The translations under genes and the position numbers were made by a program. A model generated the notes under the pieces. That model had not been told where the DNA came from. It was given only the letters and a program-made list of their open reading frames with translations, and ran no database searches. Source: Nitrospirota bacterium (GTDB lineage Bacteria > Nitrospirota > UBA9217). From it: a DNA stretch of 64,000 bases. The stretch covers positions 132,184 to 196,183 of the forward strand of contig CAVUHW010000018.1 of assembly GCA_963741205.1 (NCBI GenBank). The letters run 5' to 3'. Shown one piece after another: positions 1 to 64,000 of the stretch; position 1 is the first letter of the stretch, and every line of letters starts with the position of its first letter.

Positions 1-1253
1 GCCTCGTACAGCGCCTCCTGCACCTGGGTTTCATGCAGATGATACCGGCGAAGCTCCTTTGCCTCTGCGAGGTAGGTCAACGACTCCTGCGGGAAAAACC
101 ATTGCCAGATGAAAGCCTTGGCCGCGTTACAGTATTTTTTATCAAGCGAGTCGTCGAGGAACACGCCTGCATAGCCCGCTAACAGGTCCTCGTCATGAAG
201 TTTTTTCACCGCTTCAATCTGCGCCAGCAAATTCTCCATCAGCGTCTGCGGAATAGGCACGGTGCGGACCTTATTGCCCTTTCCCCGTATGGTCAGCACC
301 CCCTCATCGAAATTGAAATCCTGCACGCGCAGCTTTATCCCTTCGAAAAGCCGCAGGCCGCACCCATACAGGAGCTTAACGAGCAACGAGAACGGATGGC
401 CCAGGTGCGCAAGCACCGCGTCGATCTCCTGCCGGGAAAGGACGATCGGGATGTAGTTCGATTTCTTCGCGCGCGGGGTGTCCTTGTGATCGCCGAAGTC
501 CTTTTTCAGAATATGCCGGAACAGAAAGAGCAGCGCATTGAACGCCTGGTTCTGGGTCGACGCCGATACCTTGCATTTCACCGCAAGGTAGGTAAGGTAT
601 GCCTTCACATCCTCCGCCGACAATTCGACAGGCGGCTTATTTTTCAAATAGCTTTGAAACTTACGGATCCAGTCGGCATAGGTCTTGAGCGTTTTCCTCG
701 AATAGTGCCTCGTCGTTATCTCGGCTTCCAGCCGATCGATAGCCGCGTCCCACTCCGGGGAGCCGGACCTTTCCAGACACCGCCACTCGTTATACCGTTT
801 TCCGCCCCGCATTCCGGTCGCCTCTCTCGCGCCTGCACGCGCAACGAGCGGACTGAGAGCGGAATTTTGTGCGGTAACCGCCCGGGGAGGTGCGGCACCG
901 ACCAGTGCCGCGCCCGGCTTTTTGCTCTTTGTCCGGCGAACTTGAGGCGAGTTAGACGCCAGCGCCTCGGCAACGACCGAAGCGGTCGGTTTCTTCCTCG
1001 GGTCCAAGGCGAAATAGAGCGATATCGCATGAGCTGCCTGCTCCTGTTGTTTTTTCGACTCCTTCTTCGACCGCAGTTTTTCGATGAACAGGCGCACCTG
1101 CTCGGACCTGGCATCCGGGGGAGGATATTTAGCGCGGAAATCGAGGTAATACATGAGCCACTTCCGGTAATCGGCGCGAAGCGGGCGGGGAATGGACTTT
1201 TCCTCCATAATAGCGTCGAATGGCCTCAGGATATCGTCTGGAATGGGGAGCAT
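1..1253 (-). CDS. intI: Integron integrase (tyrosine recombinase) with extended N-terminus; 3' end runs off the window
   Basis: Manual translation from ATG 1253 (MLPIPDDILRPF...). Motifs ASTQNQAFNALLFLFRH, LLYGCGLRLFEG and RGKGNKVRT, plus the integron-specific insertion WQWFFP...RRYHLHETQVQ. Missing from the ORF track because it has no stop in the window. Confidence 0.93.
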   Translation of the reverse strand, partial: MLPIPDDILRPFDAIMEEKSIPRPLRADYRKWLMYYLDFRAKYPPPDARSEQVRLFIEKLRSKKESKKQQEQAAHAISLYFALDPRKKPTASVVAEALASNSPQVRRTKSKKPGAALVGAAPPRAVTAQNSALSPLVARAGAREATGMRGGKRYNEWRCLERSGSPEWDAAIDRLEAEITTRHYSRKTLKTYADWIRKFQSYLKNKPPVELSAEDVKAYLTYLAVKCKVSASTQNQAFNALLFLFRHILKKDFGDHKDTPRAKKSNYIPIVLSRQEIDAVLAHLGHPFSLLVKLLYGCGLRLFEGIKLRVQDFNFDEGVLTIRGKGNKVRTVPIPQTLMENLLAQIEAVKKLHDEDLLAGYAGVFLDDSLDKKYCNAAKAFIWQWFFPQESLTYLAEAKELRRYHLHETQVQEALYE

Positions 1254-1388
1254 GAGAAGCAATCCTTCCAAGAATTGTCGGATTTGAATATTAGTTTAAT
1301 AATTATTAATTTGTCCGTATTGTAATATTCGTCAGGTTGCTGATTGTAATGATTTCAGCAGTTTTAGTCAAGTTTTATCTCATTCATA

Positions 1389-1418
1389 TTGACCAATTCA
1401 TGGAATCTATGCTACTGT
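1389..1418 (+). promoter_or_regulatory. Candidate cassette promoter (Pc)
   Basis: TTGACC-N18-TACTGT with TG extended -10, immediately upstream of attI and facing the cassettes. Confidence 0.4.
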
Positions 1419-1423
1419 AGCTC

Positions 1424-1446
1424 GTCCCTAGAATAACTTGTTAAAT
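1424..1446 (+). mobile_element. attI recombination site
   Basis: GTCCCTAGAATAACTT-GTTAAAT. GTTRRRY core at 1440-1446, resembling the attI1 core CCCTAAAACAAAGTT; RBS and first cassette ATG follow. Confidence 0.65.
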
Positions 1447-1467
1447 ACAAAAGGAGGCTGCAGACTG

Positions 1468-2141
1468 ATGATTGAAAAGAAAGTGGTGACTTGGATTATG
1501 TTGCTCATTTTTCTTGTCATGCCTTGTTATAGCTGCAGCAAGAATCGTAGCGAGAATATAAATACAGAAAAGCAGGTATATACTGACTTATGATTCCAAT
1601 GGATGTCTTCAATCAAACAACAGTGAAGCATCTGCAAACTATACGAATGCCGACAACAAATCTTCAACATTGATTTGGAACTGCGGAAATTATGGCGAGT
1701 ATTCTCGAAAACGGATTGAATTGCTATCAATCAGTAGTGATGGGGGGCAGTGCTATAGAGCACCTGCAATGGTTTTCGTTTCTGATGGGATCTGCGATTC
1801 AGCAGCTACCTCTCTTGACAACATACAACTTCGGTGCAGCAATTACGGATTTTCAGGTTATGGTAAACGGCATTTTAACGGTAGATTTCAAAGGAACATT
1901 CGCGAATACCGGCAACGTTGACTTTCTCGGCCTCATTTATGAAATCTCGCCAGGCGTTACCCCTGGCGGTTATGGCATGTGGTTTAGTCTGCCGGTCGGC
2001 GGAACATACGATACAACCGGGGGGAGCTATGGGATGTCCCCACGCATACCAGCCGGAACTTATGTGGCGACATTGATTCTTAAAATATGGGATGGGACAG
2101 TAATTTCAACACAAACTGCAACATACACAATTAGCGATTAA
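1468..2141 (+). CDS. Integron cassette 1: hypothetical secreted/lipoprotein (two frameshifts)
   Basis: AGGAGG RBS, signal-like MIEKKVVTWIMLLIFLVMPCYSC; continues in ORFs 1670-1921 and 1692-2141; AT-rich. Confidence 0.55.
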
Positions 2142-2181
2142 ACCTCTCGTTTATATTATGCGATACATGACCCAGATGCAT

Positions 2182-2237
2182 TTTTAACCTGCCGGTCCAC
2201 ATCGACTCGCCTTGCGGCGATTGTCTACACGTTGGGC
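2182..2237 (+). mobile_element. attC site 1 (degenerate)
   Basis: TTTTAAC ... imperfect palindrome (TCGCC-TTGC-GGCGA) ... GTTGGGC, 56 bp, downstream of the cassette stop. Confidence 0.65.
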
Positions 2238-2264
2238 AGTAAAAGACCATTAAAGGAGGAAGCA

Positions 2265-2942
2265 ATGAGTCGTCTTTTACTCTTGCTGGTTTCCCTGTTA
2301 CTTCTGAGTGCTTTAGGTTGTGGCAGGAGTCAGGATCAAAATTTTAAAATCGTACCACTGAACCAACAGTTCGCCCTTCAAGTCAACGAAGAGGCTCGTA
2401 TTCCGGATGAAGGATTAGCACTTTTGTTACGACCAGTAAATGAGGATTCTCGTTGCCCGGAAGGCGCAGTCTGTGTTGCTGCCGGAAATGCTAAAGTGCT
2501 AGTAGACATTACAAAGACAGATCAGCCCACTGCGACCATCGAACTCAATACCAATCCTCTGGATGGGCCAGCAGACAGGACATATCTGGCGTACACAGTG
2601 AAGCTGATTTCACTTTCCAGCAGTTCAAATCCTAATAATTATATAGCCAGTTTATCGATCACCAAAAACGATGTGGTAAGGGTTGAACCTGGAGGCAGTA
2701 TCTACGGTACCGTATTGTTCCAAGGCGTAGGACTCGCGGACGTTGCCTTGTCGTTAAATTCTGGTCCAACATTAACCACTGATCCGAATGGCAAGTACAG
2801 TTTGGGTATGGTGCCTCAAGGAACGTACACAATTACTCCTAGTAAATCGGGGTATTTGTTCACCCCTAATAGTGCTACGGTCACAATAGTGAATTACAGC
2901 GACGCGAAAGAAGTCGATTTCACGGCGTCCACGGCATTGTAG
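2265..2942 (+). CDS. Integron cassette 2: lipoprotein with DSRCP..VC domain and carboxypeptidase-regulatory-like domain
   Basis: RBS AGGAGG, lipobox SALGC, EDSRCPEGAVCV, C-terminal TTDPNGKYS...GTYTITPSKSGYLFTP. Confidence 0.75.
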   Translation: MSRLLLLLVSLLLLSALGCGRSQDQNFKIVPLNQQFALQVNEEARIPDEGLALLLRPVNEDSRCPEGAVCVAAGNAKVLVDITKTDQPTATIELNTNPLDGPADRTYLAYTVKLISLSSSSNPNNYIASLSITKNDVVRVEPGGSIYGTVLFQGVGLADVALSLNSGPTLTTDPNGKYSLGMVPQGTYTITPSKSGYLFTPNSATVTIVNYSDAKEVDFTASTAL

Positions 2943-2961
2943 CAATCAAATATAGTAGTAA

Positions 2962-3017
2962 ACCTATCCAGTCGTCCCACGCCGACCGCTTCGCGGCGTG
3001 TGAACTCATCGTTTTAT
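2962..3017 (+). mobile_element. attC site 2 (degenerate)
   Basis: ACCTATC-CAGTCGTCCCACGCCGA-CCGCTTCGCGG-CGTGTGAACTCATC-GTTTTAT; central hairpin and terminal GTT, mutated R'' box. Confidence 0.6.
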
Positions 3018-3067
3018 CTACCAGACGCAGAAACAAAGCGCACCCGCTGATCCAAATCGAGAGAGAA

Positions 3068-3250
3068 ATGAAAAGACTTCTGATTTTGTTTGCCTTGCTT
3101 ATCCTTGTCTTTGCTGCCCGTTATGTAGTCGACTACCAAACTGGCCATCAAACGAAAAATATTTTAATACCATTTGATCTAGAAAAAGAGAAACAAGCAG
3201 TAGAAGTTGATAAAGGGCATCAACCTCGAAGAATGGAATTAGTTGAGTAG
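3068..3250 (+). CDS. Small hypothetical cassette protein with N-terminal hydrophobic segment
   Basis: ORF MKRLLILFALLILVFAA... directly after attC2. Confidence 0.4.
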   Translation: MKRLLILFALLILVFAARYVVDYQTGHQTKNILIPFDLEKEKQAVEVDKGHQPRRMELVE

Positions 3251-3279
3251 CTCATGATGGAGTTATTTAATAATCGATA

Positions 3280-3583
3280 GTAAGATGCGATGGAAAAATG
3301 CAAGTTTCCCTATAAAAAACAATCCTGAAGTTATTTTAGCAGTGTACGTACCATCTTGGAATATTTGGGTGAAGTTACTATTGCGCCGGTAACTTCAACA
3401 ATAAGAGATATTCCTAGTGAAGTGCTTTTGTCCCGCCGTGACGGCATGAATAATGATTGCGCCATTAACTGTGACCACATCCAAACAGTATCAAAATCAA
3501 ACATCGGCGCAATGATCACATCCTTGTCAAAAGAAAAGCTAATTGATATTCGTGATGCCATCACATTTGCATTGAATCTTTGA
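3280..3583 (+). pseudogene. PemK/MazF-family toxin, 5' part disrupted
   Basis: LEYLGEVTIAPVTSTIRDIPSEV...CAINCDHIQTVSK is typical of PemK; the expected N-terminus is not readable in frame. Confidence 0.75.
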
Positions 3584-3603
3584 TTGTGCGTATCTAGGAC
3601 TGA

Positions 3604-3663
3604 TTCCAGCCAGCGGCTTGCACACCGACCCGCCTCCGTCGGCAGGTCAGCCGCGCGTTCGTA
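3604..3663 (+). mobile_element. attC site 3 (degenerate)
   Basis: GCGGCT...CCGAC-loop-GTCGG...AGCCGC inverted repeat followed by GTT at 3657. Confidence 0.55.
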
Positions 3664-3753
3664 AAGACAGGGATATTATCCTATTCGCATCGCTTCACTC
3701 GCTCCAGAATTCGAGATTGACGTCGCCCCGCCCATTGCGATACAATCGGGGCC

Positions 3754-3957
3754 ATGATTGAACTTATCAGCTTTCTCCTGGGTTTGGGGTTCAGCATTCT
3801 TGTCTATGTCCTCTCGATCAGACCCCTCGACCTTTCCCTCTCGCGGAAAGCGGTCTATTTCTTTTTTACGCTGATCGGGATCACGGGAACGCTATTTCTC
3901 TCCGGGGTCCTGATCGCCCATTTTTTGCGCAAGCTCGGCATTATCCCTCAAAATTGA
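3754..3957 (+). CDS. Small two-TM membrane protein
   Basis: 67-aa ORF with two hydrophobic helices. Confidence 0.55.
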   Translation: MIELISFLLGLGFSILVYVLSIRPLDLSLSRKAVYFFFTLIGITGTLFLSGVLIAHFLRKLGIIPQN

Positions 3958-4045
3958 CTCAAGAAGAAAACAAAGACCCGATAATAAAAGAAGCAGGCGG
4001 CAATTGCTGGCCCTGAATATCGGAGGTAATAAGCCATCAGGTCGC

Positions 4046-4078
4046 AAAAAAGGCGTGCTCACGAGCACGCCTTTTTTT
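4046..4078. terminator. Bidirectional intrinsic terminator
   Basis: AAAAAAGGCGTGCTC-AC-GAGCACGCCTTTTTTT between convergent genes. Confidence 0.9.
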
Positions 4079-4085
4079 ATGCCGA

Positions 4086-5535
4086 TCAGAAAGTCACTTG
4101 TCAGGACCGTGCTGCCCGTGATCGTACCGGACGTCGCGGTGATCGTCGTCGTTCCTGCTGACCCTTGCATGCTTGCGGACCCTTTGGCTAGCCCGGCATC
4201 AGATATGGTCGCAACGGCCGTGTTCGACGACCGCCAGGTCGCCGAGGATGTCACGTTCGTGCGTGGTGCCGTCCGAGCTCAATCCCACCGCCTTAAACTG
4301 CTGCACAACCGAAACCGCGAGGCTTATGATCGGATTGGACGGCGTTATTGTTATCGCCACCAGCGCCGGCGCGGTAACCGTCAACGTGGCGCGGTTTGAC
4401 GTGACGCCGGAGAGGGACGCTGTAATAGTCGTTGTTCCCTGCGCAAGAGTGCTGACCAATCCCTCTCGTTCCCGTCCCGTTGCTCACGGTCGCGACTTGC
4501 GTGTTTGACGACGCCCAGGCAGCCGCGGCAGTGACATCCTGCGTACGTGCCGTCGGATAATAAGCCGGTGGCCGTAATATTGCTGCTTACTCCCCGCCGC
4601 GACGCTCGTCGTGGTCGGCGCGACCGAGATCGAACTCAGCGTAACCGGCGTTACGGTCAGCGCGGCAGGGGGATGGAGGTGACCGTGCCGAACGAGGCCA
4701 GGATGTTCGTAGTCCCGGTGCCCCTGGATTCCGCCAGCCCGAACGAGCCCGCGGTATTTCCGACGGTCGCGACCGAGGGGGACGAGGAACTCCAAAGCGC
4801 GAAGGTCGTGAGGTTCTGGGTAATTCCGCCGGTAAGCGTCCCAATGGCGGTAAACTGCCGCGAGGTTCCGAGCGCAATGCTCGCGCTTGCCGGAGTAACA
4901 GCTATCGATGTCACGGCGGCGGACGTGAGCGACGTAGTCCCCGTGACCGTATCCCGGGCTGCAGTGATAATTATCGAACCCGTTGGCGAAGACACCGTGC
5001 TCGCCAGGCCGGTGCCTGAGATGGTCGCTATCGCCGCATCCGACGAACTCCAGGTCACGAACGCGGTCAGGTCCTGCGTAGCGCCGTTTTGAAGCGTACC
5101 AATGGTGGTAAATTGCTGCGAGGTCCCGCCCGCGATAGTCTGGTCGGCCGGCGCCACCGAGAGGGACTGAAGAGGAGAAAGAGTCAGGACTGTTGATCCT
5201 GAAACTGTTCCGGACCTTGCCGTTATGGTCGTCGACGCTGCTCCCGTGTTGGCCGCCGTTACCAGTCCCGTGCCGCTCACCGTGGCAACGGCGGGGTCGG
5301 CGGACTCCCAGGTTACGGCGCTCGTCAGGTTCGACACGGAGTTATCGTCATAATTCCCGATAGCTTGAAGCTGAAGCGTCGTTCCCGGAACCATTCCAGG
5401 CGCGGACGGCTGCAGAGCAATGGAGACCAGCGTAGCAGGAACGGGCGGCGGCACTTCTTCTACCTTCTTGCAGCCCGATGCCATAAACAGAGCGAACGCC
5501 AGTGCGAATATTCCTGTTGTCATTCCCTTCTTCAT
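4086..5535 (-). CDS. Lipoprotein with tandem bacterial Ig-like (Big_2) repeats (frameshifted)
   Basis: Lipobox MASGC; about five repeats of SIAVTP...QFTAIG...DLT..VTWSSS..AVAT(I/V)S..GLA across ORFs 4657-5697, 4484-4795, 4199-4459 and 3892-4254. Confidence 0.85.
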
Positions 5536-5683
5536 ACTCTCTACCCCTTCCTTGAGGACTGGACTTTTTTCGTTTCCCTGCCTTTTGTTTGATTTTATCA
5601 CTTTTTTTGCGAAACCGGACACCGGAGTGCAGTCGTTGAGGTAAACTTGGAGTATTATCTCTCTACGACAAGGAGGGGAACCG

Positions 5684-6280
5684 ATGGCAATGTACAATGG
5701 AGTGAATCACCTGGCCATGGCCACGAACAACATGGACGAGACCATCCGCTTCTGGCGGGACCTTCTCGGGATGCGGCTCATTGCCGGTCTGGGGCAGCCG
5801 GGGTACCGGCATTACTTTTTCGAGATATCCTCGAGGGACATGATCGCCTTTTTCGAGTGGCCGGCAATCGAACCTGTCGTGGAAAAAGAACACGGCAGGC
5901 CCACGCGGGGACCGTTCATCTTCGACCACGTCTCCTTCGGCGTCGAGACCGAGGACGACCTCTGGCTGCTCAAGGACAGGATCAACGCGGCGGGCATCTG
6001 GGTGTCGGAGGTCATCGACCACGGCTTCATCCATTCGATCTACTCCTACGATCCGAACGGCATTCCCATCGAATTCAGCTACCATGTCGCCGGCATAGAT
6101 GTGCGGGAGAACCCCCTCATGGCCGACCGCAAGCCTCCCGCAGCCGCGCAAGAAGGCTCGGAGCCGCTCTTCGAGAAGTGGCCGCGGGTTGCAAGGCCGA
6201 CGCCTCAAAGCGAACGCAGGGTCTACCCGGGCGCGGGTAGCGAGTTATTTCATGGGAAGAGGAAGTCGCAGAAGCCCTAG
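5684..6280 (+). CDS. VOC/glyoxalase family protein
   Basis: GVNHLAM...FWRDLLG, FDHVSF, SIYSYDPNGIPIEF. Confidence 0.9.
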   Translation: MAMYNGVNHLAMATNNMDETIRFWRDLLGMRLIAGLGQPGYRHYFFEISSRDMIAFFEWPAIEPVVEKEHGRPTRGPFIFDHVSFGVETEDDLWLLKDRINAAGIWVSEVIDHGFIHSIYSYDPNGIPIEFSYHVAGIDVRENPLMADRKPPAAAQEGSEPLFEKWPRVARPTPQSERRVYPGAGSELFHGKRKSQKP

Positions 6281-6612
6281 CCCTTCTCCTCAATTTCATA
6301 AAGCGGCTCACGGATCGACTCTCCCTTGCAGATCGGGCATTTTCCCGGCCTCTTGAATTTCTCGCGCTTTGCAAATACAAATCCGCACTTCTTGCATTCC
6401 GCGGGCGTGATGACCAGATGCTGCCCGGACAGGGCAATCGACTTCCGGATGTGCTCGAGATGATTATACACGTCCCGTTCGGATATCCCGGCAGCTGCCG
6501 AGAGGTCCCTTGCGGAGGACGCCCCTTGCAGCAGTTCGGCGACAATCGCGTGTCTAACCGTGTCGTGCGTTTCAGGGGGAGTGGCCGGCTCGCGTGGTTT
6601 TTCTTTCATCAT
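6277..6612 (-). CDS. HTH transcriptional regulator fused to Zn ribbon (COG3357-like)
   Basis: HTH (ARDLSAAAGISERDVYNHLEHI) plus CKKCGF...CPICK. Confidence 0.85.
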   Translation of the reverse strand: MMKEKPREPATPPETHDTVRHAIVAELLQGASSARDLSAAAGISERDVYNHLEHIRKSIALSGQHLVITPAECKKCGFVFAKREKFKRPGKCPICKGESIREPLYEIEEKG

Positions 6613-6785
6613 GCCCTCTTGAAAGCATTATATCGTTAACGGGAATAAACGCAAGAGGAGGGTACCCGGGTCGCTGCGGAAAAAAAATTTCCTTATTGCT
6701 ACGGACCTGTGTATAATGCTCGCGGTAAAAAAGGGCACTGGCAGTAAAAGGTGCGCCGCGAGCCCTTTCCCCCGGTCAAGGACCC

Positions 6786-7715
6786 ATGGAATCTACGAAA
6801 AAAAAGAAACTCTTCCTTGTTGCAGTTAAGATACTGATAAGCGCCCTCCTCCTCGCGGTCATCTTCAGAAAGGCCGGGCTGGCGAGCATTTTTTCCTCGC
6901 TCCGGTCAATGGACCTGCGGTACTTCCTTGCCTCCTCGCTTCTCTATCTCCTGACCACCTACCTCGCCGCTCTCAGGTGGGGCCTGTTGCTCGATGAAAG
7001 GCATCCTTCGGGAAAATTGTTTTCGCTCTATCTCATCGGCTGCTTTTTCAACAATATTCTTCCCGGCGCCGTCGGCGGCGACGCAGTAAAGATCTATTAC
7101 CTGTATAAGGAAACGCGCAAGGGCGGGAGCAGTTTCGGGTCCGTTTTCCTGGACCGGTACATTGGCCTCGTCGGGCTGCTCTCCATCGGGCTCATTTCAG
7201 GATTGTTCGCCTTTCGCGACCTCGAAGCGATCCATATGCAGTGGGTCATACCGGTATTGTTCGCGGTCTTTACGGTGGCCAGCCTCCTCGTGTTCGGATT
7301 GAGGATCGGCAGGCGTTTTGCGGTCATCAATAACTTCTACGAATATGTTCATAAATACCGGAGACAGAAGGGCACTCTTCTCAAGGCGTATTTCCTGTCT
7401 CTTATCATCCAGACCCTTTCTATCGGATTGATTTACTTGGCCTCTCGGGGCCTCGGTCAACGGCTGACGTTTACGGCCCTTTTCGTTTTCGTGCCCATCA
7501 TCTTCACGGTCACCACGGTGCCGATATCCATTGCCGGGCTGGGTGTCAGGGAAAGTGCCTTCGCACTTCTGTTCGGGCTTGTCGGCGTGCCTACGCAAAA
7601 GAGTGTGGCCATCTCATTCATGTGGTTTCTCTCAGTCGCGGCGGCATCGCTCACCGGGCTCGTCGAGTACCTTCGTTTTAAAAATACGAGGACCGGCGAT
7701 GCGGGCGATACCTGA
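6786..7715 (+). CDS. Lysylphosphatidylglycerol synthase TM / flippase-like membrane protein
   Basis: RW...FFNNILPGAVGGDAVK...LDRYIG...PISIAGLGVRE. Confidence 0.85.
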   Translation: MESTKKKKLFLVAVKILISALLLAVIFRKAGLASIFSSLRSMDLRYFLASSLLYLLTTYLAALRWGLLLDERHPSGKLFSLYLIGCFFNNILPGAVGGDAVKIYYLYKETRKGGSSFGSVFLDRYIGLVGLLSIGLISGLFAFRDLEAIHMQWVIPVLFAVFTVASLLVFGLRIGRRFAVINNFYEYVHKYRRQKGTLLKAYFLSLIIQTLSIGLIYLASRGLGQRLTFTALFVFVPIIFTVTTVPISIAGLGVRESAFALLFGLVGVPTQKSVAISFMWFLSVAAASLTGLVEYLRFKNTRTGDAGDT

Positions 7716-7857
7716 TCTCAACCATTATTCTAGGGCATTTTCCTTCGTAACTTGACATGTTCGCGCGAATTGCTTTGCTACGCCCGCAATTTACCTGCAT
7801 CTCCCCCAATACGATGTCATACAGTGTGGATTTTCGCGGAAATTTTCCGGGGGGCGG

Positions 7858-8595
7858 CTACAATTTGCCTGCTCGCTCCACCATTTTGCCGGCGAGGTAG
7901 AAGAACAGCGCGGTGTATGCCGCTAGCGCCAGCACGGAACCCGTTGACAGGTCGCCTCCGGAAGCGAGCGCCCGAAGCACGAGGCTGGCGTGCGTGAGCG
8001 GGTAGACCAGGATCAGACTTTTGAACGGCTCGGGCATCCGGTCGGGAGAAAAAAACGTGCCGGCCAGGAACGACATGGGTACGATGAAGAAGCTGTTGAA
8101 GTTCGACATGTCCTCGTGTGAATGGGCGATCATGGCCACGGCCACGCCGGCGGCCCCGAAGCAGAACGCAGTGAGCGCCAGGATGATAAAAAAATTGACG
8201 GTCATCTGCAGGTGCACTCCCGAAACGAACCCGACGATGAGGAGCATGAACGCCGAAAACATGCCGCGCACCAGTCCGGTGAGGGTCCTGCCGAGCGTGA
8301 TGTCCCAGGGGGAGACCGGAGAGACGAGTACTTCCTCGATCGTTTTGGTGTAGAGTTTGCTGATGTTGAGCGATGTCGATACGGGCCCGAAACTGTTGTT
8401 CATGGCGGACAAGGCGAGGATCCCGGGCAGCACGAACTCAAGGTAGGACCCGCCTCCCACGTTCATCCCCCGTCCGAGCCCCCATCCGAAGGTCACAAGG
8501 TAGAGCACCGGCATGACCAGGGAGGACGCGAGGAAGCGCCAGGGCTTCTTGCGGACCAGGAGCATTTCTTTCCAGAAAATGGGATAGAAGTTCAT
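7858..8595 (-). CDS. ABC-2 type transporter permease
   Basis: YLEFVLPGILA, EEVLVSPVS, PMSFLAGTFFS, PLTHA. Confidence 0.9.
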   Translation of the reverse strand: MNFYPIFWKEMLLVRKKPWRFLASSLVMPVLYLVTFGWGLGRGMNVGGGSYLEFVLPGILALSAMNNSFGPVSTSLNISKLYTKTIEEVLVSPVSPWDITLGRTLTGLVRGMFSAFMLLIVGFVSGVHLQMTVNFFIILALTAFCFGAAGVAVAMIAHSHEDMSNFNSFFIVPMSFLAGTFFSPDRMPEPFKSLILVYPLTHASLVLRALASGGDLSTGSVLALAAYTALFFYLAGKMVERAGKL

Positions 8596-8710
8596 AGATA
8601 ATTGCCGAACAAGATCAGAAGTACAGACGACAGAATAAGACACAGAGAATTAAGTTACGCTTCGCACTGTCTTCTGACTTCTGTACTTCTGAATTCTGTA
8701 CTCTGCTTCA

Positions 8711-9553
8711 TCATCCTTCTATCCTCTCCCCCGTCAGACTGATGAACACATCTTCCAGCGTGACATCGCGGACCACGAGGTCCGCAGCACAGGTCGCGGC
8801 CGGCCTCGAGCGCCTCTTCCCTGGTCTGGAAAAACTGCCGCGGGATGTCATATCTTCCGAGACACTCGACCGCATACTTGCCGACTCCGGCCTTGAGAAC
8901 GTCGCGGGCGCGTCCAGTGCGATGATCTTCCCCGCCCGCATGATGGCCACCCGGTCGCAGAGCGCATCGGCCTCCTCGATGTAGTGCGTCGTCAGCAGGA
9001 TCGTGATGCCGCTCCGCTTCAGGGATTCGATGAGCCCCCAGATCATCCTCCGCGCCTGAGGATCGAGCCCCACCGTCGGCTCGTCCATGAACATGACGGC
9101 TGGCCGGTGCATGAGGCCGCGCGCGATCAGGAGTCTTCTGCGCATCCCGCCCGAGAGATGTTCGACAGGCGTGTCCTTCTTCTCCCAGAGTCCGACAAAG
9201 CGAAGGAGCTCCTCGGTCCGCGTTCGGCGGTCGTCGGGCTTCATTTTATGGAGGCGGCCGTGGTATTCAAGGTTCTCGGCGCAGGTCAGGTCGATGTCGA
9301 GGTTCAGCATCTGCGGCACAACGCCGATCGACTGTTTGACGCCCAGGGGGTCGGCCGTCACGTCATGGCCGGCGACGGAGGCCGTGCCGGATGTCGGCGT
9401 CAGCAGCGTCGTCAGCATGCGGATGGTCGTGGTCTTGCCCGCGCCGTTCGGGCCCAGCAGGCCGAAAACCTCGCCTTTGTCGACGCGGAAGTTGACGGAC
9501 TGGACCGCGCCGAGGGCGCCGAAGTATCTGGTGAGGTCGTGCGTTTCGATCAT
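8711..9553 (-). CDS. ABC transporter ATP-binding protein (DrrA/NodI-like)
   Basis: GPNGAGKTT, LSGGM, DEPTVGLDP, TTHY; compensating frameshifts near the C-terminus. Confidence 0.92.
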   Translation of the reverse strand: MIETHDLTRYFGALGAVQSVNFRVDKGEVFGLLGPNGAGKTTTIRMLTTLLTPTSGTASVAGHDVTADPLGVKQSIGVVPQMLNLDIDLTCAENLEYHGRLHKMKPDDRRTRTEELLRFVGLWEKKDTPVEHLSGGMRRRLLIARGLMHRPAVMFMDEPTVGLDPQARRMIWGLIESLKRSGITILLTTHYIEEADALCDRVAIMRAGKIIALDAPATFSRPESASMRSSVSEDMTSRGSFSRPGKRRSRPAATCAADLVVRDVTLEDVFISLTGERIEG

Positions 9554-9680
9554 GAGCGATATGATGCAGGAATGGGTCACGATTGCACGGTAGCCTGCAC
9601 CCATCGTTACGAGTGCGTCTTCCGATCGCGTTCCATGGCAGCCTGAAGCCTCGCGCAATCCGCATCGCACGACACTCGCG

Positions 9681-11067
<1,387 letters not shown>

Positions 11068-11097
11068 GGTTTTCGTATGACCGTCATAACTACCCGC

Positions 11098-11220
11098 CGT
11101 CATCCCCGCCTGCACCCAGCGCCTACGAGTGCATTAGCGCGAATGCAGGGTGAATGATTCTATCGGGGATCCATTTTTTAAACGAAACTGGATTCCCGAT
11201 TAAACATTTCGGGAATGACG
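11098..11220. repeat. REP doublet (YGTCAT...TCCA family) with nested 44-bp element
   Basis: CGTCATCCCCG[11109-11152 insert]AATGATTCTATCGGGGATCCA ... TGGATTCCCGATTAAACATTTCGGGAATGACG. Confidence 0.8.
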
Positions 11221-12357
11221 AGTCTGGTGGTCGTCCTTACCGTGGTAATCCTTTTTCAATAGATCAACGACCGCATCGATCTCCGCCTCCGTCGTCTCCC
11301 TGCCGAGACTGAAGCGAATCGCGCCCCGGGCGAGATTCGGGTCGATGCCCATGGCGGTAAGCACATGCGACGGCTCGACAAGGTCGCCGTGGCAGGCTGC
11401 GCCGGGAGAAACCGCCACGCCGGAGAGCGCCTCCATGACCGAAACGGCGTCATATCCTTCGAAGCTTATGTTCCAGGTGTTCGGGAGCTTCTTTTCGGGA
11501 TGACCGTTGAGATGGACCGTGAGCCCTGCTCTTTTCAATCCGTCATACAGCCTGTTTCCCAGTGTCATCTGACGGCGCCCTTCGGTATCAACAATCGACA
11601 GGGCAACCATGCAGGCGGCCCCCAGGCCGACGATGAACGCGGCGTTCTCCGTTCCCGGCCGCAGGCCCCGCTCGTGCCCCGCCCCGTGCAGAAGCGGCAG
11701 AAGCTTGCGTCCGCTCCTGATGTACAGCGCGCCGATTCCCTTCGGCGCATAGAACTTATGACCGGCAACGGTCAGGAAGTCCACGCCGAGTTCGTCCACA
11801 TTCACGCGCACCTTGCCCACGCTCTGAGCCGCATCGGTATGAAACAGGACGCCCCTGGACGCGGCAATCCTCGCAAGCTCCTTGATTTCCTGGATCGTGC
11901 CGACCTCGTTGTTCGCATGCATGATCGAGACGAGTGCGGTCTCGGGTGTGAGGGCTTTTTCCAGGTCAGCGGGGTCCACCATACCGTACCGGTCAACGCG
12001 CAGATACGTGACGGAGTAGCCGAAGCGCTCCAGATGCCGGCAGGGTTCCAGTATCGCCGGATGCTCGATCCGGGAGGTGATGAAGTGCTTCCCCTTCCCC
12101 GCCGCCTTCGCGATCCCCTTGATCACCATGTTGTTCGATTCCGTGGCGCCGCTCGTAAAGATGATCTCCGAGGCCTCGCAGCCAAGAAGGAGCGCCAGGC
12201 GTTCCCTTGCCTGCTCCATGCCTGCCCGTAAGGCCGTGCCGAAGGCGTGGCTCGATGACGGGTTGCCGAATTTATCCTTTAGATAGGGCAACATCTCTTC
12301 GAACACCCGCGGATCGACGGGCGTGCTTGCATTATAGTCGAGATAGATTGAGTTCAT
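11200..12357 (-). CDS. Cysteine desulfurase (class V PLP aminotransferase)
   Basis: YLDYNASTP, FTSGATESNN, HTDAAQS, GHKFYAPKG, catalytic GAACH. Confidence 0.92.
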   Translation of the reverse strand: MNSIYLDYNASTPVDPRVFEEMLPYLKDKFGNPSSSHAFGTALRAGMEQARERLALLLGCEASEIIFTSGATESNNMVIKGIAKAAGKGKHFITSRIEHPAILEPCRHLERFGYSVTYLRVDRYGMVDPADLEKALTPETALVSIMHANNEVGTIQEIKELARIAASRGVLFHTDAAQSVGKVRVNVDELGVDFLTVAGHKFYAPKGIGALYIRSGRKLLPLLHGAGHERGLRPGTENAAFIVGLGAACMVALSIVDTEGRRQMTLGNRLYDGLKRAGLTVHLNGHPEKKLPNTWNISFEGYDAVSVMEALSGVAVSPGAACHGDLVEPSHVLTAMGIDPNLARGAIRFSLGRETTEAEIDAVVDLLKKDYHGKDDHQTRHSRNV

Positions 12358-12363
12358 GAAATA

Positions 12364-12470
12364 GCCCCCTCACCCCGTCCCTCTCCCACGGTGGGGAGAG
12401 GGGGGCGCTATGCACTTCGCTCACCTTTCCGTAGCCCCTCCCCTGGTGGGAGGGGTTGGGGGAGGGGGAA
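12364..12470. repeat. CCCTCTCCC/GGGAGAGGG palindromic repeat pair
   Basis: CCCTCACCCCGTCCCTCTCCCACGGTGGGGAGAGGG ... CCCCTCCCCTGGTGGGAGGGGTTGGGGGAGGGGG. Confidence 0.7.
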
Positions 12471-12489
12471 AAGGAAGGTACAGAGATTT

Positions 12490-13442
12490 TCAGGCCCCCT
12501 GCCCGCGCGCGAACAACCCCGTGGACAGGTAACGCTCGCCGACATCGGGAAAGACCGTCACGACCCGCCTGCCCTTTCCCAGCCGCGCTGCAACCTGGAG
12601 CGCCGCAAAGCAAGCTGCCCCGGAGGATATTCCGACAAGCAGCCCTTCCTCGCGCGCCAGGCGACGGGCGGTGCCGGCTGCGTCATCGTTCGATACCTGG
12701 ATGACCTCGTGATACACCCCGGTATTCAAAATCGCGGGAAAGAACCCCGCGCCGAGTCCCTGGATGCGGTGAGGCCCGGGCTGGCCCCCGGAAAGCACCG
12801 GAGAGCTTGCGGGTTCCACGGCGACGATCTTGACATTCTTGAATTTCTTTCTGAGGACCTCGCCCACGCCCGTGATCGTCCCGCCGGTGCCGACGCCCGC
12901 GACAAAGGCGTCGATCTTCTTCGCGCCCATCTGCTTGAGGATCTCTTTGGCTGTCGTGCGTCGATGCACCTGGGGGTTCGCGGGGTTGCCGAACTGGTCG
13001 GGCTTGAAATACTTCCTGCCCGACGCGAGAAGCAGCTCGTCGGCCTTTGCGATGGCGCCCTTCATGCCCTTATCCGCCGGAGTAAGCACCAGTTCCGCGC
13101 CGTATGCCTCGAGCAGGTTCCGGCGTTCGAGGCTCATGGACTCCGGCATCGTGAGGATGAGGGAATACCCCTTGATCGCCGCGACCATGGCGAGACCGAT
13201 CCCGGTATTGCCGCTCGTGGGCTCCACGATCGTCATGCCCTTCCTGAGCTTGCCCTTTTTCTCGGCGTCCTCGATCATGGCAAGGGCCGGCCGGTCCTTC
13301 ACGCTGCCGCCGGGGTTGAATCCCTCGAGCTTTGCCCACACCTCGGCGTCGCCCGGCCCGTCAAGCCGCGAAAGTTTCAGCATCGGCGTGTTCCCGATCA
13401 GATCGAGTATGGTCCGTACCTTCTGCCAAGGCTCACTCCCAT
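12490..13442 (-). CDS. cysK: Cysteine synthase A
   Basis: [39 protein letters not shown]; start frameshifted. Confidence 0.92.
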
Positions 13443-13493
13443 CGTCGCTCGTTCACCTTCCGCACTCCGCACTTACCAACCGCTTTCCGCACT

Positions 13494-14531
13494 TCATTGC
13501 AGGATGTCCTCGACTGCAAGAATGGCCCCGCCCGGCCTGCCGTAGAAGTCGACCGGGGCCTTGCCGTTCACCGCAAGCCGGACGTCCTCCACCATTTGTC
13601 CCAGGTTCATCTCAACCACCAGGAACCGGCCGGCGTTCTCGGCGATCCTCGATATGATCTTTTCCGGAAACGGGAAGAGCGTGATCGGCCGGACGAGCCC
13701 CGCCTTGATCCCTTCCGCCCTCGCAAGGTTCACGGCGGTCTTTGCGATTCGCGCCGCAGTGCCGAATGCCGCCAGGACGATGTCGGCGTCATCGGTCAGC
13801 ATGGTTTCGCACAACACCTCGTGTTCCGCCATGCGGTCGTACTTGGCCTTTAATACATAGTTATGGCGCTCGAGCATCCCTTCCTCTCCCGGCGACGCGA
13901 ACAGGGACCGGATGACCTTGCCCGGTTTGCCCGCGGGAGCGCCTGTCAGGGCCCAGGGCTTCTCGACCCGTTCCGGTTTGATGTCCGGCAGTTCCACGGG
14001 CTCCATCATCTGCCCCAGCACCGCGTCCCCCAGGATCATCACCGGATTGCGGTATTCATCGGCCTTTTCGAAGGCCCTCACGGTCAGGTCGACGACCTCC
14101 TGGATCGTGGACGGCGCGTACACGAGAAGCTTGTAATCGCCGTGCCCCCCGCCTTTGACGGCCTGGAAATAATCCGCCTGTGACGGAGCGATGTTCCCCA
14201 GGCCCGGCCCCCCGCGCTGCATGTTCACGATCACCGCGGGCAGCTCCGACGCGGCCATGAACGAGAGCGCCTCCTGCATGAGGCTGATGCCCGGGCTCGA
14301 TGACGAGGTCATGGCCCTCTCGCCGACCGCCGCCGCGCCGTAGACCATGTTGATGGCCGCGATCTCGCTTTCAGCCTGGATGAAGGTCCCGCCGATTTCC
14401 GGCAGGCGGCGGGACATGTACTCCGGGATTTCGTTCTGCGGCGTGATGGGATAGCCGAAGTAGCGCTTGCAGCCGGCCCTGACCGCGGCCTCGGCGAGGG
14501 CTTCATTGCCGCTTATGAGAACTTTAGCCAT
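13494..14531 (-). CDS. vorB: 2-oxoacid:ferredoxin oxidoreductase alpha subunit (3-methyl-2-oxobutanoate dehydrogenase VorB-like)
   Basis: GNEALAEAA, GYPITPQ, QAESE, TSSSSPG, RGGPGLG, EMNLGQM. Confidence 0.88.
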   Translation of the reverse strand: MAKVLISGNEALAEAAVRAGCKRYFGYPITPQNEIPEYMSRRLPEIGGTFIQAESEIAAINMVYGAAAVGERAMTSSSSPGISLMQEALSFMAASELPAVIVNMQRGGPGLGNIAPSQADYFQAVKGGGHGDYKLLVYAPSTIQEVVDLTVRAFEKADEYRNPVMILGDAVLGQMMEPVELPDIKPERVEKPWALTGAPAGKPGKVIRSLFASPGEEGMLERHNYVLKAKYDRMAEHEVLCETMLTDDADIVLAAFGTAARIAKTAVNLARAEGIKAGLVRPITLFPFPEKIISRIAENAGRFLVVEMNLGQMVEDVRLAVNGKAPVDFYGRPGGAILAVEDILQ

Positions 14532-14675
14532 AGCCGTTCCTTTTCGTTTCCGGATGTAAGTTGCGAGTTACGATTCAACGGGTTGCGGGCTTACACCCAG
14601 CGGTGATGAGTGCTCGCGCGAATGCAGGGTGTTTAAACACGCAACGCGCAACGAGCCTTTATGCATCATGCGTCC

Positions 14676-14882
14676 CTACCGCCACACTTCAATCGCGACA
14701 TCGGGGCACATCTCGGCGCACAATGCACAGCCGGTGCATGCCCCTTCTTCGCCTCGATACTCCACGGTATAGTACCCGCTCTTGCTGAACTGCGTGCCGA
14801 CTTTCAGGAGTTTCTTCGCGCACGCCGCGATGCAGAGCTCGCAGCCCTTGCAATATTCTATGTTGATGACGACCTTGCCCAT
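14676..14882 (-). CDS. 2x[4Fe-4S] ferredoxin (oxidoreductase delta subunit)
   Basis: CKGCELCIAAC and CTGCALCAEMCP, upstream of vorB. Confidence 0.9.
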   Translation of the reverse strand: MGKVVINIEYCKGCELCIAACAKKLLKVGTQFSKSGYYTVEYRGEEGACTGCALCAEMCPDVAIEVWR

Positions 14883-14977
14883 AAGGATATTCTCCGGTAA
14901 AAATAAGTTCAAAGTTCAGAGTATATAATCGTCTGCAGCTCTTTCCTTGCACGTTGAACTATGAACTCAAAACTGCT

Positions 14978-16681
14978 TCACCCGTTGCCCCGCGCGATCA
15001 TCTCCTCGGCGTGCCTGATCGTCGCATCGGTAATAATTTTTCCGCCGAGCATGCGCGCAATTTCGTCGACGCGCTCCCGTTCATCGAGCAGGCGCACCTC
15101 GGTGCTCGTCCGGTCTTTCTTCACGGACTTGGATACGCCGTAATGGCTGTCGGCCATGCAGGCGATCTGCGGCAGATGAGTGATGCAGAACACCTGTCGC
15201 TTCGCCGCCACGCGCTTGAGCTTTTTGCCGACCTCTTCGGCGACGGCGCCGCCGATACCCGCGTCCACCTCGTCGAAGACGACGGTGGGGATGCCGTCGC
15301 CCTCGACCAGGATGGTCTTCAAGGCCAGCATGATGCGCGACAGTTCGCCGCCCGAGGCGATCTTCGCGAGCGATTTCGGCTCCTCGCCGGGGTTCGGCGA
15401 AATGAGGAACTCCACGCGGTCCGCGCCGCGCGGTCCGAGCTTCAGGCCGTCCAGGGTGTCGCCGCCCGGCTCCTGCGCGATCGTCACGGAGAAGACGGTT
15501 TTTTTCATGCCCAGATGGCCGAGCTCCGCCTCCGTCTTTTTTTCAAGGCCCCGCGCCGCCGCCCCGCGCTTCTTCGTGAGTTCGCTCGCCTTATCGGTCA
15601 GCCCGAACTTGATCGCCTGGATTTTCGATTTCAGCTTCTCGATCTCCTCGGTGCTCCGCTCCATCCGCTCGAGTTCAGACGCCGCCTTCGCGCCGAATGC
15701 CGATGATTTCCTCGATGGTGCGTCCCGTACTTCCGCTTCAGTTTCTGGATCATGTCCAGACGGTCGCCGATCTGCTCCAACCGGGCGGGGTCGAACTCCA
15801 GTCCTTCGCGGTAGGAGGATATTTCACGCGCGGCCTCCTCGATCTGCGCGCTGCCCGACTGGCAGAGCTCCAGCGCCCCGGCAAGCCGGCTGTCGAGCTC
15901 GACCACGTCCGCAAGCCCGTCGATGGCCTTTTTCAGGCCGGCCAGCGCGGAGCCGTCGGCCGAATACAAGGCCTCGTCGACCATGGCGGCGAGACCTGCG
16001 AGTTTCTCCGAGTTGGCCAGGACCTTTTGTTCCGCGGCGAGTTCGGCGTCCTCTCCCCGCTTTGAGCATGGCGGCTTCGATCTCGTTCTTCTGGAAGCGG
16101 AGCATGTCCTCACGCTGCGCCCGGTCGCGTTCGCCCGCTTCGAGCTCCGCCAGCTCCTTCCGCACGTCCATCAGACTGCGGTATTTTGCCGTAACTTCGT
16201 CCCGGAGGCCCTCAAGCCCCCCGAAGGAATCGAGCATCTCCATCTGGTGTTCGAGCGACAGGAGCGACTGGTGCTCGTGCTGGCCGTGGATGTCCGCAAG
16301 GCCCGCGCCGAGCGCCGCAAGGGTATTGAGGTTCGCCAGACTGCCGTTGATGTAGACTTTGTTCTTCCCGGACGCCGAAAGCACCCTGCGCACGATCAGG
16401 TCCTCGCCGTCAGTCACTTCGATCCCCTGCCCGCCCAGGAGGGCGGCCGCATCCTTCATGCCGCGTCCCTCCAGTTCGAAGGCAGCCTCCACCACGGCCT
16501 CATCGGAGCCGGTGCGGATAAGTTCCGCGCTGGCGCGTTCGCCCAGTGCCAGGTTCAAGGCATCGACCACGATGGACTTTCCCGCGCCGGTCTCGCCGGT
16601 GAACACGTTCAGCCCCGGCGTGAACTCCACCCGGAGCTGGTCAATGATGGCAAAGTTTTTGATGTTCAGTTCTTTTAGCAT
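14978..16681 (-). CDS. recN: DNA repair protein RecN (two frameshifts)
   Basis: TGETGAGKS, IHGQHEHQ, ASGGELSR, FDEVDAG, ITHLPQ. Confidence 0.95.
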
Positions 16682-16704
16682 AGGAAAAACAAATTCTAAT
16701 AGTA

Positions 16705-17373
16705 TCAGAGGATTGCAGCGAACGCGGGAATCCATTCGAAGTTTATCGATAAGGGCCAATGGATACCTGCTTTCGCAGGTTGACACACGGAACTATTTGG
16801 AATTTGGTGCTTGTGCTTTTGCTTCACCGCTTCCGCCTTCTTCATGGCAAAACGCTCCTGTGTCGATTTTCCCTTTCCACCGGCCTTCCGGTAATACTCC
16901 GCGGCCTGTTCCTTCATGCCCATGCGCTCGCTGGCGCGGCCTGCCCAATAGTAGGCGGTGCCTACCCACATGCCGGAATCCGGATAGAGTTCCGGGATCT
17001 TCAGGAATTCTGCCGCGGCCTCCCTGTCATTGCCGAGCAGAAAGGAGCAGAACCCTATCCAGTACTGGGTTGCAGGACGTTGAGACGGCTTCTGGATCTG
17101 CAGGGCGCGCCGGTATGCCTGAAGCGCGTTCGGGTAATCACCAAGCCGGAAGTAGCAATCGCCGATACGGGAATGAACATTGCCTGCCGCTTCAGGCTCG
17201 GATGGTTTAGAGAGGAGGTCTTGATAAAGCCGGAGGGCATCGGAGTATTTACCCGAGGAAAACATCCGGTCAGCCTTGAGGAAATCAGGAGAGGAAGACT
17301 GGCTGGTAGTCGCGTTTGATATGCCCGCGGATATGAACAGAAAAAGGAGTGACGGAAGCAAAACTTTTTTCAT
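16705..17373 (-). CDS. Secreted TPR protein (YbgF/BamD-like); true stop may be near 16800
   Basis: Signal peptide MKKVLLPSLLFLF and tandem TPRs; the C-terminus reads through a REP. Confidence 0.8.
   Translation of the reverse strand: MKKVLLPSLLFLFISAGISNATTSQSSSPDFLKADRMFSSGKYSDALRLYQDLLSKPSEPEAAGNVHSRIGDCYFRLGDYPNALQAYRRALQIQKPSQRPATQYWIGFCSFLLGNDREAAAEFLKIPELYPDSGMWVGTAYYWAGRASERMGMKEQAAEYYRKAGGKGKSTQERFAMKKAEAVKQKHKHQIPNSSVCQPAKAGIHWPLSINFEWIPAFAAIL
16711..16785. repeat. REP doublet
   Basis: GCGAACGCGGGAATCCA ... TGGATACCTGCTTTCGCAGGTTGACA. Confidence 0.7.
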
Positions 17374-17662
17374 ACCATGACCCCCTCGGACCGTGTCAAA
17401 TTTAACACAAAGCCGACACCTGTACAAGAGCAAAATCTTATTACTATTCTTTTCATGCGGCAACCTTACTATTTAACAAGTTCTCGACTGCTCGCAAATG
17501 GGGACGTAGCTGATATACAATTTTGTCGAACCTGTGCAACTAAATGAAATCAATTCGTTAGCCGAAAATTACTACCCTCGGCCTCGACAATTTTTTCCTA
17601 GCATTATGCCCTCCGTTTTAACCTAAGCCATAATAACTCAAATAAACAATGCATTACATAAT

Positions 17663-17678
17663 TGGCACAGATGTTGAA
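17663..17678 (+). promoter_or_regulatory. Candidate sigma54 (-24/-12) promoter
   Basis: TGGCAC-AGATG-TTGAA (one mismatch at -12), AT-rich upstream region, ahead of the rhodanese-RND operon. Confidence 0.5.
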
Positions 17679-17888
17679 ATAGAATGTAGCAAAGCTGGAA
17701 CAATGGGCACTGTCATCCCCCTCCCCTCCTCGCTTTCATAGGAGGAAATCCCCTTGGCGATGCCCGTTGTTCCAGCTTCTTCAAAAAGATCATTCCCAAG
17801 GATTCAATCGGAGATCTGGCTTCTCACTGCGTTATGCAAACCATTTCCCGATAGAATGACTCGGGACGACAAGAAACGGAGACACAAA

Positions 17889-18224
17889 ATGTTTTTCAGC
17901 ATGAATCGATGCAAAAATATCGGACCGCAGGAACTGAACGAAAAAATGCAATCCAGCGAGGATTTTTTTCTTCTCGATGTGCGCACGCCGCAGGAAAACG
18001 CTGCTCAGGCGATCGAAGGATCTTACCTGATCCCTCTGCAGGAACTGGGGTTCAGGATGAGCGAACTTCCGAAAAACAAGGAAATCGTCGTGTATTGCAG
18101 GGTCGGAAACCGGAGCGCCTATGCTTGTTCCCATCTGTCGCGTCTGGGATACCAGGTCAAAAATCTTGAAGGCGGTATCGTGTCATGGAACATGGCTGGA
18201 AATGCCTCATTGGCCAAGGCTTAG
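17889..18224 (+). CDS. Single-domain rhodanese
   Basis: LLDVRTPQE, VVYCRVGNRS, NLEGGI. Confidence 0.9.
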   Translation: MFFSMNRCKNIGPQELNEKMQSSEDFFLLDVRTPQENAAQAIEGSYLIPLQELGFRMSELPKNKEIVVYCRVGNRSAYACSHLSRLGYQVKNLEGGIVSWNMAGNASLAKA

Positions 18225-18239
18225 AAGAAATGACGAAGC

Positions 18240-19593
18240 ATGAAGCAGGACGTGCGCGATCGCGAGGTTCGCTTTCATCATCGCCCTGCTCCTGCTGCTC
18301 ACGCTCGCCGTGGCGTCTTACAGCTACGCCGCGGAGGCCCTCACGCTGGAGCAGGCCGTCGGCAAGGCCCTTGACAACAACCCGGCGCTCAAGGCCGCCG
18401 GAGGCGCAGGTCGAGGTAGCCGACGCCGGCGTGCTCAGGTCGACATCGGGCTTTCTGCCCAGGGTCACGCTGTCGGAGACCTGGAGCAGGACCGACAGCC
18501 CTCTCATGGCGCTCGGCACGAAACTGAACCAGGAGATCGTCACCCCGGCGGACTTTGATCCCTCGGTCATGAACAATCCCGAGGCGATCTCGAACTACAA
18601 CACGAGGCTCGCCGTCATGCAGCCCGTCTTCAGCGGCGGCAAGGAATACATCGGCAGGAAACAGGCCAGGCTCGCGAAGGAAGCCTCGATCCAGGACCGC
18701 GAGCGGGCGCGGCAGGAGACGGTGTACGGCGTGGTGAAGGCCTACTACGGCCTGCTGCTCGCCAGGGAATACCACAAGGTCGCGCTCCAGTCCCTCGAAA
18801 CGAGCGAGGCGAACGTGAAGCTCGCCGAGGCGCGGTACAAGGCGGGTGCGGTGCTCCAGTCGGACCTCCTCGGGGCCAAGGTGCAGTTGGCCGAGGTGAA
18901 GGAAATGCTGACCCGCTCCGAGAACGGCGTGAGGCTCGCCGCAGCCGCGCTCAATTTCGCCATGGGCGTCCCGCAGGGCGCGGAGTATGACGTCTCCGGC
19001 GCGCTCCAGGCCCAGGACATCAAAGCCGAAGTAGACGCCCTGATGGACGAGGCCGAGAAGAAACGTCCCGACCTCATGTCCATGGAGCTGAACCGGGCGA
19101 ACGCCGAACAGTCGGTTGACCATGGCGCGGGCCGATTACCTCCCGAGCCTGTACCGTCATGGGCCAGGCGGACTGGAACAGCGACCGGCTCGCCGGAGAT
19201 GACGCAAAGAGCTGGGCGGTCATGGCAGTGCTCCAGTGGAACCTCTTCGACGGGCTCGTGACCCGATCGAAGGTCAAGGAAGCGCTCGCAACGAGCAGCA
19301 GGATGAAATCCCTGGAGGAACAGACCAGGTCGGCGGTCCGGCTCCAGGTCCGGCAGGCATACTACAACCTGACTGCGTCGCTCGACCGGATCGCGGCATC
19401 GGCATCGTCGGTCCAGGAGGCCGAGGAAGGCTTACGGATCGTCCAGAAGCGGTACGAGACGGGCATGACGACCTTCGTCGACGTGCTCGGCGCCGAGAAC
19501 TCGCTGATCCGCGCGCGGACGAACTCGCTCCAGGCCGTCTACGACAACAACCTCGCCCTGGCGGAGTTGAAACTGGCGATGGGAACGCTGTAA
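18240..19593 (+). CDS. TolC-family outer membrane efflux protein (frameshifted)
   Basis: LTLEQAVGKALDNNP, VVKAYYGLL, AEARYKAG, RYETGMTTFVDVL. Confidence 0.88.
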
Positions 19594-19653
19594 ATGCGGA
19601 TTGCGGAGTTCAGAGATACAGGAAGTTCAAAGATCAAAAGCAGAGGAGACATC

Positions 19654-20780
19654 ATGAACATAAAAATCATATCAAAGACAAGATCAAGATCACATGGATA
19701 AGAAAATCGATCTATGGCGCTTCAGTGATCGCCGTGCTGTCTCGGTGCTTGGCATCGGGCTATGCCTTCTTCGGCAAGGAGAACAGCTACGCGAACGTTC
19801 CGAAGGCCGAAGAGCCGGTCAGCGTGACGACCATGACCGTCGAGCCGAAGACCATCGATGCGGTGGTGTCCGCTGCCGGCGCGCTCAATTCCAGGAACAC
19901 CTCGGTGCTTTCGAGCAAGGTCATGGGCAAAGTGATTGAACTGACGGTCAACGAAGGCGATTACGTGACCCGGGCAAGCTGCTCATGAAGATCGAAAGCG
20001 GCGAGATCAGCGCCCAGGCCTACCAGGCCCAGGCCGCGTACAACAACGCGAAGCTCCAGTATCGACCGGATCAGGAGCCTCTTCGACGAGAACGCGGCCA
20101 CGCAGATGGAGATGGACCAGGCGACGCTCGGGTTCGAATCCGCCAAGGCCGGCCTGAACGCGGCAAAGGCCATGGAGAGCTACACGATCATCACCGCGCC
20201 GATCGCGGGCCGGATCGTGGAGAAGCGGATCAATCTCGGCGAGATGGCGCTCCCGGGCCAGCCGATCCTGAAGATCGAAGACAACAGGAACCTCAGGCTC
20301 GAAGTGACGGTGAAGGAACAGGACATCCGTTTCGTGCAGACCGGCAAGCCGTGATCGTCCGGATCGACGCCGTGCCCGGCAGGGAGATCAAGGCGCGGGT
20401 GGCGCAGGTGGTCCCGGCCGCGGACGTCCGGACCCACTCCTTCGTCGTGAAGATCGACATCCCGGCTGACAAGGGCCTCATCACCGGCATGTACGGCAAG
20501 GCCTTCTTCAGCACCGGCAAGCGGAGGCCATCCTGGTGCCCGCGCTCGGCCATCGTCGAGATGTCCGGGCGTCACGGGCGTGTACCTCGTGTCGCGCGAA
20601 GGGAACGCCGTGTTCCAGATGATCCAGCCCGGCGAAACACAGGGCGACATGGTCGAGGCGGTGACGGGACTCAAGGCGGGCGACCAGGTGATCGTGAGCA
20701 GGCACGACCGCCAGGCAGTCGACGGGACAGAAAAGTCGATGTGTCTGCAGCGAGAAGTGAAGCATGGGATCATAAATGAC
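19654..20780 (+). CDS. RND periplasmic adaptor subunit (frameshifted)
   Basis: SSKVMGKVIELTVNEGD, ITAPIAGRIV, RTHSFVVKI, GLKAGDQV. Confidence 0.85.
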
Positions 20781-20940
20781 GCATTAAGACCTAAGCCATC
20801 GTGAAGCAGGACTTGAACGCGATGAAGTAGAATCTGGATTGAACTAAAACGAATGAATAGTTTATGCTCTGCGCATTCTTATCTGCGATTCACTCTGCGT
20901 CAATCTTTGCGTCCGATAATCGTTTAATAAGGGTCTAATC

Positions 20941-23900
20941 ATGAAACTCAACATCAGCGGCAAGATAACCCAGTACTTCATCAACTCCCAGCTCACGGTG
21001 CTCCTGATGGCGGCAACGGCGGTCCTCGGGCTCTTTGCCCTCTGGTTCACCCCGCGCGAGGAGAACCCCCAGATCGTGGTGCCCGCGGCGAACGTGATGG
21101 TGATGATGCCCGGCGCCTCGGCAAAGGAAGTCGAAGAGCTGGTGTCCAAGAAGCTCGAAGCCAAGCTCTGGGAGATCCCGGGCGTGGAGGACGTGTACTC
21201 GGTCTCGATGAACTCGATGTCCGTGGTGACCGTGAAGTTCTTCGTGGGCCAGGACAAGGAGCGTTCGCTCGTGAAGCTCTACGACAAGCTCATGTCCAAC
21301 ATGGACTTTGCGCCCCCCGGCGCGTCCCAGCCGCTCGTGAAGCCCATCGACGTGGACGACGTGCCGATCGTGGCGATCACGCTGTCGGCCGCCCCGGGAG
21401 CGAACTACGACGACGCCCAGCTCCGGCTCGTGGCGGACCACGTGCTCGACGAGCTCAGGAAGGTCCCGGGCGTGGGCAATACCGCCGTGATCGGCGGCCG
21501 GGGCCGCCAGGTGCGCGTGACCCTCGACCCGCTCCGGATCGCCGGGCTACGGCCTCTCCCCGCTCCAGATCGCCGGCGCCATCAACGTGTCGAACGCGAA
21601 CCTCCTGTCACGGGCGACCTCGAACAGGGCAGCAGAAAGCTTGCCCTCGAGACCGGCGGGTTCTTCGAAAAATCCGGCGACGTGAGGAACGCCGTCGTCG
21701 GCGTCGCGAACAGCAAGCCGGTTTACCTGGGCGACGTGGCCGACGTGAACGACGGTTCGAGGAGACCGTGAAGCTGACGCGCATCGCCTTCGCAGACGGC
21801 CACGAGAACAGCATGGGCGCTAGACGACGGACCATGCCGCCGGGGAACAGCCTGCCGTGACCGTGGCCCTGGCCAAGCGGCAGAAGCTGAACGCCGTCAA
21901 GATATCGAACGAGATCCTCGCGAAGCTCGACGAGTTGAAGAAGACCAGATCCCGCCGGGCGATCATGTGACGGTCACGCGGAACGACGGCAAGACCGCGA
22001 ACGACGCGGTGAACGAGCTCGTGTTCCACCTCGTGGTCTCGATCGTCGTGGTCATCGTCCTGCTTTTCTTCACCCTCGGCTGGCGCGAGGCGGCCATCGT
22101 GGCCCTGGCCATCCCGCTCACGCTCTTCATCACCCTTGCCGTCGGCATGGTGGCGGGCCAGACCATCAACCGGATCACGCTCTTTGCCCTGATCCTCTCA
22201 CTGGGCCTTCTCGTGGACGACGCGATCGTGGTGGTCGAGAACATCCACCGCCATTACAAGCTGCAGCAGCATTCGCGGCTCCAGGGCGCGATCATGGCGG
22301 TGAACGAGATCGGCATGCCCACGATCCTGGCGACCTTGACCGTGGTGCTCGCCTTCATCCCCATGGCCTTCGTGACCGGGATGATGGGGCCCTACATGAT
22401 GCCGATACCCTTCAACGTGCCCGTGGCGATGATCACCTCGCTCTTCGTCGCCTTTATCGTGACGCCCTGGGCGAGCTACCGGCTGATGAAGACGGACCAT
22501 CACGGCGCAAACAGCCGCCCGCTTGAGGAAACGAGGATCTACCGGAGCTATACAGAAGTCCTCGCGCCGCTGCTCTGCAGAACGCGGCGGACCGCAGGGT
22601 GTTCCTCGGCATCATCGCTGGCGGTGTTCCTCGTCACCATGAGCTTCCCGCTGTTCCAGTGGGTAAAGTTCCGCATGCTGCCCAAGGCGAACAAGAACAC
22701 CTTTCTCGTGTCCATCGACATGCCCGCCGGCACGGTGATCGAGAACACGGACCGCGTGGCCCGCGCCGTGGGCGATTATATCCGGCGCATCCCCGAGGTG
22801 AAGGACTACGAGACCTTCGTGGGCACCGGGTCGGTCATGGACTTCAACGGCCTTCTCCGGGGCGGCGCGTTCCGGGAAGCGAGCCACTTCGCCGACGTCC
22901 GGGTGAACCTGATCGACAAGGAAGAACGCGAGGCTCTCGAGCGAGAAGATCGTGCTCAAGATCAGGCCCGACATCGACAAGACTCGCGCAGGAGTACGGC
23001 GCGAACATCAAGCTCGTCGAAGACCCGCCCGGACCGCCGGTCCGCGCCACGGTCGTCGCCGAGATCTACGGCCCGGACTACGACAAACAGCGGGAGATCG
23101 CCGCGGACATCAAGGACGCTCTTCGCAAAGACCGACCAGGTCGTGGACATCGACGACAGCGTGAAGGAAAAGCAGGACAAGTACCGGCTGATCGTGGACA
23201 AGGAAAAGGCCGCGCTCATGGGCATCTCCACGGAGCAGATCGTCCAGACCCTCGGCTGTCCGTCGGCGGCATGGCGATCTCGACCCTGCACGTGCCCGAG
23301 GCCAAGAACCCCGTTGCGATCATGCTGCGGCTGCCAAAGGGCGACCGCAGCGGCCTTTCGGACATGGACAAGGTCTTCCTCACCGGGCCCGCAGGGCAGC
23401 CAGGTGCCGCTCTCTTCGCTCGTCACGATCGTGCCGGCGGAGATGGACAAGGCCATCTATCACAAGAACCTCGAGCCCGTGACCTATGTGTACGGCGAGA
23501 TGGGAGACGGGAGCCAGGTCTACGCCGTCATCGACATGATGCAGGATCTCTGGAAGCATCCGCTGCCTGAGGGATATTCGATCAAGTGGGACGGCGAGAT
23601 GAAGCTGACCCTCGACGTGTTCCGCGACCTCGGCGCCGCCATGGGCGTGGCCCTGATCGCCATCTACCTCCTGCTGGTGGGCAGGTTCCGGTCCTTCACC
23701 ATCCCGCTCGTCATCATGGCGTCGATCCCGCTCTCGATGATCGGCATCATGCCCGGCTTCGCCATGACCGGCGTGTACTTCAGCGCGACCTCGATGATCG
23801 GCGTGATCGCCCTTGCCGGCATCGTGGTCAGGAACTCGATCGTGCTCCTGGAATTCATCCTGGACAAGAAACAGGAGGGCATGCCGCTCGAGCAGGCGCT

Positions 23901-24108
23901 GATCGAGGCCGGGGCCATCCGGACGCGGCCCATCGTGCTGACCGCGGCGGCCGCGATCCTGGGCTCCGCGGTGATCGTGACGGACCCGGTCTGGTCGGGC
24001 CTGGCCCTGGCGCTCATCTTCGGGATGCTCGCGTCAACGGCGCTCACCCTGGTGGTGATCCCGGTGTTCTATTATATAGTGGAGAAGAAGAACTGGGAGA
24101 ATGCGTAG
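20941..24108 (+). CDS. RND efflux permease, AcrB family (frameshifted)
   Basis: TPREENPQI, GLLVDDAIVVVENI, GIVVRNSI, RTRPIVLT. Confidence 0.93.
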
Positions 24109-24231
24109 AGAACTGCGGATATGCGGAGTGCGGAATGCGGAATGCAAGCTACATGCTCTCCAATCCATGAAGGTTCGTTGAGGTCTATTCCGACAATCCG
24201 CATTCCGCGATCCGTTAAACGGAGGTAATCA

Positions 24232-25015
24232 ATGTCTAACACATGCGTCAGCATCAGAATGCAAGGACCGGATCAGCACCGTCACGATCGACAACCCGCC
24301 GGACAACTACCTGGACAAGGATGTCCTGGCGAAGCTGAACAGGACCGTGAGCGAGATGCTCGCCGACAAGGCCGAGCTCCGCGTGGTCCTGCTCACGGCA
24401 AAGGGAGGAATTTTTCCGCCGGCATCGATTAGCCGGGCTTCGTCAAGATGACCAAGGAAGAAGCGGGCCATTTCGCCGATATGGGCTACCACCTTCTTGA
24501 GGCACATCGAGAACCTGCCGGTCCCGGTGATCGCCGCGCTCAAAGGAGAAACAACGGGCGCCGGCCTCGGCCTGGCGCTTGCCGCCGACATCCGCATCGC
24601 GTCAGCGGACACGGTCTTTTCGTTTCCCGAAGCGCAGTTCGGCGTACCGCCCTTCTTCGGATCGTCCCAGCGGCTCTACAAGACCGTCGGCGTGGGCCGC
24701 GCAAAGGAACTGCTCTTTACCGGCCGGACCGTGGATGCCGAAGAGGCGCTGCGGATCGGGCTGGTGAACAGGGTCGTCCCGCTCGACCCGCTCGACGAGG
24801 AAGCGAAGCGGCTCGCCCTCAAGATCGGCGGCAACAGCCTCTCCTCGCTCCGCTCGATCAAGATGCTCATGAACTTCGGCCTGAACGAAGGCTACGAGGT
24901 CGGGCTGAAGGAGGAAGTGACGGCGTTCAGCGAAGCGTTCAATCCCGGACACGAAGCAGTGGGAACGGTTGTAACCGAAGAAAGTTCCCTGCGGAATATG
25001 CAAGCGATTTCCTAA
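24232..25015 (+). CDS. Enoyl-CoA hydratase/isomerase family (frameshifted)
   Basis: FSAGID, PVIAALKG, ALAADIRIA, FPEAQFG, AEEALRIGLVN. Confidence 0.85.
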
Positions 25016-25065
25016 TACGAAGAAAGGAAGACAAGACTCGCATTTAGTGAAAAAGGAGGGAATTA

Positions 25066-25494
25066 TGGGAATACAGTGCATGGCACATCATGAGGGAAAA
25101 AATCAGTGTGGGGCGCGATACGGTCGCGCGGGAGGTCGCGATGAAAATCATCTCATCCGGACTTGCCGCCATGCCCGTCGTGGACGAGAACCGGGAAATC
25201 CTGGGCGTGGTATCGGAGAACGCCATTCTGGACGCAATCCGTGAGGAGCGAGACCTCGATTGCATCGCGGCGTCGTCGATCATGGTGCCTGCGCCAAGCG
25301 TCGCCGATGCCGACACTCCGACAACGGAGATCATCAACCTGCTGCTCAAGAGCTGCTGTTCCATCGTCGCGGTGGTAAAGGACGGCAAGTATGTGGGCGT
25401 GATCAGCAGGCACATGCTCATGGACATTTTCACGTCCCCGCACTATTCGCGGTTCGCGTCAAAAGACCGGAAGTCGCCGTTCGCGTGCAAATAG
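25066..25494 (+). CDS. CBS-domain pair protein
   Basis: MPVVDENREILGVVSE, VVKDGKYVGVISR. Confidence 0.85.
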   Translation, partial: WEYSAWHIMREKISVGRDTVAREVAMKIISSGLAAMPVVDENREILGVVSENAILDAIREERDLDCIAASSIMVPAPSVADADTPTTEIINLLLKSCCSIVAVVKDGKYVGVISRHMLMDIFTSPHYSRFASKDRKSPFACK

Positions 25495-25821
25495 CACATC
25501 CGGTGGCAGGCAGCAGGCTCAAGACATTCAAGGGGCACCATCCCTTGCCGCCTGCTGCTTGCTCCATTCATAAGAGTCCATCGGATGGTTCATCGTCACG
25601 GCTTTGTCTATGTCATGCCTGCGCGCCAGCGGTTACGAGCCTGCACCTCGGGTTTTGCGTGCACCCGGCTGGTTCATGTTCACGGGCTTCGTGGGCGCAG
25701 ATGCTCACGATTTTTGCCTTGACAGGGTTCTGCCCGATGAGTATTATATTGTACGTTTTCGGCGCCCGGGAGCGCTGCAAATGCTGACATTATTGCACTA
25801 TGGTTTGAAAGGAGTTGCACC

Positions 25822-26067
25822 ATGCCATTTTATGAATATCAGTGTGATGCCTGCGGAAAGGACTTCGTGCTGCTCCAGTCCATGACCGCGAAGGCGGAAG
25901 ATACGGCCTGTCCGTACTGCAAGGAAAAAAAGGCGAGAAAGCTCGTCTCCAAGTTCTCGTCCGCGGCGGCGGGTCAGTCTGCAGCGTCGGCGGCCATTCC
26001 TGGGGAGGCGGCTGAGGCTCGTAAACAATCCGCCGGGTGCGGATCAAAAATACATGTACAAGCCTGA
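25822..26067 (+). CDS. FmdB-family zinc ribbon protein (true end probably 26015 or 26024; see findings)
   Basis: MPFYEYQCDACG...CPYC. Confidence 0.85.
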   Translation: MPFYEYQCDACGKDFVLLQSMTAKAEDTACPYCKEKKARKLVSKFSSAAAGQSAASAAIPGEAAEARKQSAGCGSKIHVQA

Positions 26068-26169
26068 GAGTCGGATGATTCTCAGGCTTTTTTGTGCGAA
26101 GACTTTTCACCGCAGAGGACGCAGAGAAAGATAAACTCCGTTATAAGACTGCGCAGAATAAATGTGGCT

Positions 26170-26243
26170 CGTCATTCCCGCGAAACGGGAATCCAGAGGC
26201 TCATTGTAAAGTCACTGGATTCCGGGTCAAGCCCGGAATGACG
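26170..26243. repeat. REP doublet
   Basis: CGTCATTCCCGCGAAACGGGAATCCA ... TGGATTCCGGGTCAAGCCCGGAATGACG. Confidence 0.85.
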
Positions 26244-26252
26244 AATCAGATC

Positions 26253-27175
26253 ATGGCATCACCGTCTCCCTCAAAACCTTCCTCAACCCCCGGTACTGGT
26301 ACGCCTGGCCGGTCCTGGCGCTCATGCTCTTCCTGAGCTGGATGCCGGGCCGCGTGCTCTGGGTCCTGGGCAGCGGCCTCGGATCGTTCGTCTTCCTGGT
26401 TCCCCACGTCCAACCGCCGTTTCGCCGAGAGAAACATCGAACTTTGCTTTCCCGATAAGAGCCGCCTCCGAGCGCCGGAGGCTCGTAAAGCAGCATTTCC
26501 GTCTGAGCGGCTTCGCCGTCCTGAGCCTCAGCGTGGCCTGGTTTGGCGCCCGCATGGAGAATCAAACGGTTCGTCACGCTGCGCGACAAGCACCATCTCG
26601 ACGACGCCTTTGCGCAGGGAAAGAACGTCATCCTGCTCGCGCCGCATTTCATAGGCCTCGACATGGGCGGGGCGCGCCTGTCCATCGAGCAAGAATACGT
26701 CAGCATGTACCGCAAGGCCCGGGACCCCCTGCTCGAATACCTCTTCAAGCGCCGGGAACGGTTCGGCGCCGTGGTCGTTGAACGCGACGCGAGCCTGAAA
26801 ACGGTCATCCGCCTGATCCGCGAGGGGCGGCCCTTCTATTATCTCCCCGACCAGGACATGGGCGAGCGCGCCGGCGTGTTCGTCCCCTTCTTCGGCATCC
26901 CCGCCGCGACCGTCACCGCCACGAGCCGCATCGCCCAAAGCACGAACGCGGCCGTCGTTCCTTGCATCACCCGCATCCTGCCGCGCGGCCGCGGGTACGA
27001 AGTGCGCCTGTACCCTCCCCTCGAAAATTTCCCGACCGACGATCCGGCTGCCGACGCCGCGCGCATGAACCGCGAAATCGAGGCATGGGTGCGCGAAATG
27101 CCGGAACAGTACATGTGGTCCTACCGGCGGTTCAAGACCCGGCCGAATAATGAGCCCTCGTTGTATGGCGACTAA
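26253..27175 (+). CDS. Lipid A lauroyl/myristoyl acyltransferase (LpxL/HtrB family, frameshifted)
   Basis: APHFIGLD, YLPDQD, VPFFG, PEQYMWSYRRFKTRP. Confidence 0.88.
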
Positions 27176-27893
27176 CTGGAAATTTCTCGATTCCGGCGCA
27201 AATACGGCGCGCATAACATGACCGTAGACGAGGAGCTGCTTGCCCGCGCCCAGGCGGGCGACGACATGCCTGTTCTTCGTTTCTACACGTGGGACCCGCC
27301 TGCCGTTTCCCTCGGAAGATTTCAGACAGCCGAGACCTCGGTGAATGCGGATGCCTGCAAGCGGCTCGGCTTCGACGTCGTGCGGCGCATCACCGGCGGC
27401 AGGGCCGTGCTCCATCGCCGGGAGCTCACCTACAGCATCGTCTCACGCATTGACAACCCGCTCTTCCCCCCTGATGTGCTCGGCACGTACAAGGTCATAG
27501 CAGCGGGACTTCTGGCTGGGCTCGCGAACCTCGGCATCGATGCCGAGATGGTCTCTCGCGGGGGCCGTCACGCCGCGCTCGTAAACAAGACGGACAAAGA
27601 CCCTTCCTGCTTTGCCTCTCCGTCGTGGTACGAGATCGTGGTCCACGGAAAAAAGATCGTCGGCAGCGCCCAGCGACGGCTCTCGCATGCGTTTCTCCAG
27701 CACGGCTCTATCCTGATCGACTATGATCCGGCGCTCGAGGCCGAGGTTATCCGCGGGGGTGGCTCGGGGGACGCACGTCACGTCCATCGATCGGGAACTC
27801 GGGCGCGAAGTGTCTCTTGCGACGAGGTAAAGCGGGCGTCCTTTCCGGCTTCTCGCAGGCGCTGGGAATTTACCTGCGAAAATGCCAGCGTAG
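27165..27893 (+). CDS. Lipoate-protein ligase A / LipM family
   Basis: NMTVDE, LRFYTW, SLGRFQ, RRITGGRAVLH, KIVGSAQ, LQHGS; end approximate. Confidence 0.88.
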
Positions 27894-27922
27894 CGTCGCA
27901 TGCATCGCCTGTTTCCTCTTAT

Positions 27923-28004
27923 TGTCATTGCGGGCTTGACCCGGAATCCATGTTGACGTTGAGCTTTAGACAGCCAATGGATACCCGCTTTCGCGAGTAT
28001 GACA
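27923..28004. repeat. REP doublet
   Basis: TGTCATTGCGGGCTTGACCCGGAATCCA ... TGGATACCCGCTTTCGCGAGTATGACA. Confidence 0.8.
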
Positions 28005-28072
28005 GGATAAAAACCCCTCGACAAGCATTACCGCTCATTGCATTCCCCGCCGTTTTCCTATACTATTACAAC

Positions 28073-31275
<3,203 letters not shown>

Positions 31276-31277
31276 TA

Positions 31278-33374
31278 ATGAAAAAAAAGACACCACTCGT
31301 CGACACCGGCCAGCCTTGCTGCGCAAGGCGAAAAAAAAGCTCAAGGAGCAGCCGCAACGGTTGAGCGAGCTGTCCACCAAGGACATGTAGCAACTCATCA
31401 CCGAGCTCGGCACGCACCAGATCGAGCTGGAGATGCAGAATGAGGAGCTGCGCAAGATCCAGGTTGATCTTCAAATGGCGCGGAACAGGTACGCGGACCT
31501 GTACGACTTCGCGCCCGTTGGATATTTTACCCTTGACGCCCGGGGCATAATTCGGGAGGTCAATAAGACCGGCGCCGACATCCTCGGCGTGGACAGACGC
31601 GCGCTGCCGGGCAGGCCCTTCTCTCGTTTTCTCTCGAGCGCGGAAGACTGCGCTCACGCTCCGAAGAGCACTTTCAAGACGTCGTCAGCAAACAGACGCG
31701 GCAAGTCTGCGAAGTGAGACTCACGGGGCGGCCCAGCCCCCGGTACGTGCAACTGCAAAGCGTGATGACCACGGCAATCGAGGGAGGGGACGGTCCGATC
31801 AGGACGGTCGTCACCGACATTACGGACCGCGTCCTGGCCGAAGAGGCGAGCACCGAAATCGAACTCCGGTATCGTTCCCTGTTCAATGGAATGACCCAGG
31901 GCTTTGCCCTCCATGAAGTCTTGTATGATGAAAAGGGAAGGCCTTCCGACTGCCGGTTTCTGGAGGTCAACCCCGCCTTCGAACAAATGACCGGGCTCCG
32001 GCGGAGCGACTTGATCGGCAAGACAAAGCGCCAGGTCTTTCCCGGCGACGACCCCTCGTGGATAAAAAAATACGCGGCAGTCGCCCAGACCTGCATTCCT
32101 GCGCACTTCGAAATCTGGTCGTCCACGCTCAAGAAGACATTATGAAGTCTACGCCTATTGTCCCGCGCCTCACCATGTCGCGGCCCTGTTCCTCGACATC
32201 ACCGAGCGCATGCGGGCGGAACGGGCGCTGCGGGGGAGCGAAGAGCGGCTGCAGCTCGCCGTGAGCGCCGCCAACATGGCCATCTGGGAATGGGACCCCG
32301 TCAACGACAAGGCTATCAAGAGCGACATCTATGACGCCCAGTACGGACGGCCTCCGGAAACCGCCTCCCCCTTGAAATGGTGGACCGACCGCGTCCACCC
32401 CGAGGAACGAGACCGGGTCGTTGCGAGCCTGAACGCGGCCCTGGCGGGGAACAAGCGACGCCTGGTCCGCCGAGTACCGCTTCCAACGCGCTGACGGAAG
32501 CTGGGCCTACGTATACGACCACTCCCGCATTTCCCGGGACAAATCGGGCAAACCCGTACGGCTGGTCGGCGGCGTACTGGATCTCACCGCGAGGAAGAAA
32601 CTGGAGGAGGCGCTCAAACAGACCAACGCCGAGCTCGAAACCGTGAACAAGGAGCTCGAATCCTTTTCCTACGCCGTCGCGAACGACCTCAGGAAGCCGC
32701 TTCGGAGCATCGAGGGATTCAGCCGGGCGATCCTCGAGGATTATGCGGACCTTCTCGACGACACCGGAAAGGACTTACTGCAGGCGGATACAGGCGGCCA
32801 CCCTGCGGATGAGCCAGCTCATCGAGGCCCTGTGGACCATGTCCCGCCTGACCAGCGGGGAACTCGCGGAAAACGTCGTCGACCTGAGCGCGGCGGCGCA
32901 CATCATAGCCCACGAACTCAAAAAGAGGCAGCCCGGGCGCAGGGTCGATTTCATCATCGCCGAGGGCGTAAGGGCAAGGGTGATACGGACATGATGCGGG
33001 TCGTGATCGAGAACCTCCTCGACAACGCATGGAAGTTCACGGGCAGGCATCCTACGGCAAAGATCGAATTCGGAGTCATGGAAATTCGGATGCGATAAAG
33101 ACCACCCCTCACTCGGCCTCTCCCCTGAGGGGACGAGGATGGTGTGAAGGGGCAATCCGAAATCGTTTATTTCGTCCGGGACGACGGCGCGGGGTTCGAC
33201 ATGGCCTTTGCCGACAGGCTCTTCCGGCCCTTCCAGCGGCTCCATACCGACGCCGAATTTCCGGGCGTCGGCATCGGTCTTGCCATCGCTCACACCATCA
33301 TCAAGCGCCACGGCGGACGGATGTGGGCCGAGGCCGGGTCGAGAAAGGCGCGACGTTCTTATTTTACGCTTTGA
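31278..33374 (+). CDS. Multi-PAS sensor histidine kinase (frameshifted)
   Basis: [16 protein letters not shown] repeats, [37 protein letters not shown]. Confidence 0.85.
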
Positions 33375-33380
33375 CAAGAT

Positions 33381-33464
33381 TGTCATCCCCGAATGGTTCA
33401 ATCGGGGATCCATTGTGATAATGGGGAAAATGGATTCCTGCTCAGAAGTATTGCGGGAATGACG
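33381..33464. repeat. REP doublet
   Basis: TGTCATCCCCGAATGGTTCAATCGGGGATCCA ... TGGATTCCTGC...GCGGGAATGACG. Confidence 0.8.
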
Positions 33465-33679
33465 TTTTATCATGATGGTACTGTTTTGAGACTATTAATA
33501 AGACCCGAAACTATCCCCTCCCCCGTTAATCTTCTTGATTTTTCGTAAAAATAGCTTATATTGTGAGAGCGAACTAGCTGAATTATCAAGTCATTTCGAT
33601 GACATCCTTGCCGATCTCTCCCGTATCGAATGACAGGCGTAGCCTGAATCAGGTCCGGACGCCGTGAAACAGGAAAGGT

Positions 33680-35427
33680 ATGAAAAAAAGCAAACCACCT
33701 GCCCCTAAAGCCGCTCCACGCCCAAAGGCTGTCAAGAAACCCGGCCTGCCAAAAGGTAAGGCTCGCGAACTTTGCGCCCAGGACCCGAAGAGTCTCATCG
33801 CCGAACTGGAATCGCATCAGATCGAGCTCGAAATGCAGAATGAAGAGCTCCGTCAGATACAGGACGAACTCGGCGAAAGTAACAGGGCACTTGCGTGAAA
33901 GCGAAGAAGAATTCCGCGCCATGTTCGAGTTGTCCGCGATGGGCATTGCGGAGGTCGACATCAAAACGAAACATTTCGTGCGGGCAAACAGGAAATTCTG
34001 CGAGATCACGGGCTATACCGCCGCGGAACTGAGCAAACTCACGATCGCCGAGATCACCCATCCCGATGACCGGAGGGCGGACAATGAGGCGATCCAGCGG
34101 GCAATGCGGGGCGAGACTGCCGGATGGATCAGTGAAAAAAGATATTTGCGCAAAAACAGGGACCACATATGGGTCAAGGTGACCGGCGCGGTCATCTTCG
34201 ACGACAAGGGGCGTCCGCTCCGAATGATCGGGGCGGTAGAAGACATCACGCTCCGCAGGCAGGCGGAGGCGGCGCTGCGGGAAAGCGAGAACCGTTACCG
34301 GCTCATCTTTGAACGGGCCGGAGACGCCATATTCATCCTCGAAGCGGAGGGAAAACAAGCGGGCCAAATCGTGGCCGCCAACAGGACGGCGGCCGCAGAT
34401 GCACGGCTACGGGGACGGCGAACTCGCCGGCCGCAACATCACGGAACTCGACGCCCCCGATGCGGCCCGGCAGGTGCCCGGATTGATCAAGCGCATACTG
34501 GCAGGGGAATGGATAAATAAGGAAGTTTCCCACCGCCGCAAGGACGGCGCTGTTTTCCCCTGCGAGATCAGCGCGGGCCTGCTCGAATTCGCGGACCATA
34601 AATATATCCTCGCCTTCGACCGGGATATTACCGCGCGCAAGCAGGCGGAAAACATCGAACGCCGCCCTCCTGGAAGACATGCAGCGCGAACTCGCGGCGC
34701 GAAAAAAAATGGAGGACGGCGCTCAAGCAGTCCAACGCCGAGCTTGAAACCGTGAATAAAGAACTCGAGGCGTTCGCCGAGACACGTCTCGAACGACCTC
34801 CGGGCGCCGCTCCGGAGCATCGAGGGCTTCATCCAGGCCCTCATGGAAGACCGCGGCGACCGGCTGGATGAAGTCGGCAAGGATTACTGCAGGCGCGTGT
34901 ATTCGGCGAGCCACAGGATGGCGCAGCTCATCGAGGCGATGCAGTCGATGGCGCGATTGACCAGCGGAGAGCTCAAGGAACAGGTCGTAAACCTGAGCGC
35001 GGTGGCGCAGGTGGCCGCTTACGAGCTGAAGAAGAAGGAGCCGGACAGGCAAGTCGAGTTCATCATCGCCGAGGGCGTGAAGGCGAAGGGTGACACCGAT
35101 ATGCTGCGGCTGGTGATCGAGAACCTCCTCGACAACGCCTGGAAATTCACGGGAAAGCGCCAAGCCGCGAAAATCGAATTCGGCGTCGCCGAGATCGCCG
35201 GGGAAAGGGCGTTCTATGTCCGCGACGACGGAGCAGGCTTTTCCATGGAATACGCCGGCAGGCTGTTTCAGCCCTTTCATCGCCTCCACGCGTCGGCGGA
35301 ATTTCCCGGCATCGGCATCGGACTCGCCATCGCGCACAACATCATCAGGCGCCACGGCGGCCGCATGTGGGCGGAAGGCGCGGTCGAGAAGGGAGCGACG
35401 ATTTATTACTTACAAGTTGTCAGCTAA
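33680..35427 (+). CDS. Multi-PAS sensor histidine kinase (frameshifted), paralog of 31278-33374
   Basis: [45 protein letters not shown]. Confidence 0.85.
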
Positions 35428-35435
35428 GGCGTCAT

Positions 35436-35810
35436 TGTCATTCCTGCGAAAGCAGGAATCCATTTTAAACATCATGCCTGCATGAAACAATACTATGTAT
35501 ACATACTGGCTAGCAAGATCCGCGGGACTCTCTATATCGGTGTAACCTCGGACTTGGTTAAGAGAATATACTGAACATAAGAACGATATGGTTGATGGAT
35601 TTACTAAAGACTATAGAGTCCATAACCTGGTCTATTACGAAGCGACAAGTCGACGTAGAAAGCGCTCTGACCAGAGAAAAACAGCTCAAGAAATGGAAAA
35701 GGGCTTGGAAGATTGAGCTAATCGAACAAAACAATTCAAAATGGATAGATCTTTATCCCAACTTACTGTAGTAAAATTCAAAATGGATTCCCGCTTTCGC
35801 GGGAATGACA
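35436..35810 (+). mobile_element. REP-flanked GIY-YIG nuclease element, copy 1 (gene 35482-35771, frameshifted)
   Basis: TGTCATTCCTGCGAAAGCAGGAATCCA, then MKQYYVYILASKIRGTLYIGVTSDL...REKQLKKWKRAWKIELIE, then TGGATTCCCGCTTTCGCGGGAATGACA; low GC. Confidence 0.85.
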
Positions 35811-35827
35811 GATAAGATCATTAGTAT

Positions 35828-37474
35828 ATGATCCAAACATCCGAAACACATGCGTCATCCACGACGGCAGTTCCCGTAATGCTAGGCCTCGTGATCGTAA
35901 CCGGCCTCTACGCCAGCAGCCTTTACAGCTACCTGCTCTTTCACAGCCTGCTGGAGCTGTTCAACGTGCTCACGGCTTCCGTCATTTTTGTCCTCGCCTG
36001 GCATACGCGCCGCATCCAGGACAACCGCTACCTGCTGTTTATCGGCATCTCCTGTCTCTCCTCCGGCACTCTTGATCTCACCCATACCCTTGCGTACAAA
36101 GGCATGGGGATATTCACCGGCTATTCCGCCGATCTGCCCACGCAGCTCTGGATCGCCTTCCGCTATGTGGCAAGCCTTTCCTTCCTGGCGGCCCCCCTGT
36201 TCGTAAAGCGCACCTTCCCCGCGGGGAAGATACTGGCGGCCTACGGGCTTCTTACCGTCGTCCTGCTCTTCGCGATCTTTTCCGGCCGATTTCCCGCCTG
36301 CTTCATCGAAGGCTCGGGTTTGACTACCTTCAAGATCGTGAGCGAATACATCATCGCATTTTTCTTTCTCGCGTCCCTTGTCCTTCTTCTCCGGCAGCGG
36401 AAATTATTCGACCGCGCCGTCTTACGGCTGATGATCGCCGCCGCGCTCGCTGCGGTGCTGTCCGAGCTTTTCTTTACCCATTACGTAAGCGTCTTCGGAC
36501 CGGCCAACATGATCGGCCATTTTTTCCTCCTCGCCTCGACACTTTGCATCTACCGGGCCATCGTCGTCACCGGCGTGGCGGAGCCTTCCCGACTCCTGTT
36601 CAGGGACCTCAAGTCGAGTGAAGAAGGGCTTCAAAAGGCGCGTGACGAGCTTGAACTGCGGGTCCGCGAGCGCACCTCCGAGCTCGCCAGTGCCAACGAG
36701 GAACTGGAGGAGGAAATCGCGGAGCGCAGGCGCGCGGAGGAGTCGCTCAGGAAACTGAACGAAGAGCTTGAACGGCGGGTCGCCGCGCGGACCGCGGAAC
36801 TGGAGGCCGCCAACAGGGAGCTTGAAGCCTTCAATTACTCGGTTTCCCATGACCTCAGGGCGCCGCTTCGGGCCATTAGCGGGTTCACGCAGGCAATTGA
36901 AGAGGAACAATCCGGCAAGCTGGATGATTCCGGAAGGCATTACTTCCGGCGCGTCCGCGCGGCGGCCGATAAGATGTCGCAGCTTATCGACGCCCTGCTG
37001 AATCTCTCGCGGCAGACCCGGGGAGAAATGAGGCGCGCCCGGGTGGACTTGAGCGCGGTTGCCAAAGGTATCGCCGAAGAACTCGCGAAAACCGGGCCCG
37101 AGCGCAAAGCGGCCTTCATCATCCCCGACGGGATCACGGCGCAAGGAGACACCGTCATGCTGCGGGCCGTGCTGGAAAACCTCCTCGGGAACGCGTGGAA
37201 ATTCACGTGCAGATGCGAAACGTCACGCATCGAGTTCGGTACGACGCAAAAAGACGGGACGAACGTCTATTACGTCAAGGACAACGGCGCAGGGTTCGAC
37301 ATGGCATACGCGGACAAGCTGTTCACGCCCTTTCAGCGGCTCCACACGGCGGAAGAGTTTCCCGGAATCGGCATCGGCCTCGCTACGGTACAGCGCATCG
37401 TCCACCGCCACGGCGGCCGCATCTGGGCCGAGGGAGAACCGGGCAAGGGGGCGGTGTTTTATTTTACGTTGTGA
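35828..37474 (+). CDS. MASE3-domain membrane sensor histidine kinase
   Basis: YLLFHSLLELF, HTLAYKGMG, TQLWI (MASE3); [11 protein letters not shown]; NAWKF; intact 548 aa. Confidence 0.92.
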   Translation: MIQTSETHASSTTAVPVMLGLVIVTGLYASSLYSYLLFHSLLELFNVLTASVIFVLAWHTRRIQDNRYLLFIGISCLSSGTLDLTHTLAYKGMGIFTGYSADLPTQLWIAFRYVASLSFLAAPLFVKRTFPAGKILAAYGLLTVVLLFAIFSGRFPACFIEGSGLTTFKIVSEYIIAFFFLASLVLLLRQRKLFDRAVLRLMIAAALAAVLSELFFTHYVSVFGPANMIGHFFLLASTLCIYRAIVVTGVAEPSRLLFRDLKSSEEGLQKARDELELRVRERTSELASANEELEEEIAERRRAEESLRKLNEELERRVAARTAELEAANRELEAFNYSVSHDLRAPLRAISGFTQAIEEEQSGKLDDSGRHYFRRVRAAADKMSQLIDALLNLSRQTRGEMRRARVDLSAVAKGIAEELAKTGPERKAAFIIPDGITAQGDTVMLRAVLENLLGNAWKFTCRCETSRIEFGTTQKDGTNVYYVKDNGAGFDMAYADKLFTPFQRLHTAEEFPGIGIGLATVQRIVHRHGGRIWAEGEPGKGAVFYFTL

Positions 37475-37480
37475 AACGGT

Positions 37481-37853
37481 TGTCATTCCTGCGAAAGCAG
37501 GAATCCATTTTATCCGTGACGCCAATGCATGAAACAATACTATGTATATATGATTAGCCAGCAGAATCCGAGGTACTTTATATATCGGTGTAACTTCAGA
37601 CCTGGCCAAGAGAGTATATGAATACAAAATATATGGTAGATGGATTTACTAAAGACTATAAAGTTCAAGCCTCGTCTACTACGAAATGACAACTGACGTA
37701 GAAATTGCTCTAACAGAGAGAAACAGTTAAAAAAATGGAAGGGTATTGGAAAATAGAGCTTATCGAAAGTAACTTAATATCTGAATGGAAAGATCTCTAT
37801 CCCGACTTGCTGTAGAAAAGTCAAAATGGATTCCTGCTTTCGCAGGAATGACA
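37481..37853 (+). mobile_element. REP-flanked GIY-YIG nuclease element, copy 2 (gene 37529-37815, several frameshifts)
   Basis: Same inverted REP ends; MKQYYVY..ASRIRGTLYIGVTSDLAKRVYE; clearly similar to copy 1. Confidence 0.85.
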
Positions 37854-37921
37854 GAAAGTGACCATATGACGCGCAACCCGCACCTCGCAACACGCCACAC
37901 ATTTCAAGACGGGGGTTACCA

Positions 37922-38554
37922 TTGAACAATCCCGACATGGACAATTTCATCGCGATGATCCTCGAGGGTGACAGCGAGGAAGCGGTTTCCCTGACCCAAA
38001 AACTGCTGGGCAGCGGCGTCCGTCCCGAGCACGTCGTGATCCACGGCGTCGAGCCCGCCATGTCGTCCCTCGCCGCCAAATGCACGCTCGAAGAATTCAA
38101 CCTTCTTGAAATCATGCTGGCCGGCCGCGCCGTAATGGAAGTCATGAAATACCTCTATCCCGCCGGCACGACGGACACGCGCTCCAACGGGACCGTCGTG
38201 ATAGCGTCCATGGAGGGGGATGTGCACGATCTCGGCAAAAATATTCTCAAGATGGTGCTTATCGCCAAAGGCTATCACGTCGTGGATTGCGGCAAGGATT
38301 GCTCTCTGCAAAAACTCCTTGAAACGGCGGAGAAAGAGTTTCCTCTGGCAATCGGGATCAGCGGCCTGATCACTCCGATCATCCCCCTGGTCAGACAGGT
38401 GAAGGAGCAGCTGGCCCTTCGGGGACTCGGCCGGGTGAAAGTCATTGCCGGCGGCGCGGCGCTCAAGCAATCTTCACCGCACGGGCTTAACGTAGACTTC
38501 GTGGCGGAGACCGCGTTCGACAGCCTGGGGTTTCTGGAGAGGATCGGCTTGTAG
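37922..38554 (+). CDS. Cobalamin-binding corrinoid protein (MtaC/MttC-like)
   Basis: Cap domain plus EGDVHDLGKN (DxHxxG), SGL and GGAA motifs. Confidence 0.9.
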   Translation: MNNPDMDNFIAMILEGDSEEAVSLTQKLLGSGVRPEHVVIHGVEPAMSSLAAKCTLEEFNLLEIMLAGRAVMEVMKYLYPAGTTDTRSNGTVVIASMEGDVHDLGKNILKMVLIAKGYHVVDCGKDCSLQKLLETAEKEFPLAIGISGLITPIIPLVRQVKEQLALRGLGRVKVIAGGAALKQSSPHGLNVDFVAETAFDSLGFLERIGL

Positions 38555-38573
38555 TACTTCAGTGAAACTTTTT

Positions 38574-38655
38574 TGTCATTCCCGCGAAAGCGGGAATCCA
38601 TTTTGAAGTTTGTCGAGTAAAAAGCCAATGGATACCTGCTTCCGCAGGTATGACA
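38574..38655. repeat. REP doublet
   Basis: TGTCATTCCCGCGAAAGCGGGAATCCA ... TGGATACCTGCTTCCGCAGGTATGACA. Confidence 0.85.
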
Positions 38656-38690
38656 AGCTTGATTAAAGTGATTTATTTAACGGAGAAACC

Positions 38691-39708
38691 ATGAACAGCC
38701 TGGAACGGGTCATAGCAGCCGTCAAGTTTCAGGAGACCGACCGGACGCCGGTCATCGCGCAGGTATTCGGCCATGCCGCAACGTTCTCCGGCGCGTCCGT
38801 GGATGACTACGTGCGGGACGGTGAGACCCTCGCCCAATGCCAGTTGAACGCATGGAAACACTATGGCTATGACGCCGTCTTCTCGGTGATGGATGCCAGC
38901 GTGGAGACCGAAGCCGTCGGGTCGGCCCTGCACATACCGCAAGAACCAGTATCCGACGATCGAACGGTATGCGCTCTTACGGGCGGGCGATTTGAAAACG
39001 CTGTCTCTTCCCGATCCTCGGCAGGCGGGACGCATGCCGGAGATGCTGAAGGCCCTCGGGATCCTCAGACGAGAGCTTGGGAATGAAGTTCTGATCGTGG
39101 GCTGCGTCACGGGCCCCTTCACGCTCACCGCCCAATTGCTCGGGCTGGAAACCGCACTTTACCTGGCGATCGATGACTCCCCGCAGCTGGAGCAGGTAAT
39201 GGATTTTGCGACCGAGGTCCTCATCCGATTTGGTCTGGCCCAAATCGAGGCCGGCGCTCATTTGCCGATCGTTTTCAATCCGGCCGCCTCTCCCGCCGTA
39301 ATTCCGCCGCCGTTTTTCCGGGAGTTCGAACTCCCCCGGCTGCGGCGGCTCTTCCAGGCGATGGCGGCGTCAGGCGCAGTCGCGAACTGGCTCCATATCG
39401 CCGGGCCCGCGGGCCCGATCCTGCCCTATTACCCGAGGGCCGGGGTCCATATCGCGAATTTTGACTACAACGTAAGCGTGTCGGATGCAGGAAGCCGCCT
39501 TCCAACCACCTGTCTTGACGGCAATATCAAGTCGCTTTCCTTTATCGAGGCAAGTCCCGCGGACATCGAAGCGGAATCCGCGGACCTTCTGCGCTCATTC
39601 CGCGACCGTGGAGGCTTTATCCTTTCGTCGGGATGCGAGATACCGCCCGAAGCCCGGCCGGAGAACATCGCCGCGATGGTGGAGGCGGCGCGGAGGAACG
39701 AGGGATGA
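38691..39708 (+). CDS. UroD/MtaA-family methylcobalamin methyltransferase-like protein (one frameshift)
   Basis: MNSLERV..DRTPV, VETEAVG, GPFT, WLHIAG, GNI, GFILSSGCEIP. Confidence 0.85.
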
Positions 39709-39711
39709 GTG

Positions 39712-39822
39712 ACCCATCGCCCTCTGAGTCTCCCCCTTGAAGGGGGAGAATGTTATCAGTCCCTCCCCTTCAAGGGGAGCGTTAGAGTCGTCCTCGAATG
39801 ATTTAATCGGGGGTGGGGATCG
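39712..39822. repeat. CCCCTTGAAGGGG palindromic repeat pair
   Basis: TCTCCCCCTTGAAGGGGGAGA ... CTCCCCTTCAAGGGGAG. Confidence 0.7.
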
Positions 39823-39847
39823 GTTTATTGCGGCTGGAGGCCGCACT

Positions 39848-41483
39848 ATGCCTAAGCTTATCGTAAATACCAGCAGCGGGGTCCGCGAGGTCCCCTTTTC
39901 TCCCGGGCCTTCCGTGCGGGAGATCCTCGATGCCGCGGGCGTTGTGATCCGTTCCGGCTGCCGGGGCAACGGGGCCTGCGGCCTCTGTCTCGTTCGGGTC
40001 GAATCGGGAGACGCCAACGGGCCGACGAAAAACGAGCTTCTTCTGTTGACGTCGGAGCCTTTCGAGCGGAATACCCGCCTCGCCTGTCAACTGCGGCCGG
40101 TAACCGATCTTGGCGTGCGGATCATCGACACGCCTTCGAACGACGAACAAACGGCGAATGCTGCTCGCTATGACAAGCCGCAGATGTTCAACGCCTTCAT
40201 CAAGTCGGTCCAGTACCTTGTCCGACTCAAGACGCAGCAGGACGTCTGGGACCACCTGGGGAAGTTCATCAAGACCTACTTTCCCGCGGACTGGACGGCC
40301 TTCGCAGAGAGAGGCGCTGACCGGGAAATCTCGATCCATCGCTGTACGCTGCCCGACGAAGCTGCCGCCCTGCGCGTCCTTACGGATGATGTCCGGACCG
40401 TCATTGCGGACGTACTGGACAGCGGCTTTCTGGCGTCGCGGGTGATACTCACCCCCTCCCCTTCGATGACGGCTTTTCTTCCCATCGTAGAAGAATACCA
40501 TGCGAAAAAAGTCATGCTGATCGGCCACAGGGGCGCCCTGCCGATTCCGAACGAATTGCTGAACATCTATCTTGCGCTCGCCGGCCTGGCGGGGACGACG
40601 TTCGAGCGATTGCAGAGCGAATATGAGTTGAACAGACATCGGGCGAACCTTGAGGAGCTGGTGAAAGAGCAAACCGCCGGGCTCGAAGCTGCCAACAAGG
40701 AACTGGAGGCCTTCGCGTATTCCGTGTCCCACGATTTGAGGGCCCCGCTCCGGAGCATCGACGGCTTCAGCCGCTTGCTTATGGAAGACTATGCGGACAA
40801 GCTCGATGACGACGGCAAGGACTACCTCCGGCGCGTGCGCGACTCTGCCGGGAAGATGGAGCAGCTTATCAAGGCGCTTTTGGACCTCTCCCGCCTGTCG
40901 CGCGGGGAACTCAGGCGCGTCGTGACGGATCTGAGTGCGCTGGCGCGTAGCGTGGCGGATGAACTGAGAAGGTCGGAACCCGGCAGGCATGTGGAGTTTG
41001 TCGCGGCCGAGGGAGTATCGGCCGAGGTCGACCCCATCATGCTCAGGGCGGTTTTCGAGAACCTAATCGGGAACGCCTGGAAGTTTACGGCAAAGCAGGA
41101 AACGGCGCGGATCGAATTCGGAGTCACGGAAATGCGGAGTGCGGATTGTACCCTGCACTCGCGCGATGCACTCGTAAGCGCGGGCATAAACGCATTGCGG
41201 AATGATGACCACGCCTCTCCTTCATCCTCTCCCCTGAGGGGAGAGGGTAGGGTGAGGGGGCAATCCGAAATCAGTATATTTCGTCCGGGACAACGGAGCA
41301 GGGTTCGACCCTGCCTGCGCGCCTCAGCTGTTCGTGGCCTTTCAGCGGCTGCATGACAATTCGGAATTTCCCGGCATCGGCATCGGCCTGGCCACGGTCC
41401 AGCGCATCATCCACCGCCACGGCGGCTCGATCTGGGCCGAGGGAGAGGTCGGCAAAGGGGCTGTTTTTTATTTCACGCTGTAA
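39848..41483 (+). CDS. 2Fe-2S ferredoxin / GAF-like / histidine kinase fusion (C-terminus frameshifted)
   Basis: [11 protein letters not shown]...RLACQ, in frame with [11 protein letters not shown] and NLIGNAWKF; G-boxes in a shifted frame ending TAA 41483. Confidence 0.85.
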
Positions 41484-41576
41484 AAACCGCTACGGGTTCC
41501 GGGTTGCGAGTTACGGGTTTTCGACTCTCAACACGAAACTCGCAACCAGAAACTCGAAACCTGAGACGGAGCAACC

Positions 41577-43451
41577 GTGTCCATAAGAACAAAACTTATC
41601 ATTCTGCTCCTTGCCTTCACCGGCATTCCCCTGTTCGTCTTCGGAACGTTTCTGTTTACGAAGGCCAGGTCTGAGCTGGAAACCGTCCGGATCGCGCAGC
41701 TGAACAACATCGCGGACCTGAAAAAGGACAAGATCGAGACGTTCTTCATTGAACGGAAAGGCGATCTCAGGACCGCGCAGCGCATTGAGAGCATCATCCG
41801 GAACCTGCCAATGCTGAACAAGGCAATGACCGACAGGCAAGACCCCGCGTATCTGCGCGCAAAAGAAGAGTTGGACGACAGGTTGAGGCCCTATCAGGAT
41901 GCCTACGGGTATGTCGATATTACGCTTGCCGACGCACAGGGGAGGATCGTGTACAGCCGCAACGACGCGCGCGGCGCAATGAAGTTAGGAACGATCGTGG
42001 GAGACAGAAAGTCTTTCGCCGAAGGGAAAAAAGATATTTACTTCAGCGATGTCTATTTTGACAAAGACGTGGACATGCGTTTCGAAATGCTCGGGGTGGC
42101 CCCGATCAAAGACAGAGGAGGGAATTTTATCGGAGAAATCGTCATTGAGATGGATATGGGGCCCATATACAAATTCATTCGGGAAACGACCGGGCTGGGC
42201 GTGACCGGAGAAGCATTGATCGTCCGGAGGGATGGAAACGAGGTGTTGTTTCTCAGTCCCCTTCGCCATTTCCCCGATGCCGCGTTAAAAAGAAGAGCTC
42301 CCTTAAACAACAAAATCGCGCTGGCTGCGCAAAAGGCCGCTCTGGGCGAGACCGGATCAGGGCTTACCTATGATTACCACGGCACGGAGGTGCTGGCAGC
42401 CTGGCGATACCTCCCTTCCCTGCGGTGGGGGCTCGTGACAAAAATCGACACGGTGGAGGCCTTCGCTCCGGTGCGTCAATTGCAAACGATCGTCATTTCG
42501 GCCGGGGCCTTCATCGTGCTCATCGGAGTGTTTGCGGCCCTGGTCGTGGCCGGAACGGTCACGCGCCCGGTCCATGAACTGCAAAAAGGCGCCGAGGCCG
42601 TTGCCGCGGGCGATTTGAACCACCGGGTGGGGACGCGCTCCCATGACGAGATCGGCCGCCTCTCACGGTCCTTCGACGCGATGACGGACGCCCTCAGGCG
42701 AGACATCGCCATCCGGGAAAAAGCCGAGGAAGAGGTCAGGACATTGAACGCTCATCTTGAACACCATATCCGCCAGCTCGAGGAGTCCAACCGCGAGCTG
42801 GAGGCGTTCAGCTATTCCGTTTCCCACGATCTGCGGTCTCCGCTCCGGAGCATCGACGGGTTCAGTCTCGCCCTTCTCGAAGACTATGCCGACAAGCTGG
42901 ACGACTGAAGGCAAGGACTACCTCGCCCGCGTCCGCGGCGCAACGCAGCGCATGGGGCAGCTCATCGACGACCTGCTGAAACTCTCCCGCCTGGCCCGGA
43001 TGGAAATGAAACGCGAACAGGTGGACCTGAGCGCCATGGCGTCCGATATCGCATCGCGGCTCCGGCACAACCATCCGGAACGGCCGGCGGAGTTCATCAT
43101 CGCCGGCGGGCTCACGGCCTCGGGCGACGAGCGCCTCCTGACTGTTGCGCTGAAAATCTTTTCGCCAACGCGTGGAAATTTAGTGAAAAGACCCCCCGTA
43201 CTGTGATAGAATTTGGGGTGACCGATGCCCGGGGAGTACCGGCATTTTTCGTAAAAGACAACGGCGCCGGCTTCGATATGGCCTATGCGAACAAGCTGTT
43301 CAACCCCTTCCAGCGGCTTCACCAGGCTGCAGAATTCTCCGGCACCGGCATCGGCCTTGCAACGGTCAAGCGCATCATCAGCCGCCATGGAGGCCGGGTC
43401 TGGATTGAAGGGGCGGTGGGAAAAGGAACGACGGTGTATTTTACGCTGTGA
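41577..43451 (+). CDS. Cache-HAMP sensor histidine kinase (frameshifted)
   Basis: TM, periplasmic dCache-like domain ([12 protein letters not shown]), TM, HAMP ([13 protein letters not shown]), [15 protein letters not shown]. Confidence 0.9.
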
Positions 43452-43583
43452 AAAACAGTTGCGGGTTCGGGTCCAGGGTTATCGGTGTTCAATCGTCGCT
43501 GAACACGACGAATCCGATATTTGAACTTGAACCTGCAAGACGCAACGACTCGCAACTCGCAACTTTTAGAAGAAGGAGACCTC

Positions 43584-44015
43584 ATGAAAACCAAGATAAT
43601 TCTGCTGGCCGAAGACAACCCCGATGACGTGACACTGACGCAGCGGGCGCTCAAGAAGAGCAAAATTTTAAACGAGGTGGTCGTGGCGCAGGACGGGGTC
43701 GAGGCCGTGGACTACCTGTTCGGCACCGGAAAGTTCGCGGGCCGGGACACAAAAGTCCTGCCCCAGGTGGTCTTGCTGGACCTGAAGATGCCCCGCATGG
43801 ACGGGCTCGAAGTCCTGCAGCGCATCCGAGCCGATGAGAGGACGAAACTTCTTCCGGTGGTAATCCTCACCACGTCGAGCGAGGACAAAGACCGCATCGA
43901 GAGCTACAAACTGGGCGCCAACAGCTATATCCGCAAGCCGGTGGACTTCGACCAGTTCGTGCACGCCGTGCAGAGCCTGGGGCTGTACTGGCTGGTGTTG
44001 AACGAAGCGCCGTAA
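43584..44015 (+). CDS. Single-domain response regulator (Rcp1-like)
   Basis: [31 protein letters not shown]. Confidence 0.93.
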
Positions 44016-44115
44016 TCAAAACGGTTGCACGTTGCGAGTTCACGTAATTACCAGACTCTGACATCGTTTTCATACTCTGCAGACTGAAGCTGCAACCGTA
44101 ACTCTGAATCTTCCT

Positions 44116-47100
44116 ATGTCCAAACCCTTAAACATCCTGATCGTCGAAGATTCTGAAGACGACGCCCTCCTGCTGACTCCGGGAACTGAGGCGGGGCGGC
44201 TATGAACCCGCGTCCGAGCGCGTCGACACGCGCGAGGACATGAAGGCGGCCCTCGAACGGCGGCAATGGGACCTCATCATCTCTGACTACATCATGCCCA
44301 AGTTCAGCGGCATCGCCGCCCTCGAGGTCCTCAAGGAAAGCGGGGCCGACCTGCCGTTCATCATCGTCTCAGGCAACATCGGCGAAGACATCGCCGTCGG
44401 CGCCATGAAGGCGGGCGCCCACGATTATATCATCAAGGGGAAGCTCGCAAGGCTCATCCCCGCCGTGGACCGGGAACTGCGCGAAGCCGCTGACCGCCGG
44501 GAACGAAGGCGGGCCGAGGAGGCGTTCTGGATCGAGCAGAATTTCCGCAGAACGATCGAGGACTCCATCCTCGTCGGCATAGCGGCCGTCGATCTTTCCG
44601 GAAAGTTGTTTTACGCAAACCAGGCGCTGTGCGACATGGTGGGTTGGAGCAGGGAAGAGCTCGAGGGTTCCGTGCCGCCCCTTCCCTTTTGGCCCCCGGA
44701 ATCCGTTGATGAGCTCGCGAAGGTTCATGACCTGGCGTACAGCGGGGCGATGCCGAAGGGCGGCCACGAACTCAGGCTCATGAAGAAGGGCGGGGAGCGC
44801 TTCGATACGCTATGCGTCATCTCGCCCCTGCGCGACAACGAAGGAAAACCGTCGGCGTGGCTCTCGACGTTCCACGACATCACGGAGCGCAAGAAGGCGG
44901 CGCGGCGCACGGAAGTGACCAACGCCCTGCTCAATCTCTTCACCCAGAAATTCACGCGCAAGGAGTATCTCGACGCGGCCTGCGGCCTGATCCGCAGCTG
45001 GACCGGGTGCCGCCATGCGGGCATCCGGATCGTGGACCGGACCGGAACATCCCTTTCGAGTCCTGCGAGGGCTACGACGAGGCGTTCCTGCACAGGAACG
45101 CATGGTATCGCTGCATCAAGGACCAGTGCATCTGCACGCGGGTCGTGGCGGGGACCCCGGACGGCGTCCGGACCTCTGCGCGATGACGGCCGCGCGGCTC
45201 GTTCTACTCCTAACGATACGGCGGGATTCATGGACGACCTCACCGGCGAGCAGAGGAAGCAGTACCGCGGCGCTCTGCATGCGGACGGGATATCAATCGC
45301 TCGCCGTCGTCCCGATCCGTTACCGGGAAAGCCCGCTCGGGGCCATCCATATCGCCGACGAGCGGCAGGGCATGCTTCCCGGGACAGCGTGGAGTTCCTC
45401 GAGCAGCTTGCGTTCATCATCGGCGAGGCCATTTTCCGGTTCGGCATCGAGGAAGAACTCCGGAAGAATTACGACGATCTCCAGAAGACGAGCGGAGCTG
45501 CTGGAGAGGATATTCTCCACCACGCACATGCTCGTGGCCTACCTGGACAGGGACTTCGAACTTCATCCGCGTGAACCGCGCCTACGCCGCGGACGAGGGG
45601 CTCGATCCCGAGTACTTCGCCGGCAAGAACTATTTCAAGGTCTACCCCGACGAAGAGCTGGAGCCGGTCTTCCGGAAGGTCGTGGAAACCGGGGAGCCCT
45701 ATTTCGCCTTCGAACAGGCCTTCGAGCAGACGGAGCGGTTCGGCCAGGAGGTGACGTACTGGGACTGGAGCCTGCTTCCGGTCAAGGAAGCCGACGGGAA
45801 GATCGTGGGGCTGGTCTTGACGCTCATCGACGTCACCGGCCGGAAAAAGGCCGAAGAGGAACTGAGGCGCGCGAACGCCTATAACCGGAGCCTGATCGAG
45901 GCGGGCCTGGACCCGCTGGTGACCATCGGACCCGACGGGAAGATCACCGACGTCAATGCCGCCACCGAAGCGGCGACGGGCCGAGTCGCGGAACGACCTG
46001 ATCGGCACCGACTTCTCCGACTATTTCACTGAACCCGAAAGGGCCCGATCCGTCTACCAGCAGGTCTTCCGGGAAGGCTCGGTCAGGGACTTCGCCCTGG
46101 AGATACGCCGCGCGACGGCTGCATCAACGCCGGTGCTGTACAACGCGTCGGTGTACCGCGACGAGGCCGGACAGGTGCTCGGCGTCTTCGCGGTGGCCCG
46201 CGACATCACCGAGCTGAAAAAGGCCGAAAAGGAGCGGGCGCGGCTGGCAAGCGCGGTGGAATCCACGGCCGAAGGCGTGGTCATCACCGATCCGAAGACG
46301 GGAGAAATCCAATACGTAAACTCCGCATTCGAACAGATAACCGGGTATACTAAGGAAGAGGCCGTCGGAGCACCCTTCATATCCTGGACAGCGGCAGGCA
46401 CGACGAAGAGTTCTACCGCGAAGCTCCGGGAGACGCTCAGGCGCGACGGCGTCTGGCGGGGGCGGCTCATCAACAGGAAAAAGGACGGCTCCCTGTATTT
46501 CGAAGACAGCACGTTCTCGCCCGGTCAGGGACGAGGCGGGAGCGATCATCAATTATATCTCGGTCAAGCGCGACATCACGGAGAAACTCCGGCTCGAGTC
46601 CATCGCCGAGTCCGTGAACACCATGGACAACATCGGCTATGTCTTCTCCGGCGTCCGGCACGAGATCGGGAACCCCATCAACTCAGCCAAGATGAGCCTG
46701 TCCGTGCTGCAGCACAAGCTGGACACCGCCTCGAAGGAGACGATCCGGGACTACGTCGACCGCGCCATGGGCGAGATCGGCCGGGTGGAGCAGCTCCTGA
46801 AAAGCCTCAGGAACTACAACCTGTATGAAAAACAGGAACAAGAGAACCTGAACATCGCGGACTTCCTGGAAAAGTTTCTGCTCCTCGTTACCGAGGATTT
46901 CGGGAAAAAAGGAATCGCCATCAGGCGCGAAGTAAAAGCCGACTCGCTGAAAATCGTGGCGGACCCGCGGGCGCTTCAGCAGGTCCTGCTGAACATATGA
47001 CCAATGCGGCGGACGCCCTCGCCGGACGGACCAACCCCGAAATCGTCATTTCGGTTTCGAAAAAATCCGGGCGCATCCTCCTGCTGATCGCGGACAACGG

Positions 47101-47296
47101 CTGCGGCATGACGGAAAAACAGCAGCAGGACATGTTCAAGCCTTTTTACACCTCGAAACCGCATGGGACGGGACTCGGGCTGGTGATCGTCAAAAAAATG
47201 CTGACCAGGATGGACAGCGACATCGACATCACAAGCGCGCTCGACCGGGGCACGACCGTAACCATTTATCTGCCGGAGGGACAGGATGCCGCCTAA
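44116..47296 (+). CDS. Hybrid REC-PAS-GAF-PAS histidine kinase, NtrB-type (multiple frameshifts)
   Basis: N-terminal REC, several [34 protein letters not shown]. Confidence 0.88.
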
Positions 47297-48643
47297 GGGG
47301 AAAAAAACGCTTCTGGTCATCGACGACGAAAAGGTGTTTTGCAATAACGTGCGAGACTACCTCGAGAGCGACCGGCTGGAGGTGCTCACCGCGAATACAG
47401 GCGCGGAAGGGCTCTCCGTATGCGCGAGCAGGAAGGTCGATGTCGTGCTCCTGGACCAGAAGCTCCCCGACGGGGAGGGGCATGCCCTCGCCCCCGCGAT
47501 CCTCGAAAAGAACGAACAGGCCAAGATCATTTTCATTACCGCCTTTCCGAGCTTCGAAAACGCCGTCGCCGCGGTGCGCCTCGGCGCCCACGACTACCTG
47601 TCCAAGCCCTTCGACATCGACGAACTCAAGCTCACGGTCGAGAACACGCTCAGGACCCTCGACCTGGAACGGGTCGAGCAGATCCAGATCTACGCCCGCA
47701 ACAAGGACCGCGAGGCTTCGGTCGTCGTCGGCGACAGCGCCGGCTTTGCCGACGTCGTCAGGCTCGTCGAGTCGGCGTCGGTCATGGACGCGCCGGTCCT
47801 GATCACCGGCGAAACCGGCACCGGCAAAAACCTCATCGCCAAGACCATCCATTACCGGGGCCCCCTGGCGCAGGCGGCCTTCGTCAGCATCAACTGCGCG
47901 GCCCTTCCGGAAAACCTTATCGAGGCGGAGCTCTTCGGCCATGAAAAAGGCGCCTTCACGGGCGCGATCAGGCGCCAAGAAAGGCCTGTTCGAGATGGCC
48001 GAGGGCGGCACGATCTTCCTCGACGAAATCGGCGACATGCCCCTCCACCTCCAGACGAAACTCCTCTCCGTCCTGGAAGACAAGACCCTCCGCAGGATCG
48101 GCAGCACGGCCATCACTCCGGTGAACGTCCGCATCATCGCCGCGACGAACGCCGATCTGGAAAATGCGCTGGGCAAGACCTTCCGCAAGGACCTGTATTA
48201 CCGCCTGAGCGTGGTCCGCATCCACATCCCGCCGCTCAGGGAGCACCGCGAGGACATTCCCGCGCTTTGCGGTTACCTGCTCTCGCAGATCGCGAAGGGC
48301 CGGGGCGTCGAGATCCCCGATACCGAGCTCGCGAAGCTCAAGGAATACGAACTGGCCTGGAAACGTCCGGGAGCTGCGCAATATCCTGGAGCGCGCCTTG
48401 TTCCTGCAGAAGGGCTCCCTCCTCGAGCCGTCCCGGCTGATCGAGAAGCCGTCGGTCGCGGCCAGAACGGCGCCGCAGGCGTTTTCATCGCCGGCCGAGG
48501 TCAAATCCCTCGCGCAGGCGGAACAGGAATTCATTCAATGCGCCCTTTCCGCGCTTTCCGGCAATCTGACGCAGACCGCAAAGGCCCTTGGCATCTCCAT
48601 ATCTACTCTCAAGAGAAAGCTCAAGGAATACGGTTTAAAATAG
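47286..48643 (+). CDS. Sigma54-dependent Fis-family response regulator (frameshifted)
   Basis: [48 protein letters not shown]. Confidence 0.92.
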
Positions 48644-48752
48644 GCGGCCCATTCAAAATGAGCAATCCAGAATAGCCGCATTTCCCCCACTTCGCTTGCG
48701 CAGTCCCGCGCAACTCTTTGTTTTTTCAATGCCATTATCCGCATTAATCTTT

Positions 48753-48768
48753 TGGCACATCCTTTGCT
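48753..48768 (+). promoter_or_regulatory. Sigma54 (-24/-12) promoter
   Basis: Consensus match TGGCAC-ATCCT-TTGCT, intergenic. Confidence 0.8.
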
Positions 48769-48782
48769 CTATTAAGAGCATC

Positions 48783-49157
48783 ATGCAGGCCAAAGTAAAT
48801 ATAGATGTGCTCTTAATCGATGACGAAACCCCTTTTCTCAATGACTTGGCCGAAGGTCTGCGCCTGAATTCCCGGCGGCTGCAGATTGTCACCGCGAACA
48901 CCGCGGAAAAGGCCCTCGAGATGTTGAAAACCTGCAAGTTTGACGTTGTGGTGACCGACCTCAACATGCCCGGTATGGACGGGTACCGGCTGCTTGCGGA
49001 AGTGGAGAAATGTCATCCCGGGACGCCTGTGATCATCATGTCGGCCTATTCAAAAAGCTCCGTGGAGGACCGGCTGGATGGACTGCGCTTTACCGGCTAT
49101 CTCGAGAAACCGCTGGACCTCCGGGAAATCACCGAAACGATATTGTCCGCGGGCTGA
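48783..49157 (+). CDS. Single-domain response regulator
   Basis: LLIDDE, VTDLNMPGMDG, IMSA, EKP. Confidence 0.9.
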   Translation: MQAKVNIDVLLIDDETPFLNDLAEGLRLNSRRLQIVTANTAEKALEMLKTCKFDVVVTDLNMPGMDGYRLLAEVEKCHPGTPVIIMSAYSKSSVEDRLDGLRFTGYLEKPLDLREITETILSAG

Positions 49158-49284
49158 CCCTTGCACAAGGGACTGGCCTGGAAGGCCGAACCGAGAAGGC
49201 TGGATGATTAAAACAACGAACCTACTCAGGTAAACCTGGACCTCGAACCCCAACATTCATAATGCATAATCTTAGGGAGGCGGC

Positions 49285-50277
49285 ATGATTACCGATTCAG
49301 CTATGATCTACGACGAAGAAGCGGTACAGGATCCGTTATTAGATGATACCTGGGACAACGGCCATTATGACGAGAAGACGGCGGCCGGCACGCAGAAGGA
49401 CACCGGCGGCTTCCGGACAAAACAGCAAGCGAGGAGACTGCCTCGTCCGATCTGGACACGATCAAGCTGTACCTGAAGGAGATCCGGAAATCATCGCTTC
49501 TCACCTTCGCGGAAGAGCAGGCCCTGGCGAAACGCAGCCAGGAGGGGGACGCCGGAGGCCCGGGCAAAAATGATCGAGTCCAACCTGCGGCTCGTCGTGG
49601 CCATCGGCAAGCGGTACATCAACAGGGGCCTCCCCTTCTCCGACATCATCGAGGAGGGAAATCTCGGGCTGATCCGGGCGGTCGAAAAGTTCGAATACAA
49701 GCGGGGCTTCAAGTTCAGCACCTACGCTTCATGGTGGATCAGACAGTCCATCGAGCGCTCCATCGCAAACCAGGTGCGGATCATCCGGCTGCCCGTCCAT
49801 GTGGCGGAGCTGGCCAATTCCTATTCCCGCACGGTCCGGAAACTGACGCAGCTTCTCGGCCGCGACCCGTCGCCCGAGGAGATCGCAAAAAAAATGAAGG
49901 TGAGCGTCAACCGGATCAGGGCGGTATCGCAGGTGACGCGGGAAACCTACTCCCTCGACATGCTGATCAGCGGGGAGGGCGACGACACGCTCAAAGACGT
50001 GCTCTCCGACGAAAACATGCCGGCCCCATCCAGCGCCACCGACGAACAGCGCCGGCGCGAATACCTCAATGAATGGATCGCGGGGCTCCCGGCGACCGAG
50101 CGCAGCGTTCTCGAGATGCGCTACGGCCTCAACAATCAGAATTCCCGGACCCTCGACAGCATCGGAAAACAGTTCGGCATCACGCGGGAGCGGGTGCGGC
50201 AGATCGAGAACCAGGCCATCCGCAAGCTCCGGAACTTCATGGAGGTCCGGAACATCGAATTGAGCGACATGCTGTAA
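49285..50277 (+). CDS. RpoD/RpoS-family (group 2-like) sigma70 factor (5' frameshifts)
   Basis: [46 protein letters not shown]; no region 1.1. Confidence 0.9.
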
Positions 50278-50380
50278 TGTAAACTACTCGGGTTGTCAGG
50301 TTCACGGTTCAACGTTCAAGGTTTTTAAAACCGTGCACCACTAAACCTTGAACCTGAAACGGGTCTCACTCATGCAAGCC

Positions 50381-50779
50381 ATGATGGAACAGCAAATACG
50401 CGAGACAAGCGGCAGGCCCCCGAAAAACGTACTGATCGTCGATGACGACGAGGGCTTCCGACTCGCCCTGGCGGAAGGGATCACGTTCATGGAGGGCGGC
50501 CTTTCCGTCCACACGGCAGAAAACGGCGAACAGGCCGTCGCCATCGTCAAGAACATGCCCGTGGACCTCGTAATCACGGACATCCGCATGCCCGCCATGG
50601 ACGGCGCGGAACTGGCCCTGTGGCTGATGGAAACGCGGCCTGCCCTGCCGGTCATCGTGATGAGCGCCTACGCCGAAAGCGGCACGGTCCGCGAAATAGC
50701 GGCCCAGGGAAATCATTTTCTCGACAAACCGCTCGATTTCAACCAGCTTATGAATATGATAAGGACCCTTCTCCACTGA
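50381..50779 (+). CDS. Single-domain response regulator
   Basis: LIVDDD, ITDIRMPAMDG, MSA, DKP. Confidence 0.9.
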   Translation: MMEQQIRETSGRPPKNVLIVDDDEGFRLALAEGITFMEGGLSVHTAENGEQAVAIVKNMPVDLVITDIRMPAMDGAELALWLMETRPALPVIVMSAYAESGTVREIAAQGNHFLDKPLDFNQLMNMIRTLLH

Positions 50780-50971
50780 TGCGACCAAGCCGGAACCAGA
50801 GTCTTGGCGCCGCGAAGACGCGGAGGACGCAGCGTTTTTTAAAGCTTAAAGCACCAAATTGAGTTTTTTTGCGCCATCCGCGCCTTCACGGTAATTTTCT
50901 CTTCAGCATCAGCTATAAATTTTCGATACGGACACGGTAAACGACTCATTTCCGATCCCCAAGGGTGCGTT

Positions 50972-51388
50972 ATGAACAATATTCTGCTCGTCGACGACAA
51001 CAAGTACGTTCTCGAGGCACTCACGCTGACCCTGAGCAGCTGTACGGGCGGCTGCAAGATTCTGAAGGCGAAGGACGGCCGGGAAGCCGCGGACATCCTG
51101 GACCGCTTGCCCGTGTCCGTGGTCCTGACGGACATCCAGATGCCGGTCATGAATGGCTATAAACTCATCGAACATAGAAATCGGTTCCATCCCTCCATTC
51201 CCCTCCTCGTCATGACCTCCGACCTCTCCCCCGAGGTCGTGGAGAAACTCCGGTCACTGGGTATCACGCGCTGCATAGAGAAGCCTTTTGATTACGAAGT
51301 GGTGACGCGCCTGATTCTGAATAATTTACTCCACCACCCTTCTCTCATTTCGCCCAGAGAAAACACGGTGCGGCTCGCGACCGTGTAG
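50972..51388 (+). CDS. Single-domain response regulator
   Basis: LLVDDN, LTDIQMPVMNG, EKPF. Confidence 0.9.
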   Translation: MNNILLVDDNKYVLEALTLTLSSCTGGCKILKAKDGREAADILDRLPVSVVLTDIQMPVMNGYKLIEHRNRFHPSIPLLVMTSDLSPEVVEKLRSLGITRCIEKPFDYEVVTRLILNNLLHHPSLISPRENTVRLATV

Positions 51389-51447
51389 GACGGACATTCG
51401 CGACCTGCTCGGTCCGGACATACGCTTGCGCGAAACTGGAGGCTTCA

Positions 51448-51696
51448 ATGGTAACCGCATACGCGCTCATAGAAGTCCAGGCAAAACACTCGGGTGCGGT
51501 CGTCGAATACCTGAACAAGTACCCCGAGGTCAAGGAGGCCGCCGCGGTTTATGGCGAGGCTGATATCGTCGCCAAGATACAGACTGCGTCAGCGGAGGAA
51601 CTGGACCGGCTGGTCATGGATGTGATCCAGGGAAACCCGGATGTGCAGTCGACCCGGACCCTGGTGGTGATAGAAAAATTCCACTGGGAACGATGA
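51448..51696 (+). CDS. Lrp/AsnC ligand-binding domain protein
   Basis: AYALI...EVKEAAAVYGEADIVAKI...VQSTRTL. Confidence 0.88.
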   Translation: MVTAYALIEVQAKHSGAVVEYLNKYPEVKEAAAVYGEADIVAKIQTASAEELDRLVMDVIQGNPDVQSTRTLVVIEKFHWER

Positions 51697-51789
51697 TGCC
51701 GGAATACCCGGAAACCCTGTTTCATCTTTTACCCCACCTGTTGTTCTGATATAATCAAACAATAATCGAAACCATTTCAGGCCCGAATT

Positions 51790-51942
51790 CGTCGTCCCCG
51801 TATGACTCTAAAGCCTGCCCCAGCATGCTTAAAGCAGGGGGGGACCCAGCCTGCACCCAGCGCTTACGAGTGTTGCAGCGCGAGTGCAGGGCGTAACTTT
51901 AGGAAACCACTGGATTCCCGATAAAGACGTTCGGGAATGACG
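51790..51942. repeat. REP doublet with nested elements
   Basis: CGTCGTCCCCG ... GGGACCCA, 44-bp element at 51850-51893, TGGATTCCCGATAAAGACGTTCGGGAATGACG. Confidence 0.75.
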
Positions 51943-51968
51943 GAAGTAGGGAATCGCCAGGTGACGCC

Positions 51969-54694
51969 ATGCCCGAACAGCAGCAACGGTACCCACAAGA
52001 CCATCTACCTCAAGGACTACCGTCCTCCCGACTATCTCGTCGAAACGGTGATGCTCGAGTTCGATCTCGATGAAACGCGGACGCGCGTCAAATCGCTCCT
52101 GACCGTGGTCTGCAATCACGACCGCTGCGAAGGCATTCACCCCTTCGTCCTGAACGGCAACGGCTTGAAGCTCCTGGCGATCAGCCTGGACGGCAGGCCT
52201 CTCGCGCCAGGCGATTACCGGCTCGATGCCGAGACGCTCACGCTCTTGCCGGTCCCCGACCGCTTCGCCCTTGAACTCGTCACCGAGATCAACCCCTCGG
52301 CGAACACGGAACTCTCCGGCCTCTACCTCTCGGGCGGAAACTTCTGCACCCAGTGCGAAGCCGAGGGGTTTCGCAGGATCACCTATTACCCGGATCGTCC
52401 CGACGTCCTGGCGCGGTTCTTCACGACCATCATCGCGGACAGAAAACGATTCCCCGTGCTGCTCTCGAACGGGAACCTGATCGGCAAGGGCGAACTCGCG
52501 GGAGAAAAACATTTCGCCAAATGGCACGACCCCTTCCCCAAGCCCGCCTACCTCTTCGCGCTCGTAGGCGGGGACCTCGCGCGCATCCGGGACACCTTCA
52601 CGACCATGTCGGGAAAAACCGTGGACTTGAGCGTCTACGTCCAGCATCACAACAAGGACAAGTGCGGCCACGCCATGGAGTCCCTGAAACTGGCCATGAA
52701 ATGGGACGAGGAAGCCTACGGCAGGGAATACGACCTCGACACCTTCATGATCGTGGCCGTGGACGACTTCAACATGGGGGCCATGGAGAACAAGGGCCTG
52801 AATGTCTTCAACTCCAAGTACGTGCTTGCCAGGCCGGAGACCGCCACGGACGCCGACTTCCAGGGCATCATGGGCGTGGTGGGCCACGAGTACTTTCACA
52901 ACTGGTCCGGCGACCGCGTTACCTGCAGGGACTGGTTCCAGCTCTCTCTCAAGGAAGGCTTTACCGTGTTCCGGGACCAGCAGTTCATGGAAGACATGAC
53001 CTCGGCCGGCGTGAAGCGCATCAGCGACGTCGCCGTCCTCCGCACCCATCAGTTTCGCGAGGACGCGGGGCCGCTGGCGCATCCGGTACGGCCCGAGTCG
53101 TACGTGGAGATCAACAACTTCTACACCCTCACGGTCTACAACAAAGGCGCCGAGGTGATCCGCATGATGCGGGCCCTGCTCGGGCCTGCGCGCTTCAGAA
53201 AGGGAACGGACCTTTACTTTTCACGCCATGACGGACAGGCGGTCACGACCGATGACTTCGTGCGGGCCATGGAAGACGCGAACGGGGCCGACCTCTCGCA
53301 GTTCAAGCTGTGGTACTCCCAGGCAGGAACTCCCGAGCTGCAGGTCAGCCGTTCCTATGATCCGCAAGCCATGAGCTATACTCTGACCTTCAAACAGACC
53401 TGTCCGCCGACGCCGGGCCAGCCGGAGAAAAAACCGATGCACATCCCCGTGGCGGTGGGGCTCTTGGGCAAGGACGGGAAGGACATGGCGCAAAGCTCAT
53501 TGACCCATCCCCACCCTGGCCCTCCCCTTGAAGGGGAGGGTACTGAAAGGCTCCTCCCCCTTCAAGGGGGAGGTTGGGAGGGGGAGGGGTTTAACAGGAC
53601 GTGGGTCCTCGAACTGAGAAAACCGGAGGAGACCTTCGTCTTCACCGATGTGCCGCACGAGCCCGTGCCCTCGCTCCTCAGGCATTTCTCGGCGCCGGTG
53701 AAAGTGAAGTGCGATCTCACGGACGACGAACGGTTGTTCCTCATGGCCAATGACAGCGACGAGTTCAACCGCTGGGACGCGGGCCAGCAGCTCGCGGTCA
53801 AGCTCATCCTGGGTCTCATCTCGGAGCTCCGGCAGGGCAGGCCGCTTACGCTCGACCGCTCGTTTACCGCCGCGTTCAAGAAGACGCTCATAAGCCCGAT
53901 GGAGGACAAGGCCTTTCAGGCCTTTGCCCTTTCGCTCCCCGCGGAGACCTATCTTGCCGACTTCATGGAGGTGATCGACCCCGGGGCCATCCATGAAGCG
54001 CGCTCGTTCGTACAAAAGACCCTTGCCGCGGAACTCAAGGATACCTTCCTCGGCCTCTATGACGCCAACCGGGAAACCGGGCCGTACACGCATCGACCAG
54101 GCCTCCGTCGGCAGGCGGAGCCTTAAAAACACCTGTCTCGCCTACCTCATGGAGCTGGACGAGCCCGGCGTGAGAAAGCTCTGCGTGGAACAATACCGTA
54201 CCTCGGCGAACATGACCGATGTGATTGCAAGCCTTGCGAACCTGGCGAACACCGACTGCCCGGAGCGGCATGAGGCGCTTGCCTCGTTTTATGAGAAATG
54301 GAAAAACGATCCGCTCGTCATGGACAAGTGGCTTTCCATCCAGGCCATGTCGCGCCTGCCCGATACGCTGGCGAAGGTCAAGGCGCTCACGCGCCACCCC
54401 GTCTTCAATATCAAAAACCCCAACAAGGTCCGCGCCCTGATCGCCGCATTTTCGTCCAATGCCGCGCGGTTCCACGACCCTTCCGGGGCGGGATATGAGT
54501 TTCTGGCGGATTACGTCGTGCTCCTGGACCCCATGAACCCCCAGATCGCTTCGCGCCTGGTCTTATCCTTTGCAATGTGGAAACGGTACGACGAGACCCG
54601 GAAGGCCCTCATGAAAGCTCAATTGGAGCGGATACTGCACATGCCGAAGCTCTCCCGGGATGTCCATGAGATTGTTGCAAAGAGCCTCGCGTAA
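51969..54694 (+). CDS. pepN: Aminopeptidase N (frameshifts at start and near 54090)
   Basis: IYLKDYRPP, TQCEAEGFR, GAMENK, HEYFH...LKEG, NPNKVRAL. Confidence 0.96.
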
Positions 54695-54764
54695 TAGCCC
54701 CCTGTTAAGCCGGAGTTACCGCGCAATCTCGATTCAAAGCAGGCGCGTTGAAGCGCTCTCATCT

Positions 54765-55277
54765 TCATCGCCACGTGTTCTCGCGGACCCGCGATGCATC
54801 GAACCGGTCCGGCGTTTCCTTCACTTCAGCCGGGAAACCGAGCGGGACCAGCGAGAAGGGCACGATGTGGTCCGGCAGCTTGAGGAGCCTCCGGAAATTC
54901 TGGACCCTATCCTCGGTCGGATAGACCCCGCACCATACGCCGCCGAGCCCCAGAGCGTGGGCGGCCAGCAGAAGGTTCTCCGTCGCTGCCGCGCAGTCAA
55001 GGACCCAGTACCCCCTGTGCCGCTCGAGCGTCAGGTCGCCGCAGACGAGGACGGCGGCGCGAGCGTGTTTCAGCATGGCCGAATAGGGATGAAACTTCGG
55101 AATCTCGTCGAGGACGGCTCGCTCCGTCAGTACCATGAAGTGCCAGGGCCGCTCATTGCCGGCCGAAGGCGCGCTCATCGCGGCCCTCAGGAGCTCGTGG
55201 AGGTCCTCGCGCGATACCGGCTTCGACGTATAAAGCCGCACGCTGCGGCGTGAAAAGATGACTTCAAGGGCATTCAT
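54765..55277 (-). CDS. Nitroreductase family protein
   Basis: RRSVRLY, APSAGNERPW, ENLLLAAHALGLGGVW. Confidence 0.92.
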   Translation of the reverse strand: MNALEVIFSRRSVRLYTSKPVSREDLHELLRAAMSAPSAGNERPWHFMVLTERAVLDEIPKFHPYSAMLKHARAAVLVCGDLTLERHRGYWVLDCAAATENLLLAAHALGLGGVWCGVYPTEDRVQNFRRLLKLPDHIVPFSLVPLGFPAEVKETPDRFDASRVRENTWR

Positions 55278-55294
55278 AGGTCCACACCCCCCGC

Positions 55295-55407
55295 TGTCAT
55301 ACCCGCGAAAGCGGGTATCCATTGGCTCTTACCCACAATAATCTTAAAATAGATTCCTGCTTTCGTACCCTGCTCTTGCGAAAGCGCGGGCACAGGCAGG
55401 AATGACA
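55295..55407. repeat. REP doublet with nested short element (55366-55396)
   Basis: TGTCATACCCGCGAAAGCGGGTATCCA ... TAGATTCCTGCTTTCG[TACCCTGC...GCGCGGGCACAG]GCAGGAATGACA. Confidence 0.8.
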
Positions 55408-55457
55408 AAAAAGATCCGCTTATTATCATAAATTTACCCAAACGACGCGACGTCTCG

Positions 55458-56420
55458 TCACGTTCCGTACTCCCGCGCCATTTCTTCAATTCCCTGCGAC
55501 AAGGTGAATTCCGGCTTCCAATGTAAAAGACGCTGCGCTTTGCCGTTGTCGAACAACAAGTCATTCGTAACATACCGGATGTAGGTGCTGAGGTCGAGCC
55601 TGGAAGCAAACAGTCCCGACACGATATCGAAGAACAAGGCCGGTGCGCCTAACATAAGAGGAGGGAGGGAAAGAATCCTTAGCGATACGCCGAGTGTGTC
55701 CGCTATGGCATGAAGGAAGTCCGACCAACTGTTGCCCGCTCCATCGGTCAGGTTGAATACCTGGCCTGCGGCGGCGGGCTCGATGCCGGCGAGATACACA
55801 GCGCGCGCAAGGTCCTTGACATAAATGAACGGGGCAACGGCGGTGCCTCTGCCAATAAAGGGGAAACCGATGGGACCGAACCTTTTGACGGTCCTCATGA
55901 GGTTCCCGAGGTGGCGGGACCCTGGGCCGTAGACCACGCCGGGCCTGATCGCGACGTACTCCGTGCCGCGCGTCCCTTCGGAAAGGAGCTGCTCGCACCG
56001 CTTTTTGTACGACGTGTACAGATCGCCGGGCACGGACCGTGGCAGGGTCTCTTCCGTCGCCGGCGTCACCGAAGGGATCCCTGAGACGGTCAGTGAGCTG
56101 ATGAATACGATCCGCCTAACCCCTGATTTTCCGAGGCGCTCGATCACGCGTTCCACGAGTTCCACATTCTTTTCAGCTGCGCGGCGAGACGTGTTCCTGA
56201 GCTCTCCGATATGGTAAAAAACCTCCATCCCGTCCATGGCGTCGAGGACCGAGTCGGGGTCCTTCAGGTCGCCGTGAAAGAGGGAGACACCCTTGCCTTC
56301 AAAACGCGCAGGGACATCCGGCCTCCTCGAAAAAAGCCGGACGCTGTGCCCGTTTTCCACAAGGAGGTCGACGACATGACTTCCGATGAACCCCGTGCCG
56401 CCGGTGACCAGCGCTTTCAT
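55458..56420 (-). CDS. NAD-dependent epimerase/dehydratase (extended SDR)
   Basis: TGGTGFIG, ISS, YTSYK, RPGVVYGP. Confidence 0.9.
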   Translation of the reverse strand: MKALVTGGTGFIGSHVVDLLVENGHSVRLFSRRPDVPARFEGKGVSLFHGDLKDPDSVLDAMDGMEVFYHIGELRNTSRRAAEKNVELVERVIERLGKSGVRRIVFISSLTVSGIPSVTPATEETLPRSVPGDLYTSYKKRCEQLLSEGTRGTEYVAIRPGVVYGPGSRHLGNLMRTVKRFGPIGFPFIGRGTAVAPFIYVKDLARAVYLAGIEPAAAGQVFNLTDGAGNSWSDFLHAIADTLGVSLRILSLPPLMLGAPALFFDIVSGLFASRLDLSTYIRYVTNDLLFDNGKAQRLLHWKPEFTLSQGIEEMAREYGT

Positions 56421-56481
56421 GGGAAACCTCGATACTGGATTCTGAATTGCGGTTGATTAATGCAGGTTGCGCGGTATCGTT

Positions 56482-57525
56482 TCACGCTTCAATAAAACAC
56501 TGCGGGTCCTCGGCGAGAAAATCGTCCTGCCCCCGGGAAAGGGACCAGGCGTAAGCGATGGCCCTGCACCCGCGGCAGCGCGCCCACCTCGGGCAGGCCC
56601 TGCATTTCCCCTTGTACCTGCTCCGGTCCCTGAGGGCATCGAGCACCGGCGAGGCAGACCAGATATCCCTGAGCGAGTCCCTGCGCGCGTTTCCCAGCGA
56701 TATCGGCAGCCTTCTGCAGGGCAGCACATCTCCGTCGGGAAGGATGGTCAGACCCGAGACGCCTGCCGCGCAGCCGCTCATCGCTGTGTTCCCGGCGTCG
56801 TCCTTTGAGGCGGTCTTCATGCACGACGCAACAGGGTCTCCGGTAACGATCTCGAGGCCCTTGACCTCAAGAGATAAGAGTGATTCATACAAATCCTTCA
56901 CTTCCGCCGGGGAAAGCATCCGCGAAAGCAGGGACAGTCCTTTACCGGACGGGACGAGACGGGAGAAACCGATTCTCCGCGCCCCTGCATGGGAGCCGAA
57001 GGCAATCACCTGTTTCATCGATGAGGCATTAAGATGGGAGAGTGTGGCGTTGAGCGTAACCGCGAGCCCGGCGTCAACGAGGCGTTTAATGCCGGCAGCC
57101 GATGCGGCGAAGCTCCCCTTGCCGCGAATGGAATCATGGACCTCTTCCGGTCCCTCGATGCTTACCTGCACGCCCTTAACGCCGAGCTCCGCAAGCCGTC
57201 GTGCGCGCTCCCTGTCAACGAGCGTCCCGTTGGTGAGCAGATAGATGTCGAAGCCCCGCCGGGAGATCTCGCCGAGAATTTCAAAAAGGTCGGGCCTCAG
57301 AAAGGGCTCCCCCCCGGTCATATTCATACTCCGGGAGAATACAATGTCATAGGCCCCCGACCAGTCATCGATCATGTCCGATACTTCAGCAATGACGGTC
57401 TTTATTTCCGGCAGGGACATCTCATCCGTGCCGCGCTCACCCTGGTAGCAGTGGCTGCACCGGAGATTGCAGGCTTCGGTCAAGTGCCATTGGATAAAAA
57501 ATTCAAAGGGCTTGTGAGTGGACAT
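56482..57525 (-). CDS. Radical SAM/SPASM enzyme, putative peptide maturase
   Basis: CNLRCSHC (CxxxCxxC), TGGEP, TNG; SPASM CAAG...DGDVLPC...CRAC...CRGCRA...DPQC; intact 347 aa. Confidence 0.93.
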   Translation of the reverse strand: MSTHKPFEFFIQWHLTEACNLRCSHCYQGERGTDEMSLPEIKTVIAEVSDMIDDWSGAYDIVFSRSMNMTGGEPFLRPDLFEILGEISRRGFDIYLLTNGTLVDRERARRLAELGVKGVQVSIEGPEEVHDSIRGKGSFAASAAGIKRLVDAGLAVTLNATLSHLNASSMKQVIAFGSHAGARRIGFSRLVPSGKGLSLLSRMLSPAEVKDLYESLLSLEVKGLEIVTGDPVASCMKTASKDDAGNTAMSGCAAGVSGLTILPDGDVLPCRRLPISLGNARRDSLRDIWSASPVLDALRDRSRYKGKCRACPRWARCRGCRAIAYAWSLSRGQDDFLAEDPQCFIEA

Positions 57526-57571
57526 AAGAGTGAAGGGAGAAAAATGAATTTGATTCGTAACGGGCTAAAAG

Positions 57572-57631
57572 AGGCGGACATGACGAAAGACATGACTACG
57601 CAGCAACGCGTTTGTTCCGCCATATCCGCCT
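57572..57631 (-). terminator. 17-bp stem-loop followed by CUUUU between peptide and maturase (attenuator/stabiliser)
   Basis: mRNA AGGCGGAUAUGGCGGAA pairs with UUUCGUCAUGUCCGCCU (with G-U pairs), then CUUUU. Confidence 0.65.
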
Positions 57632-57642
57632 GTTCCGGTTTC

Positions 57643-57658
57643 GTTGCTGACCAGCAAC
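57643..57658 (-). promoter_or_regulatory. Bacterial SECIS element
   Basis: GUUGCU-GGUC-AGCAAC begins 11 nt after the UGA at 57672-57670; closely resembles the E. coli fdhF SECIS GGUUGCAGGUCUGCACC. Confidence 0.75.
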
Positions 57659-57660
57659 TT

Positions 57661-57783
57661 TTAGGCCTTTCAGCCTTTTCACTTGTGACATACTGTGCCA
57701 GGATTCTTCTTTGCCAGCTCTTTCATAGTATTCCAGTATGCCGACTCTTTGACAAGAGTTTCCCTGCTCGCTGTCTTTTTCAT
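57661..57783 (-). CDS. 40-aa putative selenocysteine-containing RiPP precursor MKKTASRETLVKESAYWNTMKELAKKNPGTVCHKUKGUKA
   Basis: SD AAGGAGGTG; TGA at codons 35 and 38 spaced with Cys32 as CxxUxxU; TAA at 57663-57661; SECIS-like hairpin downstream; adjacent rSAM/SPASM gene. Confidence 0.8.
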
Positions 57784-57825
57784 CCCGTATTCACCTCCTT
57801 TCCGGTTCGTACAAGGTTAAGCATA

Positions 57826-57924
57826 TCACAAAAAAGCCCTCAAGCGGCGCTGTTCGGCCGCGGCGCGGCTTATCTCCTCGAGGTCCGCGAAGACGCGGAC
57901 CTCTGTGTTTCCGAAGACATTCAT
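57826..57924 (-). pseudogene. pgl: Truncated 6-phosphogluconolactonase N-terminus
   Basis: [24 protein letters not shown] overlaps the zwf stop, then terminates after 32 codons. Confidence 0.6.
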
Positions 57925-59495
57925 AACGGCCTCCAGGCCCGGCCGTCCTTGCTGATCAGACGCATGGCCGAGTCCGGGCCGTCCGTGCCGGCGGCATACA
58001 GCGCGAGCGGGGCGCCTTTGCCCGATTCGTATGCGTCGAGAGCGGGGGTAAGCGCCGACCAGGCAAGCTCCACGCTGTCTTCCCGCATGAACAGCATGTG
58101 GTCGCCGAGCATGCAGTCCAAAAGCACCCATTCATAGGCATCGAGCAGGACCCCGCGCGGATAGGAATAGGTCATCTCCACGGGATTCAGGCAGACCTTC
58201 GTGCCCGGCTGCTTGGTCTGGAAGGTAAGATTCATGCCTTCGTCGGGCTGGATCTTCAAAACGACCGTGTTCGCCTCGATGGGGCCGCCGACGGAATCGG
58301 GAAACATGGAGTGCGGGACTTCCTTGAAATGAATGGAGATCTCCGTCTTCCGGCTTGAAAGCCGTTTGCCCGAACGAAGATAGAAGGGCACGCCGTGCCA
58401 GCGCCAGTTGTCGACGAACACTTTCATCGCGGCATAGGTCGGCGTCATTGACCCCGGGGCTACACCCGCCTCTTCCCGGTACCCGGGGACATCCTGCCCG
58501 TCGAGCTTCCCCTTTGCATACTGCCCGAACACCATGTGATCGTCGAGGTGAGTCCGGGGAAATTCGCCGGAGGGAGCGAAGGACCTTTGCCTTTTCGTCC
58601 TGCACCCGGTCGGCGATGAACAGCGCGGGCGGCTCCATGGCTGTGAGACAGAGCAGTTGGAACACGTGGTTCTGGAACATGTCGCGGACCACTCCCGCTG
58701 CTTCATAGTAGCCCGCCCGGTGTTCGATGCCGAGGGTCTCGACGGCGGTGATCTGGACGTGATCGACGTACCGCCGGTTCCAGAGCGGCTCGAAAATGGA
58801 GTTCGCGAAACGGAACATGAGGATGTTCTGCACGGTTTCCTTGGCAAGGTAATGGTCGATGCGGAAAATCTGGCTTTCCTTATAGTAGGTATGCACGAGT
58901 TTATTCAGCTTCCGGGCCGAGGCGAGGTCGTGGCCGAAGGGTTTTTCGATCACGACATGGCTGCAGCCCTTGTCCTCGCGCTGCAGACCCGCGGCCCCGA
59001 TGTTGTGGACCACCTTTTCGAACACCGTGGGCGGGATGGCCAGATAAAAAATGCGGTTCCCGCGCGTCTCGTGCCTGGCCTCGAGCTTCGGCAGGATGTC
59101 CGCTGAGGTCGACGGTATAGGACTTCGGGATCTTCGTAGTCGAAGGTGGAGTAATAGAGGCGGGTCGCCAGCTTGTCCCAGACGGCCTTGTCGAACTCGA
59201 GCGGGAACGCAGACTGGATGGCTTCCTGCATGGATGCGCGGAACTGTTCCGTCGTCATTTCGACGCGGCTCGTGCCGAGAATGAAGAACTGCTCCGCCAG
59301 CATCCTGTTCTTGTAAAGACGGTACAGCGAAGGAAGGAGCTTCCGGCGCGTGAGGTCGCCCGATGCGCCGAAAATGATCAGGGCGGCCGGCCGGGGAACT
59401 TCGATTTCGCAGTTCTCCACCCTGTGGTACTCCGGAGACAAACCGGCTGCCGCCGTCGCCCGCTCCCTGTTCTCCAGAACAAGTGGATCATCCAT
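57921..59495 (-). CDS. zwf: Glucose-6-phosphate dehydrogenase (frameshifted)
   Basis: [40 protein letters not shown]. Confidence 0.95.
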
Positions 59496-60379
59496 GGGCT
59501 GTCTTCCTTTTCTCCGGCGCTATCAGGGCGTTCCAGTCGAGAGAAAACTTTTCCATGCCCTTGTCCGTGAGGTCGTGGCGGATATCGTAGTCCTGCCATT
59601 TTTTTGCGAGCTCGATCATCCGGTAGGGGATCGGCCTCAGCCCCTTCGTTTCGTAGGTAAATTCGGGATCCGGAACCGGCATCCCCTGCGTGCCCCATGT
59701 ATTCAGGATCTCGTAGGGAGCGGTGATGATATCGGAACCGAGCCTGAGCGCATAGAGAAGATGATCGAGGGACCTCACGCTCGCGGTCAGGACTTCCACG
59801 TGGCCGTCGCCGTTCCGGTACATCTTGATGATGTTGGCGATCACGTCCATACCGTTCTCACCCCGGTCATCGAGCCTGCCGATGAAGGGCGAAACGTAGA
59901 CCTGCCCTTTCCTCGCGCCCCGCGTCGCGGCGTACACGGCCGCGGCCTGTTCCTGGGAAAAGCAGAGCGTCATGTTCACGCGCATTCCCTCCCCCACCGC
60001 GCTCTCCGCGGCCTTGAGCCCTTCGCGCGACGTCGGGAACTTCACGTGCGCGTTCGGGATCCAGGAGTACATTTCCTTTGCCTGCTTGAGCATCGTCTCC
60101 GCCGTGGTCGCGGCGTCGGCATATACCTCCACGGACACCGATCCTTTGGGGATCAGGCTGCTGATGGTCGTGACTACGTTGCGATAAAAATCGAGGATTT
60201 CACTTCGCGCTGAATTTTTCCCCCTTCTCCAGGCGCGAACGCGCTTCGGGATTCTTGGAGATCAGCGTAGGATTCGTAGTCTGCCCGTCGAGGAACCCGA
60301 GGAGCTTTATAAGCTTTCGCGTTTCCTCCTGATTGCCGCCGTCCAGAAAGATTCTGGTTTTGAGATTGGCTGGTTTCAT
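59488..60379 (-). CDS. tal: Transaldolase family protein (frameshifted)
   Basis: IFLDGG, GQTTNPTL, SVEV, VKFP, VNMTLCFS, SPFIGRLDD. Confidence 0.9.
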
Positions 60380-60493
60380 ATTATAACACCTCCTTCAGAT
60401 GATCATGAAGGACGATGTGACGAGTTCGCGTCGTTGCGAGGTACGACGTGACGCAAGGTACATTCGTCAACCTCGTCCTCGTCACCCGTCACC

Positions 60494-61410
60494 TCACCTC
60501 ACGTCCTTCATCCTCTCCTTCGCCTCATGTCCTCCGAACTGGTTGCGGAGCGCCGAGATGATCTTTCCCGTGTAGCTCGGATTCTTCTGGGACTGGATGC
60601 GAAATTCGAGCGACCCCTCGATTATCGGCGCCGGGACCCCCAGTTCTTTCGCCGCTTCAACGGTCCACAGCCCTTCCCCGCTCTGCGCGTGCGGAGCCGG
60701 ATATGCCGGAAAGGTCCCGTCCATACTGTTCATAGGCGTTCTTGAGCCAGCCGACGAGCCTCGACTCGATCACGCTCCGGTGATTATAGAGGTCCGCGAT
60801 CTCGCAAGGTCCAGGTCGTAAACGCGAGGCCTTCATGACCGCGAACCCTTCGGCAAGGGCCTGCATCATGCCGTATTCGATCCCGTTATGGACCATCTTT
60901 ACGAAATGCCCGGCCCCGGATTTTCCCAAGTGACGGTATCCGTTTTCAACCGAGAGGTCGCGAAAGAGACTGCTCGAAATGGCTGAACACCTCCTTGCTG
61001 CCGCCGACCATGATACAAGCCCCGTTCCGGGCGCCGCCGGGGCCTCCGCTCACACCTGCGTCCAGAAAATCAATGCCCCGGGCTTCGAGCTCCTTCGCCC
61101 GCCGCATCGATTCCTTGTAGAGCGAGTTCCCGCCATCGATTACCGTATCGCCTTTTGCGAGGAGCTGCGCGAGGTCTTTCAAGACCGCATCGACTGCATG
61201 GTACGGGACCATGATCCAGACAAGCCGCGGGGCCGGCAGCGAAGCCACCAGTGCGTGCAATGAATTCGCGACGCTTGCGCGCCTTTCCGCGCAAGAGAAT
61301 CGACGGCATCCTTGCTCCGGTCGAATACGATGACATGGTGGTCTTTCTCCAGACATTCGTTCCACCATATTGGATCCCATCTTCCCCAAGCCGATGTAGC
61401 CGAGTTTCAT
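60494..61410 (-). CDS. gnd: Decarboxylating 6-phosphogluconate dehydrogenase (short YqeC type, frameshifted)
   Basis: GLGKMG, IDGGNS, GVSGG, GHFVKMVHNGIEYG, LRNQFGGH. Confidence 0.93.
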
Positions 61411-61543
61411 ATGATACCTCTTAGAATCGTTGCATGTTACGGGTGGCGAGTTATGGGTTACGAGATGCAGACTACAGCCGCGGGTTTACGGGGTGCCGTT
61501 TTTTTATTTTAACTCGCAACGCGAAACACGCAACCCGCAGCAG

Positions 61544-61997
61544 TTATTTCATATATTCCTTTTCAATATCCGCTATCTTGCCCAACCGTCTCACATGCCT
61601 TTCCTCACCCGTAAACGTTGCATCCAGGAAGGCTCTCACGATTTCCTTCGCCAGTTCCCTGCCCACGATCCGCGCCCCGAGGCAAAGCACATTCATGTCG
61701 TCGTGCTCCACTCCCTGGTGAGCGGAATAGGTATCATGGCAGACTGCGGCTCGGATGCCGGGAAATTTATTGGCCGCAACATTGGCCCCGACCCCGCTCC
61801 CGCAGATCAGGATTCCCCGCGTCTGCTTTTTTGTCCAGCACAGCCAGCGCCACGGCGCGGGCATAATCCGGGTAATCCACTGCCTTTTCATCATAAGCGC
61901 CCAAATCGAGCACCCCGTGCCCGAGCTTTTTCAGATGCTCCACGAGCACGACCTTGAGTTGAAATCCTCCGTGATCGGCCCCGATTGCTATGTTCAT
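61544..61997 (-). CDS. rpiB: Ribose-5-phosphate isomerase B (frameshifted)
   Basis: [40 protein letters not shown]. Confidence 0.94.
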
Positions 61998-62142
61998 GAT
62001 CATCACCCTGAAGACGAATATTGACAAGCGAGGGAACAATAAAAAGCATATCATAGCCCCCTGATATGTCAAGGAGACGGGAATACGAAGGGATTACTTG
62101 CAACGTTTCTGTCTGGGGCTGTTCCTGTTCGTCGATGATGGC

Positions 62143-63888
62143 TCAGCAATACAGCGGATCGGCGCAGGTAAGCACCTGCTCGCTCTTGCTGCCGCTCCGG
62201 AAAATGGTAATGCCCTTCACGCCCTCTTTATAGGCAAGCATGAAGGCTTTTCGCACGTCTTCTTTCGCGGCCTGCTGCGGGAAATTGATGGTCTTGGACA
62301 CGGCATTATCGGTATGGCGCTGGAACGCCGCCTGCATGCGTACATGCCACTCGGGCGCGATGTCGAAGGCCGTCACGAACACCCGCTTGACGTCCTCCGG
62401 CACTTCGCTCATACGCCGGATGGACTCGCCGGCCATGACGCGCATGAGCAGGCCGTCGCTGAAAAAACCGCGCCTCTTCGCTGTTTCGAGGAAATACTGG
62501 TAGACCTCGGGAAGCTCGACGTCTCCCAGCACGTGGCGCGTAAAGGAGAGCGCGAAAAGCGGCTCGATCCCGCTCGAACATCCGGCGATGATGGAAAGTG
62601 TCCCGGTAGGGGCGACAGTTGTCACCGTAGCGTTCCTGAGCCTTGGCCCCCCCTCCCGGTCGTATCTGCTCCCGCGGTAGTTGGGGAACACCCCCCGCTT
62701 CCGCGCCAGCTCCGCGGAGCTTTCCCACCCTTTGTCCTCCACGAACCGCATGAGCTCTTCCCCGGTCCGGATCGCCTCTTCGGAGTCGTAGGGAATGCCC
62801 AGACGGATCAGGAGGTCGGCAAATCCCATGACGCCGAGCCCGATCTTCCTGTTGCCCTTTGCCATGCGGTCGATCTCATCGAGCGGATAGCGGCTCATGT
62901 CGATCACGTTGTCGAGAAAATGAACGGCTGTCCGCACGGTCCGCTCCAGCTTGTCCCAGTCGATTTCATACCGTCCCGAGGACTCTTTCAGCATGAGCCC
63001 GAGGTTGATCGAACCCAGGTTGCACGGCTCGTAAGGCAGGAGCGGCTGCTCGCCGCAGGGGTTCGTGCTCTCCATGTCTCCAAGCTGAGGCGTGGGATTG
63101 TCCCGGTTGATCCGGTCGAGGAACACGACGCCGGGATCGCCGGTCTTCCATGCCATCTCCACGATCCGGTCGAAGACCTCTCGCGCCTTGAGCGTCCTGA
63201 CCACCTGGCGGTTATGGGGATTCACGAGGGGCAGGTCGCCGTCCTCTTCCACGGCGCGTATGAATTCCTCGGTCATCGCCACGGATATGTTGAAATTCGC
63301 CAGTTCCTTGTTGTCCGCCTTGGCCGCGATGAACTCCAGGATGTCCGGGTGATCGACCCGAAGTATCCCCATGTTCGCGCCCCTCCGCGTGCCGCCCTGC
63401 TTGATCACTTCCGTCGCCATGTTGAAGACACGCATGAACGAGACCGGCCCGCTGGCCGCGCCGCTCGTGGTGCGTACCGAGTCGTCCTTCGGCCGCAGCC
63501 TGCTGAAGGAGAACCCCGTGCCCCCGCCGCTCTGATGGATCAGCGCGGTATGCTTGACGCCGTCGAAGATCGATTCGAGCGAATCCTCCACCGGCAGGAC
63601 GAAGCAGGCCGCAAGCTGCTGGAGCGGCCGACCCGCGTTCATCAGGGTCGGCGAATTCGGCAGGAACTCAAGATTGGAAAGGATGCGATAAAATTCCTCT
63701 TCCGTCGCGCCGATATCGGCATGGCCGTTGTAATGGTAGTCGGCCTGGGCGATATTGTTCGCCACCCTGCGGAACATTTCCTCGGGCGACTCCACTACCC
63801 TGCCCTGCTCGTCCTTCTTGAGATAGCGCCTCGCAAGGACGGTCAGCGCGTTCGCCGTAAGCAGATTTTCGGGAGTTTTGGCCGCCAT
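62143..63888 (-). CDS. nrdJ: Class II (adenosylcobalamin-dependent) ribonucleotide reductase
   Basis: NSPTLMNAG, LAACFV, GGTRRGANM, TNPCGEQPL, APTGT, KGITIFR, C-terminal C..LYC. Confidence 0.92.
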   Translation of the reverse strand: MAAKTPENLLTANALTVLARRYLKKDEQGRVVESPEEMFRRVANNIAQADYHYNGHADIGATEEEFYRILSNLEFLPNSPTLMNAGRPLQQLAACFVLPVEDSLESIFDGVKHTALIHQSGGGTGFSFSRLRPKDDSVRTTSGAASGPVSFMRVFNMATEVIKQGGTRRGANMGILRVDHPDILEFIAAKADNKELANFNISVAMTEEFIRAVEEDGDLPLVNPHNRQVVRTLKAREVFDRIVEMAWKTGDPGVVFLDRINRDNPTPQLGDMESTNPCGEQPLLPYEPCNLGSINLGLMLKESSGRYEIDWDKLERTVRTAVHFLDNVIDMSRYPLDEIDRMAKGNRKIGLGVMGFADLLIRLGIPYDSEEAIRTGEELMRFVEDKGWESSAELARKRGVFPNYRGSRYDREGGPRLRNATVTTVAPTGTLSIIAGCSSGIEPLFALSFTRHVLGDVELPEVYQYFLETAKRRGFFSDGLLMRVMAGESIRRMSEVPEDVKRVFVTAFDIAPEWHVRMQAAFQRHTDNAVSKTINFPQQAAKEDVRKAFMLAYKEGVKGITIFRSGSKSEQVLTCADPLYC

Positions 63889-64000
63889 TTCCCTGCCTCC
63901 CTCTCTTTAATATTTTACCACTTCATAAATGATGCAAAACAGGGAGGCCAGGGAAGAGGGCTTCGTATGCGAGGTGATCTTTAGTAGTAGAAAACGGCCA

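What the first reader, a model, noticed from the sequence alone, without database searches (positions are those of the whole stretch)
54765..57783. Candidate selenocysteine RiPP system: CxxUxxU peptide plus radical SAM/SPASM maturase
Seen: an unannotated minus-strand ORF with strong SD (AAGGAGGTG) reads MKKTASRETLVKESAYWNTMKELAKKNPGTVCHK-TGA-KG-TGA-KA-TAA. The two TGAs (57681-57679 and 57672-57670) fall in exact 3-residue register with Cys32, giving CxxUxxU. A SECIS-like hairpin follows, and 135 bp downstream lies an intact rSAM/SPASM gene, then a co-directional SDR/epimerase and a nitroreductase. Known: SPASM enzymes install Cys thioether crosslinks (sacti/ranthipeptides), and Sec-containing precursors were proposed for the Geobacter selenobiotic family (TIGR04081/04082); from memory this charged leader does not resemble theirs. 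Inference: a new family possibly forming selenoether crosslinks. No RRE/PqqD, exporter or dedicated protease is evident in the locus, so the product may act intracellularly. A role for the SDR and nitroreductase is speculative.
Basis: partly seen in the sequence, partly recalled or inferred. Interest (0 to 1): 0.93.

Follow-up and report, generated by a model that had tools for sequence, protein, structure and literature searches.

The report
Two-selenocysteine peptide with radical SAM partner
A tiny, previously unannotated gene encodes a 40-residue peptide ending in Cys-x-x-Sec-x-x-Sec, is kept next to one radical SAM enzyme in many anaerobic bacteria, and looks like a new selenium-dependent modified-peptide system.

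Summary
The minus-strand ORF 57783..57661 reads MKK...CHK-UGA-KG-UGA-KA-UAA behind a strong Shine-Dalgarno site. A hairpin (GUUGCU-GGUC-AGCAAC) follows, and a 347-aa radical SAM/SPASM gene lies 135 nt downstream.

It is not a chance ORF.
- In a tree of the enzyme family, 103 of 115 assessable orthologue loci carry the same small ORF just upstream.
- An HMM search that reads through stops found it in 72 of 401 sampled genomes of the window's phylum and 26 of 401 of Syntrophorhabdus's phylum.
- Every match spanning both positions has two TGAs. None has Cys there.
- Codons between and after the TGAs vary synonymously, and the final stop is TAA, TAG or TGA.
- The hairpin stem covaries and fits the bacterial SECIS model for both UGAs.
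- The genome has selA, selB, selD and two tRNA-Sec genes.

Only peptide and enzyme are conserved together; the SDR and nitroreductase are local neighbours. The enzyme has a 7-Cys SPASM domain, no RRE, reaches no curated family cut-off, and resembles peptide-modifying enzymes in fold.

No family model, and no entry in a 2026 catalogue of 119 selenoprotein families, matches the peptide. The most likely role is an obligately Sec-containing substrate receiving C-Se/C-S crosslinks. The chemistry is untested.

The parts
57792..57800 (-). Shine-Dalgarno site AAGGAGGTG of the peptide gene
   Evidence: Read. AGGAGGTGA-like sites sit 5-8 nt before the start in nearly all homologues.
57661..57783 (-). 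Selenopeptide gene, 40 codons plus TAA: MKKTASRETLVKESAYWNTMKELAKKNPGTVCHK-U-KG-U-KA
   Evidence: Translation. Homologues. Alignment A1 has invariant M1, E13, W17, C32, U35, U38, K39. Synonymous codon variation between and after the UGAs. RNA-library contigs cover it.
57679..57681 (-). First UGA (Sec35)
   Evidence: TGA in all 114 unique gene ends, a set that was selected for TGA at this position. Independently, every HMM match that spans it is counted as TGA. The apical loop starts 27-30 nt downstream in most loci.
57670..57672 (-). Second UGA (Sec38)
   Evidence: Same calls as for the first UGA. The loop starts 18-21 nt downstream in 52 of 61 hairpins scored. In the window, 11 nt separate this UGA from the stem.
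57643..57658 (-). SECIS hairpin: stem GUUGCU/AGCAAC, loop GGUC
   Evidence: On alignment A2, 91.5% of cells are paired, 3 of 6 pairs show changes on both sides, and 0 of 500 shuffles reach the covariation score. 61 of 63 unique sequences pass a stem-plus-GGU-loop rule; the other 2 have a UGGAU loop. The genome's own selD has a GGUC-type hairpin after its UGA.
57566..57630 (-). Terminator-like hairpin (arms GGCGGAUAUGGCGGAA / UUUCGUCAUGUCCGCC) plus U-rich tail, between peptide gene and rSAM gene
   Evidence: Fold z = -2.98. A similar hairpin plus T-tract passes a strict rule in 39 of 65 unique loci; in 11 of the 26 failures the rSAM coding sequence follows the SECIS almost directly, leaving no room.
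56482..57525 (-). Radical SAM/SPASM enzyme, 347 aa, no RRE. CxxxCxxC at C19/C23/C26; 7-Cys SPASM at C252, C270, C308, C311, C317, C320, C343
   Evidence: Pfam PF04055 plus PF13186. No NCBIfam cut-off is reached. Invariant Cys in alignment A3 of 33 orthologues. AlphaFold2 model with pLDDT 90.3. Foldseek top hits are SuiB, SkfB, anSME, PqqE, CteB.

Best explanation
The small ORF is a real gene for a 40-residue peptide with two selenocysteines.

Decoding (shown by comparison): both UGAs are read as Sec with the help of one SECIS hairpin placed just behind the stop codon. That hairpin lies within the accepted UGA-to-loop distance for both codons.

Role (inferred): the peptide is the dedicated partner, most likely the substrate, of the radical SAM/SPASM enzyme encoded next to it.
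- The N-terminal two thirds, with the conserved K-E-A-x-[FYL]-[WF] motif, would serve as the recognition part.
- The C-terminal C-x-x-U-x-x-U-K-x(1-2) would be the core.

Mechanism (inferred):
- The enzyme has the 7-Cys SPASM layout in which auxiliary cluster I has only three Cys ligands.
- By analogy with CteB, PapB and CrpC, a Cys thiolate or Sec selenolate of the core binds the open iron.
- The 5'-deoxyadenosyl radical abstracts a hydrogen from a nearby residue.
- A C-Se or C-S crosslink (selenoether or thioether) forms.
- A heterocycle of the SbtM type is the second candidate product.

Fate and expression (inferred): no protease, exporter or RRE travels with the pair, so the product probably stays full-length inside the cell. 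A strong SD on the peptide gene, and either a terminator-like hairpin or overlapping reading frames before the enzyme gene, would set the peptide-to-enzyme ratio.
For: Decoding:
- Two in-frame TGAs are conserved in every full-length match: 72 of 401 genomes and 26 of 401 genomes. The model used has C at both positions, yet no Cys form was found.
- Codons vary synonymously. K36 is AAG 89 / AAA 17. Position 37 uses four Gly codons, and Ser uses both AGY and TCC. K39 is AAG 88 / AAA 26. The final stop is TAA 54, TGA 36, TAG 24.
- The SECIS stem covaries. Its distances fall within the 16-37 nt window of the consensus model in PMC13188914 (passage; measured).
- The genome has selA at 531 bits, selB at 372 bits, selD at 352 bits with its own TGA, and two tRNA-Sec genes.

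Pairing with the enzyme:
- 103 of 115 assessable members of the enzyme clade have the peptide directly upstream. The clade has 119 rows and SH-aLRT 97.
- Peptide types A, B and C follow enzyme subclades.
- Among the 37 family-f1 genomes that were searched in both, 26 have both genes, 1 has only the enzyme, 10 have neither, and 0 have only the peptide.
- No other neighbour is conserved.

Enzyme class:
- The nearest solved structures are all peptide- or protein-modifying SPASM enzymes.
- The Cys spacing C-x17-C ... C-x2-C-x5-C-x2-C ... C matches the three-plus-four ligand assignment described for CrpC (passage).
- PapB and Tte1186 make selenoethers from synthetic Sec peptides, with Se bound to an Fe of auxiliary cluster I (passages).

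Expression hint: contigs of 158 and 182 nt from two metatranscriptome studies lie wholly on the peptide gene plus SECIS.
Against: - No modification has been observed and no complex model could be obtained.
- The enzyme lacks an RRE, so leader recognition is unexplained.
- Its best family scores are to AhbD and NirJ2, which are tetrapyrrole enzymes, though far below their cut-offs.
- 12 of 115 assessable enzyme loci lack an adjacent peptide. One small subclade of three loci lacks it throughout.
- One complete genome (G020) has the enzyme but no peptide match.
- In one genome the two genes are unlinked.
- The acceptor residue is unknown. The core has no Asp, Glu or Thr of the kind used in known ranthipeptides.
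- The first UGA lies about 9 nt further from the hairpin than the second. Its decoding efficiency is untested.
- Six peptide-positive MAGs (63-96% complete) show no selB at E <= 1e-60.
- RNA contigs cannot prove transcript ends or translation.
Confidence: 0.62

Rival explanations
1. The peptide is a functional small selenoprotein but not a crosslinked substrate. It could be a redox or metal-binding C-x-x-U-x-x-U tail. It could also be a partner of the enzyme that donates ligands, electrons or selenium, for example a Sec-ligated cluster or a selenium source for another product.
For: - UxxU and CxxU motifs are typical of redox or metal-binding selenoproteins in the 2026 catalogue (Table 1 of PMC13188914).
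- No protease or exporter accompanies the pair.
- The obligate use of Sec, with no Cys homologue, points to selenium-specific chemistry.
- The i, i+3, i+6 spacing recalls Fe-S binding motifs (recalled, from no call).
Against: - The tight one-to-one linkage and co-diversification with a peptide-modifying type of SPASM enzyme fit an enzyme-substrate pair better.
- The conserved leader-like motif, 15 residues from the core, is not needed for a bare metal-binding tail.
Confidence: 0.2
2. The ORF is mainly a regulatory leader. Tandem Sec codons would sense the supply of Sec-tRNA/SelB and, through the hairpins or the overlapping reading frames, set expression of the rSAM gene, as trp or his leaders do.
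For: - The layout is a short ORF with two rare-decoding codons, then a hairpin, then a terminator-like hairpin with a U-tract before the enzyme gene.
- In 24 of 39 unique tightly spaced loci the enzyme's frame runs back into the Sec-coding stretch. Start candidates there overlap the Cys, Sec and stop codons.
Against: - Leader peptides conserve only their regulatory codons (recalled). Here E13, W17, C32, K39 and the K-E-A-x-F-W motif are kept at the amino-acid level across two phyla, with synonymous changes.
- I found no alternative antiterminator pairing by eye in the window.
- Clade C loci and many clade A loci differ in layout but keep the same peptide.
- In one genome the peptide gene stands away from the enzyme gene.
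Confidence: 0.07
3. Chance ORF: the TGAs are ordinary stops, the hairpin is a terminator or other RNA element, and the conserved DNA is non-coding.
For: - The single-sequence fold is not exceptional (z = -0.96).
- Gene callers produce at most the 34-residue product; only the window's own entry is in the protein collection.
- The DNA around the TGAs is very conserved.
Against: - Variation is concentrated at third codon positions. Ser at position 37 uses both AGY and TCC codons.
- The frame is kept through both TGAs in all homologues, while spacing after the true stop varies.
- There is a strong SD at a fixed distance.
- A separate terminator-like hairpin exists further on.
Confidence: 0.01

Closest known systems
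SbtA/SbtM thio(seleno)oxazole system ('selenobacteriocin', TIGR04081 + TIGR04082)
   Same: - A small precursor with in-frame UGA and a SECIS right after it.
- Up to two Sec residues.
- An adjacent radical SAM/SPASM enzyme that acts on Cys or Sec (review passage in PMC11002830; Table 1 of PMC13188914).
   Different: - The peptide matches no TIGR04081 model.
- The motif here is C-x-x-U-x-x-U-K at the extreme C-terminus, not SGUG.
- The enzyme scores 147.9 against a cut-off of 350. It aligns only to positions 199-516 of the SbtM model, so it lacks the N-terminal ~200 residues.
- No Cys forms were found here.
- The primary paper (Lewis et al. 2021) is not held, so the comparison rests on reviews.
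Ranthipeptide and sactipeptide maturases (CteB/SCIFF, PapB, Tte1186, SkfB, CrpC)
   Same: - The rSAM plus 7-Cys SPASM architecture with a three-Cys auxiliary cluster I.
- The closest solved structures and sequences.
- PapB and Tte1186 accept Sec and form selenoethers in vitro.
- PapB can link Cys to the C-terminal residue.
- SCIFF is, from memory, also a two-gene cassette without exporter or protease.
   Different: - No RRE domain: 347 aa, with alignment starting at residue ~12 against ~100-113 in SkfB and CteB.
- Family cut-offs are not reached: PapB 80.3 of 340 and SkfB 76 of 300.
- The natural substrate carries Sec.
- The core lacks the Asp, Glu or Thr acceptors of known ranthipeptides.
anSME (anaerobic sulfatase-maturating enzyme)
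   Same: An RRE-less SPASM enzyme of similar length that acts on a Cys in a protein or peptide. Foldseek TM 0.69, E about 1e-15.
   Different: - anSME oxidises Cys or Ser of sulfatases to formylglycine and, from memory, has fully ligated auxiliary clusters.
- No sulfatase motif or sulfatase neighbour is present here.
Other short C-terminal Sec families (UXX-star families 1 and 2, KCU-star, UXPK-star) in the 2026 catalogue
   Same: Sec lies two or three residues from the C-terminus, with the SECIS in the 3' untranslated region (Table 1 of PMC13188914).
   Different: - None of their NCBIfam models (NF041114, NF041211, NF033934, NF047649) appeared in the scans of the peptide.
- Their listed motifs differ (UxxT, GxGU, CU, UxxG).
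- None is listed as paired with a SPASM enzyme.
- Haft & Tolstoy 2025 could not be read.

Membership tests
Bacterial selenoprotein gene | In-frame UGA kept in homologues, with coding sequence conserved beyond it | tested here: met
   Synonymous variation beyond both UGAs.
Bacterial selenoprotein gene | bSECIS: a stem-loop with G (then G or U) in the first two loop positions, 16-37 nt from the UGA (definition from the PMC13188914 passage) | tested here: met
   The loop is GGUC in 38 of 61 hairpins, or GUC/GUU closed by G-C. Distance from UGA2 is 18-21 nt in 52 of 61; distance from UGA1 is 9 nt more. Covariation.
Bacterial selenoprotein gene | selA, selB, selD and tRNA-Sec in the genome | tested here: met
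Bacterial selenoprotein gene | Cys-containing homologues aligned to the UGA (a customary supporting criterion) | tested here: not met
   No Cys form among 98 positive genomes. None among the loci.
Bacterial selenoprotein gene | Selenium in the gene product | not testable with these tools
   Needs 75Se labelling or mass spectrometry.
SbtA/SbtM (TIGR04081/TIGR04082) | Peptide matches the SbtA model | tested here: not met
   0 families for the window peptide. 0 of 25 aligned members match it even at E <= 10.
SbtA/SbtM (TIGR04081/TIGR04082) | Enzyme reaches the SbtM cut-off (350 bits) over the full model | tested here: not met
   147.9 bits, covering model positions 199-516 of 516 only.
GeoRSP system (TIGR04303) | Enzyme reaches the cut-off of 400 bits | tested here: not met
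   158.4 bits. No PqqD-family gene lies beside it; PqqD-like ORFs appear only upstream of the 32-34% identical paralogues L045 and L046.
Ranthipeptide/sactipeptide maturase | Radical SAM core plus SPASM domain with two auxiliary clusters | tested here: met
   PF04055 and PF13186. Ten invariant Cys in alignment A3.
Ranthipeptide/sactipeptide maturase | N-terminal RRE (or a separate PqqD partner) for leader binding | tested here: not met
   The protein starts about 18 residues before CxxxCxxC. It aligns from residue ~12 to residue ~100-113 of SkfB and CteB. No conserved neighbour.
Ranthipeptide/sactipeptide maturase | Curated family cut-offs (PapB, SkfB, AlbA, StsB) | tested here: not met
   80.3 of 340, 76 of 300, 73.6 of 850 and 113.3 of 625.
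Ranthipeptide/sactipeptide maturase | Thioether or selenoether in the product | not testable with these tools
   Needs enzyme assay and MS/NMR.
AhbD / NirJ tetrapyrrole rSAM enzymes | Curated cut-off (500 bits) | tested here: not met
   185.4 and 176.7 bits. The 10 downstream neighbours scanned hold no heme-synthesis gene.
RiPP biosynthetic cassette | Short precursor next to its modifying enzyme, with a leader/core layout | tested here: met
   Adjacency in 103 of 115 assessable loci. A conserved N-terminal motif plus a C-terminal Cys/Sec core.
RiPP biosynthetic cassette | Leader protease and/or exporter | tested here: not met
   No conserved neighbour among 23 loci. 10 downstream genes are heterogeneous.

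The most novel reading that the evidence does not exclude
This would be the first obligately selenium-dependent modified-peptide class.
- A radical SAM enzyme without an RRE would install natural C-Se (selenoether-type) crosslinks in a C-x-x-U-x-x-U-K core, giving an intracellular selenopeptide with no sulfur-only counterpart in nature.
- In part of the family, translation of the enzyme would be physically tied to decoding of the Sec codons. The enzyme's reading frame starts at NUG triplets that overlap the Cys, Sec and stop codons of the peptide.
Probability: 0.35. Interest if true: 0.9.

Novelty: new variant of a known kind. Interest (0 to 1): 0.82.

Why it matters
It would add a selenoprotein family that standard gene calling misses. 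Only the window's own 34-residue truncated call is in a collection of 5.8 billion protein clusters.

It would be the second kind of natural Sec-containing precursor paired with a radical SAM enzyme after SbtA/SbtM.

The module is common: 72 of 401 sampled genomes of one phylum. It also occurs in a cultured organism, Syntrophorhabdus aromaticivorans UI, so the chemistry is directly testable.

Selenoether formation by such enzymes has so far been shown only with synthetic Sec peptides (PMC10177961). A natural case would matter both for the biology of selenium and for enzymatic peptide macrocyclisation.

One SECIS serving two UGAs 9 nt apart, and enzyme reading frames that begin inside the Sec-coding stretch, are also of interest for recoding.

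Tried and rejected
Searches that found nothing useful:
- The Rfam scan of 54000-59000 at E <= 10 gave only chance matches, the best being CsrB at 19 bits against a gathering score of 71.
- The simple terminator scan missed the hairpin after the SECIS.
- The single-sequence fold of the UGA region was not exceptional.
- The search for homologous proteins with the read-through peptide returned only the window's own truncated product.

Ideas rejected:
- SDR and nitroreductase as members of the system. They occur only in the closest relatives.
- Loss of the Sec trait as the reason why some relatives lack the peptide. selB is present in 53 of 64 family genomes, including peptide-negative ones.
- My first reading of the overlapping starts in clade B. 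I took the ATG at -31 to overlap UGA1. It overlaps the Cys32 codon; the -22 and -13 candidates overlap UGA1 and UGA2.

Loci without the standard peptide:
- Of the 9 metagenome loci without it, L122 looks like a decayed copy.
- L143, L155 and L157 carry variants in which the second UGA is missing or displaced. I did not follow these up.

Parts of the laid stretch without read cover mean nothing.

Papers and how much I saw:
- Passages only: PMC3531188, PMC11002830, bioRxiv 10.1101/2022.07.06.499078, PMC10177961, PMC13692751, PMC12373016, PMC13326102.
- PMC13188914: passages plus section 7, parts 1 and 2 of 3, which include the whole of Table 1.
- Not held: Lewis et al. 2021 and Haft & Tolstoy 2025.
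- No supplements were seen. The family lists in the supplements of PMC13326102 and of Haft & Tolstoy could bear on the novelty claim.

The claim that the family is not in print rests on searches, on Table 1 of PMC13188914, and on the NCBIfam and Pfam scans.

Full report
**1. The observation**

- AAGGAGGTG at 57800-57792.
- ATG at 57783.
- 34 sense codons ending ...TGT CAC AAG.
- TGA at 57681-57679, then AAA GGC.
- TGA at 57672-57670, then AAG GCC.
- TAA at 57663-57661.
- Two bases, then GTTGCT-GGTC-AGCAAC at 57658-57643.

Read with TGA as Sec, the product is MKKTASRETLVKESAYWNTMKELAKKNPGTVCHKUKGUKA.

The next gene (57525-56482, 347 aa, 135 nt further on) has Pfam Radical_SAM and SPASM domains. 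It is followed by an NAD-dependent epimerase/dehydratase-family gene and a nitroreductase-family gene.

On its own the small ORF could be chance. The 91-nt stretch does not fold better than shuffles (z = -0.96).

**2. Conservation shows a translated gene read through both UGAs**

Orthologues of the enzyme were collected from three sources.
- Relatives of the window's genome: 27 loci at 54-100% identity.
- One genome per species in public genome contigs: 31 loci at 45% or more. These are titled Nitrospirota, Syntrophorhabdus, Syntrophales, Desulfobulbales, Syntrophobacterales and the like.
- Metagenome contigs: 80 loci.

The same small ORF lies just upstream in:
- 26 of 27 loci from relatives;
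- 29 of 31 orthologue loci, among the 33 loci examined, from genome contigs;
- 61 of 70 assessable loci from metagenomes. The other 10 of the 80 lacked the enzyme's N-terminus or enough upstream DNA.

A profile of 25 peptides (A1) was searched in six frames with stops read through.
- It hit 72 of 401 sampled genomes of the window's phylum.
- It hit 26 of 401 sampled genomes of the phylum of Syntrophorhabdus.
- Every match that spans positions 35 and 38 is counted as '2 TGA'.
- The three '1 TGA' rows are alignments that stop at position 36-37. The one I checked, L103, has both TGAs.
- The profile carries C at both positions, so Cys forms would have scored at least as well. None was found.

In 114 unique gene ends, a set selected for Cys32 and both TGAs, the other codons behave as coding sequence.
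- Lys36 is AAG 89, AAA 17.
- Position 37 is Gly by four codons, or Ser by AGC, AGT and TCC.
- Lys39 is invariant, with AAG 88 and AAA 26.
- One to three more residues follow.
- The stop is TAA 54, TGA 36 or TAG 24.

Invariant residues in A1 are M1, E13, W17, C32, U35, U38 and K39. A third peptide type found in metagenomes has F in place of W17.

**3. The hairpin is a SECIS that can serve both UGAs**

On an alignment of 39 sequences (A2) the six-pair stem scores as follows:
- It is paired in 91.5% of cells.
- Three pairs show changes on both sides (G-C/A-U, U-A/C-G, U-A/C-G/A-U).
- None of 500 shuffles reaches the observed covariation score.
- The 20 'unpaired' cells of the innermost pair come from an alignment column split by one-base loop insertions.

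A script that finds the hairpin in each sequence gave a stem with a GGU-containing loop in 61 of 63 unique sequences. The other two have a UGGAU loop.

Stems seen include GUUGCU/AGCAAC, GUUGCC/GGCAAC, GUUGCA/UGCAAC, GCCGCC/GGCGGC, GCUGCC/GGCAGC, AUUGCC/GGCAAU and GUCGCC/GGCGAC.

The loop begins 18-21 nt after the U of the second UGA in 52 of 61 hairpins, and 9 nt more after the first. The consensus bSECIS model quoted in the 2026 review places a G in the first two positions of a small apical loop, 16-37 nt from the UGA (PMC13188914, passage). Both UGAs fit.

The same genome's selD has an in-frame TGA followed by a GGUC-type hairpin.

The genome, a MAG 84% complete, has:
- selA at 531 bits;
- selB at 372 bits;
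- selD at 352 bits;
- two tRNA-Sec genes with anticodon TCA.

**4. What belongs to the system**

ORFs around 23 loci were clustered. Only the enzyme is shared by all.

The ten downstream neighbours scanned are an M20 peptidase, an MqnC/CofH-like rSAM, a PEMT-family protein, a HAD hydrolase, an HD-domain protein, ribosomal protein S2, a pyruvate:ferredoxin oxidoreductase subunit, a multihaem cytochrome, a cytidylate-kinase-like protein and one unknown.

The SDR and nitroreductase follow the enzyme only in the closest relatives (L050, L078; L049 has the nitroreductase only). The unit is therefore two genes.

A maximum-likelihood tree of 123 enzyme sequences gives one clade of 119 (SH-aLRT 97).
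- 103 of its 115 assessable members have the peptide upstream.
- Three peptide types follow enzyme subclades:
  - A: K-E-A-A-[YF]-W ... C-[HR]-K-U-K-[GS]-U-K-S.
  - B: R-R-Q-E-A-K-F-W ... C-L-K-U-K-[KS]-U-K-x-x.
  - C: K-E-A-R-F-F ... C-L-A-U-K-S-U-K-G-K.
- The 12 without a peptide are scattered, apart from one subclade of three.

Among the 37 family genomes examined in both:
- 26 have both genes;
- 1 (G020, 100% complete) has only the enzyme;
- 10 have neither;
- none has only the peptide.

Kin are not independent, so this is description, not statistics.

In one genome the peptide gene stands apart from the enzyme gene.

**5. The enzyme**

No NCBIfam model reaches its cut-off:

| Model | Score (bits) | Cut-off |
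|---|---|---|
| AhbD | 185 | 500 |
| NirJ2 | 177 | 500 |
| ACGX | 164 | 400 |
| GeoRSP | 158 | 400 |
| SbtM (C-terminal 318 model positions only) | 148 | 350 |

Thirty-three orthologues (A3) keep C19, C23 and C26. They also keep exactly seven further Cys, arranged C252-x17-C270 ... C308-x2-C311-x5-C317-x2-C320 ... C343.

This is the spacing for which CrpC is described as having three Cys on auxiliary cluster I and four on cluster II (PMC13692751, passage). PapB is likewise thought to have a three-Cys cluster I that binds the substrate's chalcogen (PMC10177961, passages).

The AlphaFold2 model is confident: pLDDT 90.3, pTM 0.89.
- Its best Foldseek matches in the PDB are SuiB, SkfB, anSME, PqqE, CteB and ChlB.
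- A profile search of PDB sequences gives SkfB (1e-27), PqqE, CteB and anSME.
- In SkfB and CteB the match starts near residue 100-113. Here it starts at residue ~12.
- The enzyme therefore has no RRE and is built like anSME or the RRE-less epimerases.

**6. Expression signals**

The peptide gene has a near-perfect SD in almost all loci. I see none before the enzyme's ATG in the window.

In most type A loci a second hairpin follows the SECIS, with arms GGCRGAYAYGG / CCRTRTCYGCC and a T-rich tail.
- In the window it lies at 57630-57573, with the tail at 57572-57566 (z = -2.98).
- It passes a strict rule in 39 of 65 unique loci.
- In 11 of the 26 failures the enzyme's coding sequence follows the SECIS almost directly, leaving no room for it.

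I read it as a leaky terminator that keeps the peptide message in excess. This is inference, by analogy with other precursor-peptide operons (recalled).

In 24 of 39 unique tightly spaced loci the enzyme's reading frame is the -1 frame of the peptide ORF and is open back to the Cys32 codon.
- The TGY/TGA codons are 9 nt apart.
- ATG, GTG or TTG triplets that overlap Cys32, UGA1, UGA2 and a TGA stop therefore all lie in the enzyme's frame.
- In L053, L057 and L067 no start candidate exists after the peptide's stop, so the enzyme must start inside the peptide ORF.
- Whether this is termination-reinitiation is untested.

Public reads:
- A DNA contig covers 57523-57835 with both TGAs intact.
- Two contigs from metatranscriptome libraries of two studies cover 57639-57796 (158 nt) and 57617-57798 (182 nt). 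They lie wholly on SD, ORF and SECIS, with five differences each and none at the TGAs.
- Contigs cannot prove transcript ends. This is a weak hint of a short, abundant peptide transcript.

**7. How it most likely works**

Shown by comparison: the gene is translated through two UGAs with a SECIS, and it co-evolves with one SPASM enzyme.

Inferred:
- The peptide is the enzyme's substrate.
- A Cys or Sec of the core binds the open iron of auxiliary cluster I.
- A radical on a neighbouring residue is captured to give a C-Se or C-S crosslink. An SbtM-type heterocycle is second best.

Candidate acceptors are the invariant Lys39, Lys34, residues 36-37, or the C-terminal residue. The C-terminal residue always lies 2-3 residues after Sec38. 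PapB can crosslink Cys to the C-terminal residue of short peptides (PMC12373016, passages).

With no protease or exporter, the product probably stays in the cell.

Rivals are an unmodified redox or metal-binding selenopeptide or enzyme partner (0.2), a selenium-sensing leader ORF (0.07), and chance (0.01).

**8. Comparison with what is known, and novelty**

The nearest known system is SbtA/SbtM. The membership tests fail for both peptide and enzyme.

The 2026 catalogue of 119 prokaryotic selenoprotein families lists no C-x-x-U-x-x-U peptide. Its only rSAM-linked peptide is 'selenobacteriocin', TIGR04081 (Table 1 of PMC13188914).

Seven literature searches found nothing on such a family. Two key papers and all supplements could not be read, so prior description is not fully excluded.

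I file it as a new variant of a known kind: a Sec-bearing precursor plus a SPASM enzyme. It differs in peptide family, enzyme architecture, obligate Sec and cassette layout.

**9. Verdict**

This is a real, conserved and apparently undescribed selenopeptide-enzyme pair.
- That it is a translated two-Sec gene linked to the enzyme: about 0.9.
- That the peptide is the substrate: about 0.7.
- That the product carries a C-Se crosslink: about 0.35-0.4.

Interest 0.82.

Noticed in passing
window 57566-57630 (-); L097, L100, L054, L102, L095 and others: A terminator-like hairpin lies between the SECIS and the rSAM gene. Its arm sequence (GGCRGAYAYGG / CCRTRTCYGCC) is itself conserved across two phyla, which is more than a generic terminator needs.
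   Followed up: partly
L053, L057, L067, L072-L076, L153-L168: The rSAM reading frame overlaps the 3' end of the peptide ORF. Start candidates (ATG/GTG/TTG) that overlap the Cys32, Sec35, Sec38 and stop codons all lie in the enzyme's frame. In some loci no start exists after the peptide's stop.
   Followed up: partly
window 57924-61410 (-): Compared with locus L049, zwf (59495-57924) and the two genes before it are each split over two or three frames. The 255-aa gene that lies between zwf and the peptide in L049, which I took for pgl, gives no match in the window; a 32-codon stub sits at 57922-57826. The genome's own selA is also in two pieces. The MAG probably carries indel errors.
   Followed up: partly
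window about 55300-55420 (-), between SDR and nitroreductase: Palindromic, REP-like stretches (ATTCCTGC...GCAGGAAT; GGATACCCGCTTTCGCGGGTATG) resemble repeat elements seen in intergenic regions of relatives such as L037, L038 and L093.
   Followed up: no
L045, L046 (paralogous rSAM/SPASM, 32-34% identity): These paralogues are preceded by a PqqD-like small ORF and lack the CxxUxxU peptide. They belong to a different rSAM peptide system in the same phylum.
   Followed up: no
L122, L143, L155, L157 (metagenome loci): Variant or decayed peptide genes. In L122 the leader is largely deleted. In L155 the second Sec position is TAA. In L143 and L157 the second UGA is displaced or missing.
   Followed up: no
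L109 (own genome, contig C14, selD): selD is itself a selenoprotein gene (SSCAG-U-ASKF) with a GGUC-type hairpin about 29 nt after the UGA.
   Followed up: yes
family f1 genomes: selB is found in 53 of 64 genomes of the family, so Sec use is near-universal there. The peptide-enzyme module is accessory, present in 37 of 64.
   Followed up: yes
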